Positions 1 to 64,000 of a stretch of 64,000 bases of DNA are shown piece after piece. The translations under genes were made by a program, and so were the position numbers. Each line of letters opens with the position of its first letter. Positions within the stretch are counted from its first letter, which is position 1. Source of the stretch: Octopus vulgaris. Its lineage: Eukaryota. The DNA lies in the NCBI GenBank assembly GCA_951406725.2, contig OX597816.1, positions 135,594,001 through 135,658,000 of the forward strand, in the 5' to 3' direction. The notes below the pieces were generated by a model, which did not search any database, was not told where the DNA came from, and saw only the letters and a list, made by a program, of their open reading frames with translations.

Positions 1-3000
1 GTCCGAAGAAATACTGTTAAGCATTTTGTCTGGCATGATTCAGCCAACACACCGCCTTAATGATCCTTTCTATCATAAGCACAAGGCCTGAAATTTTGGG
101 GGAGACAATTAGTCGACTACATCGATTCTAGTGCTCGACTGGTACTTAATTTATCGAACCTGAATGGATGAAAGACAAATTCAACCTCAGCAGAATTTGA
201 ACTCAGAACTTAAAGACGGACGAAATGCCACTGAATATTTTGTGAGGTGTACTCACTAAAGAAAAATAAAATGTACTCAATCATAAAAGTATATATATGG
301 TTAAATGTATTTTTCTGATTACATATATGAATTCACTTCTCGCCAGGACATAAAACAATCACGTGAAAGTGACTATCATCTTTTACTGATCAATATTAGG
401 AGAAATAGCTTTGAATCGTTAGTGCATCCAACAAAATGCCTGTTGTATTTAGTTTTGACTCTTTATGCTCTGAGTTCAAATCGAGCCGAAGACAATCTTG
501 CCGTTCATCTTGTCTGAGTATAATATAATAAAGTATTAGTTAAGTAATGTAGTTCAAAAAGGCTATAGCCTTATCACACGTGACATGCTGATCTTACATA
601 TGAATTGAAGGTACAAATGACTGGAATGCTCAGTAACTTGCACATTAATTCAGGAGCAGGTAATTCAGTTGATCGAATAACTGAATCCTCATCGTCGAAC
701 GAGAGAGATCTACCATCTACGTGAGCATGAAATCAAAAAAGGAAAAAAAAAAATGACTTATAATCGAAAAATTAACAAAAACGGTATAATAATTAGCTTG
801 CCTACGAAAAATTAAGGGAAATAACTCTCATTGCACACATTTTATTAAAGCAGTAAGCGGCAGTTAATCGAAGTTACATCCCATCACCAGATGTGTGAGT
901 CCATGTGTTCTTGATTCCGTTCCATCTTCTGGTTCCGTGTCATTACGTAAATCCTTTTTTTTTTTTTTTTTACCTTTTTATTTGTTATCAATTACCTAAA
1001 CTTGATTTTCTTGTGTTATAATTCTTAATCTTTGGAGGAAGAAAAGGAGATGAATAAAAACCTATGACCGGCAGTGATTCGATTCTGTTCACAGCCCCGT
1101 TGAAAAAATAAGAAAACCATTTTTGTAAATTTAAAACAAAAGGAAAATATTTCTTTAAGAAAAATCTATTGAAAATATAACTGTCATTTGAAATCTTGAA
1201 ATTACATTCGTTACAGTATTGTTCTATAAACTTAAATAATTTCGTCTAAATGTAGGGTACTTTCTGAAAATTATCGGTTCAAAAATAATATTGTTATTTA
1301 AAGTTAATTTTCTAGCAAAAAGTAAGCTATATAAATCAATACTACATAAATATAACAGGTAATATATATATAAATATCTTATTGATTGCCGCATACTTCT
1401 TTAACAGCACATCATACTACACCGGGTGTCTCTTCTCTTCGATTATTGTTACATCTCTGTATGCGTGGCTATTTGTGAGATATACACACTACAGTTTAAT
1501 CGTTATAAGTATTTCATCATTGTAAGTATAGCTTAATGGTTATGTTTTATGATATAATTCAAATATATATAACTGAAAGTTCTTCTAAGTTAGACTTGAT
1601 TTTCCAGTCTTCTGTGGCGTTGTTGACAAACGCATTTCCATGTTTGTACTTTAACTAGTTTCGGCTCGATTAACTAGTTTAGTTCATAACAATCGGATGT
1701 ACTTTATAACATTTTGCTCTTTATCTGAATCCTAGAGAATAATAACATTGTTAACCTTAGCACTAAATCGTTAGTAATACGTGAAAGAGTCTTCATCGCT
1801 TTCGACGATGCAGATTCAATTGATCGATCGACTGAATTACCTGCTCATTGAATTTGTAAATGATTGAATATCATACAGGCACGTGCATCCTTAACGCAAT
1901 TCGCTGGCAGAATTAAGGTGACAGTGTATGGTAAGGCTGTATCTGAATTACAAGTACAATCCATCTGACGAATTTCTTCTGTTTGTATGAAAATAATAGT
2001 AAAAGACACTTGTCTAAAATGCCATCCAGCGGAATCGAACCCAGGTTCTCGTGATAAACGAATTTCTTAAACATTTGACCACGCTGCATCCAATCATATT
2101 GTTACGAGGTATATAATTTACGAAGACGAGAATTTAGATGAAGAGATAAATATTTCAACAGAGAATATTTATGTACCAAATTAATAACTATATGTTATTG
2201 AAAGTGCGCTAAAGTATACTTGAAAATAGTCTCTTCAAAAATATCGCTAACTTAAGGGGCATTTCTACTCAATTAAGTTGTTGTTACTCTTACATTCACG
2301 CCTTCCTACTACTTGTCCAGTTACATACTCTGCTCTCTGTCTATGTACTTCGAGGACATATAGCCTAGTGGTTAGTGTGTAGCGCTCACAATTGTGAGAT
2401 CTTGGGTTTGATTCCTGGATTGGATAATGTGTAGTGTTAAGCAAAACGCTTCATCTCCCATTGCTCTACAACCTCTTCTACGTGTGACATACCTTGCATC
2501 TGTACAGGCAATGTCAATTTGATGGAAAGAGTGAACTAATGTACAGCATAAACATTTGATCACTAACAAATCATTTGTGCAGGTTGCCTAGCAAAGATGT
2601 TGCAGAACACTCATCTGTTGTCTGCGATAGGAGAGTCTAGGATGTATATCTCTATGAAGCATAAGGGCTTCATATTCTGAGTAGATGAAGTACTTCTAAT
2701 GGCACTGTCACTACAGGTTCAATCCTGTTGTTCCACATCACTATCACTTAGGCTGCTTGTCCACCATCTTCATTTGTTTCGAGTGGTTCAAATTTAGATC
2801 TAATTTGGTCTGTATGAGTCAAAGTTCTAATTCCATTCCATGTAATGAAAACAGTGTAGTCTCTAACATGCATCACAAAGTTTGAAATTTCTTATGTTGA
2901 ATAATTTTTTATACTGTATCTACTCCTGTATGGAGGAGAACAAGGCCAAGGGAACACAAACCTGTTAATCCATTATGCAAAAAAGACTTTGTAGCCTATT

Positions 3001-4357
3001 GGCTAAAGAATAGTATAACTAAGTAGTAGTCAGGTCTCTCTGGATAAAGAATGCCTTTAACCTTATTTTAATTCTTTGAACCATTTGTTCTGCAATTCCA
3101 TTTGAATATGTATGAAGATGAACATTTTGTAAGGTATGCAACCAACTTTCTGTTGTCAAGAATAGAGATACCATCATGAAATTTTGAGTACATTGTTGCT
3201 AAAACCTTTGGCACATCATTTCAAAAGAAAACCACATACTATACCTGCTTTACTGTTGAACACTTCCTAACAGTAACAAGAATAATCTACTATCACCTTG
3301 AAAAATTATTTATCATGTTAAGCAGCAATTAATGACATTAAGATGGAAATAATCCCTGTGTACACAAGTCCTTAGGCTTTGAATGAAACCTACTCCTTTG
3401 GAATTTTTATCTTTGTTTATTTAGCACAGCTATGTATGCAGTCCCCAACATTGTGTGAATAGCCAGACTACAATGCTTTGGTCTTTGGGCAATTACACTT
3501 AGCAGTAATGAGGCAATGAACATCATTATAAGCATTTAAGGATTTGACTTCTGGATACATCAGGCAAAGCAATAACCTCACAACTGCAAAGAAGATAATT
3601 TTTTACTGCTAATATGTTTGACCATCTTATAAAGACTTCTTAGCATTGAGCAATTATTCCAGACATTCTTTTATATTTATTCTGGAAATACTTTCACTTA
3701 ATTTTAGATCACACAGTTTCTGAAGCTAGTCTAATAAAAGGCAATATATCAGTTTTTATCTAGTGTATAAAGTTATCAGAAACAGTATTCTGTAGTTGCA
3801 TTCTAAAATATCTCTGTGAGATTGTATCAGCATAATGGAGTTTCTTTTGTTATTGTTATATGTAATGTCAAATTCAAATGCACCCAGCTGTATGTACCAC
3901 TTCATTATTCTTGTTGACAAAAATCTTTGGAAGTTCTTTGCATGGATCTGTTTGGATCTAGTAAGAATAATCTACTAATCAAAAAAAAAAAAATTATGGG
4001 AATGGCTTGTGATCACAGTTGTTATCGAACATACTTCCAATATGATTTTCAGAAAGAGTACTTTTAAAATTATCTAAGGTTTTTTGCTGAATATTTGTCT
4101 AACCAAATTTAACATTTTTCTTGCATGAATTTGCAAATGGTTTGATCATTTTAGAATGTATGGCAAATAATGACCTTAAAACTTTACTTTTACTAAAAAG
4201 AACACTGACAAACTTCTAATATTTTCTGGACCAAATGATCTCGAGAACCACTTTTCTTTGAAATAGAATATTCCCAAAACAATATCCTATTATTCTACTA
4301 GTAAAGAAACATATTTCTTGCAGTTGATTACCTTACTGCATCTCTCTCTCAATGCTT

Positions 4358-4816
4358 ATTACATGGAAAAATGTGAGCATAAAAGTAATATTCTTAAGAT
4401 TATAAACCTGGAAAAGTACTGGACAAGTTATTACACCTGTAAAAGAATAGGACAAACTATTACTTTAAGTAAAGTAAGAAACTTTTTACTTAAAATATTG
4501 CAGCAAAAATGGCAGTTCTTTTAATTTATCACTCTTGACAGTTCTCATAGTTTAAATTTATTATACAAAACTGTTCAGCTAATTTGTAAGTTTGTGTAAT
4601 TAGTCACTTTTTTCTGTATTTGTAAACTATAATAAAATAATTTCTAATATTCAAATTGTAATTTTAGCTGCAATATTTTAAGTAATAAGTTTCTTATTCT
4701 TTACTAGAAGTTATAGCTTGTCCTATACTTTTACAGGTGTAATAACTTGTCCTGTACTTTTCCAGGTTTATAATCTTAAGAATATTAATTTTCATGCTTG
4801 TATTTTTCCATGTAAT
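4358..4816. repeat. Imperfect inverted repeat, about 150-bp arms with about 150-bp spacer (foldback/MITE-like)
   Basis: TTACATGGAAAAAT...AAAATATTGCAGC versus GCTGCAATATTTT...ATTTTTCCATGTAA. Confidence 0.85.
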
Positions 4817-6356
4817 CCATGATTTTTCCAGGCATTGCTGTTATAAGATAATTAATAATGTGTCAATTAATTATTGAAGATTTTGCCTTATAAAATACTG
4901 AAAGATAATATTTCAATTTTTCCATGTAAATGATGATAATATTTCAATTTTTTTCATGTTTAATTTAAATATATGTTGTGATTGAATTATTTGATATTAC
5001 CCATCCACATCAAATTAATAGCAGGGATTTTGACAATGTTGTTGATTGCACCATGGCTCACCAAAAGTTACAAACAAGACCCCAAAAACCATCAGTTACC
5101 AGGCTCACCTTAAGTAACCTAATTTTGCAATAAAAAATAGCTATTATTGTACCTTCAATTTTATGTAAATATTTGGTTTTCCATAAATTAAAACCATTTT
5201 ATAAACCAAAAAAATAATTTTTAATTTCCAGGTCATGTGATTTAGGTAAAGGGATACTTTGGCTGCTATTTTTAGCGTGTTGAGCGACCAGGTAGAGGGT
5301 CTTTCATTGGTTTGATTGCATGATGAGTTTTTTTACACATATATGTAATATGTATATATATCATCGGCAGAAGTTAGAGAGTAAGTCAAAAGCTGAGAGT
5401 TTCGTGTATTGGCACTTTTCAAACACAAATTTGTTGATTGTCACTCTGTAACTTCTGACGAAATAACTTCTAAAATACAAAATTTTGTCCGAAGCATTAA
5501 GAGTAAACTCAGTTCCATGTGACACATTTTACCAGTATCGGAAGTTTGAAAGTGTTTAGTAAAAAAAATCAATCAAATAATCTTTACGTCTACTTGAATG
5601 AATCCGAAATGGATGAAAGGCAAAGTTGACCTCAACAGAATTTGAACTCAGAATGTAAAGACAGACGAAATACTGCTTCTAAAATACGAAATGTTTTCAA
5701 AAACGTTAAGGGTAAACCCTGTTCTATGTGATACATTCTACCAGTATCGGAAGTTTGAAAGTGTTTAGTTAAAAAAATATTAATGAAATAATCTGTACGT
5801 CAAAGTTGACCTCGGTAAAATTTGAACTCAAAAGTGTAAAGACAGGTGAAATACAGTTAAGCATTTCACCTGGCAAACTAATGTTTCTGCCAGCTCACCG
5901 CCTTAGAAACTAAACATTGATTTTAGAAATATATTCTTTATTCTTATAGCTGAAGTGTTACTCCCTTACTCACTGATAGGAAATTTCGTAACATTTTTCC
6001 TCATAACTCTTTTTCCTACTAAATTTTGTTCAATGCGACTAGTGATTCTGAATTCCTCATGCATTTTTCTATCATTTAAGCCTAAGAAAGGTATACTTTT
6101 AATTTAAAATTTAAAAGTTTATGTTAATTGAAGGTGAATAGGTGCCTTACTGCCCCCCTTGAGGTCGCAGATATTTTGATGTAACTTTTTTTTTCTACTG
6201 AACCGAATCTCAAACTATTTAAGCCAAAGTGTAGCTGAGGAGGTGTCCTCTTTAAAACTATCAACAATTTGCAATTTAGTTGAGAACTGAATTAGTGGTG
6301 AAGCTTGGAAGCTGCTGCACTTGACGAAATGGTGGACTTAAGAATATATTCAATCA

Positions 6357-7440
6357 CTACCATGGTTGAATGATATCAGTCTTTTTATTGCATATTAAAA
6401 AAATGCCACTTGTAGTTTTTAGCCATAAGGCATTTGAGTTCATCTCTAAACCAGTAGGACTGTTAATGGTGCTAATATTTTTAAATTCATCATCTATTTG
6501 GATATGGTAATATCCACCACTGTGCTTGAATTTTGAAAAAGACAAAAACAAAAAATCTTAAATATTAGAAATTGTATAAAGCCTCAAACAAATTTACACC
6601 TACTTTATTGTCACCTCAGCTAAATTAATCTGTCTAATTTTTGTACAACTACTATAGGGGATGTCCATTTGCTACTACCAGTTGGAACATGTTCTGATAT
6701 GCATTATTCAATCATTTTATGTAGCTTCACAACTAGTGGAAAAATATGGATTAGTAATTTATGAGATTCAAAGTGTGAAAGGTGTACTTTCTCTTTCAAT
6801 CAAATACTGGCTTTCTAAAATTTAAGCATACTGGTATATTCAACTTGAAACACAAAAGATCTGATTTGTCTATCCATCTCAGTAAGACCATGATTTTTAT
6901 CACAGCCTGTGGCTACTACTGTTATTGGTGTGTGATCTCAAACTGAGTGCCTTTTCCTTGGGTATCTTCATAGGAGACCAAAATTTTAATCCACCAAACT
7001 AGCAAAATTTTAGAGAAATTTTGGTTAACCACTAAGTATGCAAAATTCCTTGGAATTAAGGTGACCTTGCTATTGGTATCCACATGCATATCTAAATTGA
7101 TGTTAGACAATTTAACATGAAGTAAGATGGTACGTCTCCTGCTTTGAAGTGTAAACATTTATTTCAGAGAGGTGATATTTGTCCCCACTTAAACATGAAT
7201 GTTCTATTGGGGATAAATATTACCTTTCTGTATTAATACTGTCTCTATCACTAATCTACAATTACTTTAGAGTTAGACCTTTCATTCTCCATGTGTTCAT
7301 CAATTTGTTTCATACTTCCTTTTTTAAGCTATAAATTGATTGCAAATGTTACCTTTTGTCACACAAATTGTGCATCTTTACAAATACAAGATATTTCCCC
7401 TTTAATAAATGTATGTTTAGAACCATTAAGTGAGCATTTT
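6357..7440 (-). mobile_element. Decayed Ty3/gypsy gag-pol relic
   Basis: Protease-like LDMHVDTNSKVTLI followed by RT-like GYYHIQIDDEFKNISTINSPTGL, in gypsy order. Confidence 0.7.
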
Positions 7441-9540
7441 GAAAATTTCTTCAGTTTGCTTATCTGATAGGCAGTGGTAGTTTTATGTTCTACTTCATGA
7501 TAAATATTCACTGTGTTGAAATGTGATATCATCTATTGTTGAATGAAGTTTATACATGCACTAAGGGATATATATAGATATATATATTTCTACTGCAGTG
7601 TTGTTCTATAAAATCTATACATGCACCAAGGACATATATCTTTACTGTAATTATTGCAATACATTTGATACCTGAAATATATGGTACATTCTTTGAATGA
7701 ATTTCATTTGTTTGCATTGCTTCTTCAGTACTTTAGTTACCTTGACCAAGTTGAATACACTGTGCTCTGATTATGCTGAAACATTACCATCAGCTTAATT
7801 ACAAGATAACACTACATAAAAGTCCTCTCTAATTATTCCACCTTCATTAGTGTTGGCCATAACTCACTTTCAACCAGTTTTGTCACAAGTCATGTATTAA
7901 TGAACATTAAAATTAAAACTTAACAACAAACTTATGATAGCAGACAAATAATATAGACATGCCAGCAGTATGATAATACTGATGTAACATAATTATCAAT
8001 GAATGATTTAAGATAATTAAAGAATACCTTGTATATATGACACTGAATACATTAACTAATAGAGCATAACATTCAGAGTTTAAGGATAGTTTAATCGTCT
8101 TCATAAATTATAAAAATATATGGATTTGTGCTATATTCGATCACTCTTCTGTCACATCCTACATTTTTTAGCATTTGTGTGAGAAAATAATCCTTTGTTA
8201 TCAGTAATGAGTAGAGTTCTTTAAACTTCGTAGGATGACTAATGTACACTAAATTATCTTCAGCAGTCATTACCTAGTCTGTAACTCACCTCTCCATCTT
8301 AAAATCACAAAAATTCACAATAGTTCATACTGACATTTTTCTTTATTCCATTTTTTACACTTGAAGTGGACATTTACTAAAAATCTCATGTATCTACTAA
8401 TTATATAACATTTAGAATATTGAATTTATATCAGTTTTATTTCCACAAAAATGATGCTTTTTGCATATTATCAGTTTCATCAAAGTTTAGTGCATTGATG
8501 AGAAGTTCCTCATTTTGATTGTTGTTTTCACCATGTTTCAGCTGTGTACGCACCAGCCTTCTTCAGATATCTTATGAGTCACCTTAGGGACTTGCCTGGG
8601 ATTAACCGCAGAACCTTTAGGTGACTGCACTGCATTTCAGCACCTTTATCTACTATGCCAAAATGTAGTGTAAGCAACAATCAACATGAGAACACAACTC
8701 TGACTAATACATAATATAAATTCTTCATCTCAAAAATATAGTATTGTATTGGCCATGTAGTTAAGAAATTTGATTCCTAACCACATACTTTCAGGTTCAG
8801 TCCCATTGCATGGGCAACCAAAGCCTCGTAAGTGGATTTGGTAGATGGAAACTTAGAGAAGTCTGCCTGTCTGTTTGTCTCTCTCTCTCTCTCTCTGTAC
8901 ATATATATATGTGTGTGTGTGTGTATACACATACACATATATGTATTTGTACACTACAGTATTACACCATTCTTGCAATACATCCACATTGAATAGGATA
9001 TAAAGATTGCTATTCAGTACTAATACTGCTTCCATCACTAATATTCAATTTTTACCTAGTCCACCAGTTACCTGCATTAGCAACACTGATAGTGGATACG
9101 TGCTTCTGACATTGTGGAAACATGCTGAAATCATGTGATCTAGCAGTTCTACCACTGGTGCTTAACAATTTTAGTCTGCCACTGACATTTCTAATTTTTT
9201 AAGCACTAAATGTCTATACAAGATGCTCTTTCAAGACAAACACCACAGTAGTACAATTTTCTTACAATGCATCTACACTAAGGATATAAAGATTGCTACT
9301 CAGTACTAATACTGTTTCTGTCAAGTGTGTGTGTGTGTTTTTATATACACATACGTATATATGTATATGTGTGTGTGTGAGTGTCTGCTTGTCTTGATAT
9401 CATGTGATAGTTGTAAATGAGTGTCACTGTTATGCAAGCAGTATCATTCATTTCCAGTGTGGAAACAGATGAGGGTTGGATTGACAAGTAGAAGGGCATT
9501 CAACCATAGAAAATCTGCCTCAGTAAACTCCATCTGGTCA

Positions 9541-9612
9541 AGCAGAGTGGCTAAGTAGAAGCATGCTGGGCCCATAACCCAGAGGTCCATAGATTGAAAC
9601 TATGCTCTGCTA
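9541..9612 (+). pseudogene. Initiator tRNA-Met (CAT) gene copy, CpG-decayed, probably a pseudogene
   Basis: 72 nt AGCAGAGTGG...GCTGGGCCCATAACCCAGAGGTC...GAAAC...CTCTGCTA with the initiator A1-U72 pair and GGG/CCC anticodon stem. T6 terminator at 9619-9624. D-arm/A box and T-loop are mutated. Confidence 0.85.
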
Positions 9613-9624
9613 AGGTAATTTTTT

Positions 9625-9968
9625 GTGGAGGTGCACAGCTCAGTAGTTAAAGTATTGGGTTCACAAATATATGGTAGTGAGTTTGATTCCCAGACCAGGC
9701 TGTGTCTTGGGTGTCTTGAGCAAGACACTTTATTTCACGTTGCTCCAGTTCACTCAGCTGTAGAAATGAGTTGTGATGTCACTGGTGCCAAGCTGTATCA
9801 GCCTATGCCTTTCTCTTGGATAACATTGGTGATGCAGAGATGGGAGGCTGGTATGCATGGGTGAATGCTGGACTTCCACAAACAGCCTTGTCCAGACTTG
9901 TCTTAGAGGGGAAATTTGTCAGTGCAATCCCGTTGTCATTCATGACTGAAGAAGGTCTTTACCCTTTT
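9625..9968 (+). mobile_element. tRNA-derived SINE family C
   Basis: A box AGCTCAGTAGTTA, B box GAGTTTGATTCCC, then CTTGAGCAAGACACTTTATTTCAC core. A related head lies at about 2352-2470. Confidence 0.7.
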
Positions 9969-10396
9969 TTCAAACTCTATCTGACCTATGCTAACAGAAA
10001 AGTTAATATTAAAAATGATGATGAAAAACAATGCAGCAAACCCAGTAATTATTCCAAAATCAATTAAAACAATTCTAAAGATAAAGATAAAATGTAGGCT
10101 ATTATAATGAAAACCTGTTTTTCTTTTTTTAAACCTGCTGCTGAATATTTGCTTGATTATGGCTACTTTTTAAGATGTTTTATTTATAATTAAATTTCCT
10201 TTTTATTATTTTTTTTTCTAGAAATTCAATAATTTTTACATTTTCATCTTGATACTTTCAATGCAGCAGTACCTCTTCTCTGATTTTTCTGACTATATAT
10301 GCTTCCTAAATAGTTTTGGACATAAGTAATTAATTGATTTCTATCACTTCTAGTGACTTATATGTTGTCTCTCTTCAGCTTTGACTTTCTATGTAA

Positions 10397-10663
<267 letters not shown>

Positions 10664-12407
10664 TGACCATCACCACTACCACCATCACTACCACCACCAC
10701 CACTACTACCTTACACCACCATCATCTTCATCATTATCATCATGGTGTGAAATCCAAATTACATAAGTTTGGTCCCTAATACCTTTATGCTAGTATTATT
10801 CTTTTCTACTCAAGGCACAAGGCCCAAAATTTTTGGGGAGTGGGCCAGTCGATTAGATTTACCCCAGTATGCAACTGGTACTTAATTTATCAACCCTGAA
10901 AGGATGAAAGGCGACCTCGGTGAAATTTGAACTCAGAACATTATGACAGACGAAATGCCGCTAAGCATTTCACCTGGTGTGCTAATGTTTCTGCCAGCTT
11001 GCCACCTTTATGCTAGTATTATTATTGTTGTTATTTTTTTTTTATTTACTATTTTGTTCTGAACCCTTTTTTCATTGAAACTTTCCCTAGTAAATTTTTG
11101 TGTTGCTCTAGTATACTTTCTTAAATTGCAACTAATCATCATTATGTTTCACACACCATCCCATTACAAGTGCGATAAACCTTTCACTTTGTATGAATAT
11201 CCCCTAAACTGATTCCATCTACTAAATACTCAGTAACAATATTCTATTATTATTGGCTGCATTGCCCTGCAGTAATTATTGACAGAAATGTTCTGGGACC
11301 AAGTCACTGTATGCTACCATAGATTATTATGAACCTTAAATGATGAAGATAACTGCAACTGTGGATGCAATATTGTTATCATTGTCATTGGTTTAACTGT
11401 TGTTTTACATGTTATTTTTCATCATACTAGTCTGAAATATAGTATTATTCCAAACCTCTTGCATGAACACAAAAACTTGCTAGCTAGCCCTAAGCTCAGT
11501 CCCGTGATATGCTGTTAAAGTCTTTTGATTATTGGTATAAATATAAGAAGCTGCAGTGGGTGAATGAATAATCTATCAGTCTCTCAGCTGCAGCATTTTG
11601 TTGGCATTGAATTATACTATATGCAAGATAGTGAACCAGCCTTATGTCTGATAACAAAATAGACTACAGTTAGTGATGATGTGTTGATCTAACTGTAAAC
11701 TGTGTGGTTTGGTATTTCACAACTTGAGATATGTTCTTCTCACTTGAGAATAAAATGAAATAGAATTTTTTTTTTGATGTGTTTGAAATATTTGATTTCA
11801 AACCTATAAAAGTATAAAATGAATAGCAATAAAATAAGATCAATATACTAACACAGAAAACTAAGTAAAATTTTCATAAACCAGACAAATTAGTGTTGTG
11901 CTCAAATATAAGCAAAAACTTATTTAATTCTACTATTTTTTTTTCAACCACTCTTCTTTTATCTCCAATACACAGTTTATAAACAACTATACCAATTATA
12001 AGAGCAATCTAATACAATTTATAAATATAACTATCTCAATTTTATGTACTTCTCAAATAGCCACTAGGTCAATAAAATAAACAGTGATCACAATGCTTCT
12101 TCATCCTTACACTTTATAGAAACAACATTTTTGTCAATTTTTTTTATATATATTTGCAAGCAAAATAATATTTATACTTTGAATTTCACATCTAAAATGC
12201 ACAAAATTCTCAGTCTTTGAGTCTGAAACTTCTGCCAATTACATAATAAAAAAATATATTTACTCATGTTTTGAGTTCTATTCTCCTATTTGTATCATTA
12301 AACTTGTTATTTCCTTTATAGTTATTTTGATCATTTGATTCTTTCTTTCATTTGTAACAATAATTTTCATGAATGTCTTTTTGTGTATTGTCATATGTTG
12401 TTTATAT

Positions 12408-12748
12408 CAGGGGGTTCTTAACTATTTTTTACCTATGGAGCCCATTGATTACTGTTTTATTCAGGTGGATCCCCATAGCCATTCAATATATAAAAACTGG
12501 TTTTATAGAAACTTCTTTCAAAATTTGCATTTTGTTTTTCACACATTAACTTGTGTAAGTTGAACTATGTGAAATGTTAGAGAAAGAAACCTAGTTGTTT
12601 CTAGCAATACATATATCTAAAAAAATAATTTTTTCAGGGATCCTCAAAATACTATTGTGGATCCCCAATTTACTGTTTTGTTGTGTGGGTCTCCAAAAAT
12701 CTCATATGAGCCCTCAGGGGTCATATGGACCCCAGTTGAGAATCAATG
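12408..12748. mobile_element. hAT-type MITE
   Basis: TIRs CAGGGGGTTCTTAACT / AGTTGAGAATCAATG; 8-bp TSD GTTTATAT/GTTTATAG. Confidence 0.7.
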
Positions 12749-12871
12749 GTTTATAGCCTTCTCTGAAGAAATTGGCTACCAAACTAAAATAAACATTGAG
12801 TGTGAAGTAAATATATTTGCTTTCCTAACCTCATAGTAGATCTTATTATATCTATAGTGTTATGCTCTTAA

Positions 12872-13086
12872 CCCTTTTGTTACCATATTTCTCTTGAAAT
12901 GCATACACTATGTTCCAATTAATTTTGAAAATTATGGAGGATTTAGGAAAATAACTTTATCGTTATTAAGTTGGTGTTTGAACATAACATAAAATTTTGA
13001 GGGAAGGTTTTGATTTAGATCCATTAAAACTGGAAATTTGTATTGTAGAGTCATGGGCAGTCTCAGGTGGGTTGGTATCAAAAGGG
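12872..13086. mobile_element. piggyBac-type MITE (TTAA-CCCTTT...AAAGGG-TTAA)
   Basis: TTAA TSDs and CCCTTT TIRs. Related copies at 25060-25277, about 39325-39550, about 49455-50230 (with a nested one at about 49950-50156) and about 60060-60285. Confidence 0.7.
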
Positions 13087-13463
13087 TTAAACAGAAACCT
13101 TTACCTTTCTTGCTTCACCCTGCACCACTCCTATTTCTGTAATTAATATCTCAATATTAAGAGGGGTCTCCACCTGTAAATAGACTTGCTTCAACATGAA
13201 AATATCAAAATTTGAAAAATCCAAGCCACTAATAGTTGCATGTTAAAATGGCTGCATATTATTAAATTTATATAAAATTGAGTAATATTAATTTTTCTTG
13301 CAAGTTTAAAACTTAGTTTTTAAGTAAATATAGATACATGAATTAAAAATATGCATTTTTGGATTAAAGATATCTTTTATTAATTTACTGAAAATAAGCT
13401 ATAACTTATTTTTGAAACTGAAAGAAAATATACAGTTCAATGAAAGTTTTCTTCTTGTTACAG

Positions 13464-13509
13464 GAAATTATAGATTTCAAAATTATTAATGCTAAACGAT
13501 TTGAAAATG
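13464..13509 (+). CDS. DUS2: DUS2 coding exon 2 (EIIDFKIINAKRFEN)
   Basis: ttacAG acceptor, GTGAGT donor at 13510, phase 0 to 1; corresponds to ELIDLKMIQCKRVVN. Confidence 0.92.
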
Positions 13510-14273
13510 GTGAGTACTCTCAGCCATGTTGTTGTTATTGATGTTGTTGTTAGCTGCAATGAATGGGATGGGAGTTAAAGCTATGAAATATTGATTCTTG
13601 ATTCATTAGTTCACATTCTCTATAGGAGTTATACTATAACTTAACCAAGACACGACTCTATTTTCCTAGGGTCTACTATTATATATTGTATGTAGAAGTG
13701 GATAATGGAGTGTGTCGAAAAGGAGGCTAAATTATCCAGGCAATACAGTCATCTGTTTTTGTTACACTAGCCAATACTTTGATAAGCAATCATTAATCTC
13801 AGTTAACTATCACTCATTATGCTTTAAATTTACATTGCAAGCACAATATTTATTGTATGCAGTTCATTACTTTTCCATCAAAGAATACATGACATCGAAA
13901 GATAATGATGTGATTGAAGTTAAACTAATTTGTGAGTTTCAAACCTTAAATAATGAAATAATGCATATTCGTTTTCTTTCCCCTACATTTTCCTCTGTAT
14001 TCTAATTGACGAGTGAACTGAATTTGCTATTTAAGCAGGATGGTAGATATGAATGTTTGGGGGAACAATCAACTTAGAGGTGTAAATAGAAAGGTATAAC
14101 ATCTTGTCTTGAATTTTATTTAGGGTTTAATTTTATACACCTCATTTTTAGTTGTTTCATTTTCTTACTTAAAAAAATAACAAAAGTTATCATAGTTCTT
14201 ATAATTAGTTACTACTGAGATTGTTCCTATTTCACTGACCTAGTTAATCACAAAACCTATTTCATAAGCAATA

Positions 14274-14275
<2 letters not shown>

Positions 14276-14304
<29 letters not shown>

Positions 14305-14415
14305 TATATGTATGTATGTATGTATGTATGCATGTGTGTTGTGTGTGTATGTGTGTATGTATGTATATATATATATATGTATGTATGTAAGTGTATATGT
14401 TTGTGTGTCTGTTTA

Positions 14416-14472
<57 letters not shown>

Positions 14473-14475
14473 ACA
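14276..14475. repeat. (TATG)n/(TG)n/(TA)n microsatellite
   Basis: Direct reading. Confidence 0.95.
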
Positions 14476-14578
14476 TTAGTTTTGGGTTCTTGAAAATTGC
14501 AAAACTTTATAAGAATCTTCTCATCAGTGAAGTGCCAATTTTTAATTGATAATGAAAGATGTTAATGTTATGTTTCAG

Positions 14579-14670
14579 AAACATTGGGAACTTTGGATTT
14601 TACTTTATCTGATGGCACTGTTGTATTCCGTACCTGCAACCGAGAGAAATCCAAAGTCATTTTCCAGTTG
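14579..14670 (+). CDS. DUS2: DUS2 coding exon 3 (ETLGTLDFTLSDGTVVFRTCNREKSKVIFQL)
   Basis: tttcAG acceptor, GTATGA donor; VVFRTC...VIFQL motif. Confidence 0.94.
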
Positions 14671-16387
14671 GTATGAATATTTACATTTCATTTTCTGTGC
14701 TTTTAAGATTTGTTGCTGGATAAACTTTTAAATATATAAATAGTATAACTTTCACTTGAGATATCCTTCTGAACCACATAAACTAAAGAGAGTGTGTAGA
14801 TATTTGATGTTAGGGAAATATTGGTTTCAAATTTTGGCACAAGGCCAGCAATTTTGGGGAAAGTGGTAAGTCACTTACATCAGCTCATGTGCTCAACTGG
14901 TACTTATTTTAGCAACCCCAAGAAGATGAAAGTCAAAGTTAACCTCAGCAGAACTCAAAACCAGAACATAGAGCATTTTGACTGGTGTGCTAACAATTCT
15001 GCCAGCTTGCTGCCTTAAATTTATCGAAAATATTAGCCTTATATTGTTGTGACAACTCAAGTGTAATTCAAAAGTCTAGTAAGCATTTATATGAAGTGAC
15101 TAACAAACAAGATCAGTGAAGTTTCATAATGTACATATTGCTCCTACCCATCTTGCTATCCTTTTTTATACCACCCACCTTTTCTTTATAGTTTTCATCC
15201 ACCTTCCCACTGCATTCATTACCCACTAACTGACCTCGGTTCCCTCTGGTAACTGCTTCAATTCAGAGATTCAAGAATTGTTGGTCTACAGTTGTGCTTT
15301 TCATATACCAGCCACCTGGACCACCACAGCTAAAATAGTACAATACCATCATCATATTATACCATTTTAAGGACAGTGAACAGTGTCTCATCTTTTTATA
15401 ATGACATTTTTCTAAAAAAAAAAATAACTATTTTATCAATGAAAGATATATTCTTTTACTCTTTTACTTGTTTCACAACAAACTTGCAAAGATGGTATTA
15501 AAAATATACAAAGACAAAATTATAATAAAATGAAATAAAAAAAAAACAGGCATGGCTGTGTGGCAAGAAGCTTGCTTCTCGACCACATGGTTCCAGGTTC
15601 AGTCACACTGCAGGGTACCTTGAGTGAGTGTCTTCTACTACAGCCTCAGACCAACCAAAGCCTTGTGAGTGAATTTGGTTGATGGAAACTGAAAGAAGCC
15701 CATTATATATATATATATATATATGATGGACTCTCTTGTTGTGAACAACAAATGAGGGTTCAGTAAAATAACAGTGTTAATCATGTTCTATGGACACAAA
15801 TGTATCTCTTGAGGCTTGCTGGTGCCTTGCGAACCTTTTGGCAAATGGAATAAGTTGAGGATTCAGTTTACTTGAGTGCTTGTGAATCATTTACTATGTT
15901 TTCTTGAGTGGAAGGCTAGCCCTGCTTTGCTTCATGCTACAAAACCACAATGACAGGTAAGGTTTCCATGTCTGTGCGTGTCTGCCTTTGTGTCTGTCTG
16001 TGCCCTCACCACCACTCAACAACTGGCGTTGGTGTGTTTACATCCCCGTAATCCAGTGGTTCAATCAAAGGGATCAATAAAATAAGCATGAGGCTTAAAA
16101 AAGTAAGTCCTTGGGTTGATTTGTTTGACTAAAAAACCCTTCAAAGCATGGCCACAGTCAAATGACTGAAACAAGTAAAAGATGAAAAATTTTAAAAATA
16201 ATTTAAATGCTGAAAGGACTTCTGAATTACCCTGTATATTAATTAATATTATTTCAATGAAGAGTTTTCTAGTGGAGAAAACATTTGTACATTACTTTGA
16301 TCTCATTTCCATTAATGTCTGTTTTTTTCACCAGTAAGAGGTTTTTTGTTATCTGCTCCATTTATTTATATCTAAGAATGTGATGTA

Positions 16388-16604
16388 CAAGGAGGTGCTG
16401 AAAAGTTCCTGGTTTTAAGGGTATCGCAAAAGGTCTGGTTGGAGGCCAAACCTTCTAAGTTCTTTTACAGGGCTTAGAAAAACTGAAGGACTGCTGTAAT
16501 AAGTATGTGAATCTGAGGGGGGAATGTGTTGAATAAAATCATAATTAACTGATCCTCCTGTATTTTCCTTTACCCAAAGCCAGGAACTTTTCAGCACCCC
16601 CTCA
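16388..16604 (+). mobile_element. Mariner-derived MITE
   Basis: TA TSDs; TIRs ...GGTGCTGAAAAGTTCCTGG / CCAGGAACTTTTCAGCACC...; retains transposase C-terminus KYVNLRGECVE*. Confidence 0.8.
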
Positions 16605-16970
16605 TAATGTGCACTATCATGGCTGAACACTCACAAATATAAACTATAGTATTTTTTTATATAATGACTTAATCAGTGACTGTTAATAGGCACTAGTGTA
16701 ATTGTGGTTGAGAAGCTTACTTCCTAATCATGTGTCCTTGGGTTCGGTCCCACTATGTGACACTTTGGATGAGTATCTTTTACTATAGCCCCTGGTCAAC
16801 CAAGGTACGTTACAGTGGGACTGAACTTGAAACCATATGGATGGGAAGCAAGCTCCCTAACTACACAGCCATGCTTGTGCCAGTTTTAAAATTATTTTGG
16901 AAACTATCATTTATGAATAGCATCTATTAAATATTATGAATACATGTTTTCTTTCTTATTATTATTGCAG

Positions 16971-17014
16971 GGAACAGCAGATGCGAAACGGGCTCTTATA
17001 TCTGCCAAAAAAGT
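16971..17014 (+). CDS. DUS2: DUS2 coding exon 4 (GTADAKRALISAKKV)
   Basis: ttgcAG acceptor, GTATGT donor at 17015 (phase 2). Confidence 0.92.
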
Positions 17015-18771
17015 GTATGTTGATATGTTTGCTATATGATTATTATTTATGGAAATTTTAGAAGATATATATGAGTAAAAGCATTTATTGCTTTTTATAT
17101 TAATCTTTTATTTTATAAGCACAAACTTTGATCAAAATTCTTTTATTAAATATTCAATTTTTTTTTAATAGTTTTCTTGAAGTAAATCACATTCAGATCA
17201 TAGCTTTGATTAAGCCTACATTGTACATGTTACTGTTGTACATTTTCTTAAGAAACAATATATGATTCTGGGTTCAGTTGCACTGCATGGCACCTTGGGC
17301 AAATGTCTTCTGCTATACCCTCAGCCCGACCAAAGCCTTGTGAGTGGATTTGGTAGACAGAAACTGAAAGAAGCCTGTCATATATATGTGTGTGTGTTTG
17401 TGTGTCTGTTTTTGTCCCCCTCAAACATCGCTTGACAATTGATGCTGGTGTGTTTGCGTCCCTGTAACTTAGCTTGCCAAGAGTAAGTCCTGGGGTCGAT
17501 TTGCTCGACTAAAGGCGGTGTTCCAGCATGGCTGCAGTCAAATGACTGAAACAAATAAAAGAATTAAAAAAATATATACTTATATAATAAAATCCACATT
17601 CCTTTTCCAAAAGCATTGAAACAAATGATACATGTTCTTTATTACATGGGAAAATGAAAGTAAATCTTCATATTTCAACATAAGCACCAGTGGCATCAAC
17701 AAGTTTCCTCAGACGGCCAGGGATGGAATGAACAACCTTCTGAAGGACGTCGTCTAGGATATTGTTGAGAACCTTCTGAATCCATGTCTCCAAATCCTCC
17801 AGTGTGCAAGGCTCTGTCTTTTACGCACCACTGGCATCAGTGCTTTTTACATAGCACCAGCATTTACAAGCCTGCAAGATTAGGAATGCTCAGCTGGAGA
17901 GGGCTGCAACGGATGAGCTTGTATGCAAGAGCAACCATACTTTGCTTGATGTATCTTTTCAAGCACAGCAAACCACCAGGGGTCTCAGTCCCCTGTCATC
18001 CCTTCTGTGAGTTCCAGTGTTTATAGATCTGTTCTCACCACTTCATCCCATGTCTTCATGGGTCTACCCCTTCTATATGTTTCCTCTAGAATTAGAGATC
18101 AGCACCTATTGATGCAACTGTCCTCATTCATATGCATTACATGACCATACCAGCGCAGTCTTCTCTCTTGCACACTATATTTGATGCTACATATAACCTG
18201 ATAAAATTACCTATAACTACCTATATGTTACTTTAACATCGTAAATCATGCAATGAATTATCAATATGATGACTTAATTATTGAGTTCAAATTCCAAGGT
18301 CCACTTTGCCTTTCATCCATTCAGGGTCGATAAAATAAGTACCAGTTGAACATTAGGGTCGATATAATCGACCTACTCCCTCCTGTTAAACTGTTGGCCT
18401 TGTGCCAAAATTTGAAACAAATATGATGACTTAATTAGCATAATTAATGCATAATTTTATTTTGCTGGGCAAATGATGAATATGATGTTTGAATTCTGAC
18501 AGTGAGCTTGTTTTTCTTTTCTGACTTAAGCTGATACTAATAGAGTCTAGTAACAAACTTTGTTTTGCTTATAGTAGCATTCTAAATGGATGTGAACATA
18601 TTTGACTTCAAGTTGTACCTAGTTTACCTTGTATAATATATTAAATTGTAGTTTGCATTACCCAAAATGTATTTTAACTAGTTCTAATAGTTAGAAGTTT
18701 CTTTTAAAATGTTTATTGATTTAAAGTTATTGATAAATATAAGGTTACTAAAATTCACCTTCTATTTGTAG

Positions 18772-18832
18772 AGAAGATTGTATCGCTGCTGTTGATGTCA
18801 ACATGGGCTGTCCAAAAGAGTTTTCTATAAAA
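18772..18832 (+). CDS. DUS2: DUS2 coding exon 5 (EDCIAAVDVNMGCPKEFSIK), catalytic Cys
   Basis: ttgtAG acceptor, GTATGT donor; Dus catalytic NMGCP motif. Confidence 0.95.
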
Positions 18833-19380
18833 GTATGTACTTAGACATCATTTTAATAGTATTTTTGGTATTTTGAATGTCTGTTTAATTAATGAATGAC
18901 TCTGCTTGTATGGCAATGACTCTCAATTACAACTACCATGTGATGTCAAGACAAGCAAACACAAACACACACTCATGTATTTACATTCATTCATGTATAT
19001 GCCTATAAATATACTGATGGGGTTCTTTTAGTTTCCATCTACCAAATCCACTCACAAGGTTTTTTCAGTGTTCTCAGTCTGTTAATGGCCAAGCGTTCAG
19101 ATGAGTATACTGGCACTGATGTAGCAACATTCGAAATCTTGTCTAAGTGAATCTAGCCAAGGAGAACTGACCAAATTTATGTTAACAAACATAATTTGGA
19201 AAGTTCAAAACCTAAGTCCTAGATTATCCACATTTATTTACAGGTAAGATGAAATTTTTTATGTTCGCTGCCCACAAACATCTTTGCCAGTATATATATA
19301 TATATATAGAGTGAAGCATTACTATAGCATTGTATATTATCAACTGCTATTTCCAGTAAATATTGGTGTATTGTTGTACC

Positions 19381-20413
19381 ACTCATCATCATCATCATCG
19401 TCATCATTTAATGCCTGCTTTCCATGCTTGAATGGTGCTTTTTACATGCCACCAGCACAGGAGCCAGTGTGGTGGCACTGGCAACACCCATGCTCGAATG
19501 GTGCTTTTTATGTGCCACTAGCACTGGACCAGTCAGCCAGCACTGGCATCAGCCACGCTTGAATGGTGCTTTTTATGAGCCACAAGCATGGAAGCCAATG
19601 AAGCGGTACTGTCATCGGCCATAACAAGGACTTCACTTGATGCAACAGGTCTTCGCAAGTGCAGTTTATTGCCCATTGACTGAAGGGTACTCTTAAATGG
19701 GCCAGTTATGCTGCACTGGCATAGGCCATGGTTACGGTCTCACTTGGCTCACTTGCCGGGTCTTCTCAAGCCCAGCATATCTCCAAAGGTCTCAGTCACT
19801 TGTCATCATCTCCATGAAGCCCAACGTTTGAAGGTCATGCTTCACCACCTCATCCCAGGTCTTCATGGGTGTAACTCTTCCACAAGTTCCCTCTACTGCT
19901 AGGGCGTGATACTTTTTCACACAGCTGACCTCATTCATACACAACACATGACCATACCACGCAGTCATCTCTCTTGCACACCACATCTGATGCTTCTTAT
20001 GTTCAACTTTTTTTCTCAGGGTGCTTACACTCTGTCATGTATGCACACTGACATTACACATCTAATGGAGCATACTAGCTTCATTCCTTGCAAACTTACG
20101 CATGTCCTCAGCAATCATGGCCTACGTTTCACTGCCACATAGCATGGTTGTTTGCACACATGCATCATACAGTCTACCTTTTTTACTCTGAGTGAGAGGC
20201 CGTTTGTCATCAGCAGAGGTAGGAACTCTCTGAACTTTGCTCGGGCTATTCTTATTCTAACAGCTACACTCTCAGAGCATCCACCCCTGCTACTGACTTG
20301 GTCACCTAGGTAATGGAAGCTATCAATTATTTCTAGTTTTTCCCCCTGTCATATGATGGAAACTGTTTTCTGCACTTTTTCAGTGTTTATGCCCCTGAGC
20401 ATTTGCCACACAC
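19381..20413 (-). mobile_element. RTE-clade LINE, same family, more diverged
   Basis: WYGHVLCM...KTWDEVVKHDL in the ORF track; same 3'UTR repeats and (GAT)n tail. Confidence 0.88.
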
Positions 20414-20654
20414 AGTGTTTTGCAAAATAATCAAAATTAAAATTTTATCCCAAAGAGAGGAAATTGGAACATTATCCAATGAAAGTCCCTTTTAACACCG
20501 ATGAAGGGAATTTTAGGTCCTGAAATATTGGACAGATTAAAGAACAACAGCAACAGCAATAATAAAAAAAGCAAAGATTACCAGGTAACTTACTTTTAAT
20601 TTTTGTTGCTTCATCTTACAGTCCATTTTGCATTGTTTAGCCTTCTATCTCTTT

Positions 20655-20690
<36 letters not shown>

Positions 20691-20699
20691 GCACTTCAT

Positions 20700-20902
20700 T
20701 ATTTTTGGATTAACACTTCTACCATTGGCTTCATGTGGAAAGAATTTTTGCAAATTTCAAGCAATCCACTTAAAAATGCTGGTAATTGCCTCCATTTCTC
20801 ATCAAAATGGAGGTGATTACCACTCTTTTTAAGTGGACTGCTTGGAAATTTTGAAAATTTTTTCCATATGAAACCATTAGTTGCATTATTAATCCACAAA
20901 TA
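20700..20902. repeat. Imperfect hairpin, about 100-bp arms
   Basis: Mirror ORFs WINTSTIGFMWKEF / WINNATNGFIWKKF; centre near 20800. Confidence 0.85.
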
Positions 20903-20989
20903 AAGAATATTTATCCATCAAATGTGATGCTGAACATGCATTTCATTCTCTCTCTTCACTACTGTTGTGTGTATGTATGTATGTGTGTT

Positions 20990-21018
<29 letters not shown>

Positions 21019-21022
<4 letters not shown>

Positions 21023-22557
21023 AACCTAGCTAAAACCAAAGTCCTAATAAGTAGGAAGGTAGACAAACCACAAATGCCTTCAGGTAGATGGCCCTGCTCG
21101 ATCTGTAGAAAAGGCGTAGGTAGAAACTCTATAAAATGTACCCAGTGTAAGCTATGGACACATAAGAGGTGCAGCAATGTCAAAGGAAGGCTAACTGGGA
21201 AGATAGTTTTTGTATGTGGCAGATGCTCAGGAGCAATAAACACTGAAAATCTGCAGAAAACAACTCCCGTCACTTTCCAGGGGGAAAAACTAGAAGTAGT
21301 TGATAGCTTCCGTTATCTAGGTGACCAAGTCAGTAGTGGGGTTACTGAAAGTGTAACTGCTAGAGTAAGAATAGCCTGGGCAAAGTTCAACGAGCTCTTA
21401 CCTCTGCTGGTGACTAAAGGACTCTCGCTCAGAGTAAAAGGCAGACTGTATGATGCATGTTTACGAACAGCCATGCTACATGGCAGTGAAACATGGGCCG
21501 TGAGGACATGCGTAAGCTCGCGAGGAATGAAGCCAGTATGCACCGATGGATGTGTAATGTCAGTGTGCATACTCGACAGATTGTTAGTACCTTGAGAGAA
21601 ATGTTGGACCTAAGAAGCATCAGCTGTGGTGTGCAAGAGAGACGATTGTGCTGGTATGGTCATGTGGCGAGAATGGATGAAGATAGGTGTGTGAAAAAGT
21701 GCCAATCCCTAGCAGTTGAGGGAACCCGTGGAAGAGGTAGACCCAGGAAAACCTGGGACGAGGTGGTGAAGCCCGAACTTCGAACTTTAGGCCTCACTGA
21801 GGCAATGACTAGTGACCGAGACCTTTGGAATTATGCTGTGCGTGAGAAGACCCGGCAGGACAAGTGAGTCCAGCCCACTTATGCATGTCTTTCCTCCCTT
21901 GGACATACAAAGACCTGTTGAGGCAAGCGAAGTCGAAATCGAACCTCATCCGACGACAGGCACCCATGCCAACCTCCCTTCATTGGACACTAAACTCTGC
22001 TTGCGAAGACCTGCTGGGGCAAGTGAAATTGGAATCGAAATTGAACCAATCCTATGACTGGCACCCAGCAGTTGCCAGGACCACTGGACTGACTCCTTTG
22101 CAGGTGGCAAGTGAAGAAACACCATATTGACCCTGTGCTTGAGGAGATCCATTGAGTCAAGTACACCAACATCAAAATCAATGGAAACTGCAGTTGTGAT
22201 CCCTGTGCTGGTGGCACATAAAAAGCACCATCTGAACGTGGCTGATGCCAGCGCCGCCTAGACTGGCTTCCATCCTGGTGGCATGTAAAAAGCACCATGC
22301 GAATCGTGGCCGATGCCAGCGCCGCCTTGACTGGCTTCTATGCCGGTGGCACGTAAAATGCACCAATCCGATTGTGCAGATGGCACGTAAAAAGCACCCA
22401 CTACACTCACGGAGTGGTTGGCATTAGGAAGGGCATCCAACTGTAGAAACACTGCCAGATCAGACAGGAGCCTGGTGCAGCCTTCTGGCTTCCCAGATCC
22501 CTGGTCGAACCGTCCAACCCATGCTAGCATGGAGAACGGACGTTAAACGATGATGAT
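21019..22557 (+). mobile_element. RTE-clade LINE, 5'-truncated, with long repetitive 3'UTR and (GAT)n tail
   Basis: VNLAKTKVL, FRYLG, MLHGSETW, RLCWYGHVARM, RGRGRPRKTW; a 7-nt deletion near 21502 shifts the frame; starts in (TA)n. Confidence 0.92.
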
Positions 22558-22769
22558 ACATATATTGTATAAATATATTTTCTCATATTTTAGGTTACTA
22601 TTCTCACAAGCCATTCATCTAAATCCAGTCTGAATACTGTCGTATTTTTGATATATAATTTTAAAATTGTCACATTAAAATCTAAGAAAAAAAATAAAAG
22701 TTTCTATTTTTCATGTTTGCCAAATCCTATTTTATTTTTCTTGTTTGCAGTGAGCTGAAATTTAATAAT

Positions 22770-24240
22770 TATCATTATTTTTTCCCCTGCTTGTGTAAGT
22801 TGGTCAGGTCTTCTCTAGTACAATATTTCACCATTTATTGCAATCCTTTGTCACTTCCTTTGTGAGATTTAGCATCATATGTCTACTCCAGCACAGTTTT
22901 CTCTTTTACACATCATTGTTGGTACCTCCTGCATTCAGTTTTGCTGTCAGCCCATTTTGTGTTCATTTATGTATACTAATATTATACATCCAGCACAGAA
23001 TGGACACCTTATTTGTTTCCAGCTTTTACATATCTTATGCATCCAGTACTCCTGTCTTACTTTTGTGCAGTATCACACTTCATATACCAGCATCATATAG
23101 ACTTTCAAATCTCAACTTTTTCTGCCCATTTCTAATTTTGGCCACTATGCGTTTGGAATACCCACCACTGCTGCCACATAAGCAACAGGAGCTGTCAACT
23201 TCTTCTAGGGATCTTCTGTGCATTTGGAAGGGTTTATTTCATTAGTATCCCTGTGCATCTGCAACGTATGAACTCCTTCTCTCTCGGCCTGCTTGTAATC
23301 CCACTGCGTCTCTCATATACTCTTATATTGGCTACACTGTGCAGAATTTTTATTTATATCTTTTCTGCATATTATGCTTGCTCACTTCCTAAATGACAGT
23401 AGTTCTACATCCTTTCTTGCTACCTAAGACTTTTATCTTAGTTAAATTTACTTTAAACCTGTTCATTCTAGGCCCTGCTTCTATGTTTGACAATTGTAAC
23501 TTTTTGATTGATTCAACTTTGAGAACTAGGTTGTTGACATACAGGATTTTCCACAGCTAATCTTGGATTTTTCTGTTATGACTTGGATATCTATAATAAA
23601 TAAATGGGAGCTGAGAGTACCTATCTGCATGCTAAATTCCTTACTGAATTTATTGATAACTCACACCTTGATGACAGCATCCCCTCATGGCTCTCACAAG
23701 CCATTCATCTATACCCAGTTCTTTTAATAACTACAAGACCACAAAACATGAAGCACTACCAAAGCCCTTCTCCAGGTCAATTTACTTTCTTGCTTTTTCC
23801 CCATCCTGGCACCAAGCTGAACTGCATTTCATGTAAGCTAATTCTCTTCCTACTTAAGTTCCTTCCTACTGCAACTCTTTTTGTCTATAAGTGTGATACT
23901 TCTGTAGTTGCTCCTTTCTTGAGTGTTGTTTTTTTCTCTTGTAGCAGTTGACAATGATACATCTACAGTAGTTATATGGGATGACACCTCTGAACAACTT
24001 AATTAACTGTGCAAGTGATTAGTGCATGTCCTCCTTTACCTAATATTTTTAGTATCTCAACAATTCTCCCTGATGGTTCAGTTCTTTCCTTGCTTTCACA
24101 TCCTTAATGGTTATTTAGAACCTATAGTTGTTTCCTCTTTGGTAATCTCTCACCTACACAATTCTCTGTGTTCAATGTAGCTGCCTCTTCCCATTTCTCT
24201 CTTTTCTTAGCAAGTATACCTCTTACATTATGTACATGCT
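22770..24240 (-). mobile_element. Old degenerate RTE-like LINE
   Basis: Minus-strand remnants LWKILYVNNLVL (YADD-like, about 23525-23560) and LLMYGSESW-like (about 23165-23192); boundaries approximate. Confidence 0.55.
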
Positions 24241-24657
24241 TTCAGTCCCATGTTTAGATTCAGATGCGCTGCTTTGCATTCTGAAACACCTCACACCTTC
24301 CAGCTTTATATCACAAACCTCTTACATTCTACTTCTATTTATCTGCTATTGTTCCTTGCTTCTCTCTTTATTCTTTTCTTTTCAGACCTGTCTCTTAATA
24401 TTTTTCTACTTTCCTATGCATTTATGTATAGATCTACAAAATCTGTGCGTTTATACAACAATATTAATCTCATGTCTTCTCAAATTTTTGAAAATAAGAT
24501 TAAATAATATAGTGCTACAATGTAACTAATTTGATTTTAAAGTATTTCTCCGTTTAAAGTAAATCTGTACATAGGAGAAATAATCTGTAAGTCTCATACA
24601 TCCATAAAGTTTCATTACAGAAATTTTCTGTCTTTCTGTTTAATCAATTACCATTAG

Positions 24658-24705
24658 GGTGGAATGGGAGCTGCACTTCTGAAGAAGCCAGAAAAAGTTA
24701 AAGAG
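24658..24705 (+). CDS. DUS2: DUS2 coding exon 6 (GGMGAALLKKPEKVKE)
   Basis: cattAG acceptor, GTATGT donor; GxGAAL motif. Confidence 0.94.
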
Positions 24706-26852
24706 GTATGTTTAAAATTAATTCTATATTATAGTTTTTCAAATAAACTTGCTTCTTATTTCAATAAAATCTCAGTTGGCAAACTGATTTCCTTGTTCCA
24801 TTAGTTCTTTGATGCTTCACTAACTAGATAATTCATTATATTTTTTCTGATTAATATCTCTAAACTACTTTTAATTACATAATATTCAGACAGTTCTGAA
24901 GGTTCTGAGAAAAATGTGTGTTAAATCAGTGGAAAAGTTCTGTTTGTACAAGCTTTAAATTCATCAAATGTGGCATAACCTCGTTTTTTGTCCTTCCTTC
25001 TAGATTATATTTAAACTTTAATTCTTTAATCGTCTTCAACTACCTTGAGCTATGATTAACCTTTTTGATACAAACACTTGAGACTGCACCTAGTTCTGTA
25101 TTAAAAACTTGCTTTTTTAAAGTGATCTAAATTAAAATCTCCCATAAAAATATCATGTTGATTTATGTTCCAAACACCAGCTTAATAATGACAAAGTTAT
25201 TTTACTAAATATTCCATTGTTTTCCAAATTCATTGAAACATACAGTGTATTTCAACAGAAATATTGTAATGAAAGGGTTAACATATCTTTACTGTAATAT
25301 ACAGTTTCAAACAATTACCTCTTGCTCTATGGTCATGTGCTATATTTATTGCTTTTTTCATTATTTATTTACAATGCAAATCTTATCATATAGTGTTATA
25401 TTATGCCATTCATGAAACCTTTGCATCTCTTTTGGTCTGATCTTATGACTGTTGAAGATCTTAGAGTGTCATCCCATTTTAAATTCTCCAAGTCCTTATA
25501 TAAAGTTATGAGTTGTTGTAAGTCTAACTCTTATTTCATTCATCTTTTGGTTAGGTACTGACCTGATGGAGTATCAATATAGTGTTTGGTACTCTATTAA
25601 CATGGTTTTGATATTTCAGTGTACACAAATCAAACATTGTTATACTTTCTCAGACAGAATTTTGCAGTTGAAAAAGCCATGGTGCATTTAGATTTTGCCT
25701 GTATTACTTACATGAGAAGGGATGCAAGATAAAAATGTTGAAACTTCTATGTTACACTAAGTATTAGTTTACTTATAACTTAAGAATATAAGAATGTATG
25801 AAAATGATAATATTTGAAGGTAATAGAAGAATGTACTAATCCAGAATTTAATAGTCTGATCATTGTCAGTGCCAGTTTTGTTACATCCACTTTTTTGACA
25901 CTGGTATTAGCTGAATAAAACTTCTTGAAAATACTATTCTTTGGTTGGATGCCCTTCCTAATACCATCCTTTCCTTTTCAAGTAAAATACTGTTTTATGT
26001 TGGAATACCCATATCAAACTGCTGAGCAGCTGGACATAAACAAACACCACCTCTGTCCAGCAGTGTTGGTTTTAAGATTTGCTGAGACACACAAGCATGC
26101 ACATACATGTGCATACATGTACTGCACCATCATCACCATGTGTGTGTGTGTGTGACAAGCTTCTCTACAGTTTCCATCTACCAAAGTGTGCTCACAAAGT
26201 TTCAATTAACTCAAAGCTATAGTTAAAGACACTTGCTCAAAGTGCCACACAGCAGCATTGAACATGAAGCAAACTTTGTAACACATAGCATGCCTGTGCC
26301 TGTAACATACATGTCTCCTCTCAGTTATACTGATATGTAATGATATTATTTCTTATGTTTTTATGTGAGTCAAATTAAAAGAGATGAAGTATTATTTGGC
26401 TTTCAACAAAACAGATTTATGGGATAAGTACCATAAAGCAGCTTTCCAAAAGGGAAGAGCTATATATCACCGACAACTAAGCTTGAACTCAGAATCCTGG
26501 TATAGAACAGTGGTTCTTAAATTAACAAATACCAGAACGTCCCAAAATATTTGTGAAATTTTTAGATCTTCTCCTTCCCCACCACCCTCAGTCTTTATTT
26601 ACAAGATAAAATAGCGTTTGAATTCATATAATATTTTTTTTATCATGGAGTGGATGAGCTGAAAAGTTTAAACCACCTTAATTTTATTAAATATGGCAAT
26701 TTGTCTTACCTTTTTTAATCCCTGCAGCACCACCACTACCACAAGAAACACTGATATGGATGGTTAATTCATAAAAAATTGTTTGATGCTTTTTCTTTTG
26801 ATCTTCTAAGAAATATTTGGCAGAAATAAGTTTTAGTAAAATTTTCTTTCAG

Positions 26853-26918
26853 ATTTTAACCACACTTGTTAACAACTTATCTATACCGGTGACTTGCAAA
26901 ATTCGAGTCCTTCCTTCT
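26853..26918 (+). CDS. DUS2: DUS2 coding exon 7 (ILTTLVNNLSIPVTCKIRVLPS)
   Basis: tttcAG acceptor, GTAAGT donor; PVTCKIR motif. Confidence 0.95.
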
Positions 26919-26953
26919 GTAAGTTTATGGCTTTTATTTCAGTTATTTACAAC

Positions 26954-26985
<32 letters not shown>

Positions 26986-27538
26986 GTTATTGTTATTATT
27001 ATTATTATTATTATTGTTGTTGTTGTTGTTGTTATTACTACTAAGGCAGCAAGCTGGCAGAATTGTTAGCATGCTGAACAAAATGCTTAGTGGTATTTTG
27101 CTTGTCGCTACATTTTGAATTCATATTTCACTGAGGTCAGCTTTGCCTTTCGTCCTTTCAGGATCAATAGATTAAGTACCAGTGAAACTCTGGGGTCCAT
27201 GTAATCGACTCATCCTCTCCCCCAAAATTGCTGTCCTTGTGGCAAAATTTGAAACCATCATTATTATTATTATCATCATTATTATTATTATCATTATTAT
27301 TATTAAGGTAGTGAGCTAGCAGAATCATTAGCACATTGGACGAAATACTTAGCAGTATTTCGTAGGCTGCTATGTTCTGAGTTCAAGTTCCACCGAGGTT
27401 AGCTTTGCCATTCATCTTCTCAGGGTCAATAAATTAAGTACCAGTTAAATATTGAGGTTGATGTTATCAACTATTACCCTCCCCAAAATTTCAGGTCTTG
27501 TGCCTATACTAGAAAAGATTATTATTATTATTATTATT

Positions 27539-27580
<42 letters not shown>

Positions 27581-28329
27581 TATAAATGAAATTAATATGG
27601 TGGAGAATGAAATTTTAGACCTGAATCCATTGTCAGTCAAATTCATAAAAAAAAAAAATTACTCATTAGTTTTACATATATTCATAAAAACGCCTTTTTA
27701 TGTAGTTTAAAAGATGTTTTTCAATTACTGTTTTCTGTATTTTTTTTTTTGTGACTTAAAAAAGGCAATTTACATCTAATTTCACTAAAGCATTTATTAG
27801 AGTAATAACATTTTGAGACTTGAAACATAATAATTGAGAATTGATTTCACAATAAATTGCTTCTATTAGTGTCAATGGAAAGATTTAGGTCACTGCCTAA
27901 ATTAGTTTCTGTTGTTTATATGTGAAAATGAACTTGCTGTTGGAAGTATAAGTCATCAAATTTCTTTGTCATTTTATAGCAAAAAAGCTTTCACATTACG
28001 TCCTTATTTTTAGCTTAATCTACTCTGTTACCTGCTGAAGCAGGCAAGAGATATCAAGTGCCCTGTCTTGTCTACAGTGTATTATCGCTGACAGGATTTA
28101 AATTAACACAGACCAGATCTCAACATCTTACTCCCTTGGATAGTCAAACTATGCTCACTATTTAAATAGTCATCATCAGTCAAAAGAAATTGTATTTATC
28201 CAAATCATCATCAATGTTGTGACTTAGAAAACTGTTACTGGTTTAAATAAATCAAGGCAGAGAGAAAATACTGAGAAGCGGTGGAAGAAAAACAACAATG
28301 AAATGAAACCTATATATATATGGATAAGT

Positions 28330-28701
<372 letters not shown>

Positions 28702-28703
<2 letters not shown>

Positions 28704-29885
28704 TACTTTGATACTTTGATACTTTGATAGGTTTCGGCCATTATTGGCCCAGGTCATGTCTAACTTAATAGCACCACCTGGTGAAGTCTTTCAAGTCAGA
28801 ATTTGGGCACTATGGCCCACTCAAGTAGAGAGTTATTGTTTACAGAGACATATCCAGGTGTAGGGGGTTTATCCGGGATTTCTTGAAGGAATCTGTCCAA
28901 AGACTTCTTGAACCCTATAGGGTCAGTTTCTGTTTTAATGTGTTTTGGTGTAATGTTAAAGAGAGCGGGGCCAATTGAGGTGAAATAATTGTGCCGTATT
29001 GTTGTTATGAGATGAGAGTGCGATTTTTGTTTTGGGCGGATGGCACGGGGCCCAAGCCTTGGATGTACCTTAAAGGTGATGCCAACATCATTTGGGCAAT
29101 GCTGATGGAATATTTTCCACATCATGCCGATGATGTAGCGCTCACGACGACGTTGGAGAGAATAGAGTTTTAGCTTTTCTAGCCGACCCCAATAGTCGAG
29201 GCCTGTCATGCCATCTATCTTTTTTGTGATTGCCCTTTGAGGTGCTTCAACTTTTATGATACCTTGTATTGTGTGGGGAGACCACAGTGGACAACAGTAT
29301 TCAAGGTGGGGTCGGGCAAAAGTGGAGAAGAGAAGGATAATGGTGTGGATATCTCTCGACTGGAAAGTTCTGAGAATCCAGGAACACATTCTGCGGGCCA
29401 TGTCAACTTTGGTGTTTATATGAGTGGCCCAGCTTACGTTGTTGTCCACAATTACTCCCAAGTCTCTGATGTTGTTGGACGCCGCGAGAGTTTCACCTGA
29501 AGGAAGGGAGTATGGGAGTTTCAGGGCATCCTCTTTTCCAAAGTGGATTAGCTCAAATTTATCCTCGTTCAGCAGCATATTGTTTTTTTCTGCCCATTGG
29601 ATAACAGCCAGTAGATCTGACTGAATGCATGTCCGGTCACTCGCCTCATTTATGACCTTCTGTAGCTTGGAGTCATCTGCAAAGATTTTTATGTTGCTGT
29701 GCTTGATGATGTCATTAATGTCATTAATGTAAATGATGAAAAGAAGTGGGCCCAGCACAGTGCCTTGCGGAACGCCACTACTGACTTTGGCTGGGCTTGA
29801 TTTTACCCCTTCAACTACAACATGTTGAGATCTGTCTGTCAGGAAACACTTAATCCATTTCAGTAACTTTCCAGAGACACCATAT
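28702..29885 (-). mobile_element. CR1-type LINE, 5'-truncated, with intact 365-aa RT C-terminal ORF
   Basis: [48 protein letters not shown]; 3' stem-loop and (ATCAAAGT)3 tail; flanked by (TA)n. Confidence 0.93.
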
Positions 29886-29964
29886 GTATACATATATAAA
29901 TATATGTATATGTATGTATGTATATGTATATATATATGTATGTATATGTGTATATATATATATA

Positions 29965-30003
<39 letters not shown>

Positions 30004-30114
30004 TTATATATGTATGTATATGTATATTTATATATGTATGTATATATATATATATATATATAAGAAATATTGAATTTCTAAATCTCTCGTAGAGACATGT
30101 ACGGTGGTGGGGCG

Positions 30115-30273
30115 ATAGAATGGTTGTATACTGTCAATCTAACAAGAACGTGACAGTAGGGGTACACCACCGCTGTATAGCCCTAGGAGGCGTTCGATGC
30201 TTCCTAGGGCTATACAGCGGTGGTGTACCCCCTACTGTCACGTTCTTGTTAGATTGACAGTATACAACCATTC

Positions 30274-30276
<3 letters not shown>
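30115..30276. repeat. Near-perfect hairpin, about 80-bp arms
   Basis: ATAGAATGGTTGTATACTGTC...CCCTAGGAGGCGT-TCG-ATGCTTCCTAGGG...GACAGTATACAACCATTCTAT. Confidence 0.92.
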
Positions 30277-31007
<731 letters not shown>

Positions 31008-31795
31008 GTGCCGGTGGCACACAAGAAAACCATCCGAACGTGGCCGTAGCCAGTACCGCACCGACTGGCCTCCGTGCTGTGGGCACGTAACAAACACCAT
31101 CCGATCGTGGCTGTTCGCCAGCCTCATCTGGCACCTGTGTCGGTGGCACATAAAAACACCATCCGAAGACCCGGCAAGACTAGTCAGGCCATAACCTGTG
31201 GCCCCTACCTGGGACGTAGTTAGTCCACCTGTGCATACCTTCCTTCTTGTGACACTTGTGAAGACCTGTTGAGGCAAGTGAAAATCAAAACAAATCAAAA
31301 TAGATGAACATCAATGGAATTTGTATCTTTGTGGTACCAGTGCTGGTGGCACGTGGCACACAAGAAAACCATCCGAACGTGGCCGTAGCCAGTACCGCAT
31401 CGACTGGCCTCCGTGCTTTGGGCACGTAACAAACACCATCCGATCGTGGCCGTTTGCCAGCCTCATCTGGCACCTGTATCGGTGGCACATAAAAACACCA
31501 TCCGAGCGTGGCCGTCTGCCAGCCTCGTCTGGCACCTGTGTCGGTGGCACATAAAAAACACCATCCGAGCGTGGCCGTTTGCCAGCCTCGTCTGGCACCT
31601 GTGTCGGTGGCACATAAAATCACCCACTACACTCTCGGAGTGGTTGGCGTTAGGAAGGGCATCCAGCTGTAGAAACACTGCCAGATCTGACTGGACTGGT
31701 GCAGCTTTAGGGCTCCCCAGACCCCAGTTGAACCGTCCAACCCATGCTAGCATGGAAAGCGGGCGTCAAATGATGATGATGATGATGATGATGAT
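31008..31795 (+). mobile_element. RTE 3'UTR-only insertion with about 55-75-bp tandem units, young and CpG-rich
   Basis: Repeated GGTGGCACATAAAAACACCATCCGA units, shared RTE 3' terminus and (GAT)n tail; flanked by microsatellites. Confidence 0.85.
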
Positions 31796-31797
31796 AT

Positions 31798-31865
<68 letters not shown>

Positions 31866-31914
31866 ATATATATATATATATATATGTGTGTATGTATATT
31901 TATATATGTATATA

Positions 31915-31946
<32 letters not shown>

Positions 31947-32157
31947 AACTTAGATAAACTTAGATATGTTTCGACCAAAGATTGGTCCAGGCCATCTCTA
32001 ACTTATTAGCACCACCTGATAGGATTATTCGAATCCTGTTTAAGTCAAGTTTTGTTTATGGGCCATTCAAGTAATGAGTTCTTGTTGGATGAGTTGTATC
32101 CAATTATGAGTGGCTTATCTGGTATTCTTTGAAGGAATCTATCCAAACTCCGTTTAA

Positions 32158-33289
32158 CCCCTTACCCAACAATTATTTTGAAAATAAATGTATTTTTTCA
32201 GACATATTTTTTAATTGTTTTATTTTACTATGTTTTGAATGGTGATTTCGAGGTATATTTCAAACCTTATTTATTATGAATTTTAATTCAATAATATTGA
32301 TTTTAAATTACTGCTTTGGGCAGAAACGAGTTAACCCGTTTTTTTCATAAATCATATTACTTTTACAAAAAATCATGTTATTTTATTTGGTTATCTTATT
32401 TTCCAAATTTAGAATGAATGATCAAAACATGATTTCTCTTTCTCTTTCTCTTTTACTTGTTTCAGTCATTTGACTGCGGCCATGCTGGAGCACCGCCTTT
32501 AATCGAGCAAACTTGACCCCGGGACTTATTCTTTGTAAGCCCAGTACTTATTCTATCGGTCTCTTTTTTGCCGAACCGCTAAGTGACGGGGACGTAAACA
32601 CACCAGCATCGGTTGTCAAGCGATGCTAGGGGTCAAACACAGACACACAAACACACACATACATATATATACATATATACGACAGGCTTCTTTCAGTTTC
32701 CGTCTACCAAATCCACTCACAAGGCATTGGTCGGCCCGGGGCTATAGCAGAAGACACTTGCCCAAGATGCCACGCAGTGGGACTGAACCCGGAACCATGT
32801 GGTTGGTTAGCAAGCTACTTACCACACAGCCACTCCTCTGTTGATTTTATTACTTCAAAACTGTTAATAAAACTCTTCTGATGAACTTTCACTCTCATCA
32901 GATGTATCCAACCCTCCAAGAGAAGCTTCATAATCGCTATCATCATCAGAGCTCGACATGGTAGGGTTATAATATAAAGGTATAAAAAAAAGCAACGTAA
33001 AAACAAAGTGAATACTTCTATTCATAAAATGTGCCTTCCAACCCTTCGACTGTCTCCAGGTAACTAAATCATACTCGGTCTTCAATGCGAAAGGTGGCAG
33101 AAATCGTCACTGCCAGACGTATAAAGTGAGCGAATATACACGTATATGTCAAAAAAGAGTTTATAATAGACGAAGGAACTCGTTTGCTGTCGATTTTGGC
33201 GAGTCTATCTTTTGACGAGTTAACTCGCCAGAGATAGAAAAAAACCATTTCGGTCAAAACGCATATATTCGTTTCTGCCGGGTAAGGGG
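32158..33289 (-). mobile_element. Internally deleted piggyBac-like element
   Basis: TTAA TSDs at 32154-32157 and 33290-33293; TIRs CCCCTTACCC/GGGTAAGGGG; acidic MSSSDDDSDYEAS...ESSSEE stretch resembling a piggyBac transposase N-terminus. Confidence 0.8.
32437..32837 (-). mobile_element. tRNA-derived SINE family B, young CpG-rich copy
   Basis: A/B-box head (TGGCTGTGTGGTAAG...GGTTCAGTCCC), internal (TG)n, tail ...GACTGAAACAAGTAAAAGA. Other copies near 8750, 15548, 17265, 26155, 47620, 48728, 54180, 62480. Confidence 0.85.
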
Positions 33290-33451
33290 TTAAAGTTGAT
33301 GGGATCCTTTTCCTCTTTGATTTCCCTCGGGACAATGTTAAATAGGGCAGGGCCTGTTGAGGAAAAGAAATTATGTTGCAGTGTACATGTATGCTGTGAT
33401 CTTGAATTGGGCAGGGGACGTATGGCCCGTGGTCCCAGTCTTGGATGAACC

Positions 33452-33483
<32 letters not shown>

Positions 33484-33638
33484 TATGTATATAAGTTCAG
33501 CAAAAATTTAGATTCAAATGAATATGGTACTTAATTTAGATGCACCAGAATTCTGTATGGTGTTATCCATATAAATCCGTGGGGTGAATATAATCAAAAT
33601 AAGCAACAAGAATGACTCCGGAGTCATTCTTATTTTGA

Positions 33639-33652
33639 GTATATATATATAC

Positions 33653-33720
<68 letters not shown>

Positions 33721-33733
33721 GTATATATATGTG

Positions 33734-33776
<43 letters not shown>

Positions 33777-33928
33777 ATATGTATGTATGTATATATGTAT
33801 GTATGTATATATGTATGTATGTATGTATATATGTATGTATGTATATATGTATGTATCTATATATATATATGTATGTATGTATATATATATGTATGTATGT
33901 ATATATATATATGTATGTATGTATATAT

Positions 33929-33962
<34 letters not shown>

Positions 33963-33999
33963 GTATATATATATGTATGTATGTATATATATATGTATG

Positions 34000-34031
<32 letters not shown>

Positions 34032-34405
34032 TATGTATGTATATATATATATGTATGTATATATATATGTATGTATATATATATATGTATGTATATATAT
34101 ATATGCATGTATATATATATATATGTATGTATATATATATATGCATGTATATATATATATGTATATGTATATATATATATGTATGTATATATATATGCAT
34201 GTATATATATATATATGTATGTATATATATATATATGTATGTATATATATATATATGTATATATATATATGTATGTATATATATATATATGTATGTATAT
34301 ATATATGTTTGTATATATATATGTATGTATATATATATATATATGTATGTATATACATGTTTGTATATACATATATATATATGTATATATATACATATGT
34401 ATGTG

Positions 34406-34444
<39 letters not shown>
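33639..34444. repeat. (TA)n/(TATG)n compound microsatellite
   Basis: Direct reading. Confidence 0.95.
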
Positions 34445-34817
34445 AATAAAGATTATTATAGGCAAAACATGCTTGTATATAGGTAGATTGATCCTGTCAA
34501 AACATGTTCTAAGATGGCTACTGACATTGCTCTAAAACTTTTTTACTGTATTATATTTATTTATTTATTGCCCACAGGGGGCTAAACATGGAGGGTACAA
34601 ACAAGGACAGACAAAGGGATTAAGTGTCCGTGTGTGTGTGTTTATGCATATATATGTTTATGTGAAAGCATGTAGAAACACTGCCAGATCAGATTGGAGC
34701 ATGGTGCAGCCTCCTGGTTTGCCTGTCCCCAGTCAAACCGTCCAATACGTGCGAGCATGGAAAATGGATGTTAAACGATGATGATGATGTGTATAGGTAT
34801 GGGTGGATATATATATA

Positions 34818-36086
34818 TCTACTAATATATGTGAAAAATCTGTGTGTGTTTGTTTGTGGCATTGTTAGCTTAACTCCTTCTACATCGCTTCATTGATTTT
34901 GATGAAAATTGACATGTGAGTAGAACTCCTGTTTGGAAACGTCGTGACATACTTAGATTGTTGGAAAAATCAATAATACGGCCCCTGGAAAGGACCTTTA
35001 TATCTACCCCATATAACTAATTTTTTTTAAATACTCAAGGGAAATAATCCATTTCATTATTTATGTTCGATTACTTTGAATATTGATTTTTTGTGTGTCT
35101 AATTTCTAATTTTTGCAGACTTTATTTGACATGTGAGTAGAACTCATGTCTGGAAATGTCGTGACATACTTAGATTGTTGAAAAAAATTGATAATAGGGC
35201 TCCTCCAATGGATCCTTGTATCTACTACATATTATTAATATTTTATTTAAACAGTCCAAGGGAAATAACCTATACCACCTGCAGTTATTAGCAAAGCAAT
35301 GGATATTTGATTCTCATGATCAGCCGACCTAATTCTGCATTACACTACTCACAGTTTTGAACTGCACTTTATTGCACTTTCTTAATTTGAATCTTAAGCC
35401 TTAAAGACTTCATTCATACATTTCTATACATAAATACTTTTTTGAATGCCCATTACTCCGATATTTCTGCATTTTTACAGTTACACTTTTGTGATGACAG
35501 TAGATAAATTTTTCCTTCCACAACGTATTTGTAGTGGCTTCATACAGGCATAGTGTGGATTTGATCCTCGATTGCCAAATTTCACTTAACACTTCAACAG
35601 TGCTTTTCTCATGGTAAACAATAGTTTTTCTGTGAATGACAGCAGTTATACATTTTCCAGCTACCTTCGCTAAGCAGAATAATGTCTTTGCTGCTTGACC
35701 CTTCTAACCTCTTCTTGGCCACCACTGGCTGAGACCTCCAACGAAATCATTTGTTCTCAACAATATGTCTATCCTTCTGGCTACTTTTCGATTGTTATAA
35801 AAGCAAGAACTCCATAAGCTAAAGGCAGTTACTGAGTGACCATCAGTGAGTGTGAACGTTATTATTGCACTTTCTTCAAACACTTCATTCATATATTTAA
35901 TTAACCTCTCTCACAAACCTCCGACAATGTTTCTTGCCAACCTCCAACAACCTCTTCCTCCTCCAGCTGACAGTTTTTTGTATTTTTTCATGTGGCAGTT
36001 ATAACAAAATTGCTTTCTTATATCAGAGTAGTAAGGTGTTTCAATAGAACATTTTAACCCCGGGAATTACCAGGTACACCAGCTAG
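34818..36086 (+). mobile_element. Non-autonomous Helitron-like element
   Basis: A^TC start, (TG)/(TTTG) near the 5' end, internal about 210-bp duplication, 3' GC-rich hairpin followed by CTAG^T. Confidence 0.6.
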
Positions 36087-36181
36087 TATATATATATATA
36101 TGTGTGCTTTATTTGTAGGTTAATAAGGCTACCATTGGTTTCATGCAAACAGAATTCTGCGAACAATTTTTAAGCCTTCAA

Positions 36182-37417
36182 TTGGGTTGGCAACTAAGTT
36201 CCTACCATTTTTTGAAAGGTATAATAAAAATAACAACTAATTAATCAATAATGTATTCAGCCTTGTTGTTTACAACTTCTTCTCAACATTCAGCAAGATT
36301 TTCAATACCTTGTTCATAGAAATCACTTGATTTCGACTCGAAAAATTGATCCAACCAGGCTCTCAATTCTGCATCAGTATTGAACGAAACTCTGTGCGTA
36401 GCATTTGAAAGAGATCGAAAGAGGTGCCAAATCAGGAGAGTACGGTGGGTGTGGTAGCACTTCCCAGCCATGCGTTAGAATGGCTTCCTTGGTCATATTG
36501 GCGATATGAGGGCGGGCCTTGTCATGCAGCAGAACTCCATATTGCCGATTAGGTCTTTTCTCTTGAATAGCCATGTTGAGTCGTTCCATCTGTTGAACAT
36601 AGAGTTCCGCATTGACCGTTTGGTTCCATTCAAGCAATTTGTAATGGATAATCCTGTCCCAGTCCCATCATACGCACAACATCGTTTTACACGGATGAAG
36701 ATCTTGTTTCACGCGCGGTGTCGCTTGTTTACGGAGGCTAAGCCATTCCTTATGCTGCTTCATATTGATGTACAGGCACTATTTTTCGTCGCCTGTAACG
36801 ATTTGGTAAAGAAATCGTTGTTTGTGCACATGAGTTGAGCAGTGACGAGCAAACAAGCCAGCGGAGACTGTGGCTTGTTGATTTTTGTTGTCGTCACTTG
36901 AAGCATGCGGAACTCATGCTCCATACTTCTGAAACTTTCCCATCGAGTGAAGCTGCTTCTTTAGAGCAGTGTTGGAGCATTCCATTTTCTCTGCCAGTTC
37001 CCTTGTCGTTTGACGAGAATTTTCATGCAAAAGTTGGTTTAATCACTCTTCATTGAACTCAACTGGATGACCAGAACAAGGTGCATCTTTGAGGTTAAAA
37101 TTTCCATTTTTGAACTTGGCATACCAATAACAAACGGTTCTTTCAGCTATGGCACCCTCTCCATACACAGCACAAATGTCACGAGCAGCTTTTGTGGCTT
37201 TAGAACCTTGATTAAAAGCAAAAAGAAGGAGGTGTCGAAAATGCTCGGTTTTCTTAACTTGACACTCCATTTTAATGATCTGAAAATAAACAAAAATTAA
37301 CTAAAATTAACTAGAAAAAAAAACAAAATATATTCCAAAATGATTCAAAAATAGAATTCTTGAAAAAATTAGATTCCAAAATTTAAAAAAACAGCAGGAA
37401 CTTAGTTGCCAACCCAA
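36182..37417 (-). mobile_element. Mariner transposon, full length, frameshifted transposase
   Basis: TIRs TTGGGTTGGCAACTAAGTTCCT / AGGAACTTAGTTGCCAACCCAA+TA. ORF pieces: N-terminal HTH (FRHLLLFAFNQG..AARDICAVYG), LLHDKARPH, HPPYSPDLAP. Confidence 0.93.
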
Positions 37418-37524
37418 TACATGGAGCATTGGTATTTTTAATCCCCATTAATTATTGTTCAAAATACTTTTAACTATTTCACAATGGTTTTGGTTGATTT
37501 TTTTGTTTTTGTTTTGTCTAAAAG

Positions 37525-37682
37525 CTGGAAGATACATTAAATCTAGTCAAGTTGATTGAGAGTACAGGAGTAGTAGCTATTGCCATTCATGCTCGTACAC
37601 AAAGTGAACGCCCAAGACATCCAAATCGTAATGATTATATTAAGAAAATATCAGAAAGTCTAAAAATACCAGTTATTGCTAA
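37525..37682 (+). CDS. DUS2: DUS2 coding exon 8 ([53 protein letters not shown])
   Basis: T-rich tract followed by an aaAAG acceptor, GTGAGT donor; HAR and IPVIAN motifs. Confidence 0.94.
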
Positions 37683-38248
37683 GTGAGTCATATTGATTTA
37701 TATATAAATATTTTTCTTTTCTCTTTTCCTCTATCTCTTCTCTCTTTCTCTCTCTGTCACACGTACACATGCTCTTTCTCTTTCTCTCTATCTTTGTTGA
37801 CTTTTCTCTTTATCTTTTAACAAGTTCATTCTTTATCTGTTTATCTATTCATCATATGTCCTCTCTCAATAAATATTCGTTTCTCCTCTTACTTTTTCTA
37901 TTTCTTCCCCTCTCTTTCTCTCTCTCTCTTCATTTATTCAAGCATGCATATATTTTAATCTGTCTTCAAAGCAAATTTTTGTGACAATCTAAAGGTAATA
38001 TTTTCACCTTTCTTGGCATCTTGACAAATATAGGAAGTTTGTGAGACAACATTACATGTTGTTAGATGTTTTAGCAAAGACTATAAAATGTGGTATATTT
38101 TTCCTTGTGATTTGCATTCAATTTTCCATAGTAGAATGGAAAGGATGGGTTTTGTATGTAACTCATTAAAAGAAGTAATTAGGAAGAATATCATTTCTTC
38201 TTAATGCTAACCACATCATTGTGAAGCTGTTAAGACTGAAACAAGAAA

Positions 38249-38467
38249 TAAGGCGGCAAGCTGGCAGAAACGTTAGCACAGCGGGCGAAATGCTTAGCGG
38301 TATTTTGTCTGCCATTATGTTCGAGATTGACTTTGCTTGTCATCCTTTCAGGGTCGATAAATTAAGTACCAGTTACGCACTGGGGTTGATGTAATTGACT
38401 TAATCCCTTTGTCTGTCCTTGTTTGTCCCCCTCTGCGTTTAGCCCCTTGCGGGCAATAAAGAAATAA
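38249..38467 (+). mobile_element. tRNA-derived SINE family A, representative copy
   Basis: Head AAGGCGGCAAGCTGGCAGAAACGTTAGCAC and core CATCCTTTCAGGGTCGATAAATTAAGTACCAG. Other copies near 1-250(-), 5800(-), 10797(-), 14820(-), 18281, 27042, 27304, 38698, 46128(-), 61023. Confidence 0.85.
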
Positions 38468-38909
38468 AACTTAACCAAGAAGATGAATATATGTATTGTT
38501 TAGAGCCACAATACAATTATGTAACATTCTTCAAATGCTTGACCATATGGTCAATAGAAAATTATTTCAACATTCTACCACTATACTTCTCTGACAAAAA
38601 TTGCTACATCCTTTTGGATAGAGTTTATAATTTTAGTCTGACGTTGCAACAATTAACATATTAATACATTGTTTATATTTTAATATTGAACTATATTAAG
38701 GCAGCCAGCTGGCAGAATTGTTAGCATGCTGGGCAAAATGTTTAGCAGGATTTCATTCGTCTTCCTGTTCTGAGTTCAAATTCCACCAAGGTTGACTTTG
38801 CCTCTATCCTTTCAGGAGCCAATAAACTAAGTGCCTTGAGCCAAAATTTGAAACCAATATTGAACTATATTATTTTTTTTGTCTCACTTTCTTTTTCTTA
38901 TATTTCCAG

Positions 38910-39075
38910 TGGAGGCTCTAAAGAAATTAATTGTTACAAAGACATAGAACAATTTTGGAAAGATACTGGGGCTTCTTCTGTTATGTTAGCAAGGGCTGCT
39001 CAGTGGAATGTTTCCATCTTTAACAAGAATGGCATGTTGTCTCTGCCTGAAGTCATACGAGAATATGTGAAATAT
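38910..39075 (+). CDS. DUS2: DUS2 coding exon 9 (GGSKEINCYKDIEQFWKDTGASSVMLARAAQWNVSIF...EYVKY)
   Basis: ttccAG acceptor, GTAAGA donor; SSVMLARAA motif. Confidence 0.95.
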
Positions 39076-39676
39076 GTAAGACAATTTATCTTACTTATTC
39101 TTTTATACTACTATTGATCTTTAAAACATTTACTGATTGAAAAGTCAAAGCATTTCTCATCCTACCACTTATTGATACTCCTATTCTTTCTGTGGATGAT
39201 CAAGGAAAAGACTGAAAGATAGTCTATCTCTCTTTAGCACTTAGTTTAGGAAACCAAAGAACAGAAAACACACCTCTTTTTTGATTTTAGGAAAACAAAG
39301 AACAAAAAGAAATATGCTTTGCGTAATCCTTTAGTATCCAGATTATTCTGTCAAATGTAATGCTTATATAATCAAATTGTTTTGAATTAATCATGCATTA
39401 CACTAGACCTTTGAATTTTTGATGATGTGATTGTTTATTTTTAGAATGACATTGTAGGATAGGTGTGCAAAGCCACATCTGGTTAGTTTGAACATAAAAC
39501 AGGTAGAATATTTGGGCCTGATATGGCTGATTTAATTGCTAAAGGGTTAATGGCAACTTAATGGCTGTGCCAAGAGTTCAATTTAAACATAGCCTTGTCA
39601 GTATCCTACCTGCTTGACCTCACTGTCACTCTTCCATGTCTCAGTTACTCTTATAAACCATTCTTTTATCACCCAG

Positions 39677-39798
39677 GCAATTCGCTATGATAGTCATTAT
39701 GCTAATACTAAATACTGTGTGCTTCAAATGATGCATGAAGATATGGATATGGAAGAAGGTCAAAAAATGCTTGGAGCAATGTCCCTCCAAGAAATAAG
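39677..39798 (+). CDS. DUS2: DUS2 coding exon 10 (AIRYDSHYANTKYCVLQMMHEDMDMEEGQKMLGAMSLQEI)
   Basis: cccAG acceptor, GTAAGT donor; YD.HY.NTKYC motif. Confidence 0.94.
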
Positions 39799-40283
39799 GT
39801 AAGTTTTCTTATTATTTAGGTTCTAAAGTAGTTTTTGATATTTGGTTAAGAAAGTTATTTCTACTGTGTGTTCACTTACAACTTTGAATTGTAGGTACCC
39901 TAGTTATTTGCCACTTTTTTCCCAAGTGTTAAGCTTAAAATTTAGGAGCATGCATTATACATGAGAACTAAATGCTACACATTTTTCTCAGTCCCAAATG
40001 CATGAGCATATTTGGAGTCAATGTTTGAATGTAAGTTATCACTATTATCCCAGCTAACTTATGTATAACACTGAGTTTAAATTACTACACCATCACTACC
40101 ATTTTCTCATACCATCACTACCATCTTCTTTATTTTCATCTTCTTCCCAATTACTACTACTACTCACCATTATAATGTTGGATAGCCATCTATCTCCTCT
40201 GTAACAAGACACATGTACTTGTCCCCCTATCACAGTTAAATCTCTCAGTACCCGGTATAAAGCCATTCCCCACTCTCTAATAC

Positions 40284-40331
<48 letters not shown>

Positions 40332-40788
40332 TCACACATACACACACACACATATATTTAGTCATGAAGGCTTTTCTCTTTTCTTGTTCTTTTCTGTCTT
40401 GCAAGTCACTTGGTGACCTTCCTAGTGCTGGTGGCATGAAAAAGCACCCAGTTCACACTGTAAGATGGTTGGCATTAGGAAGGACATCAAGTTCCTGAAA
40501 ACATACTAAAACATGCTAGGGTTCAGTGCAGCCCTACAGCTTGCCGGATCCTGTCAAACTGTCAAACCCTTGTCAGCATAGAGAACAGACATTAAATGAT
40601 GATGATGATAATGATAATGAATGCTACATTTTTCAATGACAGTGATAATACATTAACTGTTCATTATAGTTCATAAATATGCCCAAATCAGAGACTGCAA
40701 TGATCAAGGTTGATGAAATGTATTCAGTTTCTGTTCATATACTGCATGTATCCTAGTTCATATATATATATACACTGTGCAAGCATAA

Positions 40789-40812
40789 TCTCTATATATA
40801 TAAATGGCAAAA

Positions 40813-40847
<35 letters not shown>

Positions 40848-41081
40848 CCTTTATACAAATCCACAATTTTTCAGTTAGAGGGCTCGTACTTTCTGTGCTC
40901 ATTCAAAACCGTCCAAGGGTGGTCGTGCACATCTTTACATTTCCCCAGTCACCCCGCAAAGCCATTAAAAAATCAATAGAAGTGACTTTTTTGTGAATTT
41001 TCTATCTAAAACCCAATCAAAATGCCTGAAACTTGATACACCAATTGAATGCCAGCTAGCAACGCCGGGTCATAGTGCTAG
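40789..41081 (+). mobile_element. Short Helitron-like element
   Basis: TCTCTATATATATAAA..(TG)n..GCAACGCCGGGT..CTAG^T. Confidence 0.6.
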
Positions 41082-41679
41082 TTACTAGAAATAATATCTG
41101 TGTTTCAATAAACAGCTACAATAACAAATAAACCAAAGGTGTTCCAGTCATGACTACCCAGTCAATAAATCATTTGATAATTATGCAATATACATTGTTC
41201 ACTTTAATGTTCAAGTACTGAGTGCTATTTATGTGACACCAGCACAGGATCTGCTTTTTATGTAGTACCAGCACCAGTGTTATTTACATGGCACCAATAT
41301 GAGTGCTTTTTATGTGGCATCAGCACAAGTGCTTTTTGCATCTGCAAGCTGAGAGAGGGAGTGAAACCAAGAGATTAGAGTATGATAGAGGAACTGAGGT
41401 AACCCTTTTGCTATCAAAGAGATACTTGGCTACCTCAGTAGAACAAGGAAGGAGAGGAGGGTGGGAGAAAGTTAGAAAAAGATTTGGAGTGAGAGAAGGA
41501 AGGCCTTCCCACAGAGAGTGAGGATGTATGTATTCCAACTGCTAAAGGCAAATACACTGCAGTTACCATGGAGAACAAATCTTACTTATGGTAAAAAGGT
41601 GTGAAAACACTCGGTTCCTTCAATGTTGCCATCTCCCAGGAATCTCAGTTTCGAGTTTATTGACTCTTGTCGGTGAGCT

Positions 41680-43632
41680 GTACCTAAGAGATGATTCTTT
41701 ATTATGATAATTATATCATACATAGATGGGACATTACAAACAAATAGTGCTTTTATGAGTTCTTTTTAAAGTGGTTTTAAAAATATGATGATGAATGTTA
41801 TATTTTAAAAATTTACAAGTTTTACAAGTTTACCTTTGGCCATGAAGCCCAATGGCTACACCATACTTTTCTGCCATGGATGAAATTAAGTAGGATCATT
41901 CATACCCAACTTCCTTGCCACATCCTTCCATCTTTTCCTGAACATGCTTCATGACAGGTGTCTCCTCTCCAGCCCTATCTTGCCCTTCAGATGATATCTG
42001 AAGTAATATAGCAAACCAGGGCCGGAGACGAAAATTCCCATCGCGACTCCTTTCATTCTAGTTTTCCTTTATACACTCTTTCGATACTGCAACTGTGCAT
42101 AAAAAATATGCTTCATCTTCCTTTGATAGTCCGGGTGGTGGTACAATCTCAGTCATTGACTCAACAGATAGCTGTACTCTTCCTAGATGCGACAGCACGT
42201 GTTCTACATAAATTATCAAGCCCGAAAGCTCTGGGCACTGTACAAGGGCATGCAGAATGGTTTCATCATCCTGCCTGCACCTTGGGCATGCTGGTGGCAC
42301 AGACAATCCATGCCTAGACAATTTGTCGCAAACAGGTCAGGGATTAAAGCAGTGTGGCCTACGCCCCTCTACTGCAACTCTCACACTCAGCTCCTCCCCT
42401 AGGAATACCTTATCGGGCAGCCCTTCTAATACTTCAGAGTGGCTTGAACCATGATCTCAAGGGTCTGTCCCTTCTAATTTTTGGCCTCTTTCTTCTTGAT
42501 CTCTAAAAATAGACATTTCTTCTTCCATATCATAAGTTATAGCTGCTGCTATTCAAATTACATCGTATCTTGCTGGTATTTCTTCAACGGAAATTTTTGC
42601 CGTTCTTCTACCCAAATATGTTGGTAGTAAAATTATTTCTTCATTTTTTAATGTTCTTGTTGATAACTCTTTAGCCGTGTTCTCATTAGCAAACTGTGCT
42701 TCTACTATGGCATTCCTTCTACCACACCCAATGTACACAATTTTCTTCCATATAGATGCCAGACACCTTTCAGTTGTTTCACTTTTACAGGTTACAATTC
42801 TTTTTTCCTTTAGGTTGTATGTTTTGTATACCACTGTTCTCACAGCAATATTTTGTACCATTTTGTAACTTCATATCATATCTGTTCTTTTTTACTAAAT
42901 TCCTATACTTAAACAATTCAGCCATTGTCACTTCTAGTGTTATCATATTACTGCCTACAGCAGCTGCAAAACTGGGATTTTCCTTAAACACTTGTTTCAC
43001 ATTATCAGTTTCTTTGTTTAATACTTTTTCCATTTCTGGGAAATCCTCTTTAGACATTATGTTGAATTCAGTAATGTAATTTTACAGAAAATAAATTCCT
43101 TAAAAAGGAATACAAAAATATTTTTTGACAAAAAGTCATTTTTGCCAAAATTATTGACAAAAAAATCAAAGGGTTCAAGTCACAAAAAGTCCACTAGTAG
43201 AGTTTTCCAATAAAAATTTCACAATTTTCTGCCCCGCAGGGTGAAAATGACAGTTCACAGATGAACAGCAGTTCAAATTTCAACAGGTACAACAAACAGT
43301 GCAATAACAACAAAACATTAGATAATAACAGATAGAACTCATAAACAAGTTGCAGCCAACAGGAGATGTAGCTAAGAGATGACTCTTTATTACAATAATT
43401 ATACATCATACATAGATGGAACAACATGGGACATTACAAACAAATAGTATGTTTATGAGTTCTTTTTACAGTGGTTTTAAAAATATGATGATGAATGTTG
43501 TATTTACAATTTACAAATTTTATAAGTTTACTCTTGGCCATGAAGTCCAACGGCTACACCATACTTTTCTATCATGGGTGAGATTAAGTAGAGTCATAAA
43601 TACCCAACTTCCTTGTCACATCCTTCCATTTT
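41680..43632 (-). mobile_element. L1/Tx1-clade LINE relic: ORF1-like piece, zf-RVT piece and duplicated 3'UTR
   Basis: CPRC...ETILHALVQC zinc motif (42058-42321); ORF1-like fragments 42553-43057; about 250-bp direct repeats at 41680-41938 and 43365-43634. Confidence 0.65.
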
Positions 43633-46600
43633 TCCGAATAATGTAACCATCTAAGGTCATCCAGGAGACAAATTGTGAACAATTTAGGGGAGATTTTTTT
43701 CTTTTTTTGGTAAAATCCAAAAACTAAAACAAAATGATTTTTACCCACCCCCTCTTAAAAAAAAATCATTACTGTAGATAGTAATGTTAAATCCTCATCA
43801 CTGTTTGTAGTTAATTGCCTTTCACCAGTAAATCAATTCAATAAGGCAAGGCAGTCAGCTAGGAGACACAGAGAAGACAGAATCTTACCCAATGTTTTAA
43901 TAACATTTGCTTGTTATACATTGCCAAGCTTTTCCAACTGAGCATTTATCATGAATGTAGAAATCCATTACTGATTACAACACTTCACTGAATTGTGAAT
44001 TAATCCAATGACTGCAAGAAACTCAATTGTAAAATCAATATCATGAGTTATCCAGTGAATATCTAGTAGAAAGTAATTCCTCTGAGCCTGATATTCATTA
44101 TTAATGATCTCTTTCATGATTGTTACAGAAAATTTAGTGTTGCGCATTCAACCATTTATTAAATATGTAAACAGTTAAGAAAAAAAAAATCATTTCCATT
44201 CAGTTTTATTTTTTTGATTCATTGTGATTCTTTTCATTGTCAATGGCAATTTCAGCTTCATTGGCTATTTTATGCACCTAAAATAAAATATCATCAATGT
44301 AACTGATTGGTTATTTTCATCTATGCAGAAATTTTTACAATAAATAGAAACTACCTATGACATTAACATAATTCATTTTCCACCAAATCACATACTAAAC
44401 ATTGGATGGATGAGCCTAAAATATTTTTGCATTTTCTGAAATTTTGTAATGGAAAAAAACATTTTTAACCCTTTGACAACATAATTAAATTTTTTTGATC
44501 ATTCCCATAATGAAATTAATCATCCACCAAAAGAGAAAAAAAAAATTGTATTTTCTGCTTCTGCAATACTTTTTCAGTATTTCCTATAAGTGCAGTTTTC
44601 ATATCCACCACTCAAAGTATTTCATCCTTGCTCTGTAAAAAGATATTTGATGAAATATATGAAAAACTTTAGAAAATCTGAAAAGTTGCCTTTTGTAAAA
44701 TCTGCCACTGGTGACATCTTTGCTTCTCACAACATAAGGAGGGTTTTTCTCAAGGTTGTTGGGTAAAACCACTTTCTGCAAAAGTTAGGTGGGGGGGGGG
44801 TGTTTTAAAAATCTGTACTTAAATTCTAAATGTTATGTTTCCTCTTAACATCACAACCATATGTGCATCATTGTACAAACTGAATAGTAAAATTGAGTAT
44901 AAAATTATTCAAGTGCACTATCATTATCAATTAAATTTGATTATTTTGCAAAAATATTATTATTTTCACAATGAGGAAAGTACAGCTTGTCACTTTTATA
45001 GCTTACACTGGTAAAGTTCAAAGGTCACTTTCGATTTTCATTTTTGTACTTTAATTTGTTCAATGTATTTTATACAGTAATTATAATAAATCAGATTAAA
45101 CTCTTCTTTCTGTACATAATAATACTAAAGAAAAGTCTGTTTATTACACAGTAGAAATGTTTCATGAGATTTCATTGCCTGTAATTAGTTGTATTATACA
45201 TGAATGTACATTATTATCAATAATATTAATACACTAACTTCTTGTTTTTGTACGTACTTGTTGTGTGCGTCACACTTCAAAGAAGTGGCAAAGCGAGAGA
45301 GAGGAAGTAAGAGAGAGTGAGAGAGAAAGAGAGAGATAGTGAAAGAGACAGTGAGTGGTGATGGCATTCGTTTTGTGTCTTTAAATGTTTCAGAGAGGAT
45401 GTGAGAGAGAGAGAGAGGAAGTGAGAGAGAAAGAGAGAGAGAACGAGAGAGAGTGAGTGGTGACAGCATTTGTTTTGTGTTTTTAAATGTTTATCACATT
45501 GCAAGAGAAGTAGATACATAGATACATATACACATTGTAAAATCAGAAGTGGGAGAGAAGAGGGACACAAAGGAAGTGAAAGAGAAAGAGAGAAAGTGAG
45601 AGAGACAGTAGATACATACATCCAAAGAAATGTTCATATATAGATACATACACACAGCAAATATTGGATGTCAGTTTCACTTTTCATTACCACATGAGGA
45701 TAAAATTAACTCACAAATGGTTGAGTACTCGGCAGACATGCATAACATTAATGTAGTTCTTGGGGAGATTCAGCCTCACACAGAATATGACATGGTTGGC
45801 TCCTTTGAATTACAGCTACAACTCGAGACACATATATATGAATGTATTTGTGTGTGTGTGTGTATAGTTTAGATTAGTTAAAACATGTTTGCAATAGTAA
45901 ATGTCGCATGGTGAAAATAAATGCAATTACCAAACTTTCATTCATAAATTCATTTATTTCGTTCTTTTGCGTTTCAATTTGTACATTAGGGTTCTTTGAA
46001 TATGTACGATGTACTTTAAGGTTAAATAGTAATTCTGTTTACATTTGTGTAGCTGAGATATTTTGCTTGGATTATACAGTCATTGGTGTTACATTACTTT
46101 CTATATTCTGTAACTGTCACAATATACTTTTCTAGGCCTGAATTTTTTTGGGGAAGGGGGCCAGTTGATTAGATCAACCTTAAACAGACGAAAGTCAAAG
46201 TCAATCTCAGCAGAATTTGAACTCAGAACAAAAAGACAGATGATCATAATGTACAAACATTTTGTCATGGCAAGAGTACACTGTTTACAGCTGCTTACAT
46301 TTTTTGTTTTCCAGGAATTTTTCATGGATCCACCTAGTACACAAATAAATACAGTAATATTAGTTACTACTTTTAATGCATTAGCTAACTAAAGAATTCA
46401 TCAGATATTACTGACAGGCATTTACAATTATATATTACCTACTGTATATAATATTCCATTTTCTTCTATATTGTAGATACAAAGTTTTTACTTGATTTCT
46501 TGCTAGTTTCACTTGACATATTGCTAGCTGTGGGTGGTAATAATGCCAAATTAATGAGGTATTGGACTACAAGTATAAAGCCAAATATGTTTTAATGTCT

Positions 46601-46765
46601 TTTGAAGATATATTCAATTCTTTTAGCCTCATCTTAATGAACTAGGAATTAGATGTATAACTTTCTAGGAAAAGTTTTCCATAATATCTAGCATTTTATC
46701 CAAGGAAAAAATTGAACTTGTTTGACATTCTATAATTCTTTTAATTACTGCTTGGATTTTTTCAG

Positions 46766-46930
46766 TGAGATTTGGAATCTGTCTAAGTATTATGAAGAAA
46801 CACTGAAAACACGCCAGAAAAGGTCTCACAACTTGGCATTGAAACGGAAGTGTGAAGAGGAGCCTTTAGTGAAAAAGAGAAAATCAGAAGATGGTAAAAC
46901 CATAATAGAAATGGCTATACGATATAATAA
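46766..46930 (+). CDS. DUS2: DUS2 coding exon 11 (EIWNLSKYYEETLK...KRKCEEEPLVKKRKSEDGKTIIEMAIRYN), linker
   Basis: tttcAG acceptor, GTGAGT donor; phases fit both neighbouring exons. Confidence 0.9.
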
Positions 46931-47534
46931 GTGAGTATTTTGAAAAGCAGTATATTTTACATGTTATAGAATAATATAGAACCTTATATTCCAATATTTC
47001 ATCCAAAATATCAAAATTTACAGCACTATATCACAATAGTACATATAAATTACACATACATGTTACTAGGCTTCAATTAAGCCATTTATTTTTAATTAAG
47101 AAATAAATACTAATTTTAAAAAGAATAAACATTAAACAAAATAGGAATTATCAAATGAGTTTTTAGTTAGAAACAATATCTTTTTTGGATTCTACCATTC
47201 TTACAACATTTGCACCACTTTCATAGAGTTTGTTACCAAAACTTTTCACTTGAGACAAAGTGGTTGATTGGGATAGTTTACACCATTCAAATATGAATCA
47301 TCATCATCGCCATGTGATGCCCCATTTTATATGCTGGAATGGTTTAAACGGTTCGACAAAAACCAATGCGCCAGGTGTTTATACTGAGCTTCAATATCTG
47401 TTTCGAAATGGTTTCTACAGCTGGATGCCCTTCCTAATGCCATCCACTTTACAGAGTGTATTAGGTACTTTGTTTTCTGTGGCATCAGACTAACGATGTT
47501 GCCAAGTACTCACAAGGCAAGACCCCTCAATTGT

Positions 47535-47584
<50 letters not shown>

Positions 47585-48384
47585 TGTGCATGAGCATGTG
47601 TGTGTGCACACACATACACAACAGGCTTCTTTCATATCCACTTTGGTTAACCTGGATCTATCTTAACCCATGCAGTGGAACTGAGCCCAAAACCACATGG
47701 TTGGGAAGCAAACTTTTAACCACACAGCCACATCTGCTCTAAAAGAAAAAGCAATAGAACTATAAATGAAAAATTTTGCTTGTGTGTATGTGTGTGTGTG
47801 TGTGTGTGTGTATGTGTGTGTGTGAAAAATTTGGTCTGAAATTCATCATCATCATCATCATTGAAAAACCTTATTCTATGCTGGCATGGGTTGGATGGTT
47901 TGACAGGATCCTATGGAATGCATCGTGCTACAGTATCTGCTTTGACATAGTTTCTGTGGCTGGATGCTTTTACTAATGTCAACCACTTTACATCATGTAC
48001 TGGATGCTTTTTTTTTTTTTTTGTGCCATCAACACTGGTGAGGCCATCATGCAGTTTTTATGACCATCATCAGGCCATCATGCAGTTTTATGGGGCAACT
48101 TTATGCTAGGAGATGAGAGTAAAAGATGAATAAATGCTGAAGAGAAGGAACCAAGCAGAAGAGGTCTCTTGCTGTAGAAGAGTACCTTTAGAAAAGAGGA
48201 TGGGAGTGATCGTTTAGAACAAGAGAGCAATGAATGGCAAGCAGGAGTAGATGAGGTCTGACAGTGCTGAGCAGCAGAGTATTGATATTGTTACTTTTTC
48301 TTGTAATTTTCTCCATTTAAAACATATATTCTAATATATTTACTTATTTTTCTGTAAAAGTTAAGTTAAGTTTATTTTTTGGCT

Positions 48385-48722
48385 CAAAAAGCAAAAGCAA
48401 GGCCATGTAGGGGGACATGGAGTTATGTACAGGGAGGGTGTTCATGCAAAGAGTTCAGGCCATTTCTGGTCAAGAGAGTCTTTGAACCGAACGGTCGTCG
48501 GCATCCTCACTATCTCGTCCGGCAGCTTATTCCATGGATCCGCAACCCAGACGGAGAAAGCCCCTCTCCTTCAATTGAGATGAAATCATCGCAGATAGAG
48601 CTTTTCGGAGTAACCCTGCAGCCGACGCTCTGGAGCAGGAGTGAAGAACAGCTCTTTTGAGAGATTACACTTTCCGCTTATGATGTTGTGAGCAAGAATG
48701 AGATCACCATGGCGGCGGTGTT
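48385..48722 (-). mobile_element. CR1 LINE 3' fragment
   Basis: RRHGDLILAHNII...AFSV..ADPWNKLPDEIV...FKDSLDQKW; short (AACTT)n tail. Confidence 0.8.
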
Positions 48723-49293
48723 TTTCTAGGCATAGCTGTGTAGTAAAAAGTTTGCTTCCCAACCACATGGTTCCAGGTTCAATCCAACTGTTTGACACAC
48801 TTGGGCAAATGTCTTCTACTATTGCCTTAGACTGACCAAAGTGAGTGGATTTGATAGACAGAAACTGAAAAAGCCTGCTGTATATATATGTGTGCATGTG
48901 TGTGTGTGTGTGTGTCTTTGTGTATGTGTTTGTCCCCCACCACCACTTGACAACTGGTGTTGGTGTGTTTACATCACCATACCTTAGCAGTTTGGCAAAA
49001 GTGACCAAAATACCAAGCTTTACACAAAAAATAATAAGTACTTTGAACAATTCATTTTACTAAAATTCTTCAAGGCTGTACCCCAGCATGGTCGCAGACT
49101 AATGACTGAAACAAATAAAAGATAATGTCCTTTTTTTTTATTATTTTAGATTTACAACATGATTACTGATATATTTGTTTATTTGTACCCAAAAAGAAAG
49201 TAACAAATAGAAGCATCTCTGTTTTGGATTAATAAAATGACTATCCACAATCAACAATTTAGTTACTTTCGTAATTTGAATTATTTGTTTTAG

Positions 49294-49381
49294 GAGAGAT
49301 TACCCACTGGCCATTACTCCAAAGATGAGATTATTTGAGTGGACTTGCCGAAATAAAATGAAAGCCCCAATATACTGCACA
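49294..49381 (+). CDS. DUS2: DUS2 coding exon 12 (RDYPLAITPKMRLFEWTCRNKMKAPIYCT), dsRBD start
   Basis: ttttAG acceptor, GTGAGT donor; corresponds to YPAQITPKMCLLEWCRREKLAQPVYET. Confidence 0.94.
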
Positions 49382-49530
49382 GTGAGTCTGATTCTAAATT
49401 TTAACAAACCTTTTGCTACTTCTTTTCCTATTCCCACCACCTTTAATGTTTTTAACCCTTTCATTACCAAGTTTTCGTATACTTCTTTTGTTTCAACTAA
49501 TTTTGAAAATAATGAAGAATTTCTTAAAAT

Positions 49531-49817
49531 AACAATTGCAGCGTGGAAGGTGTTTATAAGCCATTTAAGAAAAACACAAAAACCTTTAGATTCACTTCAA
49601 CATTTAAATTTAATTTGTCAAAATATTTTCGTTGCTTTGAAACCGCGACCTGTTCACTGACAAAATTCCATGCAGCATGGAATTTTGTCAGTGAACAGGT
49701 CGTGGTCTCAAAGCAACGAAAATATTTTGACAAATTAAATTTAAATGTTGAAGTGAATCTAAAGGTTTTTGTGTTTTTCTTAAATGACTTATAAACACCT
49801 TCCATGCTGCAATTGTT
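49531..49817. repeat. 287-bp palindrome (143-bp arms, centre A49674)
   Basis: Arms differ at 4 positions by eye; mirror ORFs 49543+/49554- in the track. Confidence 0.95.
49684..49734 (+). ncRNA. Hammerhead-like motif with G3:C8 core variant (GUGAACA)
   Basis: Stem I TTTGTCA/TGACAAA; GTGAACA 49691-49697; extra G; stem II GTCGT/GCAAC; GAA; palindromic stem III AATATT; U at position 17. Mirror copy at 49614-49664 (-). Confidence 0.6.
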
Positions 49818-50324
49818 TTCGTTCCATCACAGGATTTCAGATCAGATCACTTGCTATGCAAGTACATCTCCATAATTTGTTAAAATAATTTTATCATTAT
49901 TAAGCTGGGATTTAGAACATAAATTAACATGGAATTTTCAATGAAAGCTTTAACTCTTTAGCAGTCTGATTATTCATTCACATTGTTTTGAATTAATCAT
50001 GCATTATCTGATAGCTTTGAGATTTTGATGAGGTAGCCACTAATATTTGGAATGACATTGTAGGGTTGGTGTCAGAGGCCAGATCTGGTCAGTTTGAACA
50101 TAAAACAGTTATGATATTTTGGCCGGATATGGCCAGTTTAAATGCTAAAGGGTTAATTTAAATCACCTTGAAACAACAAAGTTTTATCATAGAAACAAGG
50201 CAGTCTGCATGGATTGGTATCAAAAGGGCTAACATAGGAAAACAATCGACAAATACTGAAACTCACATAATGTATGTATTACTATCACTCCTCTCATTTT
50301 ACTTTTTCTTTCCTTCTTCTCCAG

Positions 50325-50398
50325 GTTGAACGACCTGATGATCGATGTTTTCACACTGTTCTGACTGTAGAAGACACAAAATATACTACACCCTTTTG
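50325..50398 (+). CDS. DUS2: DUS2 coding exon 13 (VERPDDRCFHTVLTVEDTKYTTPFW), dsRBD
   Basis: Long pyrimidine tract with ccAG acceptor, GTAAGT donor. Confidence 0.94.
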
Positions 50399-53269
50399 GT
50401 AAGTTCAGTTTTAAGTTAATTCTATTTAGATAACAACTTACTTGAAATATCTAACAAGAAATAAGATTGGATTTTTGTTTTCTTGATCACAAGACAATTG
50501 TTGTTTAGACCCCGGTCAGTCTTGAGTGAGCAGACCTATGATCAAAGCAGTTCATCCATGCCTACTGTATCTTTTATTTAGTGTATTTAGGACTATATTG
50601 CCCAGTGTCTCTTCCATTTTTTTAAGCTTGTAGGGTGGAATTTGTGGAATATTTGGCTGCTATTTCTGGCAAGTGTTATCGTAGAAGCTCTTTCATTGTA
50701 AATTTGCTTCAACACTAGCTCATTACTGAATCTGGTTCTCATTTTATCAATCCCAGTTATTTCATTGTTTTAACATGCATTTTCCCATGGTTGCATGGGT
50801 CAAATGGAATTTATTGAGGTAGATTTTCTATAGACAGATGTCCTTCCTGATATCAACCCTCATTTGTTTCCAAATAAGTGAATATTTCCCTGGGTATGTT
50901 TCCATGGAAGATTGGAAATGAAGGACACATCCTGCTTGACAGTGATGCTCATTTACAACACATGTTGTCCTTCATACAAAAACTGAATTAGGCCCCAAAG
51001 TTGTGTTTACCACTTCTGCTGCTGACATCTGCACTCTTGTCTCATCTGCTAAAAATTTGCTACTGTTAACATATCACAAACACCAAAGGAGAGTATACAT
51101 GTCCTGCTTCTCATTTTTTTTTTTCCCCCCAATTTTGATATTTTTGCCTTTGCTGTGGTCTCTTATCCATCTACATTTGCACTGCACTGCTTTGTGAGTA
51201 ACCTTTGCCAAAAACAAGAGCATCTGATTGTACTTTCAAGTACAAGCTGAAAGAAAATTTCCACTGCAAAACAACATGTACTCTGGCAATCCCACTCCTT
51301 TGAATTTCTTACAGAACTTTCACAACTGACCTTGATCAGTTCTCCATCTCTTAAGACTCATTGGAGAAAGAAGCATGCCAAATGTGGATCCAATTGCAAA
51401 CCAGTTTGATTCTACTGACATTGAAAGTAAATTGTTTTATGCAATGTCTTTCTGATCCACTTAATTTAGCTATATCCATCCACACTGAACTCCCTGCTGT
51501 GCCTCCTTAGTGACCCTGCTTTTCTCTTAGTTCTTTCTGAAGATTTCTACCACCAAGACCTATCTGTGCTTTTGACTTTGCGTACTGAAACAATGCTTCG
51601 TAGGCTACAAAACCAGGCCTCTTGTAGTTTGTATTGCACACGAAATCTCCTTCACACATGCAACAACTTCATCTACAACCGTCTCCACCATCTAGCAGGT
51701 GGTATATTCCATTGGGTATAAATTTCATTGGTCATAATGATTTTTCCATTTCTCTTACAAATCAAAAGGGAATTAATTTTCTTTGTCCATGTTATTTAGT
51801 CTTTAACTGTTCACCCTGTTGATTATTTTGGAGGTTCATTTTTTAAAAAAATCATTTTAGCCAAAGAAAGACTTTCTGTACTCCCTCAGACTGGTGAAGT
51901 TATCAGTGTTTATGTAAAGCGGCAACTTCTACAGGTTGTTAATTGTTATAAAAGTGTGGGCAGAGAGAGAAGAAGAGAGAGAGTCTCAGAGGGTTGTAAT
52001 TTGGAGAAGAAAAAATTAAGGTATTCAGTGTCAGGTTTAGTGGATTAGACAAAGAACAGAGGAGGATCTAATGGATGTGCAGCTTGCTAATTTAAAGAGG
52101 TACTTATGTGTACCTGTAAAATATTATAACTACTAGCCTTACAGATATACGGTTTCTTTTAAGTATATTTGTGAGTGTAGTAGTATACAGGATATTATTG
52201 TTCAGTAAAAGGGTGTGGTGTGATTTACCTTGATGTAATTCCCACAGATATGTTTGTTGATGCGTGTACTCTACTGACATTGGCCTTACTTCAGCTGAAG
52301 TATATTCTGACCATGTAAAGAAGCTGAACCTTTTGAGAGTTTTATAAATATGGGGTTGCCATGAAAGTTCATCAAAGTTTGTATGGCCTAGCATTGAAGG
52401 GTTTTAGTTGGGTGTTGTTCATGATATAGAAAAGTGTAATGTAAGATTGTATTCTGGATAATTGATTGATTGTTGTTTGATACTGTTGAAATAAACTAGT
52501 TTATAGGATATTTTTGAAGTTTGTTCATAGCTGTGTACATTTGGTATCAGATGTCTAGGATGTATATTGGTAACAGCTATATATAGAAGGCGGATGAAGT
52601 GTGATACTAATCAATGAGTTGCAGTAATAACAAGACAGTCATTAATGTAAAATAGACAGAAGAACATTGACATGTACCATAGATGGCCTCAGTAAAGCAT
52701 ATTGTTATGGAGTCATCTGGTAAGAGATAAGAAATAATGTTTATTGGTAAGCAAAGTTGGCAAGGAAGCTTAGAGGGCATTATGTTAAACGCAACTGAGA
52801 GACATTCTGATGTTAAAGGTGACAACATTCTTTTTGCTGAAGTCCTATGAGATGAGAGACTACAGGTCTGTAACTTAATGAAAATAGATCTCGGAAATTG
52901 TACTGTTAGACGTTGAGAAGAGAAAGAAACTCTGTCATAAAACAGAACTAGCAAAACTCTGGTCAGAGTTGAAGTACCAGAGTTCAATACTTCCAAGGTT
53001 ATTGTGCAGTTGAATATGATATGATGTGAGATTATTTGATTAGGCATTGTTTAGGCAATCCATTGATAGTATTGTTGGTATGATGTTGGATTTAGAGGTA
53101 AGGAAGAATATAAAAGTGGTTTATTAGTTTGTTCAATATTCATTTTACCATGCTTGCACGGGTTAAACCAGGCCATATATGAGACACATTTTATGGTCGG
53201 ATGCTCTTCTTCCTGATACTTACTTGTTTTTCAGTTGCATTCTCAATATCACTGTCATCAAGTGATCTC

Positions 53270-53675
53270 TAACTGTGGAGGGAACCTGGGGAAGAGGTAG
53301 ACCCAGGAAGATGTGAGATGAGGTGGTGAAATATGATCTTTGGATGTTGAGTCTCACAAAGGTGATGACAAGTGACCAAGACTTTTGGCAATCTGTTTGG
53401 TTTGAGAAGACATGTGAAGCAAAGTGAAATTGTCATGACCAGTGCCAGTGACATGTAAAAGGCACCTGTGCTGATGACACTTAAAAGGAACATACTACAC
53501 TCTGTGGAGTGGTTGGCATTAGGAAGGGCATCCAGCTGTATAAACCGAGCTAAAACAGACTGGAGCCTGGTGCAGTTCTCTGGCTTACCAGTTCCAGTCA
53601 AACCGTGTACCCCATGCCAGCATGGAAAATAGATGCTTGATGATGATGATGATAATGATGACAACGACGATGACG
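53270..53675 (+). mobile_element. RTE 3' fragment
   Basis: GAAGAGGTAGACCCAGGAAGA...GGAGTGGTTGGCATTAGGAAGGGCATCCAGC...(GAT)n. Confidence 0.8.
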
Positions 53676-54824
53676 ATTCTTCTCCTCCTCAAGAGAGGAG
53701 TGCAGTTGTGAAGCACAATTTTGCTTTGAGGTTTTGTAACTGAGTAAATTCCACCAAAAGCATCTGGGAGCCAAGAAGTGACCCGTATGAAGAAGCTTGT
53801 TAGACCTATCTTAAATAAAGTACAGGTCTTTGTGTATATATATTGTGATACTAGCACAATATACAGTCTGCCGAAGGTTGATAATTTCCATTCCAGAACT
53901 TTTAAACCTATTAAACTTTTGAATTAGTTGCTTTCAATGGTTGTGGAAGCTATGAATATTTTGTCAAAGTAGATTCAGCTAAGCAAAGGTATAGAACTGG
54001 AGTGGAGTTATATAAGAAAAGTTTAGTTTAGAATGAGTTTCAGAAAAGTAAGTAAAAATATAAGCAGCAGTTAATGTAATAGCTTTCAGATAGTAAGCAG
54101 CAGTTGATGAAGATGGGGAACAAATGAAGTCATTAAGGATGATTATCTCTGAATCTCAGACAAGCCAAGAAATGAATGACCTTTTGCTACTTAGTAGTGT
54201 AGTGGTTCTGGGTTTGATTATACTGCATAGCATCTTGGGTAAGTGTCCCTCAAACCCACTAAATTTGATTGACAGTGAAATTTGATTGACAGAACCTGTT
54301 GGGAAGCTTGTTGGAAACTTATTGGATGTGTGTGTGTGCGTATGTGCATGCGGGCATATGTACGTCCATCCGTCCATCCATGTGTATTGGCATGAGATGA
54401 ACAATATCAGTACATCGAATAACCTGGCCATTTTTAGTTTCTTCTGAATTATATCCCTTTACACCAAGACCAATAAGATAAGTATCAGACAAATTATATA
54501 ATCAATAAAAAAAAAAACTCTTGAAAGCAATGTCCCCAACGTGGCTACAGTTTAATAACTGAAACTAGTAAAAAAATTTATCAAGAAGCGGGAGATGGAG
54601 ATTGATCCCACTTAAAATATTACACAATTCTTGCAACATTGTTTGGATTCCCTACATAATTGTTTCTATTAATCATTTTACTTTATATTAAGTATAACTA
54701 TTTTTTTGCAACTGGTAAGCTATTTAGCTATTGACCAAAACGTAAGTTTTAACCATATTATTTTTCAAACTACTTCACAAATAATTCTTTTTTTTTTCCA
54801 ATTTTCCAAAGATTGGGAATAAGA

Positions 54825-55905
54825 ATAGAATAAGAATAGACTAGGTAAAGTTCAGAAAGCTCCTAGTTCTGCTGGCAACAAAGGGCCTCTCGCTCAGAGA
54901 GAAAGGTAGACTGTATGATGCATGTGCCATGCTACACGGCAGTGAAACATGGGCCATGACTGCTGAGGACATGTGTAGGCTTGAAAGAAATGAAGCTAGT
55001 ATGAGCTACTGGATGTGTAATGTCAGTGCAACACGACTATACCAACACAGTTGTCTCTCTTTTGCACACCACATCTGATGCTTCTTATGTCCAACTTTTC
55101 TCTCAGGGAACTTACACTGTTGTGTATGAACACTAAGTTCCCTGAGAGAAAAGTTGGACATAAGAAGCATCAGATGTGGTGTGCAAAAGAGAGACAACTG
55201 TGCTGGTATAGTCGTGTTGCATATGGATTAGGACAGCTGTGTGAAGAAGTCACACCCTAAGAGTGGAGGGAAACTGTGGAAGAGGTAGACCCAGGAAGAC
55301 ATGGGATGAGGTGGTGAAGCATGACCTTTGAGCATTAGGCCTCACAGAGGCAGTAACAGAGACCAAGACCTTTGGAGATATGCTTTGATTGCGAAGACCC
55401 GGAAAGTAAAGTGAGATTGCAGCCAAGGCCGATGCCAGTGTTACATAACCGGGCAATGTGATGTGCTTGAGAAGACCTGTTGAGTCAAGTGAAATAAAAA
55501 TCATAATCATGACTGGCACCCATGCTAGTGGCACATAATAAGCAACATTTGAGCATGGGTTAATGCTAGTGCCACCTGACTGGCTCCCCGTGCTGGTGAC
55601 ATGTAAAAAGCACCATGTGAACATGGTTGATGCCAGTGCCTCTTGACTGGCTCCCATATTGGTGGCACGTAAAAAGCATTATCTGAATGTGGTTGATGCC
55701 AGTGCCGCCTGACTGGCTCCCATGCCAGTGGCATGTAAAAAGCACCCACTACAATCTCAGAGTGCTTGGTGTTAGGAAGAGCATCCAGCTGTAGAAGCCT
55801 TTCCAGATCAGATTGGAGCCTGGTGCAACCTACTGGCTTGCTAGTCCTTAGTCAAACCATCCAACCCATGCCAGCATGGAAAGTAGATGTTAAACGGTGA
55901 TGATT
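54825..55905 (+). mobile_element. RTE-clade LINE copy with an internal inverted duplication
   Basis: Homologous to 21360-22557; hairpin at 55027-55221. Confidence 0.88.
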
Positions 55906-56486
55906 ATGAAAGATTGTGTTTGAAATCGACACTCTAGTCTTAAGATATTTTCATGAGTGCCAATTCTAAATTCTCTACTAAATAGTAATTTAGGATGGAG
56001 TGTTTTGATGATTGGCTACAGGAACTGCATACTTCTCATTGAATTTAACACTGATCCTGAAGATATTTTTAGCACTCTTATGCATTGTCTGATAAGCTAT
56101 CAAATTACCAATATTTTGCTTTTCCATTGTTCACTAAACTACAACATAACAATTCCTTAAATGTATCTTTGAAGTTGTGCAAAGCAAAATATTAGATTTG
56201 TTATAAATTAGAAAATATACCTAGTAGGGAAAAAATAAAAATATACCTAACTTAAAAGGTCATATAAGGTATAACAGTTTCAGTTATTTTTAGGGAAAAG
56301 CAAGGAAAAGAAAGAAGATTTTCAATAAAGTGTGTCTTTATTATTACCCTGCACGCATAAGTAAAAGCAGTGTATTGTAACCACTCGTCTTTGTCTGTTT
56401 GTCTGCAAAATTACTGGAAAATGGCTGAAATACTCATTGAGTGAGCGGTTTGAAATGATGAACATTTGGTTTGATTATCATTAAAA

Positions 56487-56525
<39 letters not shown>

Positions 56526-56555
56526 GCGAGAAAGAAGCAACAAGAATGGATAGGT

Positions 56556-56646
56556 TTTTAGTACAATCGTTTCATACAAGGACAGGCTTTATTAAAAGTT
56601 GCAAAAATTACAGCATATAAACGTGTCCCGTACTCATCAGCTAAAA
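56556..56646 (-). ncRNA. Type I hammerhead ribozyme fold, inverted copy of 58030-58120
   Basis: Reverse complement of the + copy, inside the left arm of a 260-bp inverted repeat. Confidence 0.78.
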
Positions 56647-58029
56647 TACATGTGAGTTCTCTAGACATCCTATTGGTTGAGGCTATACTCATGAAGTAAT
56701 GTAGATAATTAAGTAACATAAACAGATTTCCAAAGTTCATTAAAGTTCTTTAAAGATGATGTACAGTCTTATCACAGAATTTTAAAAAAGTTTTAATAGC
56801 ATCACAGAGAAGGTGACCTAATCCATAGTGCACATATGAATTTCCAGAGATATGATGAGGGATTACATACTCACAGACGACAAATTTATCCATTGTTAAT
56901 CACAACGAGGTGGGTCTCAATTCCTGCTTATTAGCATTACAGAGAGGGTGAATTAATCCTTTGTATAGATGCACAATTTCCAATGGTGTAGATGTAAATT
57001 TCCAGAGAAATGAAGAGGAATTTCATATTCACAGGCGATAAATTTATCAATGGTTGAACACAATGAGGTAGGTATCAATTCTTGTTATATGATTAGGTAT
57101 TTGCCACATTAATCACATTACTGCTACTTACAAGAGGCTGTAGCTATTTAACTTTTAAAGGCTGAAGGGCTTTCTAGAGAGGCAAAGAATAGAAAAGGGA
57201 AGGGAATAGAAGAAAAGAGAGAAAATAAAGGAGGAGGGAGCAAAAAGGGGGGGGGCCTAAAAGAGAAGAGAAAAGGAAAAAGAGAATAGGAAGAAGAAAA
57301 AGAAAAAAGAGAAAAGAGAAAGAAATAGGGAAAGAAGGAAAAAAAGAAAGAAAAAAAGAGGGTTCTAGTTATACAGAAGAATTAGTAGACGGCAAGTCTG
57401 GTTTTAATTTACAGGCATCTAGGAACTAGAGGAGAATATTATTCTTTGACCAGTAAAACAGCTAATTTATTGCTGTTGAAATCAGCTATGAATTTAAAGA
57501 GAATCTAAAGAGATAACACAGTCAGGGGTTTAGGGGTCAGATGCTAAAATCAAAAGAAAATACATTAGGAAAATCTAAGTATAATCTTATCAAAAAGTCA
57601 TTAAAGTTTACTTATTTAATTTATTCATTATATTGTCTTAAGGAGTTGCCTTTATTATTCATACAATGACGGACTACAGGTCAAATCTTAGAAGATCATT
57701 TACATGGTGTTAGGGGATTGTCTATCATAATGAAGATAATCATATTATCACCGAGGGAGTAGCCTTATTTATTTAATTTTGAAATAGAATTATGGGGCTA
57801 TAGTAACTCATTTTATTTTATTAGAGTTATGCTACTTAAATTAGATTAAGTTAGGAATTAAAATTAAAAATTACAATTAAGATTTAAAAATTAAAATTCT
57901 GTGATAAGACTGTACATCATCTTTAAAGAACTTTAATGAACTTTGGAAATCTGTTTATGTTACTTAATTATCTACATTACTTCATGAGTATAGCCTCAAC
58001 CAATAGGATGTCTAGAGAACTCACATGTA

Positions 58030-58120
58030 TTTTAGCTGATGAGTACGGGACACGTTTATATGCTGTAATTTTTGCAACTTTTAATAAAGCCTGTCCTTGT
58101 ATGAAACGATTGTACTAAAA
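58030..58120 (+). ncRNA. Type I hammerhead ribozyme fold (Penelope-like, minimal stem III)
   Basis: Stem I TTTTAG/CTAAAA; core CTGATGA 58036-58042; long stem II GTACGGGACA/TGTCCTTGTAT; GAAA 58103-58106; stem III AC-GATT-GT; cleavage triplet GUA 58112-58114. Confidence 0.8.
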
Positions 58121-60379
58121 ACCTATCCATTCTTGTTGCTTCTTTCTCGCTTATAATCACCCCACATTACTGTATTGTTAAAACAGTATAGTTTTTTTTG
58201 GTGCATCTAAGTTAGGTACCATATTCAAGTAAATTCATTTAAATTAACTTGAATCTTTATTGCTTTTTGTATATATATATATATATGTATATATAAACAA
58301 CTGAACTTACAAATTTCCCGATAAGCAAGTAGTCGTATTATTTTGTTCACTTTCTTTTCCATATGAATCGACCCTTGCCTGCATATGTATAGATCATGGT
58401 GTACTTGTGCACGTAGACATGTGTGGGTTCATACATACATAGATATGCAACTCTGTTAGTGTGTGTGTACACTGATGGATTTGAGGGGTTCGTTTTTTTA
58501 CGACTTGATTTCTTAATTTCACCAGAGTATAATGGTGATACTTAAAAGAAAAAAAAATTTTTGTAATTGAACTTACAAATTTCCCAGTAAGCAAGTGGTT
58601 ATATTAATTTGTTCACTTTCTTTTTCATATGAAGCCACCTTCGTCTGTGTGTGTATAGATCACAGTGTAGACACATGTGGGTACATGCATACATACATAA
58701 ATATACAACTGTGTGTGTGTGCGCATGTGTGTGTACACTGATGGGTTTGAGGGTTCCATTTATTTACAAGTTGATTTCTTAATTTCACCGGAATATAAAT
58801 ACCTATAATGGTGATAGTTAAAAAAAAAAATTAATTCAGTTCAATTAAATGCATGGGTAAGCAATGCAGTGTAAGCCACACTATAATTTGCGAAAAAATT
58901 TATCCATGCACAGGGTATGCATCACCACTCCAATGCCTTTTTTTTTCATCATATTTGTTTTTGTTTAGTATCTAATCACCCCTATTCAAACAGATCCGGA
59001 TCAATAGCATTCAAGTCACATGTATCGTTGGTTTTAACAATGACACAGTAACCTGGATCATATTATGCATGTCCTTTTTTTAAGACAGCATATGGTTTGA
59101 GAAAGATGAGTGATAATGTAGAGGCTATCTTATTGCCTCACTACTATTGTAGTCTTTTAATCTTATTTTATAATTTGACTTACAAAGTCCTATAATGTTA
59201 TTTACATAGGAAAAAAAACTTCAGCGACACTAACAAATATAGTCATTTTCATAAAAATATAACCATTGTAATAAGTCAAAGGCTTAGCTTTCATCTAGAA
59301 TCTCAAATTTTAATATTTCTAACCAAATATTCCCAAATATATTTGTAAATCTACATAGTAAGCTATAAATACATGTCAAATTTACCTGTAGATTGAAAAA
59401 ATGACTAACAGCCTTAATAGATTTTCGGCCCTTTTGGGGGATCACGTCAGGGGCCTACATCACTTGGCCAATCCCAGATGAATGGAACCTTTTAAGTTGC
59501 ATACTATAAGTGTTTAACACTATTTAATATCAGAGACCTGTCAATTTGTTTTATGATTATGATCAACATCATGATTCTTTGCTGTATAAATTGTTTACAT
59601 TAAATTAATATTGTTTAATTATGACAGCATTGTTTGTATTGTTCATGATCAACTTACTACTATTAACTTTTAACAAACATTATCTAGGAAACACATTATA
59701 ATGAAATGATAATTAGTAGAAACTTATAATGAAATAATTGTTAGATACACTGTGAGTCATTAAACTCCAGTGTATTTTATTGGATACTAATTAAAGGTGC
59801 ATGTATTTTGATGTAAGCTTAATGAAAAGATAACTAAATATGAAGTGTTTTAGGTACCTACAAAATTTTATATACTAGCTGAATTTGATTGGTTTTTTTT
59901 TAAAGTCTGTATCTTCTACATTGTAATTCATTACCTCAGTTACTAGTTTTCTTTGCCATGAATTTAGTATTGACTAAAATAAAAGTAACAATTTTATATG
60001 CTCTTTATATTATTAGTTATTTGTCACGTTGAAGCAGTTACTCTTCTGATATCAACTTATCTTAGACCATCATTGGTCCTATTATATGGACTTCTTGTTT
60101 TATAGTGATCTCAACTAAATCCCTCCAACAAAATTTCATGTTAATTTATGTTTCAAACCTCCAGCTTAATAATGGCTAAGTTCATCATCATCATCATCAT
60201 ATTTTATTAAATTATTCATTATTTTCAGAATTATTTTAAACAAAAGCAGTATATTTCAACAAAAATATGATAACAAAAGGCTTAAAAATACTTCTTTATA
60301 TTTCTGATTTGTGTGATTCAAATATCTATTCTGTATTTTTTTGTATCAAAGATAACCAAATTTTCCTTGATTTATGTAG

Positions 60380-60677
60380 GGAAAAGTCAAAACAACTATC
60401 TGAACAAAATGCTGCTGTAGTGTGTTTGTTAGTGGCTGGAGTCCATGATGGGAGGAAAGAGGGTATTGGAGAGGAAAGAAGAGTTTTTTTGGACCAGTGG
60501 CAAAAGCTTGTCAACTCAGAGAATGATCAAAAGGAACGACTTGATAATGAATCAATTGTAAATGAAGGGAAAATTAAAACGAATCCAGAACTGTCAACAG
60601 ATGAGTCTACTTTATCTGAACAGATTGAAAGTCATACATCTAACAACATTAGTCAGGAAATTAACTCCAACAGTTGA
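60380..60677 (+). CDS. DUS2: DUS2 coding exon 14 (EKSKQLSEQNAAVVCL... to stop), dsRBD helix 2 plus acidic tail
   Basis: atgtAG acceptor; split codon TG+G gives W; matches the KSKKLAEQAAA dsRBD motif; TGA at 60675-60677. Confidence 0.94.
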
Positions 60678-60721
60678 CATATATGATATAAATAGATTCT
60701 TCTTTTATAATAATTTTTTTC

Positions 60722-60727
60722 AATAAA
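60722..60727 (+). promoter_or_regulatory. Candidate polyadenylation signal AATAAA of DUS2
   Basis: AATAAA 45 nt after the stop, with T/GT-rich sequence downstream (about 60775-60790). The AT-rich background makes this weak. Confidence 0.5.
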
Positions 60728-61492
60728 GTGACTCATGTATATCTTTAAGTAGTTATTTATTCAATTCTCTTACACTTTGTGTGTTGTTTGAAAATAAATA
60801 TATAAATTAATAACTTTTAGGAAACATTTCAAATGTTGATAGTGTTATCAAAATATAGGTAAATGCTTTGTATTCGGCACAAATGCCCAAAATATTATCA
60901 TTGTGCTCTCACAACAGGTATGTTGCTCCATTTGTATAAAGTCATTGAAAACAAACAACTATCTTACTTCATGGTTGAGTGGTTTCTGATTGGAAAACAC
61001 CTGTTTCAATATTTCATGTGACTAAGGCGGTAAGCTGGCAGAAATGTTAGCATGCCAGGTGAAATGCTTAGCAGTATTTCATCTGTCTTTATGTTCTGAG
61101 TTCAAATTCTGCCGAGGTTGACTTTGCCTTTCATCCATTCAGGGTTGGTAAATTAAGTACCAGTTGCATATTGGTGTCGATCTAATCAACTGACCCCCTT
61201 ACCCAAAATTTCAGGCCTTCTGCCTTGGGTAGGAAAGGATATTTCATGTGACTACTCAAAATTACCAAATCAATTAATCAACACCTTGGCTTGGCTTGAT
61301 GGAGCTGGGGTCATTCTAAGTTAGTGGTTCTATAGACATTTTGTGCCAGCCTATCTGCATCCTCCAAAGTGATGTTGAGGGTCTGCAAATCTTCCCCAAT
61401 CATGTCCAACCATGAGGCCTCTTCCAGCCTGCAGCTGCTGTGTCAAATCAGAATAAAGCCCTGGTAGGATGATCTAGCAGGAGACAGAGAAC

Positions 61493-61870
61493 ATGTCTGT
61501 ACCAGTGCATGCAACAGATAGCTATGAGATCTCCACTCTGTTTCAACAGCTCTGTAGCAGTACCAAGAGTTGCATGCAGGTGAATGGAAAGGACTCTGAT
61601 CGGTTCCCCATTAACAGCAAGGTTAGACAGGGCTGCATGGTTACTCTAACCTCTTCAACTGTGTCATTGGTTATCTGATGACCAAGGTGAGTGAGTCTCT
61701 GGCATTACCTTCAGGAACTACTACCTTACTGACCTTGGACAATGCGGATGATACCACTCTATTCAGCAACTCAATCGACCAGTTCAGGGATGCACTGACC
61801 ATTTATAAAGAAGAATCAGTAAAGCTTGGCCTTCAGGTGAGTTGGGTGAAGACCAAGCTAATCAACATCA
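61493..61870 (+). mobile_element. Degenerate RTE RT fragment
   Basis: FPINSKVRQGC, LDNADDTTL, KLGLQVSWVKTKL. Confidence 0.75.
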
Positions 61871-62346
61871 TGAAAAAATATATTCAAGCCTGTCTGACTT
61901 TATTGATTAATTGCTAGGCAGGAGTTAATGTGTTCATTGTTGGGAATTGCAAATTATTTGAATAAAAGCAAACTGTTTCTGAAAGAGAAAAAAATTACAT
62001 AAAAATATCTGAATAGTGTAAAAATAGAATCTCACTTATTGTTGAAATTGGTAAGAATTAAACTGGACATCATGGTCACTCTAATGTGGAGAACTTGGAT
62101 TATATCTTGATGGAGATATTGCTGCGGTGGAATTGACTAGAAAGAAAGGGATGGTTGGAGAAACTGGATAAAGTCATCATCTACGTTTTTATGTCTTTTT
62201 CTCTGCAAGCAGTAACCTATAGCCAGATGCCCTTTCTGATGTCAACCTGTGCTTGTTTTCAAGTAAAGTTATTTATTCTACTGTTCTTTGCATGTTGAAT
62301 TGCTTAGCTGTGAAGCACCACTACTCAAAAACATCTTCTCACACAT

Positions 62347-62393
<47 letters not shown>

Positions 62394-62708
62394 TGGTGCA
62401 GCCCCTCAGCTTACCAGCCCTGGTCAAACCATCCAACTCATGCCAGCATGGACGACAGATGCTAAATGATGATGATCACACACACACACACAAAATGGGC
62501 TTCTGTACAGTTTACATCCCACCAAATTTCACTTACAAAACACTGTTTAAGCCAAGGTTATTGTACAGTACTACTTGCTCAAGGTGCTGTGCTATGGGAT
62601 TGAACCTGAAACCATGTGGTTATGAATCAAACTTTTTAACCACACAGAGGAAGATGTACAAAAGAGACTGTCTGCTTTTTTTTTTTTTTTGGCATAATTA
62701 ATTATATC

Positions 62709-63381
62709 TCTCACCAATACCCATACCCTGTCTCAGACCTCGTGTTTCCTCACATATTTCTGACATCTTGTGTTGCTAATAAAATTAACTAAATAGTGAA
62801 AATATATAGATAAAAAGTTGTCTATGGAGGGAATTTAGAAGCAGAAACTCCTCAACATACTATGTATTTGGTTGTTGTTAGGTTTCAAAAATATCAATGA
62901 CTTTCTTTTTCTTTTTGCAATTGACACCTTTATGAGTACAAAATATTTGATTTAATGATTTGAGGTGAATATTATTTTTAGTTTGATATATTTGACATAA
63001 TTGTTGGAAATTTTCTAAATGGACTGGCTGAAGAAGATCTGCATTGATTTTTACCAACATTGAAGAGCCTATTGCTTTTGTAGGCCATCATAAACTAGTA
63101 AAATCAATGAAATTGATGTTCTTTTACAATTGTAAAGTTAATGGCTGCAGGAATAAATCCTAGACAGAGGGATTTAAAAAGGTTGGCAGAAAAGACTTGG
63201 AAAAGGGATTGATGCAAACTTGGTATGTGAATGCAATATGGCTGATGAGTCAGTCAGATGAGGCTGAGTGGAGGTGGCATAATCTCAGCCAGCTTGGAGG
63301 AGCAGAATCCACTGTAGCAGTAACAGAAAGGCATTGTGAGGAAACACGAGGTCTGTGAGACAGGGTATGGGTATTGGTGAG
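62709..63381. repeat. Inverted repeat pair, about 46-bp arms about 580 bp apart
   Basis: CTCACCAATACCCATACCCTGTCTCAGACCTCGTGTTTCCTCACA and its reverse complement with a 2-nt indel. Confidence 0.85.
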
Positions 63382-64000
63382 TGACTTCATGTCAATCAGT
63401 CAAGTGGTCTATTTTAAGTATATACTCCAAGATATCTATGCTGTGGGAGCACTGACTTCAGATTTGGGAACAGCATTCCATTGTGGGTCTCACTAATACT
63501 TTGTATAAAGTTAGTAATTGTTGGAAGCTGAAGTATCTTCTAGCCCTAAAGAAGACCAATCTTTGTGATACCGAGACTATGAGAGTGAAAGCAATAATAG
63601 TGAGGCCTGGCAGTTTTAGCTACTTTGTCGGTTCTAGTTGCATATTATTTGTTTGTTCATGTTTACAAAATTAATTGTCTGTTCCATTAGAGTACAGAAT
63701 TTTGTTTGGCTGTCAGGCCCTAAGTAATGCTTTTAACAGCATTTGAATTTCGACCTAAAGGAGAATGCTGTATTAATTTATTGTTCGTGCAGTAAGCTAT
63801 GAAATTCTTACATTCTCTTTATCTCTAGTAATTCAGATTACCAATTGTTTTCTTGATAATTGTACAAAGATACAATCATAATTGAGTTTTTGAGATCTCT
63901 GCAGGTTTGTTATGAGGTGTCTAGGTTGCATGTGGATGCCACTTAAGTGCAGAAGGTTGGGGGTAAGGTTAAGAATGGTATCATCTGTACAATGGTAAGT

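What the first reader, a model, noticed from the sequence alone, without database searches (positions are those of the whole stretch)
49531..49817. 287-bp palindrome hides a hammerhead variant with a swapped G3:C8 core (GUGAACA)
Seen: each arm reads stem I TTTGTCA - GTGAACA - G - stem II GTCGY/GCAAC - GAA - palindromic AATATT - T - TGACAAA. The core differs from CUGANGA at exactly positions 3 and 8. Established: positions 3 and 8 form a Watson-Crick tertiary pair in active hammerheads, the C3G/G8C double change is compensatory, an extra base after A9 occurs in some natural hammerheads, and palindromic stem III allows dimeric folding in Penelope-type ribozymes. Inference: this is a non-canonical ribozyme-bearing retroelement terminus that CUGANGA searches would miss, inserted head-to-head 150 nt downstream of the first dsRBD exon. 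Caveats: the UUU cleavage triplet is weak and stem II has a C-A mismatch, possibly from CpG decay.
Basis: partly seen in the sequence, partly recalled or inferred. Interest (0 to 1): 0.8.

Follow-up and report, generated by a model that had tools for sequence, protein, structure and literature searches.

The report
Penelope hammerhead with swapped G3:C8 core
The palindrome is two head-to-head copies of the start of a Penelope-type jumping gene, and each copy carries a hammerhead RNA motif whose core C-G pair is flipped to G-C compared with its sister families, a likely self-cutting variant so far known to me only as a lab-made mutant.

Summary
Observation confirmed, and the Penelope link is shown. 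The insertion is 49531-49875, not just the 287-bp palindrome. It has an inverted arm, a sense arm with a 58-nt tail, and a 15-bp target duplication, and it sits in a DUS2-like intron. It is the 5' end (hammerhead, UTR, first 30 codons) of a Penelope-like element, family B1, with an RT plus GIY-YIG ORF and a 4,261-bp tandem unit. The exact G3:C8 motif has 4,385 genomic hits; its C3:G8 version has 0. Sister family B2 (55% protein identity) has a C3:G8 hammerhead upstream of the homologous start codon, and related copies differ in the core only at positions 3 and 8 while the stems covary. So this is a natural compensatory swap, one event. In papers I could search, only U3:A8 is reported in nature; G3:C8 appears as a partially active mutant. 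Cleavage is untested. Against a role in insertion: the core decays like its flanks (1.9% each), 1 of 89 copies starts at the cut site, and this copy has a stem II mismatch and would be buried in a hairpin. Copies end at two sites, and 47 of 52 paired arms use one of each.

The parts
49294..49381 (+). Host exon, first part of a DUS2-like dsRBD; the insertion lies in the following intron (next exon about 50325-50398)
   Evidence: AG/GT ends and translation; match to DUS2 chains in PDB, E 1.2e-4; Pfam on single exons negative
49518..49532 (.). Left target-site duplication (15 bp, overlaps the element end by about 2 nt)
   Evidence: such duplications at 9 of 15 testable insertions vs 8 of 210 mismatched-flank controls
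49531..49673 (-). Inverted arm: copy of the element's 5' unit ending at end-site 1 (about +148)
49614..49664 (-). G3:C8 minimal type I hammerhead motif, left arm (G3 at 49657)
49670..49875 (+). Sense arm: 5' unit of family B1 from about +3 to end-site 2 (about +206); 86% identical to the unit in front of the ORF in L346
49684..49734 (+). G3:C8 hammerhead motif: stem I 49684-49690/49728-49734, core GTGAACA 49691-49697, extra G 49698, stem II 49699-49703/49713-49717 (one C-A mismatch), GAA 49718-49720, palindromic AATATT 49721-49726, U17 49727
   Evidence: sequence
49784..49875 (+). First 30 codons of the B1 RT/GIY-YIG ORF (ATG at 49784)
   Evidence: frame continues into the ORF in L345/L346 and aligns with the B2 N-terminus
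49818..49875 (+). 'Tail' between the two preferred 3' ends, present on one arm only
49874..49888 (.). Right target-site duplication

Best explanation
The feature is one insertion of the 5' end of a Penelope-like retrotransposon, copied twice and joined head to head, and its hammerhead motif has G3:C8 where sister families have C3:G8, a compensatory swap that likely keeps weak, dimer- or protein-dependent self-cleavage. Shown: the link to the RT/GIY-YIG ORF, the tandem unit, the two preferred 3' ends, the target duplication, and the 3:8 swap with covarying stems. Inferred mechanism: the RNA starts near the A of AGATGCAGC, with a TATA-like box at about -30. The element's protein nicks both strands of an AT-rich target about 10-15 bp apart. 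One cDNA starts at about +148 and the other at about +206, both inside the ORF's first 30 codons. Both run through the uncut hammerhead to the RNA 5' end and are joined there. The ribozyme would act on tandem transcripts rather than set the ends of these copies. This particular copy is likely inert, because of the stem II mismatch and because the host pre-mRNA is predicted to fold it into a 143-bp hairpin.
For: ORF link: L346 runs hammerhead-UTR-ATG-ORF. 7 of 7 regions with a B1 ORF of 646 or more codons carry the motif about 1 kb after the stop. The tandem unit is 4,261 bp. GIY-YIG scores above the Pfam cut-off. Swap: B2 was found by protein homology, not by motif, and has C3:G8 135 nt before its homologous ATG. 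In 16 aligned motifs the 3:8 pair is C-G 10 times, G-C 6 times and never broken; 5 of 12 pairs change on both sides; covariation is 0.351 vs at most 0.128 for slid partners. B1 and B2 spacers otherwise share only simple repeats and the coding tail. Ends: 78 of 89 copies end at +144-151 or +205-210, and 39 of 89 start at -2 to +4. 47 of 52 paired arms combine the two end sites. PMC11167929 reports two internal RT starts, extension of both strands, uncut RNA as template, and partial rescue by C3G/G8C.
Against: No cleavage data. Across copies the core diverges like its flanks (14 of 735 vs 113 of 6,046 sites). Only 1 of 89 copies begins at the cut site, and that junction is ambiguous. The 6 G-C rows are one lineage, so one event. 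Most C3:G8 rows came from a pattern that demanded C3, G8 and the outer stem II pairs, so those columns are paired by construction. RNAalifold on the alignment predicted stem II only, and the window arms fold no better than shuffles (z -0.9). G3:G8 copies exist (26 of the first 100 of 471 non-C8 hits, hand tally), including both arms of one insertion, so unpaired cores can be copied. No single B1 copy with an intact ORF from ATG to stop was seen. Pfam RVT_1 did not hit B1 or B2.
Confidence: 0.66

Rival explanations
1. Same Penelope origin, but the G3:C8 motif is catalytically dead or negligible. It is kept as a folded or protein-binding element, or is a relic carried by a successful lineage.
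For: There is no excess conservation across copies and no 5' ends at the cut site. G3:G8 copies were inserted. The swap needs two transversions through unpaired intermediates. In the anole element, ribozyme mutants did not affect insertion in vitro (PMC11167929). The triplet is UUU, which I recall as poorly cleaved.
Against: The two changes restore exactly the 3:8 pair. All other core positions and both stems are perfect in the youngest ORF-bearing copies while loop II varies between subfamilies. A third family in the genome uses U3:A8. Sister motifs also have U17.
Confidence: 0.27
2. The short copies come from a separate non-autonomous master or from a spliced RNA, with the 5' end set by a 3' splice site (CTAAC..TTTCTCAG/ATG) rather than by a transcription start.
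For: The upstream sequence resembles a branch point and acceptor (1,018 hits). 4 of 78 upstream contexts end in CAGAG. In D. virilis Penelope an intron ends at helix I (PMC4209133). Short units far outnumber ORF copies (10,309 anchor hits vs 24 N-terminal hits).
Against: No AG/GT donor and no CAGAG in 11 of 11 B1 spacers, and a TATA-like run sits at about -30. 19 of 78 contexts have an extra G before AG, as copying of a cap would give (inference). Young short copies share loop and UTR variants with ORF-bearing copies.
Confidence: 0.15
3. A DNA-transposon MITE or foldback element with a chance hammerhead look-alike.
For: The near-perfect palindrome recurs genome-wide at similar length.
Against: The ends are asymmetric, the centre varies, 34 of 86 arms have no inverted partner, duplications are 10-15 bp of variable length, and the unit is continuous with an RT/GIY-YIG ORF. 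The motif is met by 0-1 of 40,000 shuffles.
Confidence: 0.01

Closest known systems
Minimal type I hammerheads of metazoan Penelope-like elements (Cervera and De la Pena 2014, PMC4209133; read parts 1-2 of 4 and passages of supplement 2)
   Same: Location in the pLTR, extra nucleotide after position 9, G10.1-C11.1, short palindromic stem III, dispersed single and opposite-strand pairs
   Different: Core is GUGAACA. That paper reports C3-G8 and U3-A8 only, its descriptor demands cuganga, and none of the 4 word-start GUGA hits in its alignment is a core.
Poseidon element PAc of Anolis (Frangieh et al. 2024, PMC11167929; read parts 1-2 of 4)
   Same: Hammerhead near the ORF start, two RT starts inside the ORF N-terminus that define a tail, both strands extended, AT-rich targets, uncut RNA as template
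   Different: PAc has C3:G8, and G3:C8 was only an engineered partial-rescue mutant. Here the ATG is 92 nt after G3, the tail is about 58 nt rather than 30-40, and the endonuclease linker is Nematis-like.
Natural U3-A8 hammerheads (Perreault et al. 2011, PMC3088659; read section 8)
   Same: Natural covariation of the 3:8 core pair
   Different: U3-A8 needs two transitions and has a wobble route; G3:C8 needs two transversions and is not listed in that section.
Nematis clade of C-terminal-EN PLEs (Craig et al. 2021, PMC8557442; passages, section 11, supplement part 54)
   Same: Short Cx3-4CxxC..C linker before the GIY-YIG (14 residues from CxxC to Y.I.C, against 31 in the Neptune-type family of this genome), inverted 5' copy, tail, (TA)n targets
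   Different: Placement rests on motif likeness only, with no tree. DKS stands where that paper gives DKG for canonical PLEs.

Membership tests
Penelope-like element (EN+) | One ORF with RT and C-terminal GIY-YIG | tested here: met
   P0001/P0002: GAIG and YVDD motifs, GIY-YIG 25.4 bits over cut-off 22.6, RT similarity to a Neptune-type ORF E 4e-9; Pfam RVT_1 not hit
Penelope-like element (EN+) | Tandem arrangement forming pLTRs | tested here: met
   L240 unit of 4,261 bp between two same-strand motifs; B2 units about 4.58 kb
Penelope-like element (EN+) | Inverted 5' copy and one-sided tail | tested here: met
   52 of 86 arms have an inverted partner, 47 of 52 pair the two end sites; tail about 58 nt, longer than the 30-40 nt in PMC8557442
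Penelope-like element (EN+) | Target duplication, AT-rich or (TA)n targets | tested here: met
   9 of 15 vs 8 of 210 controls; 4 of 19 loci had no tail match and were left out; (TA)n flanks seen
Penelope-like element (EN+) | RT groups with PLE RTs in a tree | not tested
   no reference set assembled
Nematis clade | Short Cys linker before the endonuclease; phylogenetic placement | tested here: inconclusive
   linker resembles the Nematis rows of Fig. S2; no tree
Hammerhead ribozyme, minimal type I | U4 G5 A6, A9, G12 A13 A14, A15.1-U16.1, H17, G10.1-C11.1, three-stem order | tested here: met
Hammerhead ribozyme, minimal type I | Consensus C3 and G8 | tested here: not met
   G3 and C8 in 62 of 67 unbiased copies; 0 hits for the C3:G8 form of the exact B1 motif; no Rfam hammerhead hit (none in the 150 of 169 rows listed)
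Hammerhead ribozyme, minimal type I | Watson-Crick pair between positions 3 and 8 | tested here: met
   16 of 16 rows paired, C-G 10 and G-C 6; C-G rows other than B2 were selected for it
Hammerhead ribozyme, minimal type I | Self-cleavage after position 17 | not testable with these tools
   only contigs were available; 1 of 89 genomic copies starts there
MITE / foldback DNA transposon | Symmetric terminal inverted repeats, fixed short duplication, no RT link | tested here: not met
Non-LTR retrozyme | Tandem arrays of short hammerhead monomers | tested here: not met
   no arrays among 49 loci mapped; one spaced partial tandem (L040) and one duplicated block (L036)

The most novel reading that the evidence does not exclude
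This is the first natural, active G3:C8 hammerhead, fixed in a recently mobile Penelope family of thousands of copies, beside C3:G8 and U3:A8 families in the same genome. A ribozyme core crossed a two-transversion valley and was re-selected, which implies both selection on Penelope hammerheads and a class of G3:C8 ribozymes that CUGANGA descriptors miss. The one-of-each pairing of arm ends is genomic evidence that a protein dimer uses both RT start sites in one insertion.
Probability: 0.42. Interest if true: 0.72.

Novelty: new variant of a known kind. Interest (0 to 1): 0.57.

Why it matters
The role of hammerheads in Penelope elements is open: they are nearly universal, weak in vitro, and were dispensable in the one reconstituted system. 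A natural compensatory swap of the 3:8 core pair between sister families is comparative evidence that the active fold is selected, and it gives a matched natural pair (B1 and the CUGAAGA relatives) for a direct assay. It also means that elements scored as lacking a hammerhead with cuganga descriptors deserve a re-scan. The end statistics give an in-genome test of the two-start, dimer model of insertion and explain a common palindrome that tools could file as a MITE. For the host gene the copy is probably only an intronic hairpin.

Tried and rejected
Rfam: only hairpin-shaped miRNA models below their gathering scores. A first GIY-YIG search found a young Neptune-type family, which is not the partner: different pLTR, U3:A8 core. 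A relaxed G3:C8 pattern excluding B1 gave 492 hits vs 152 control; in the first 100 listed I saw decayed B1 copies, one other repeat without stem II pairing, and noise, but no second G3:C8 family. It covered one stem III form only. Viral contigs: 39 pattern hits, 2 marginal by stems, best model E 0.027, treated as chance. Metagenome contigs: 2 short relatives, too short to reach the motif. Sequencing runs: no RNA holder listed, and contigs cannot show starts or cuts. The SINE-with-own-master and splice-site ideas were kept as a rival. Tandem-spaced hits L192 and L193 were larger duplications. My first hammerhead scanner missed B2 because it demanded A9 and a perfect palindrome; it was found by eye. 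Alignment A2 was discarded (two rows out of register). Earlier findings of the scan: none.

Full report
Observation. The palindrome is as described: 143-nt arms, 97% complementary, each with stem I, GTGAACA, an extra G, stem II with a C-A mismatch, GAA, AATATT, T and the stem I partner. It lies 150 nt after an exon that matches the DUS2 dsRBD in the PDB. A descriptor allowing any Watson-Crick 3:8 pair was met by 1 of 40,000 shuffles of the window unit and 0 of 40,000 of a young copy. It was written after seeing the motif. Rfam has no hammerhead hit here.

True extent. A genome search gave 3,418 candidates, of which 40 were scored and 19 fetched. In these the centre varies and one arm runs about 58 nt further to a fixed end. 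In the window the unit ends at 49875, and a 15-bp duplication with one mismatch flanks it. Duplications were found at 9 of 15 testable insertions against 8 of 210 mismatched controls; 4 of 19 were left out for lack of a tail match. The exact motif has 4,385 hits with 0 in the control, its C3:G8 form has 0, and a 22-nt anchor outside the motif has 10,309. These are arms, not insertions.

The parent element. [quoted passage not shown] I call this family B1. All 7 fetched regions with a B1 ORF of 646 or more codons carry the G3:C8 motif with a perfect stem II after the stop. Of the other 13 regions, 6 were family B2 and 7 were older or broken copies, 2 of them with the motif. L346 runs from the motif through a UTR into the ATG, 92 nt after G3, and on into the ORF. 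So the window's last 92 nt are the first 30 codons. L240 holds a 4,261-bp tandem unit. No single copy was intact from ATG to stop, so present activity is inferred from near-identical copies only. The best named homolog is an Octopus vulgaris protein (57%), so the host is likely an octopus. The endonuclease linker resembles the Nematis rows in Fig. S2 of PMC8557442; I built no tree.

The swap. The RT search also returned a young sister family, B2 (54.7% identity over 815 residues). Found by protein homology alone, it has a C3:G8 hammerhead 135 nt before the homologous ATG, and the same two 3' ends. A pattern demanding C3 and G8 gave 4,837 hits against 20 in the control. Among 14 single hits that I picked from the first 100 for sequence variety are older B2 copies with CTGATGA and further relatives. 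One of them, L370, has CTGAAGA, stem I GTCA/TGAC and stem II starting GTCGC, so its core differs from B1 only at positions 3 and 8. In an alignment of 16 hand-picked motifs the 3:8 pair is C-G 10 times and G-C 6 times, 5 of 12 pairs change on both sides, and covariation is 0.351 against 0.189 for shuffles and at most 0.128 for slid partners. Limits: the G-C rows are one event; C3, G8 and the outer stem II pairs of most C-G rows were selected for; stem I fails in L377 and L378; and RNAalifold predicted stem II only. A Neptune-type family in the same genome has U3:A8. That G3:C8 is the derived state is inferred from the C3:G8 consensus in the literature.

How the palindrome likely forms. I took the first 100 anchor hits on contig C1; 89 passed the script's duplicate and flank filters, and 6 of these share flanks and are not independent. 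78 of 89 end at +144-151 or +205-210; 39 of 89 start at -2 to +4; 8 extend further upstream; some starts near +16 are likely alignment stops at a subfamily site. Of 86 arms classified, 52 have an inverted partner, and 47 of these pair one end site with the other; a pair can be counted from both arms. PMC11167929 (parts 1-2 of 4 read) shows two internal RT starts defining the tail, extension of both strands, a predicted dimer and uncut RNA as template. I infer two cDNAs primed at staggered nicks that run to the RNA 5' end and are joined. A TATA-like run at about -30, no AG/GT donor in 11 of 11 spacers, and an extra G in 19 of 78 upstream contexts favour a transcription start over a splice site. 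PMC3846280 (passages) describes a similar TATA and initiator in a rotifer pLTR, but favours self-priming on an antisense template for head-to-head junctions, which I did not exclude.

Is it active? Untested. For: exact restoration of the pair, intact core and stems in the youngest ORF-bearing copies while loop II varies, and partial rescue by C3G/G8C in PAc and in a review (PMC8495972, one passage). Against: core and flanks diverge equally across copies (14 of 735 vs 113 of 6,046); 1 of 89 copies starts at the cut; and among the first 100 of 471 copies without C8, my hand tally gives G3:U8 48, G3:G8 26, G3:A8 16, C3:G8 2 and 8 others, with G3:G8 in both arms of one insertion. The window copy has a stem II mismatch in both arms and is predicted to fold into one long hairpin in the host pre-mRNA, so I expect it to be inert. 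Sequencing runs gave contigs only.

Literature. Natural U3-A8 is reported in PMC3088659 (section 8) and PMC4209133 (parts 1-2 of 4, supplement 2 passages; supplement 1 could not be searched). G3-C8 appears as a constructed variant in PMC3884650 (passages) and PMC11167929. Searches for a natural case: hammerhead with G3C8, 0 papers; with C3G and G8C; with G3-C8; with GUGA and Penelope. None of the listings or passages I saw showed one. PMC13282606 (passages) has no occurrence of 'ribozyme'. I also saw passages of PMC6155905, PMC10085705 and PMC6765202, and part 1 of 5 of bioRxiv 10.64898/2026.07.22.740005, whose supplements are closed. Lunse et al. 2017, the most relevant survey, was not available, and most subscription papers are not searched, so novelty is provisional.

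Verdict. A real, new variant of a known kind. It is a Penelope-like element end (about 0.97), its motif is a hammerhead homolog with a natural G3:C8 swap (about 0.93), and it likely retains some cleavage (about 0.65-0.7). Interest 0.57.

Noticed in passing
L110-L115 (e.g. L111:5383): Young Neptune-type Penelope family with many intact 781-codon frames, an overlapping upstream ORF and a U3:A8 hammerhead; three 3:8 pair types therefore coexist in this genome.
   Followed up: partly
L234-L237, L251, L252: Youngest B2 subfamily has C9 instead of A9 in the core (older copies have A9) and a long Asn-rich insert in a 1,312-codon frame; it occurs in tandem arrays of about 4.58 kb.
   Followed up: partly
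L256-L343 sample: Paired inverted arms almost always use one end site each (47 of 52), and B2 palindromes show the same in the pairs viewed.
   Followed up: yes
L272, L276, L316, L317, L320, L325: Six palindromes with the same junction and the same flanks: passengers in a larger repeated block on C1.
   Followed up: partly
G000:C5:32609965-32610035; L358; L166: G3:G8 copies are more frequent than G3:A8 (26 vs 16 of the first 100 listed) and occur in both arms of one insertion; possibly a small intermediate subfamily.
   Followed up: no
L098 near one end; L137:161; L083: Further hammerhead motifs near GIY-YIG hits: an orphan U3:A8 motif with a long stem I, and C3:G8 motifs with a 6-nt palindromic stem III.
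   Followed up: no
window 49294-49381 and 50325-50398: Two exons of a DUS2-like gene flank the insertion; the 143-bp intronic hairpin would be a candidate A-to-I editing substrate.
   Followed up: partly
window 47673-47728 and 48735-48790; 47388-47476 and 47927-48015: Other dispersed repeats that recur in many fetched loci, probably common SINEs of this genome.
   Followed up: no

Follow-up and report, generated by a model that had tools for sequence, protein, structure and literature searches.

Insertions of Penelope-like elements (PLEs) are described as 5′-truncated copies that have an inverted copy next to them, a tail of 30–40 bp on one side, and a (TA)n bias (Craig et al., PMC8557442). 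The insertion target is (TA)n in the Neptune, Naiad, and Hydra clades. An inverted, 5′-truncated copy together with a one-sided tail is likewise reported by Arkhipova et al. (PMC3846280), where head-to-head is the most frequent inverted form. Frangieh et al. (PMC11167929) explain the tail as the gap between two RT starts and describe a ribozyme that requires PLE protein, with no reads terminating at the ribozyme cut in the Anolis data presented. The minimal hammerheads of PLEs are paired on opposite strands, 100–700 bp apart, and their in vitro cleavage is given as undetectable for single motifs and low for dimers (Cervera and de la Pena 2014, PMC4209133), in line with a review that lists PLE hammerhead activity as low even for dimers (PMC6765202). 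In the tables of PMC8557442, Penelope-13_HM combines an inverted 5′ copy and a hammerhead on each strand with a G-U pair at 10.1–11.1 and a (TA)n target; complete Hydra-clade elements are given there at 2.1–2.7 kb, long 3′ ends are described for Naiad (3.4–4.4 kb), and short-read assemblies are said to have trouble with such inverted structures. In Octopus vulgaris, PLEs are reported to account for 6.83% of the genome, with 336 recently active insertions (PMC13282606). Here, a high-copy repeat in the last coding intron of O. vulgaris DUS2 is compared to these systems. With a probability of roughly three in four, it is a young, 5′-truncated Penelope-like fold-back between (TA)n runs, whose sense ribozyme is inert in DUS2 pre-mRNA.

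Architecture of the fold-back unit in the DUS2 intron

The sequence analyzed is a 64-kb stretch of O. vulgaris DNA (hereafter the window), in which DUS2 lies on the + strand. Of the 523 residues of O. vulgaris protein P0001, all but the first were placed exon by exon using tblastn and exact 6-mers, and this mapping indicates an intact DUS2 coding sequence. The last coding intron of this gene, which encodes tRNA-dihydrouridine(20) synthase, spans 50399–60379 with GT..AG ends and hosts a complete repeat unit at 56526–58269. The unit is bounded on the side of the element's short 3′ end by a (TA)17.5 microsatellite (56490–56524), the likely target, and on that of its long 3′ end by a (TA)13 microsatellite (58270–58295). 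It consists of a minus-strand copy cut at 57890, a shorter head-to-head copy of that copy's own 3′ end, and a tail of ∼119 nt present on the shorter copy only. The main copy (56526–57890, − strand), delimited by contig depth and a six-frame search, represents the last ∼1365 nt of the element, 5′-truncated, non-coding, and antisense to DUS2. Its 3′ end is the left arm (56526–56785, − strand); the right arm (57891–58150, + strand) is an inverted copy, more strongly 5′-truncated and sense in DUS2 pre-mRNA. In the reverse-complement comparison, the arms match exactly over 260 nt, with 1105 nt between them, while the repeat finder lengthens them to 265 nt across one mismatch and a TATA. The preliminary description of this DNA had placed an apparently identical 260-nt inverted arm 1.1 kb upstream of the ribozyme, which is confirmed, but it overlooked both the tail at 58151–58269 and the membership of the spacer in the same repeat.

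Within the main copy, the repeat finder detected an inner duplication with a 158-bp period and 80% identity (56825–57088), and a purine-rich low-complexity tract occupies 57259–57363 of the + strand, pyrimidine-rich on the element's sense strand. The head-to-head inversion junction was placed at 57891–57894 by comparing the window sequence with a loose-end continuation at 57889; a TTAA there is compatible with both sides, a weak observation in this AT-rich context. Host DNA captured at the junction was considered and rejected, all spacer bins with data being multi-copy at 84-bp resolution. The tail (58151–58269, + strand), which the left arm lacks, is the element's one-sided 3′ tail: bin 58200–58283 reached depths of 16,206, 419,480, and 167,651, and a diverged homolog at 33490–33640 (76% identical, between TA repeats) constitutes a second tailed 3′ end in the window.

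Flanking the unit, an older dispersed repeat was apparently split by the insertion. Its left half (56340–56489) is indicated by multi-copy depth and by contig joints 56465→58338, 56421→58336, and 56403→58477, and its right half (58296–58950), with a 266-bp duplication, by the repeat finder and contig evidence. A target-site duplication would be masked by the (TA)n, and flank-to-flank contig joints may derive from paralogs of the host repeat.

Hammerhead motifs in the two arms

A type I hammerhead motif, recognized by sequence inspection and by a descriptor, occupies 58030–58120 (+ strand) of the right arm, with a predicted cut after A58114. All core elements are present in type I order: a 6-bp stem I (58030–58035/58115–58120), CUGAUGA (58036–58042), GAAA (58103–58106), C-GAUU-G (58107–58112), U58113, and A58114, with GUA (58112–58114) as the NUH triplet. 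Stem II is 60 nt long (58043–58102) and is closed by G10.1-U11.1, and the 2-bp, self-complementary stem III sits within a self-complementary 8-mer (58106–58113). The left arm contains the corresponding motif at 56556–56646 (− strand; descriptor match at 56640), antisense in DUS2 pre-mRNA. The motif is sense to the element, itself defining the strand, and lies near the element's 3′ end, the start of stem I being ∼120 nt away from the short end and 240 nt away from the long one. In the right arm it is also sense to DUS2, 2.27 kb ahead of the 3′ splice site of the last coding intron. Core and stems at 58030–58120, together with the mapped host intron (50399–60379), thus uphold the initial proposal of a sense type I hammerhead in DUS2, here within the last coding intron.

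Stems I, II, and III can form, with a folding energy of −10.5 kcal/mol under the hammerhead constraint as compared to −12.5 kcal/mol for the free fold, and −5.8 kcal/mol for the stem III self-duplex. An extension of stem I through AUAGG/CCUAU had been proposed; these 5-mers are present, but folding selects another register, 58001–58010 with 58128–58138. The type I descriptor, composed after the motif had been seen, matched only at 58036 (+) and 56640 (−) in the 64-kb window, and 2 matches in total occurred when both strands of 200 dinucleotide-resampled 64-kb windows were scanned. A scan with Rfam models, as had been suggested, gave no hammerhead match at the gathering score, and none of its 8 matches at E ≤ 10 was to a hammerhead; this miss is likely due to the long stem II. 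The hammerhead region was no more stable than shuffled sequences (z of 0.80, 0.01, and −0.27). Given the Rfam miss and shuffle-like folding, hammerhead status rests on core and stems rather than on a model score. The G-U pair at 10.1–11.1, raised earlier as a caveat to activity, is indeed present, but it weighs less than claimed: in the tables for 25 Hydra-clade families in PMC8557442, counted by eye, U precedes GAA in 17 of 25, is paired with G in 2 of these, and 7 families have G-C. A search of titles and abstracts on G10.1-U11.1 activity returned nothing usable.

Abundance and variation of the repeat family

Contigs of four of 24 runs (X1, X3, X4, and X8) were aligned to 56100–58600, X8 being RNA by guess and the other three DNA-type. 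X1 is identical to the flank and may be the source sample, and hence is not independent; X3 and X4 have 7 flank differences in common. Unique flank exhibited a depth of 43–63, as compared to 10⁴–10⁶ for both arms, the spacer, and bin 58200–58283 in all three DNA-type runs, and 10⁴–6 × 10⁵ over the main copy (56526–57890), where summed contig depth is not copy number and is read to the order of magnitude only. With this depth excess of three to four orders of magnitude, the family is very abundant. It extends beyond 57889, past the truncation, in 4 contigs of X1 and 5 of X3. Two 3′ ends occur in the family: contigs that give way to (TA)n at 58155 (X3, 20; X8, 2) and copies continuing into the tail. 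In X8, the repeat is covered and the unique intron flank is not, so that nothing firm on DUS2 pre-mRNA follows from this run. The joint 56465→58338, found in X3 and X4, was not accepted as evidence for an empty allele; both of its flanks are repeats, and unique-flank contigs end at 56417–56426.

One explanation for two perfectly matching arms is an error of assembly that created the inverted one. The 100% identity of the arms would fit such an error, as would the trouble that short-read assemblies have with inverted structures (PMC8557442), and no contig among the 32 listed of 11,387 pieces bridges the junctions of this locus. However, the two ends of the unit differ and match the two real 3′ ends of the family, the layout is that of published PLE insertions, and further fold-back junctions occur in the contigs. 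These are single contigs joining 56723/57149 (X8) and 56564/58117 and 56636/58092 (X3), among 15 of 50 joints, and 56830/58133 (X4). An artefact is therefore considered very improbable, and the Penelope-type fold-back is taken as real.

Variation within the family is consistent with retention of the motif. A variant at 58066 (U>C) converts a stem II U-G pair to C-G, which is stronger by 2 kcal/mol, and in two loose ends of X8 the stem III palindrome is perfect, one of the two having C ahead of GAAA. This one-sided change and the two loose-end variants make up the stem variation found among 40 of 140 variant rows, which hold no alignable copies. The predicted cut site falls between the two sides of one fold-back junction in X3 (corresponding to 58112/58117). 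The letter A58003/T56673, common to both arms, is absent from contigs of X3, X4, and X8 and present in some of X1, which would fit a single template from a young subfamily.

Relationship to Penelope-like elements

The unit exhibited the structural features of PLE insertions, namely 5′ truncation with an adjacent, inverted, 5′-truncated copy, a one-sided tail, and (TA)n on both sides and after other copies. An earlier suggestion of a Penelope-like origin with a dimer-type hammerhead gains from the fold-back layout, the tail, the (TA)n, and the palindromic stem III, the origin being likely. No RT or GIY-YIG domain was found in this truncated copy in six frames, with nothing in Pfam at curated cut-offs when stops were treated as X, and none of 6 candidate proteins was a longer protein containing the 63-aa frame over the arm. 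Nine probes of 11–12 nt gave one chance match, in an unrelated coding region, in the Naiad/Chlamys/Hydra library of PMC8557442, whose line breaks can hide matches. The Octopus PLE families described there (Naiad_Ovul, Naiad_Obim, and Hydra-1_Obim) showed no sequence identity to short probes, and the hammerhead of Hydra-1_Obim as tabulated is unlike the DUS2-intron motif. Pattern scans returned 0 and 27 viral loci, 54 metagenome loci, and 0 loci in prokaryote genomes; the 54 metagenome and 27 viral loci were rejected as relatives, with no match beyond ∼27 nt except low-complexity purine matches in one metagenome or viral locus (L049) that are ascribed to chance. The octopus family may already reside in other deposited repeat libraries or bioRxiv supplements. 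In every structural feature tested the unit behaves as a PLE insertion, and because no RT or endonuclease is linked to the family, PLE membership is graded as likely.

The repeat could also be non-autonomous, a retrozyme- or SINE-like derivative depending on a borrowed Penelope-like enzyme, in which case it would not be a coding element's 3′ terminus. The non-coding stretch that precedes the 3′ end measures at least 1.37 kb, which is long against the 2.1–2.7 kb total of complete Hydra-clade elements in PMC8557442, and animal retrozymes have been argued to stem from PLE pLTRs (10.64898/2026.07.22.740005). Against this, long 3′ ends are known in other PLE clades, as in Naiad (3.4–4.4 kb; PMC8557442), and the family extends upstream of the truncation. 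The tandem, same-orientation hammerhead units of the non-LTR retrozyme layout are also absent, with one motif per strand in the window and none in the 158-bp duplication. Such a derivative thus appears unlikely. The mechanism of insertion would be the same for a non-autonomous derivative and a coding element.

Proposed insertion mechanism and age

For a Penelope-like fold-back, insertion may have begun with the element's RT-endonuclease nicking the (TA)n run. Copying of the RNA from two 3′ starts, the short end at ∼58151 and the long end at ∼58269, would then produce two outward-pointing arms and one tail. Arm identity (0 differences in 260 nt) bounds the age at ∼1.6 My, or at 2.5 My with one difference, using a rate of 0.0036/site/My given in PMC13282606; conversion between the arms could mimic such youth. 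The insertion is likely young and derives from a very abundant Octopus family.

Arm pairing, ribozyme activity, and editing

Upon transcription of DUS2, pairing of the two arms is predicted to yield a 260-bp duplex, which would undergo editing as other inverted repeats in introns do and would be removed with the intron. The predicted arm–arm duplex has an energy of −452 kcal/mol, as compared to −71 kcal/mol for the hammerhead fold (−32) plus the free antisense arm (−39), and intronic inverted repeats are reported to pair in vivo and to be edited (PMC526178). Trapping of the ribozyme in such a duplex, as initially proposed, is plausible on these modeled energies. It is probably also redundant: folding as a dimer calls for another sense motif, which the 64-kb window does not contain, and a lone ribozyme whose stem III measures 2 bp is, without such a partner, likely inactive regardless of the duplex. 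Negligible cleavage is predicted on two separate grounds: the duplex itself, and the lack of another sense motif with which to form the dimer.

The preliminary description had further held that the antisense arm is made ahead of the ribozyme and would thereby prevent self-cleavage of the intron. A head-to-head pair has both 3′ ends outward, so that transcription from either side meets the antisense arm first and the sense ribozyme second; with arm order forced by geometry on either host strand, no selection or design is needed, and the order lends no support to a gate.

The same description held that editing or unwinding could gate cleavage, and a more specific possibility is that ADAR editing or unwinding frees the ribozyme and thereby regulates DUS2 output. 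The duplex is a likely ADAR substrate, and squid editing is reported to target repeats in introns and UTRs (PMC9068888). X8 also exhibited an excess of A>G plus T>C sites (29/72) over the DNA runs (14/86, 19/90, and 20/90; Fisher p 0.001–0.016), a weak hint of family-wide editing and not of editing at the DUS2 locus, as the contigs compared represent the whole family, come from another individual, and are unequally covered, the RNA status of X8 being a guess. The hammerhead core requires adenosines A6, A9, A13, A14, and A15.1. In a simulation of A-to-I editing (25 draws per level; global duplex energy, with no local melting or strand-biased editing), the harshest model, with I-U unpaired, left the duplex ahead by ∼125 kcal/mol at 30% editing and reached parity near 50%, where 3% of molecules keep all five of these adenosines unedited. 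With I-U treated as G-U, the duplex never melts. The geometric origin of the arm order, the likely age of the insertion (<∼2.5 My), and the presence of 17 further inverted pairs in DUS2 pre-mRNA (≥80 nt and ≥75% identity, among 18 of 58 pairs; none as perfect) also argue against a regulatory gate, which is regarded as highly improbable. Titles and abstracts searched contained no earlier account of fold-back masking or of editing-gated intronic hammerheads, which does not prove absence.

A different role for the duplex is conceivable, in which a free ribozyme would cut DUS2 pre-mRNA and the inverted arm silences it, such that fold-backs persist in introns while solo sense copies are purged; this would be a passive filter that involves no regulation. 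The modeled energy difference and the in vivo pairing of intronic inverted repeats are compatible with this scenario, a fast intronic hammerhead is reported to reduce mRNA up to 20-fold in zebrafish (PMC11856399), and the core is retained in the family variants (58066 U>C and the two palindromic X8 loose ends). Retrozymes in Xenopus are described as under-represented in introns; however, the same source places 42–44% of retrozyme copies as overlapping introns (10.64898/2026.07.22.740005). PLE hammerheads are moreover slow even as dimers (PMC4209133, PMC6765202), the motif here, with its 2-bp stem III, lacks a sense partner within the window, and selection cannot be shown from one locus. Purging of this kind is accordingly judged quite unlikely, and a fold-back inert in DUS2 pre-mRNA remains the preferred reading.

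Discussion

Taken alone, this locus carries little weight, its layout being the published signature of PLE insertions and DUS2 being intact. It does indicate a large, apparently recently active, hammerhead-bearing Octopus family in which both stem II and the tail are unusually long. A broader and rather speculative generalization, which we consider improbable, is that PLE fold-backs are self-disarming: the antisense arm always precedes the sense ribozyme, so that active hammerheads would enter introns as fold-backs and solo sense copies would be purged. If this were true, Octopus, with a very high-copy young family and strong ADAR activity, should show a strand bias that vanishes in fold-backs. 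The strand bias of solo as compared to fold-back intron copies is thus a possible readout of in vivo cutting by PLE hammerheads.

Among described systems, inverted Alu pairs in human introns (PMC526178) similarly form a long intramolecular duplex in pre-mRNA that is a predicted editing substrate; in contrast to these, the octopus arms are identical, derive from one insertion, and include a ribozyme motif in one arm. The metazoan PLE minimal hammerheads described in PMC4209133 share with the octopus motif a type I core, an unstable, palindromic, dimer-suited stem III, and an occurrence in closely spaced pairs on opposite strands, whereas the octopus motif has a 6-bp stem I, a very long stem II, and G-U replacing the usual G10.1-C11.1. 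Penelope-13_HM, a Hydra-clade PLE from Repbase, has in common with the octopus unit the inverted copy, the two-strand hammerhead, G-U at 10.1–11.1, and the (TA)n target. The octopus unit differs from it in a stem II of 60 nt, which exceeds the Hydra-clade stems as tabulated, in a stem III palindrome of 8 nt (9 in Penelope-13_HM), and in a non-coding 3′ region of at least 1.37 kb with no ORF seen and no match to the probed library. EN+ PLE insertions, as illustrated for Adineta vaga Pen2a, D. virilis Penelope, and Anolis Poseidon, likewise exhibit head-to-head arms, a single-arm tail, and an AT-rich target. As compared to these, the octopus tail is longer (∼119 nt against 30–40 nt) and the copy has no direct (tandem) pLTR; unlike Anolis Poseidon, the octopus unit has no open frame through hammerhead and tail. 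The fold-back layout has already been published for the PLE class, and the octopus locus is a further instance of it.

A fold-back junction near the predicted ribozyme cut

In the X3 sequencing run, one contig with a depth of 147 carried a joint from 56564 to 58117, the fold-back junction of another copy of the insertion family, which in both arms falls no more than 3 nt from the site where the ribozyme is predicted to cleave. Templates with a cleavage-made 5' end could be marked by such a junction. A diverged member of the same family (76% over 102 nt) lies on the minus strand at 33490–33640 inside an earlier DUS2 intron, where it comprises the family's 3' end and tail without a hammerhead, runs antiparallel to the tail at 58128–58227, and is flanked on both sides by TA-type microsatellites.

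Other repeats in and near DUS2

The intron containing the 56526–58269 insertion holds another fold-back at 55027–55221 (arms of 88 nt, 99% complementary; loop of 19 nt), built from a dispersed repeat with further copies at 18115–18194, 19911–20049 and 21562–21700. An inverted pair in a DUS2 intron (19754–20414 and 21211–21857; 663 nt, 81% identity, spacing 797 nt) is likely a further source of dsRNA. At 55510–55746, a 66-bp unit is repeated 3.6 times inside a common dispersed repeat.

Approximately 900 nt upstream of the first DUS2 coding exon, Rfam returned a tRNA-like match (9541–9612, plus strand; 38.3 bits), where ARAGORN found no tRNA; the match is probably a tRNA-derived repeat or pseudogene. 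Decayed mobile-element fragments lie in or near DUS2 (28799–30133, minus strand; 20855–21864; 36377–36667, minus strand; and 61627–61914): pieces of RT (Pfam RVT_1), pieces bearing a PHD finger, and pieces of mariner-type transposase.

The older host repeat that the insertion appears to split (56340–58950) ends in short sequences complementary to each other, TACCCTG at about 56345 and CAGGGTA at about 58910. It also has a small region of terminal hairpin and contains a duplication of 266 bp, and it resembles Helentron-associated non-autonomous elements, a tentative label.
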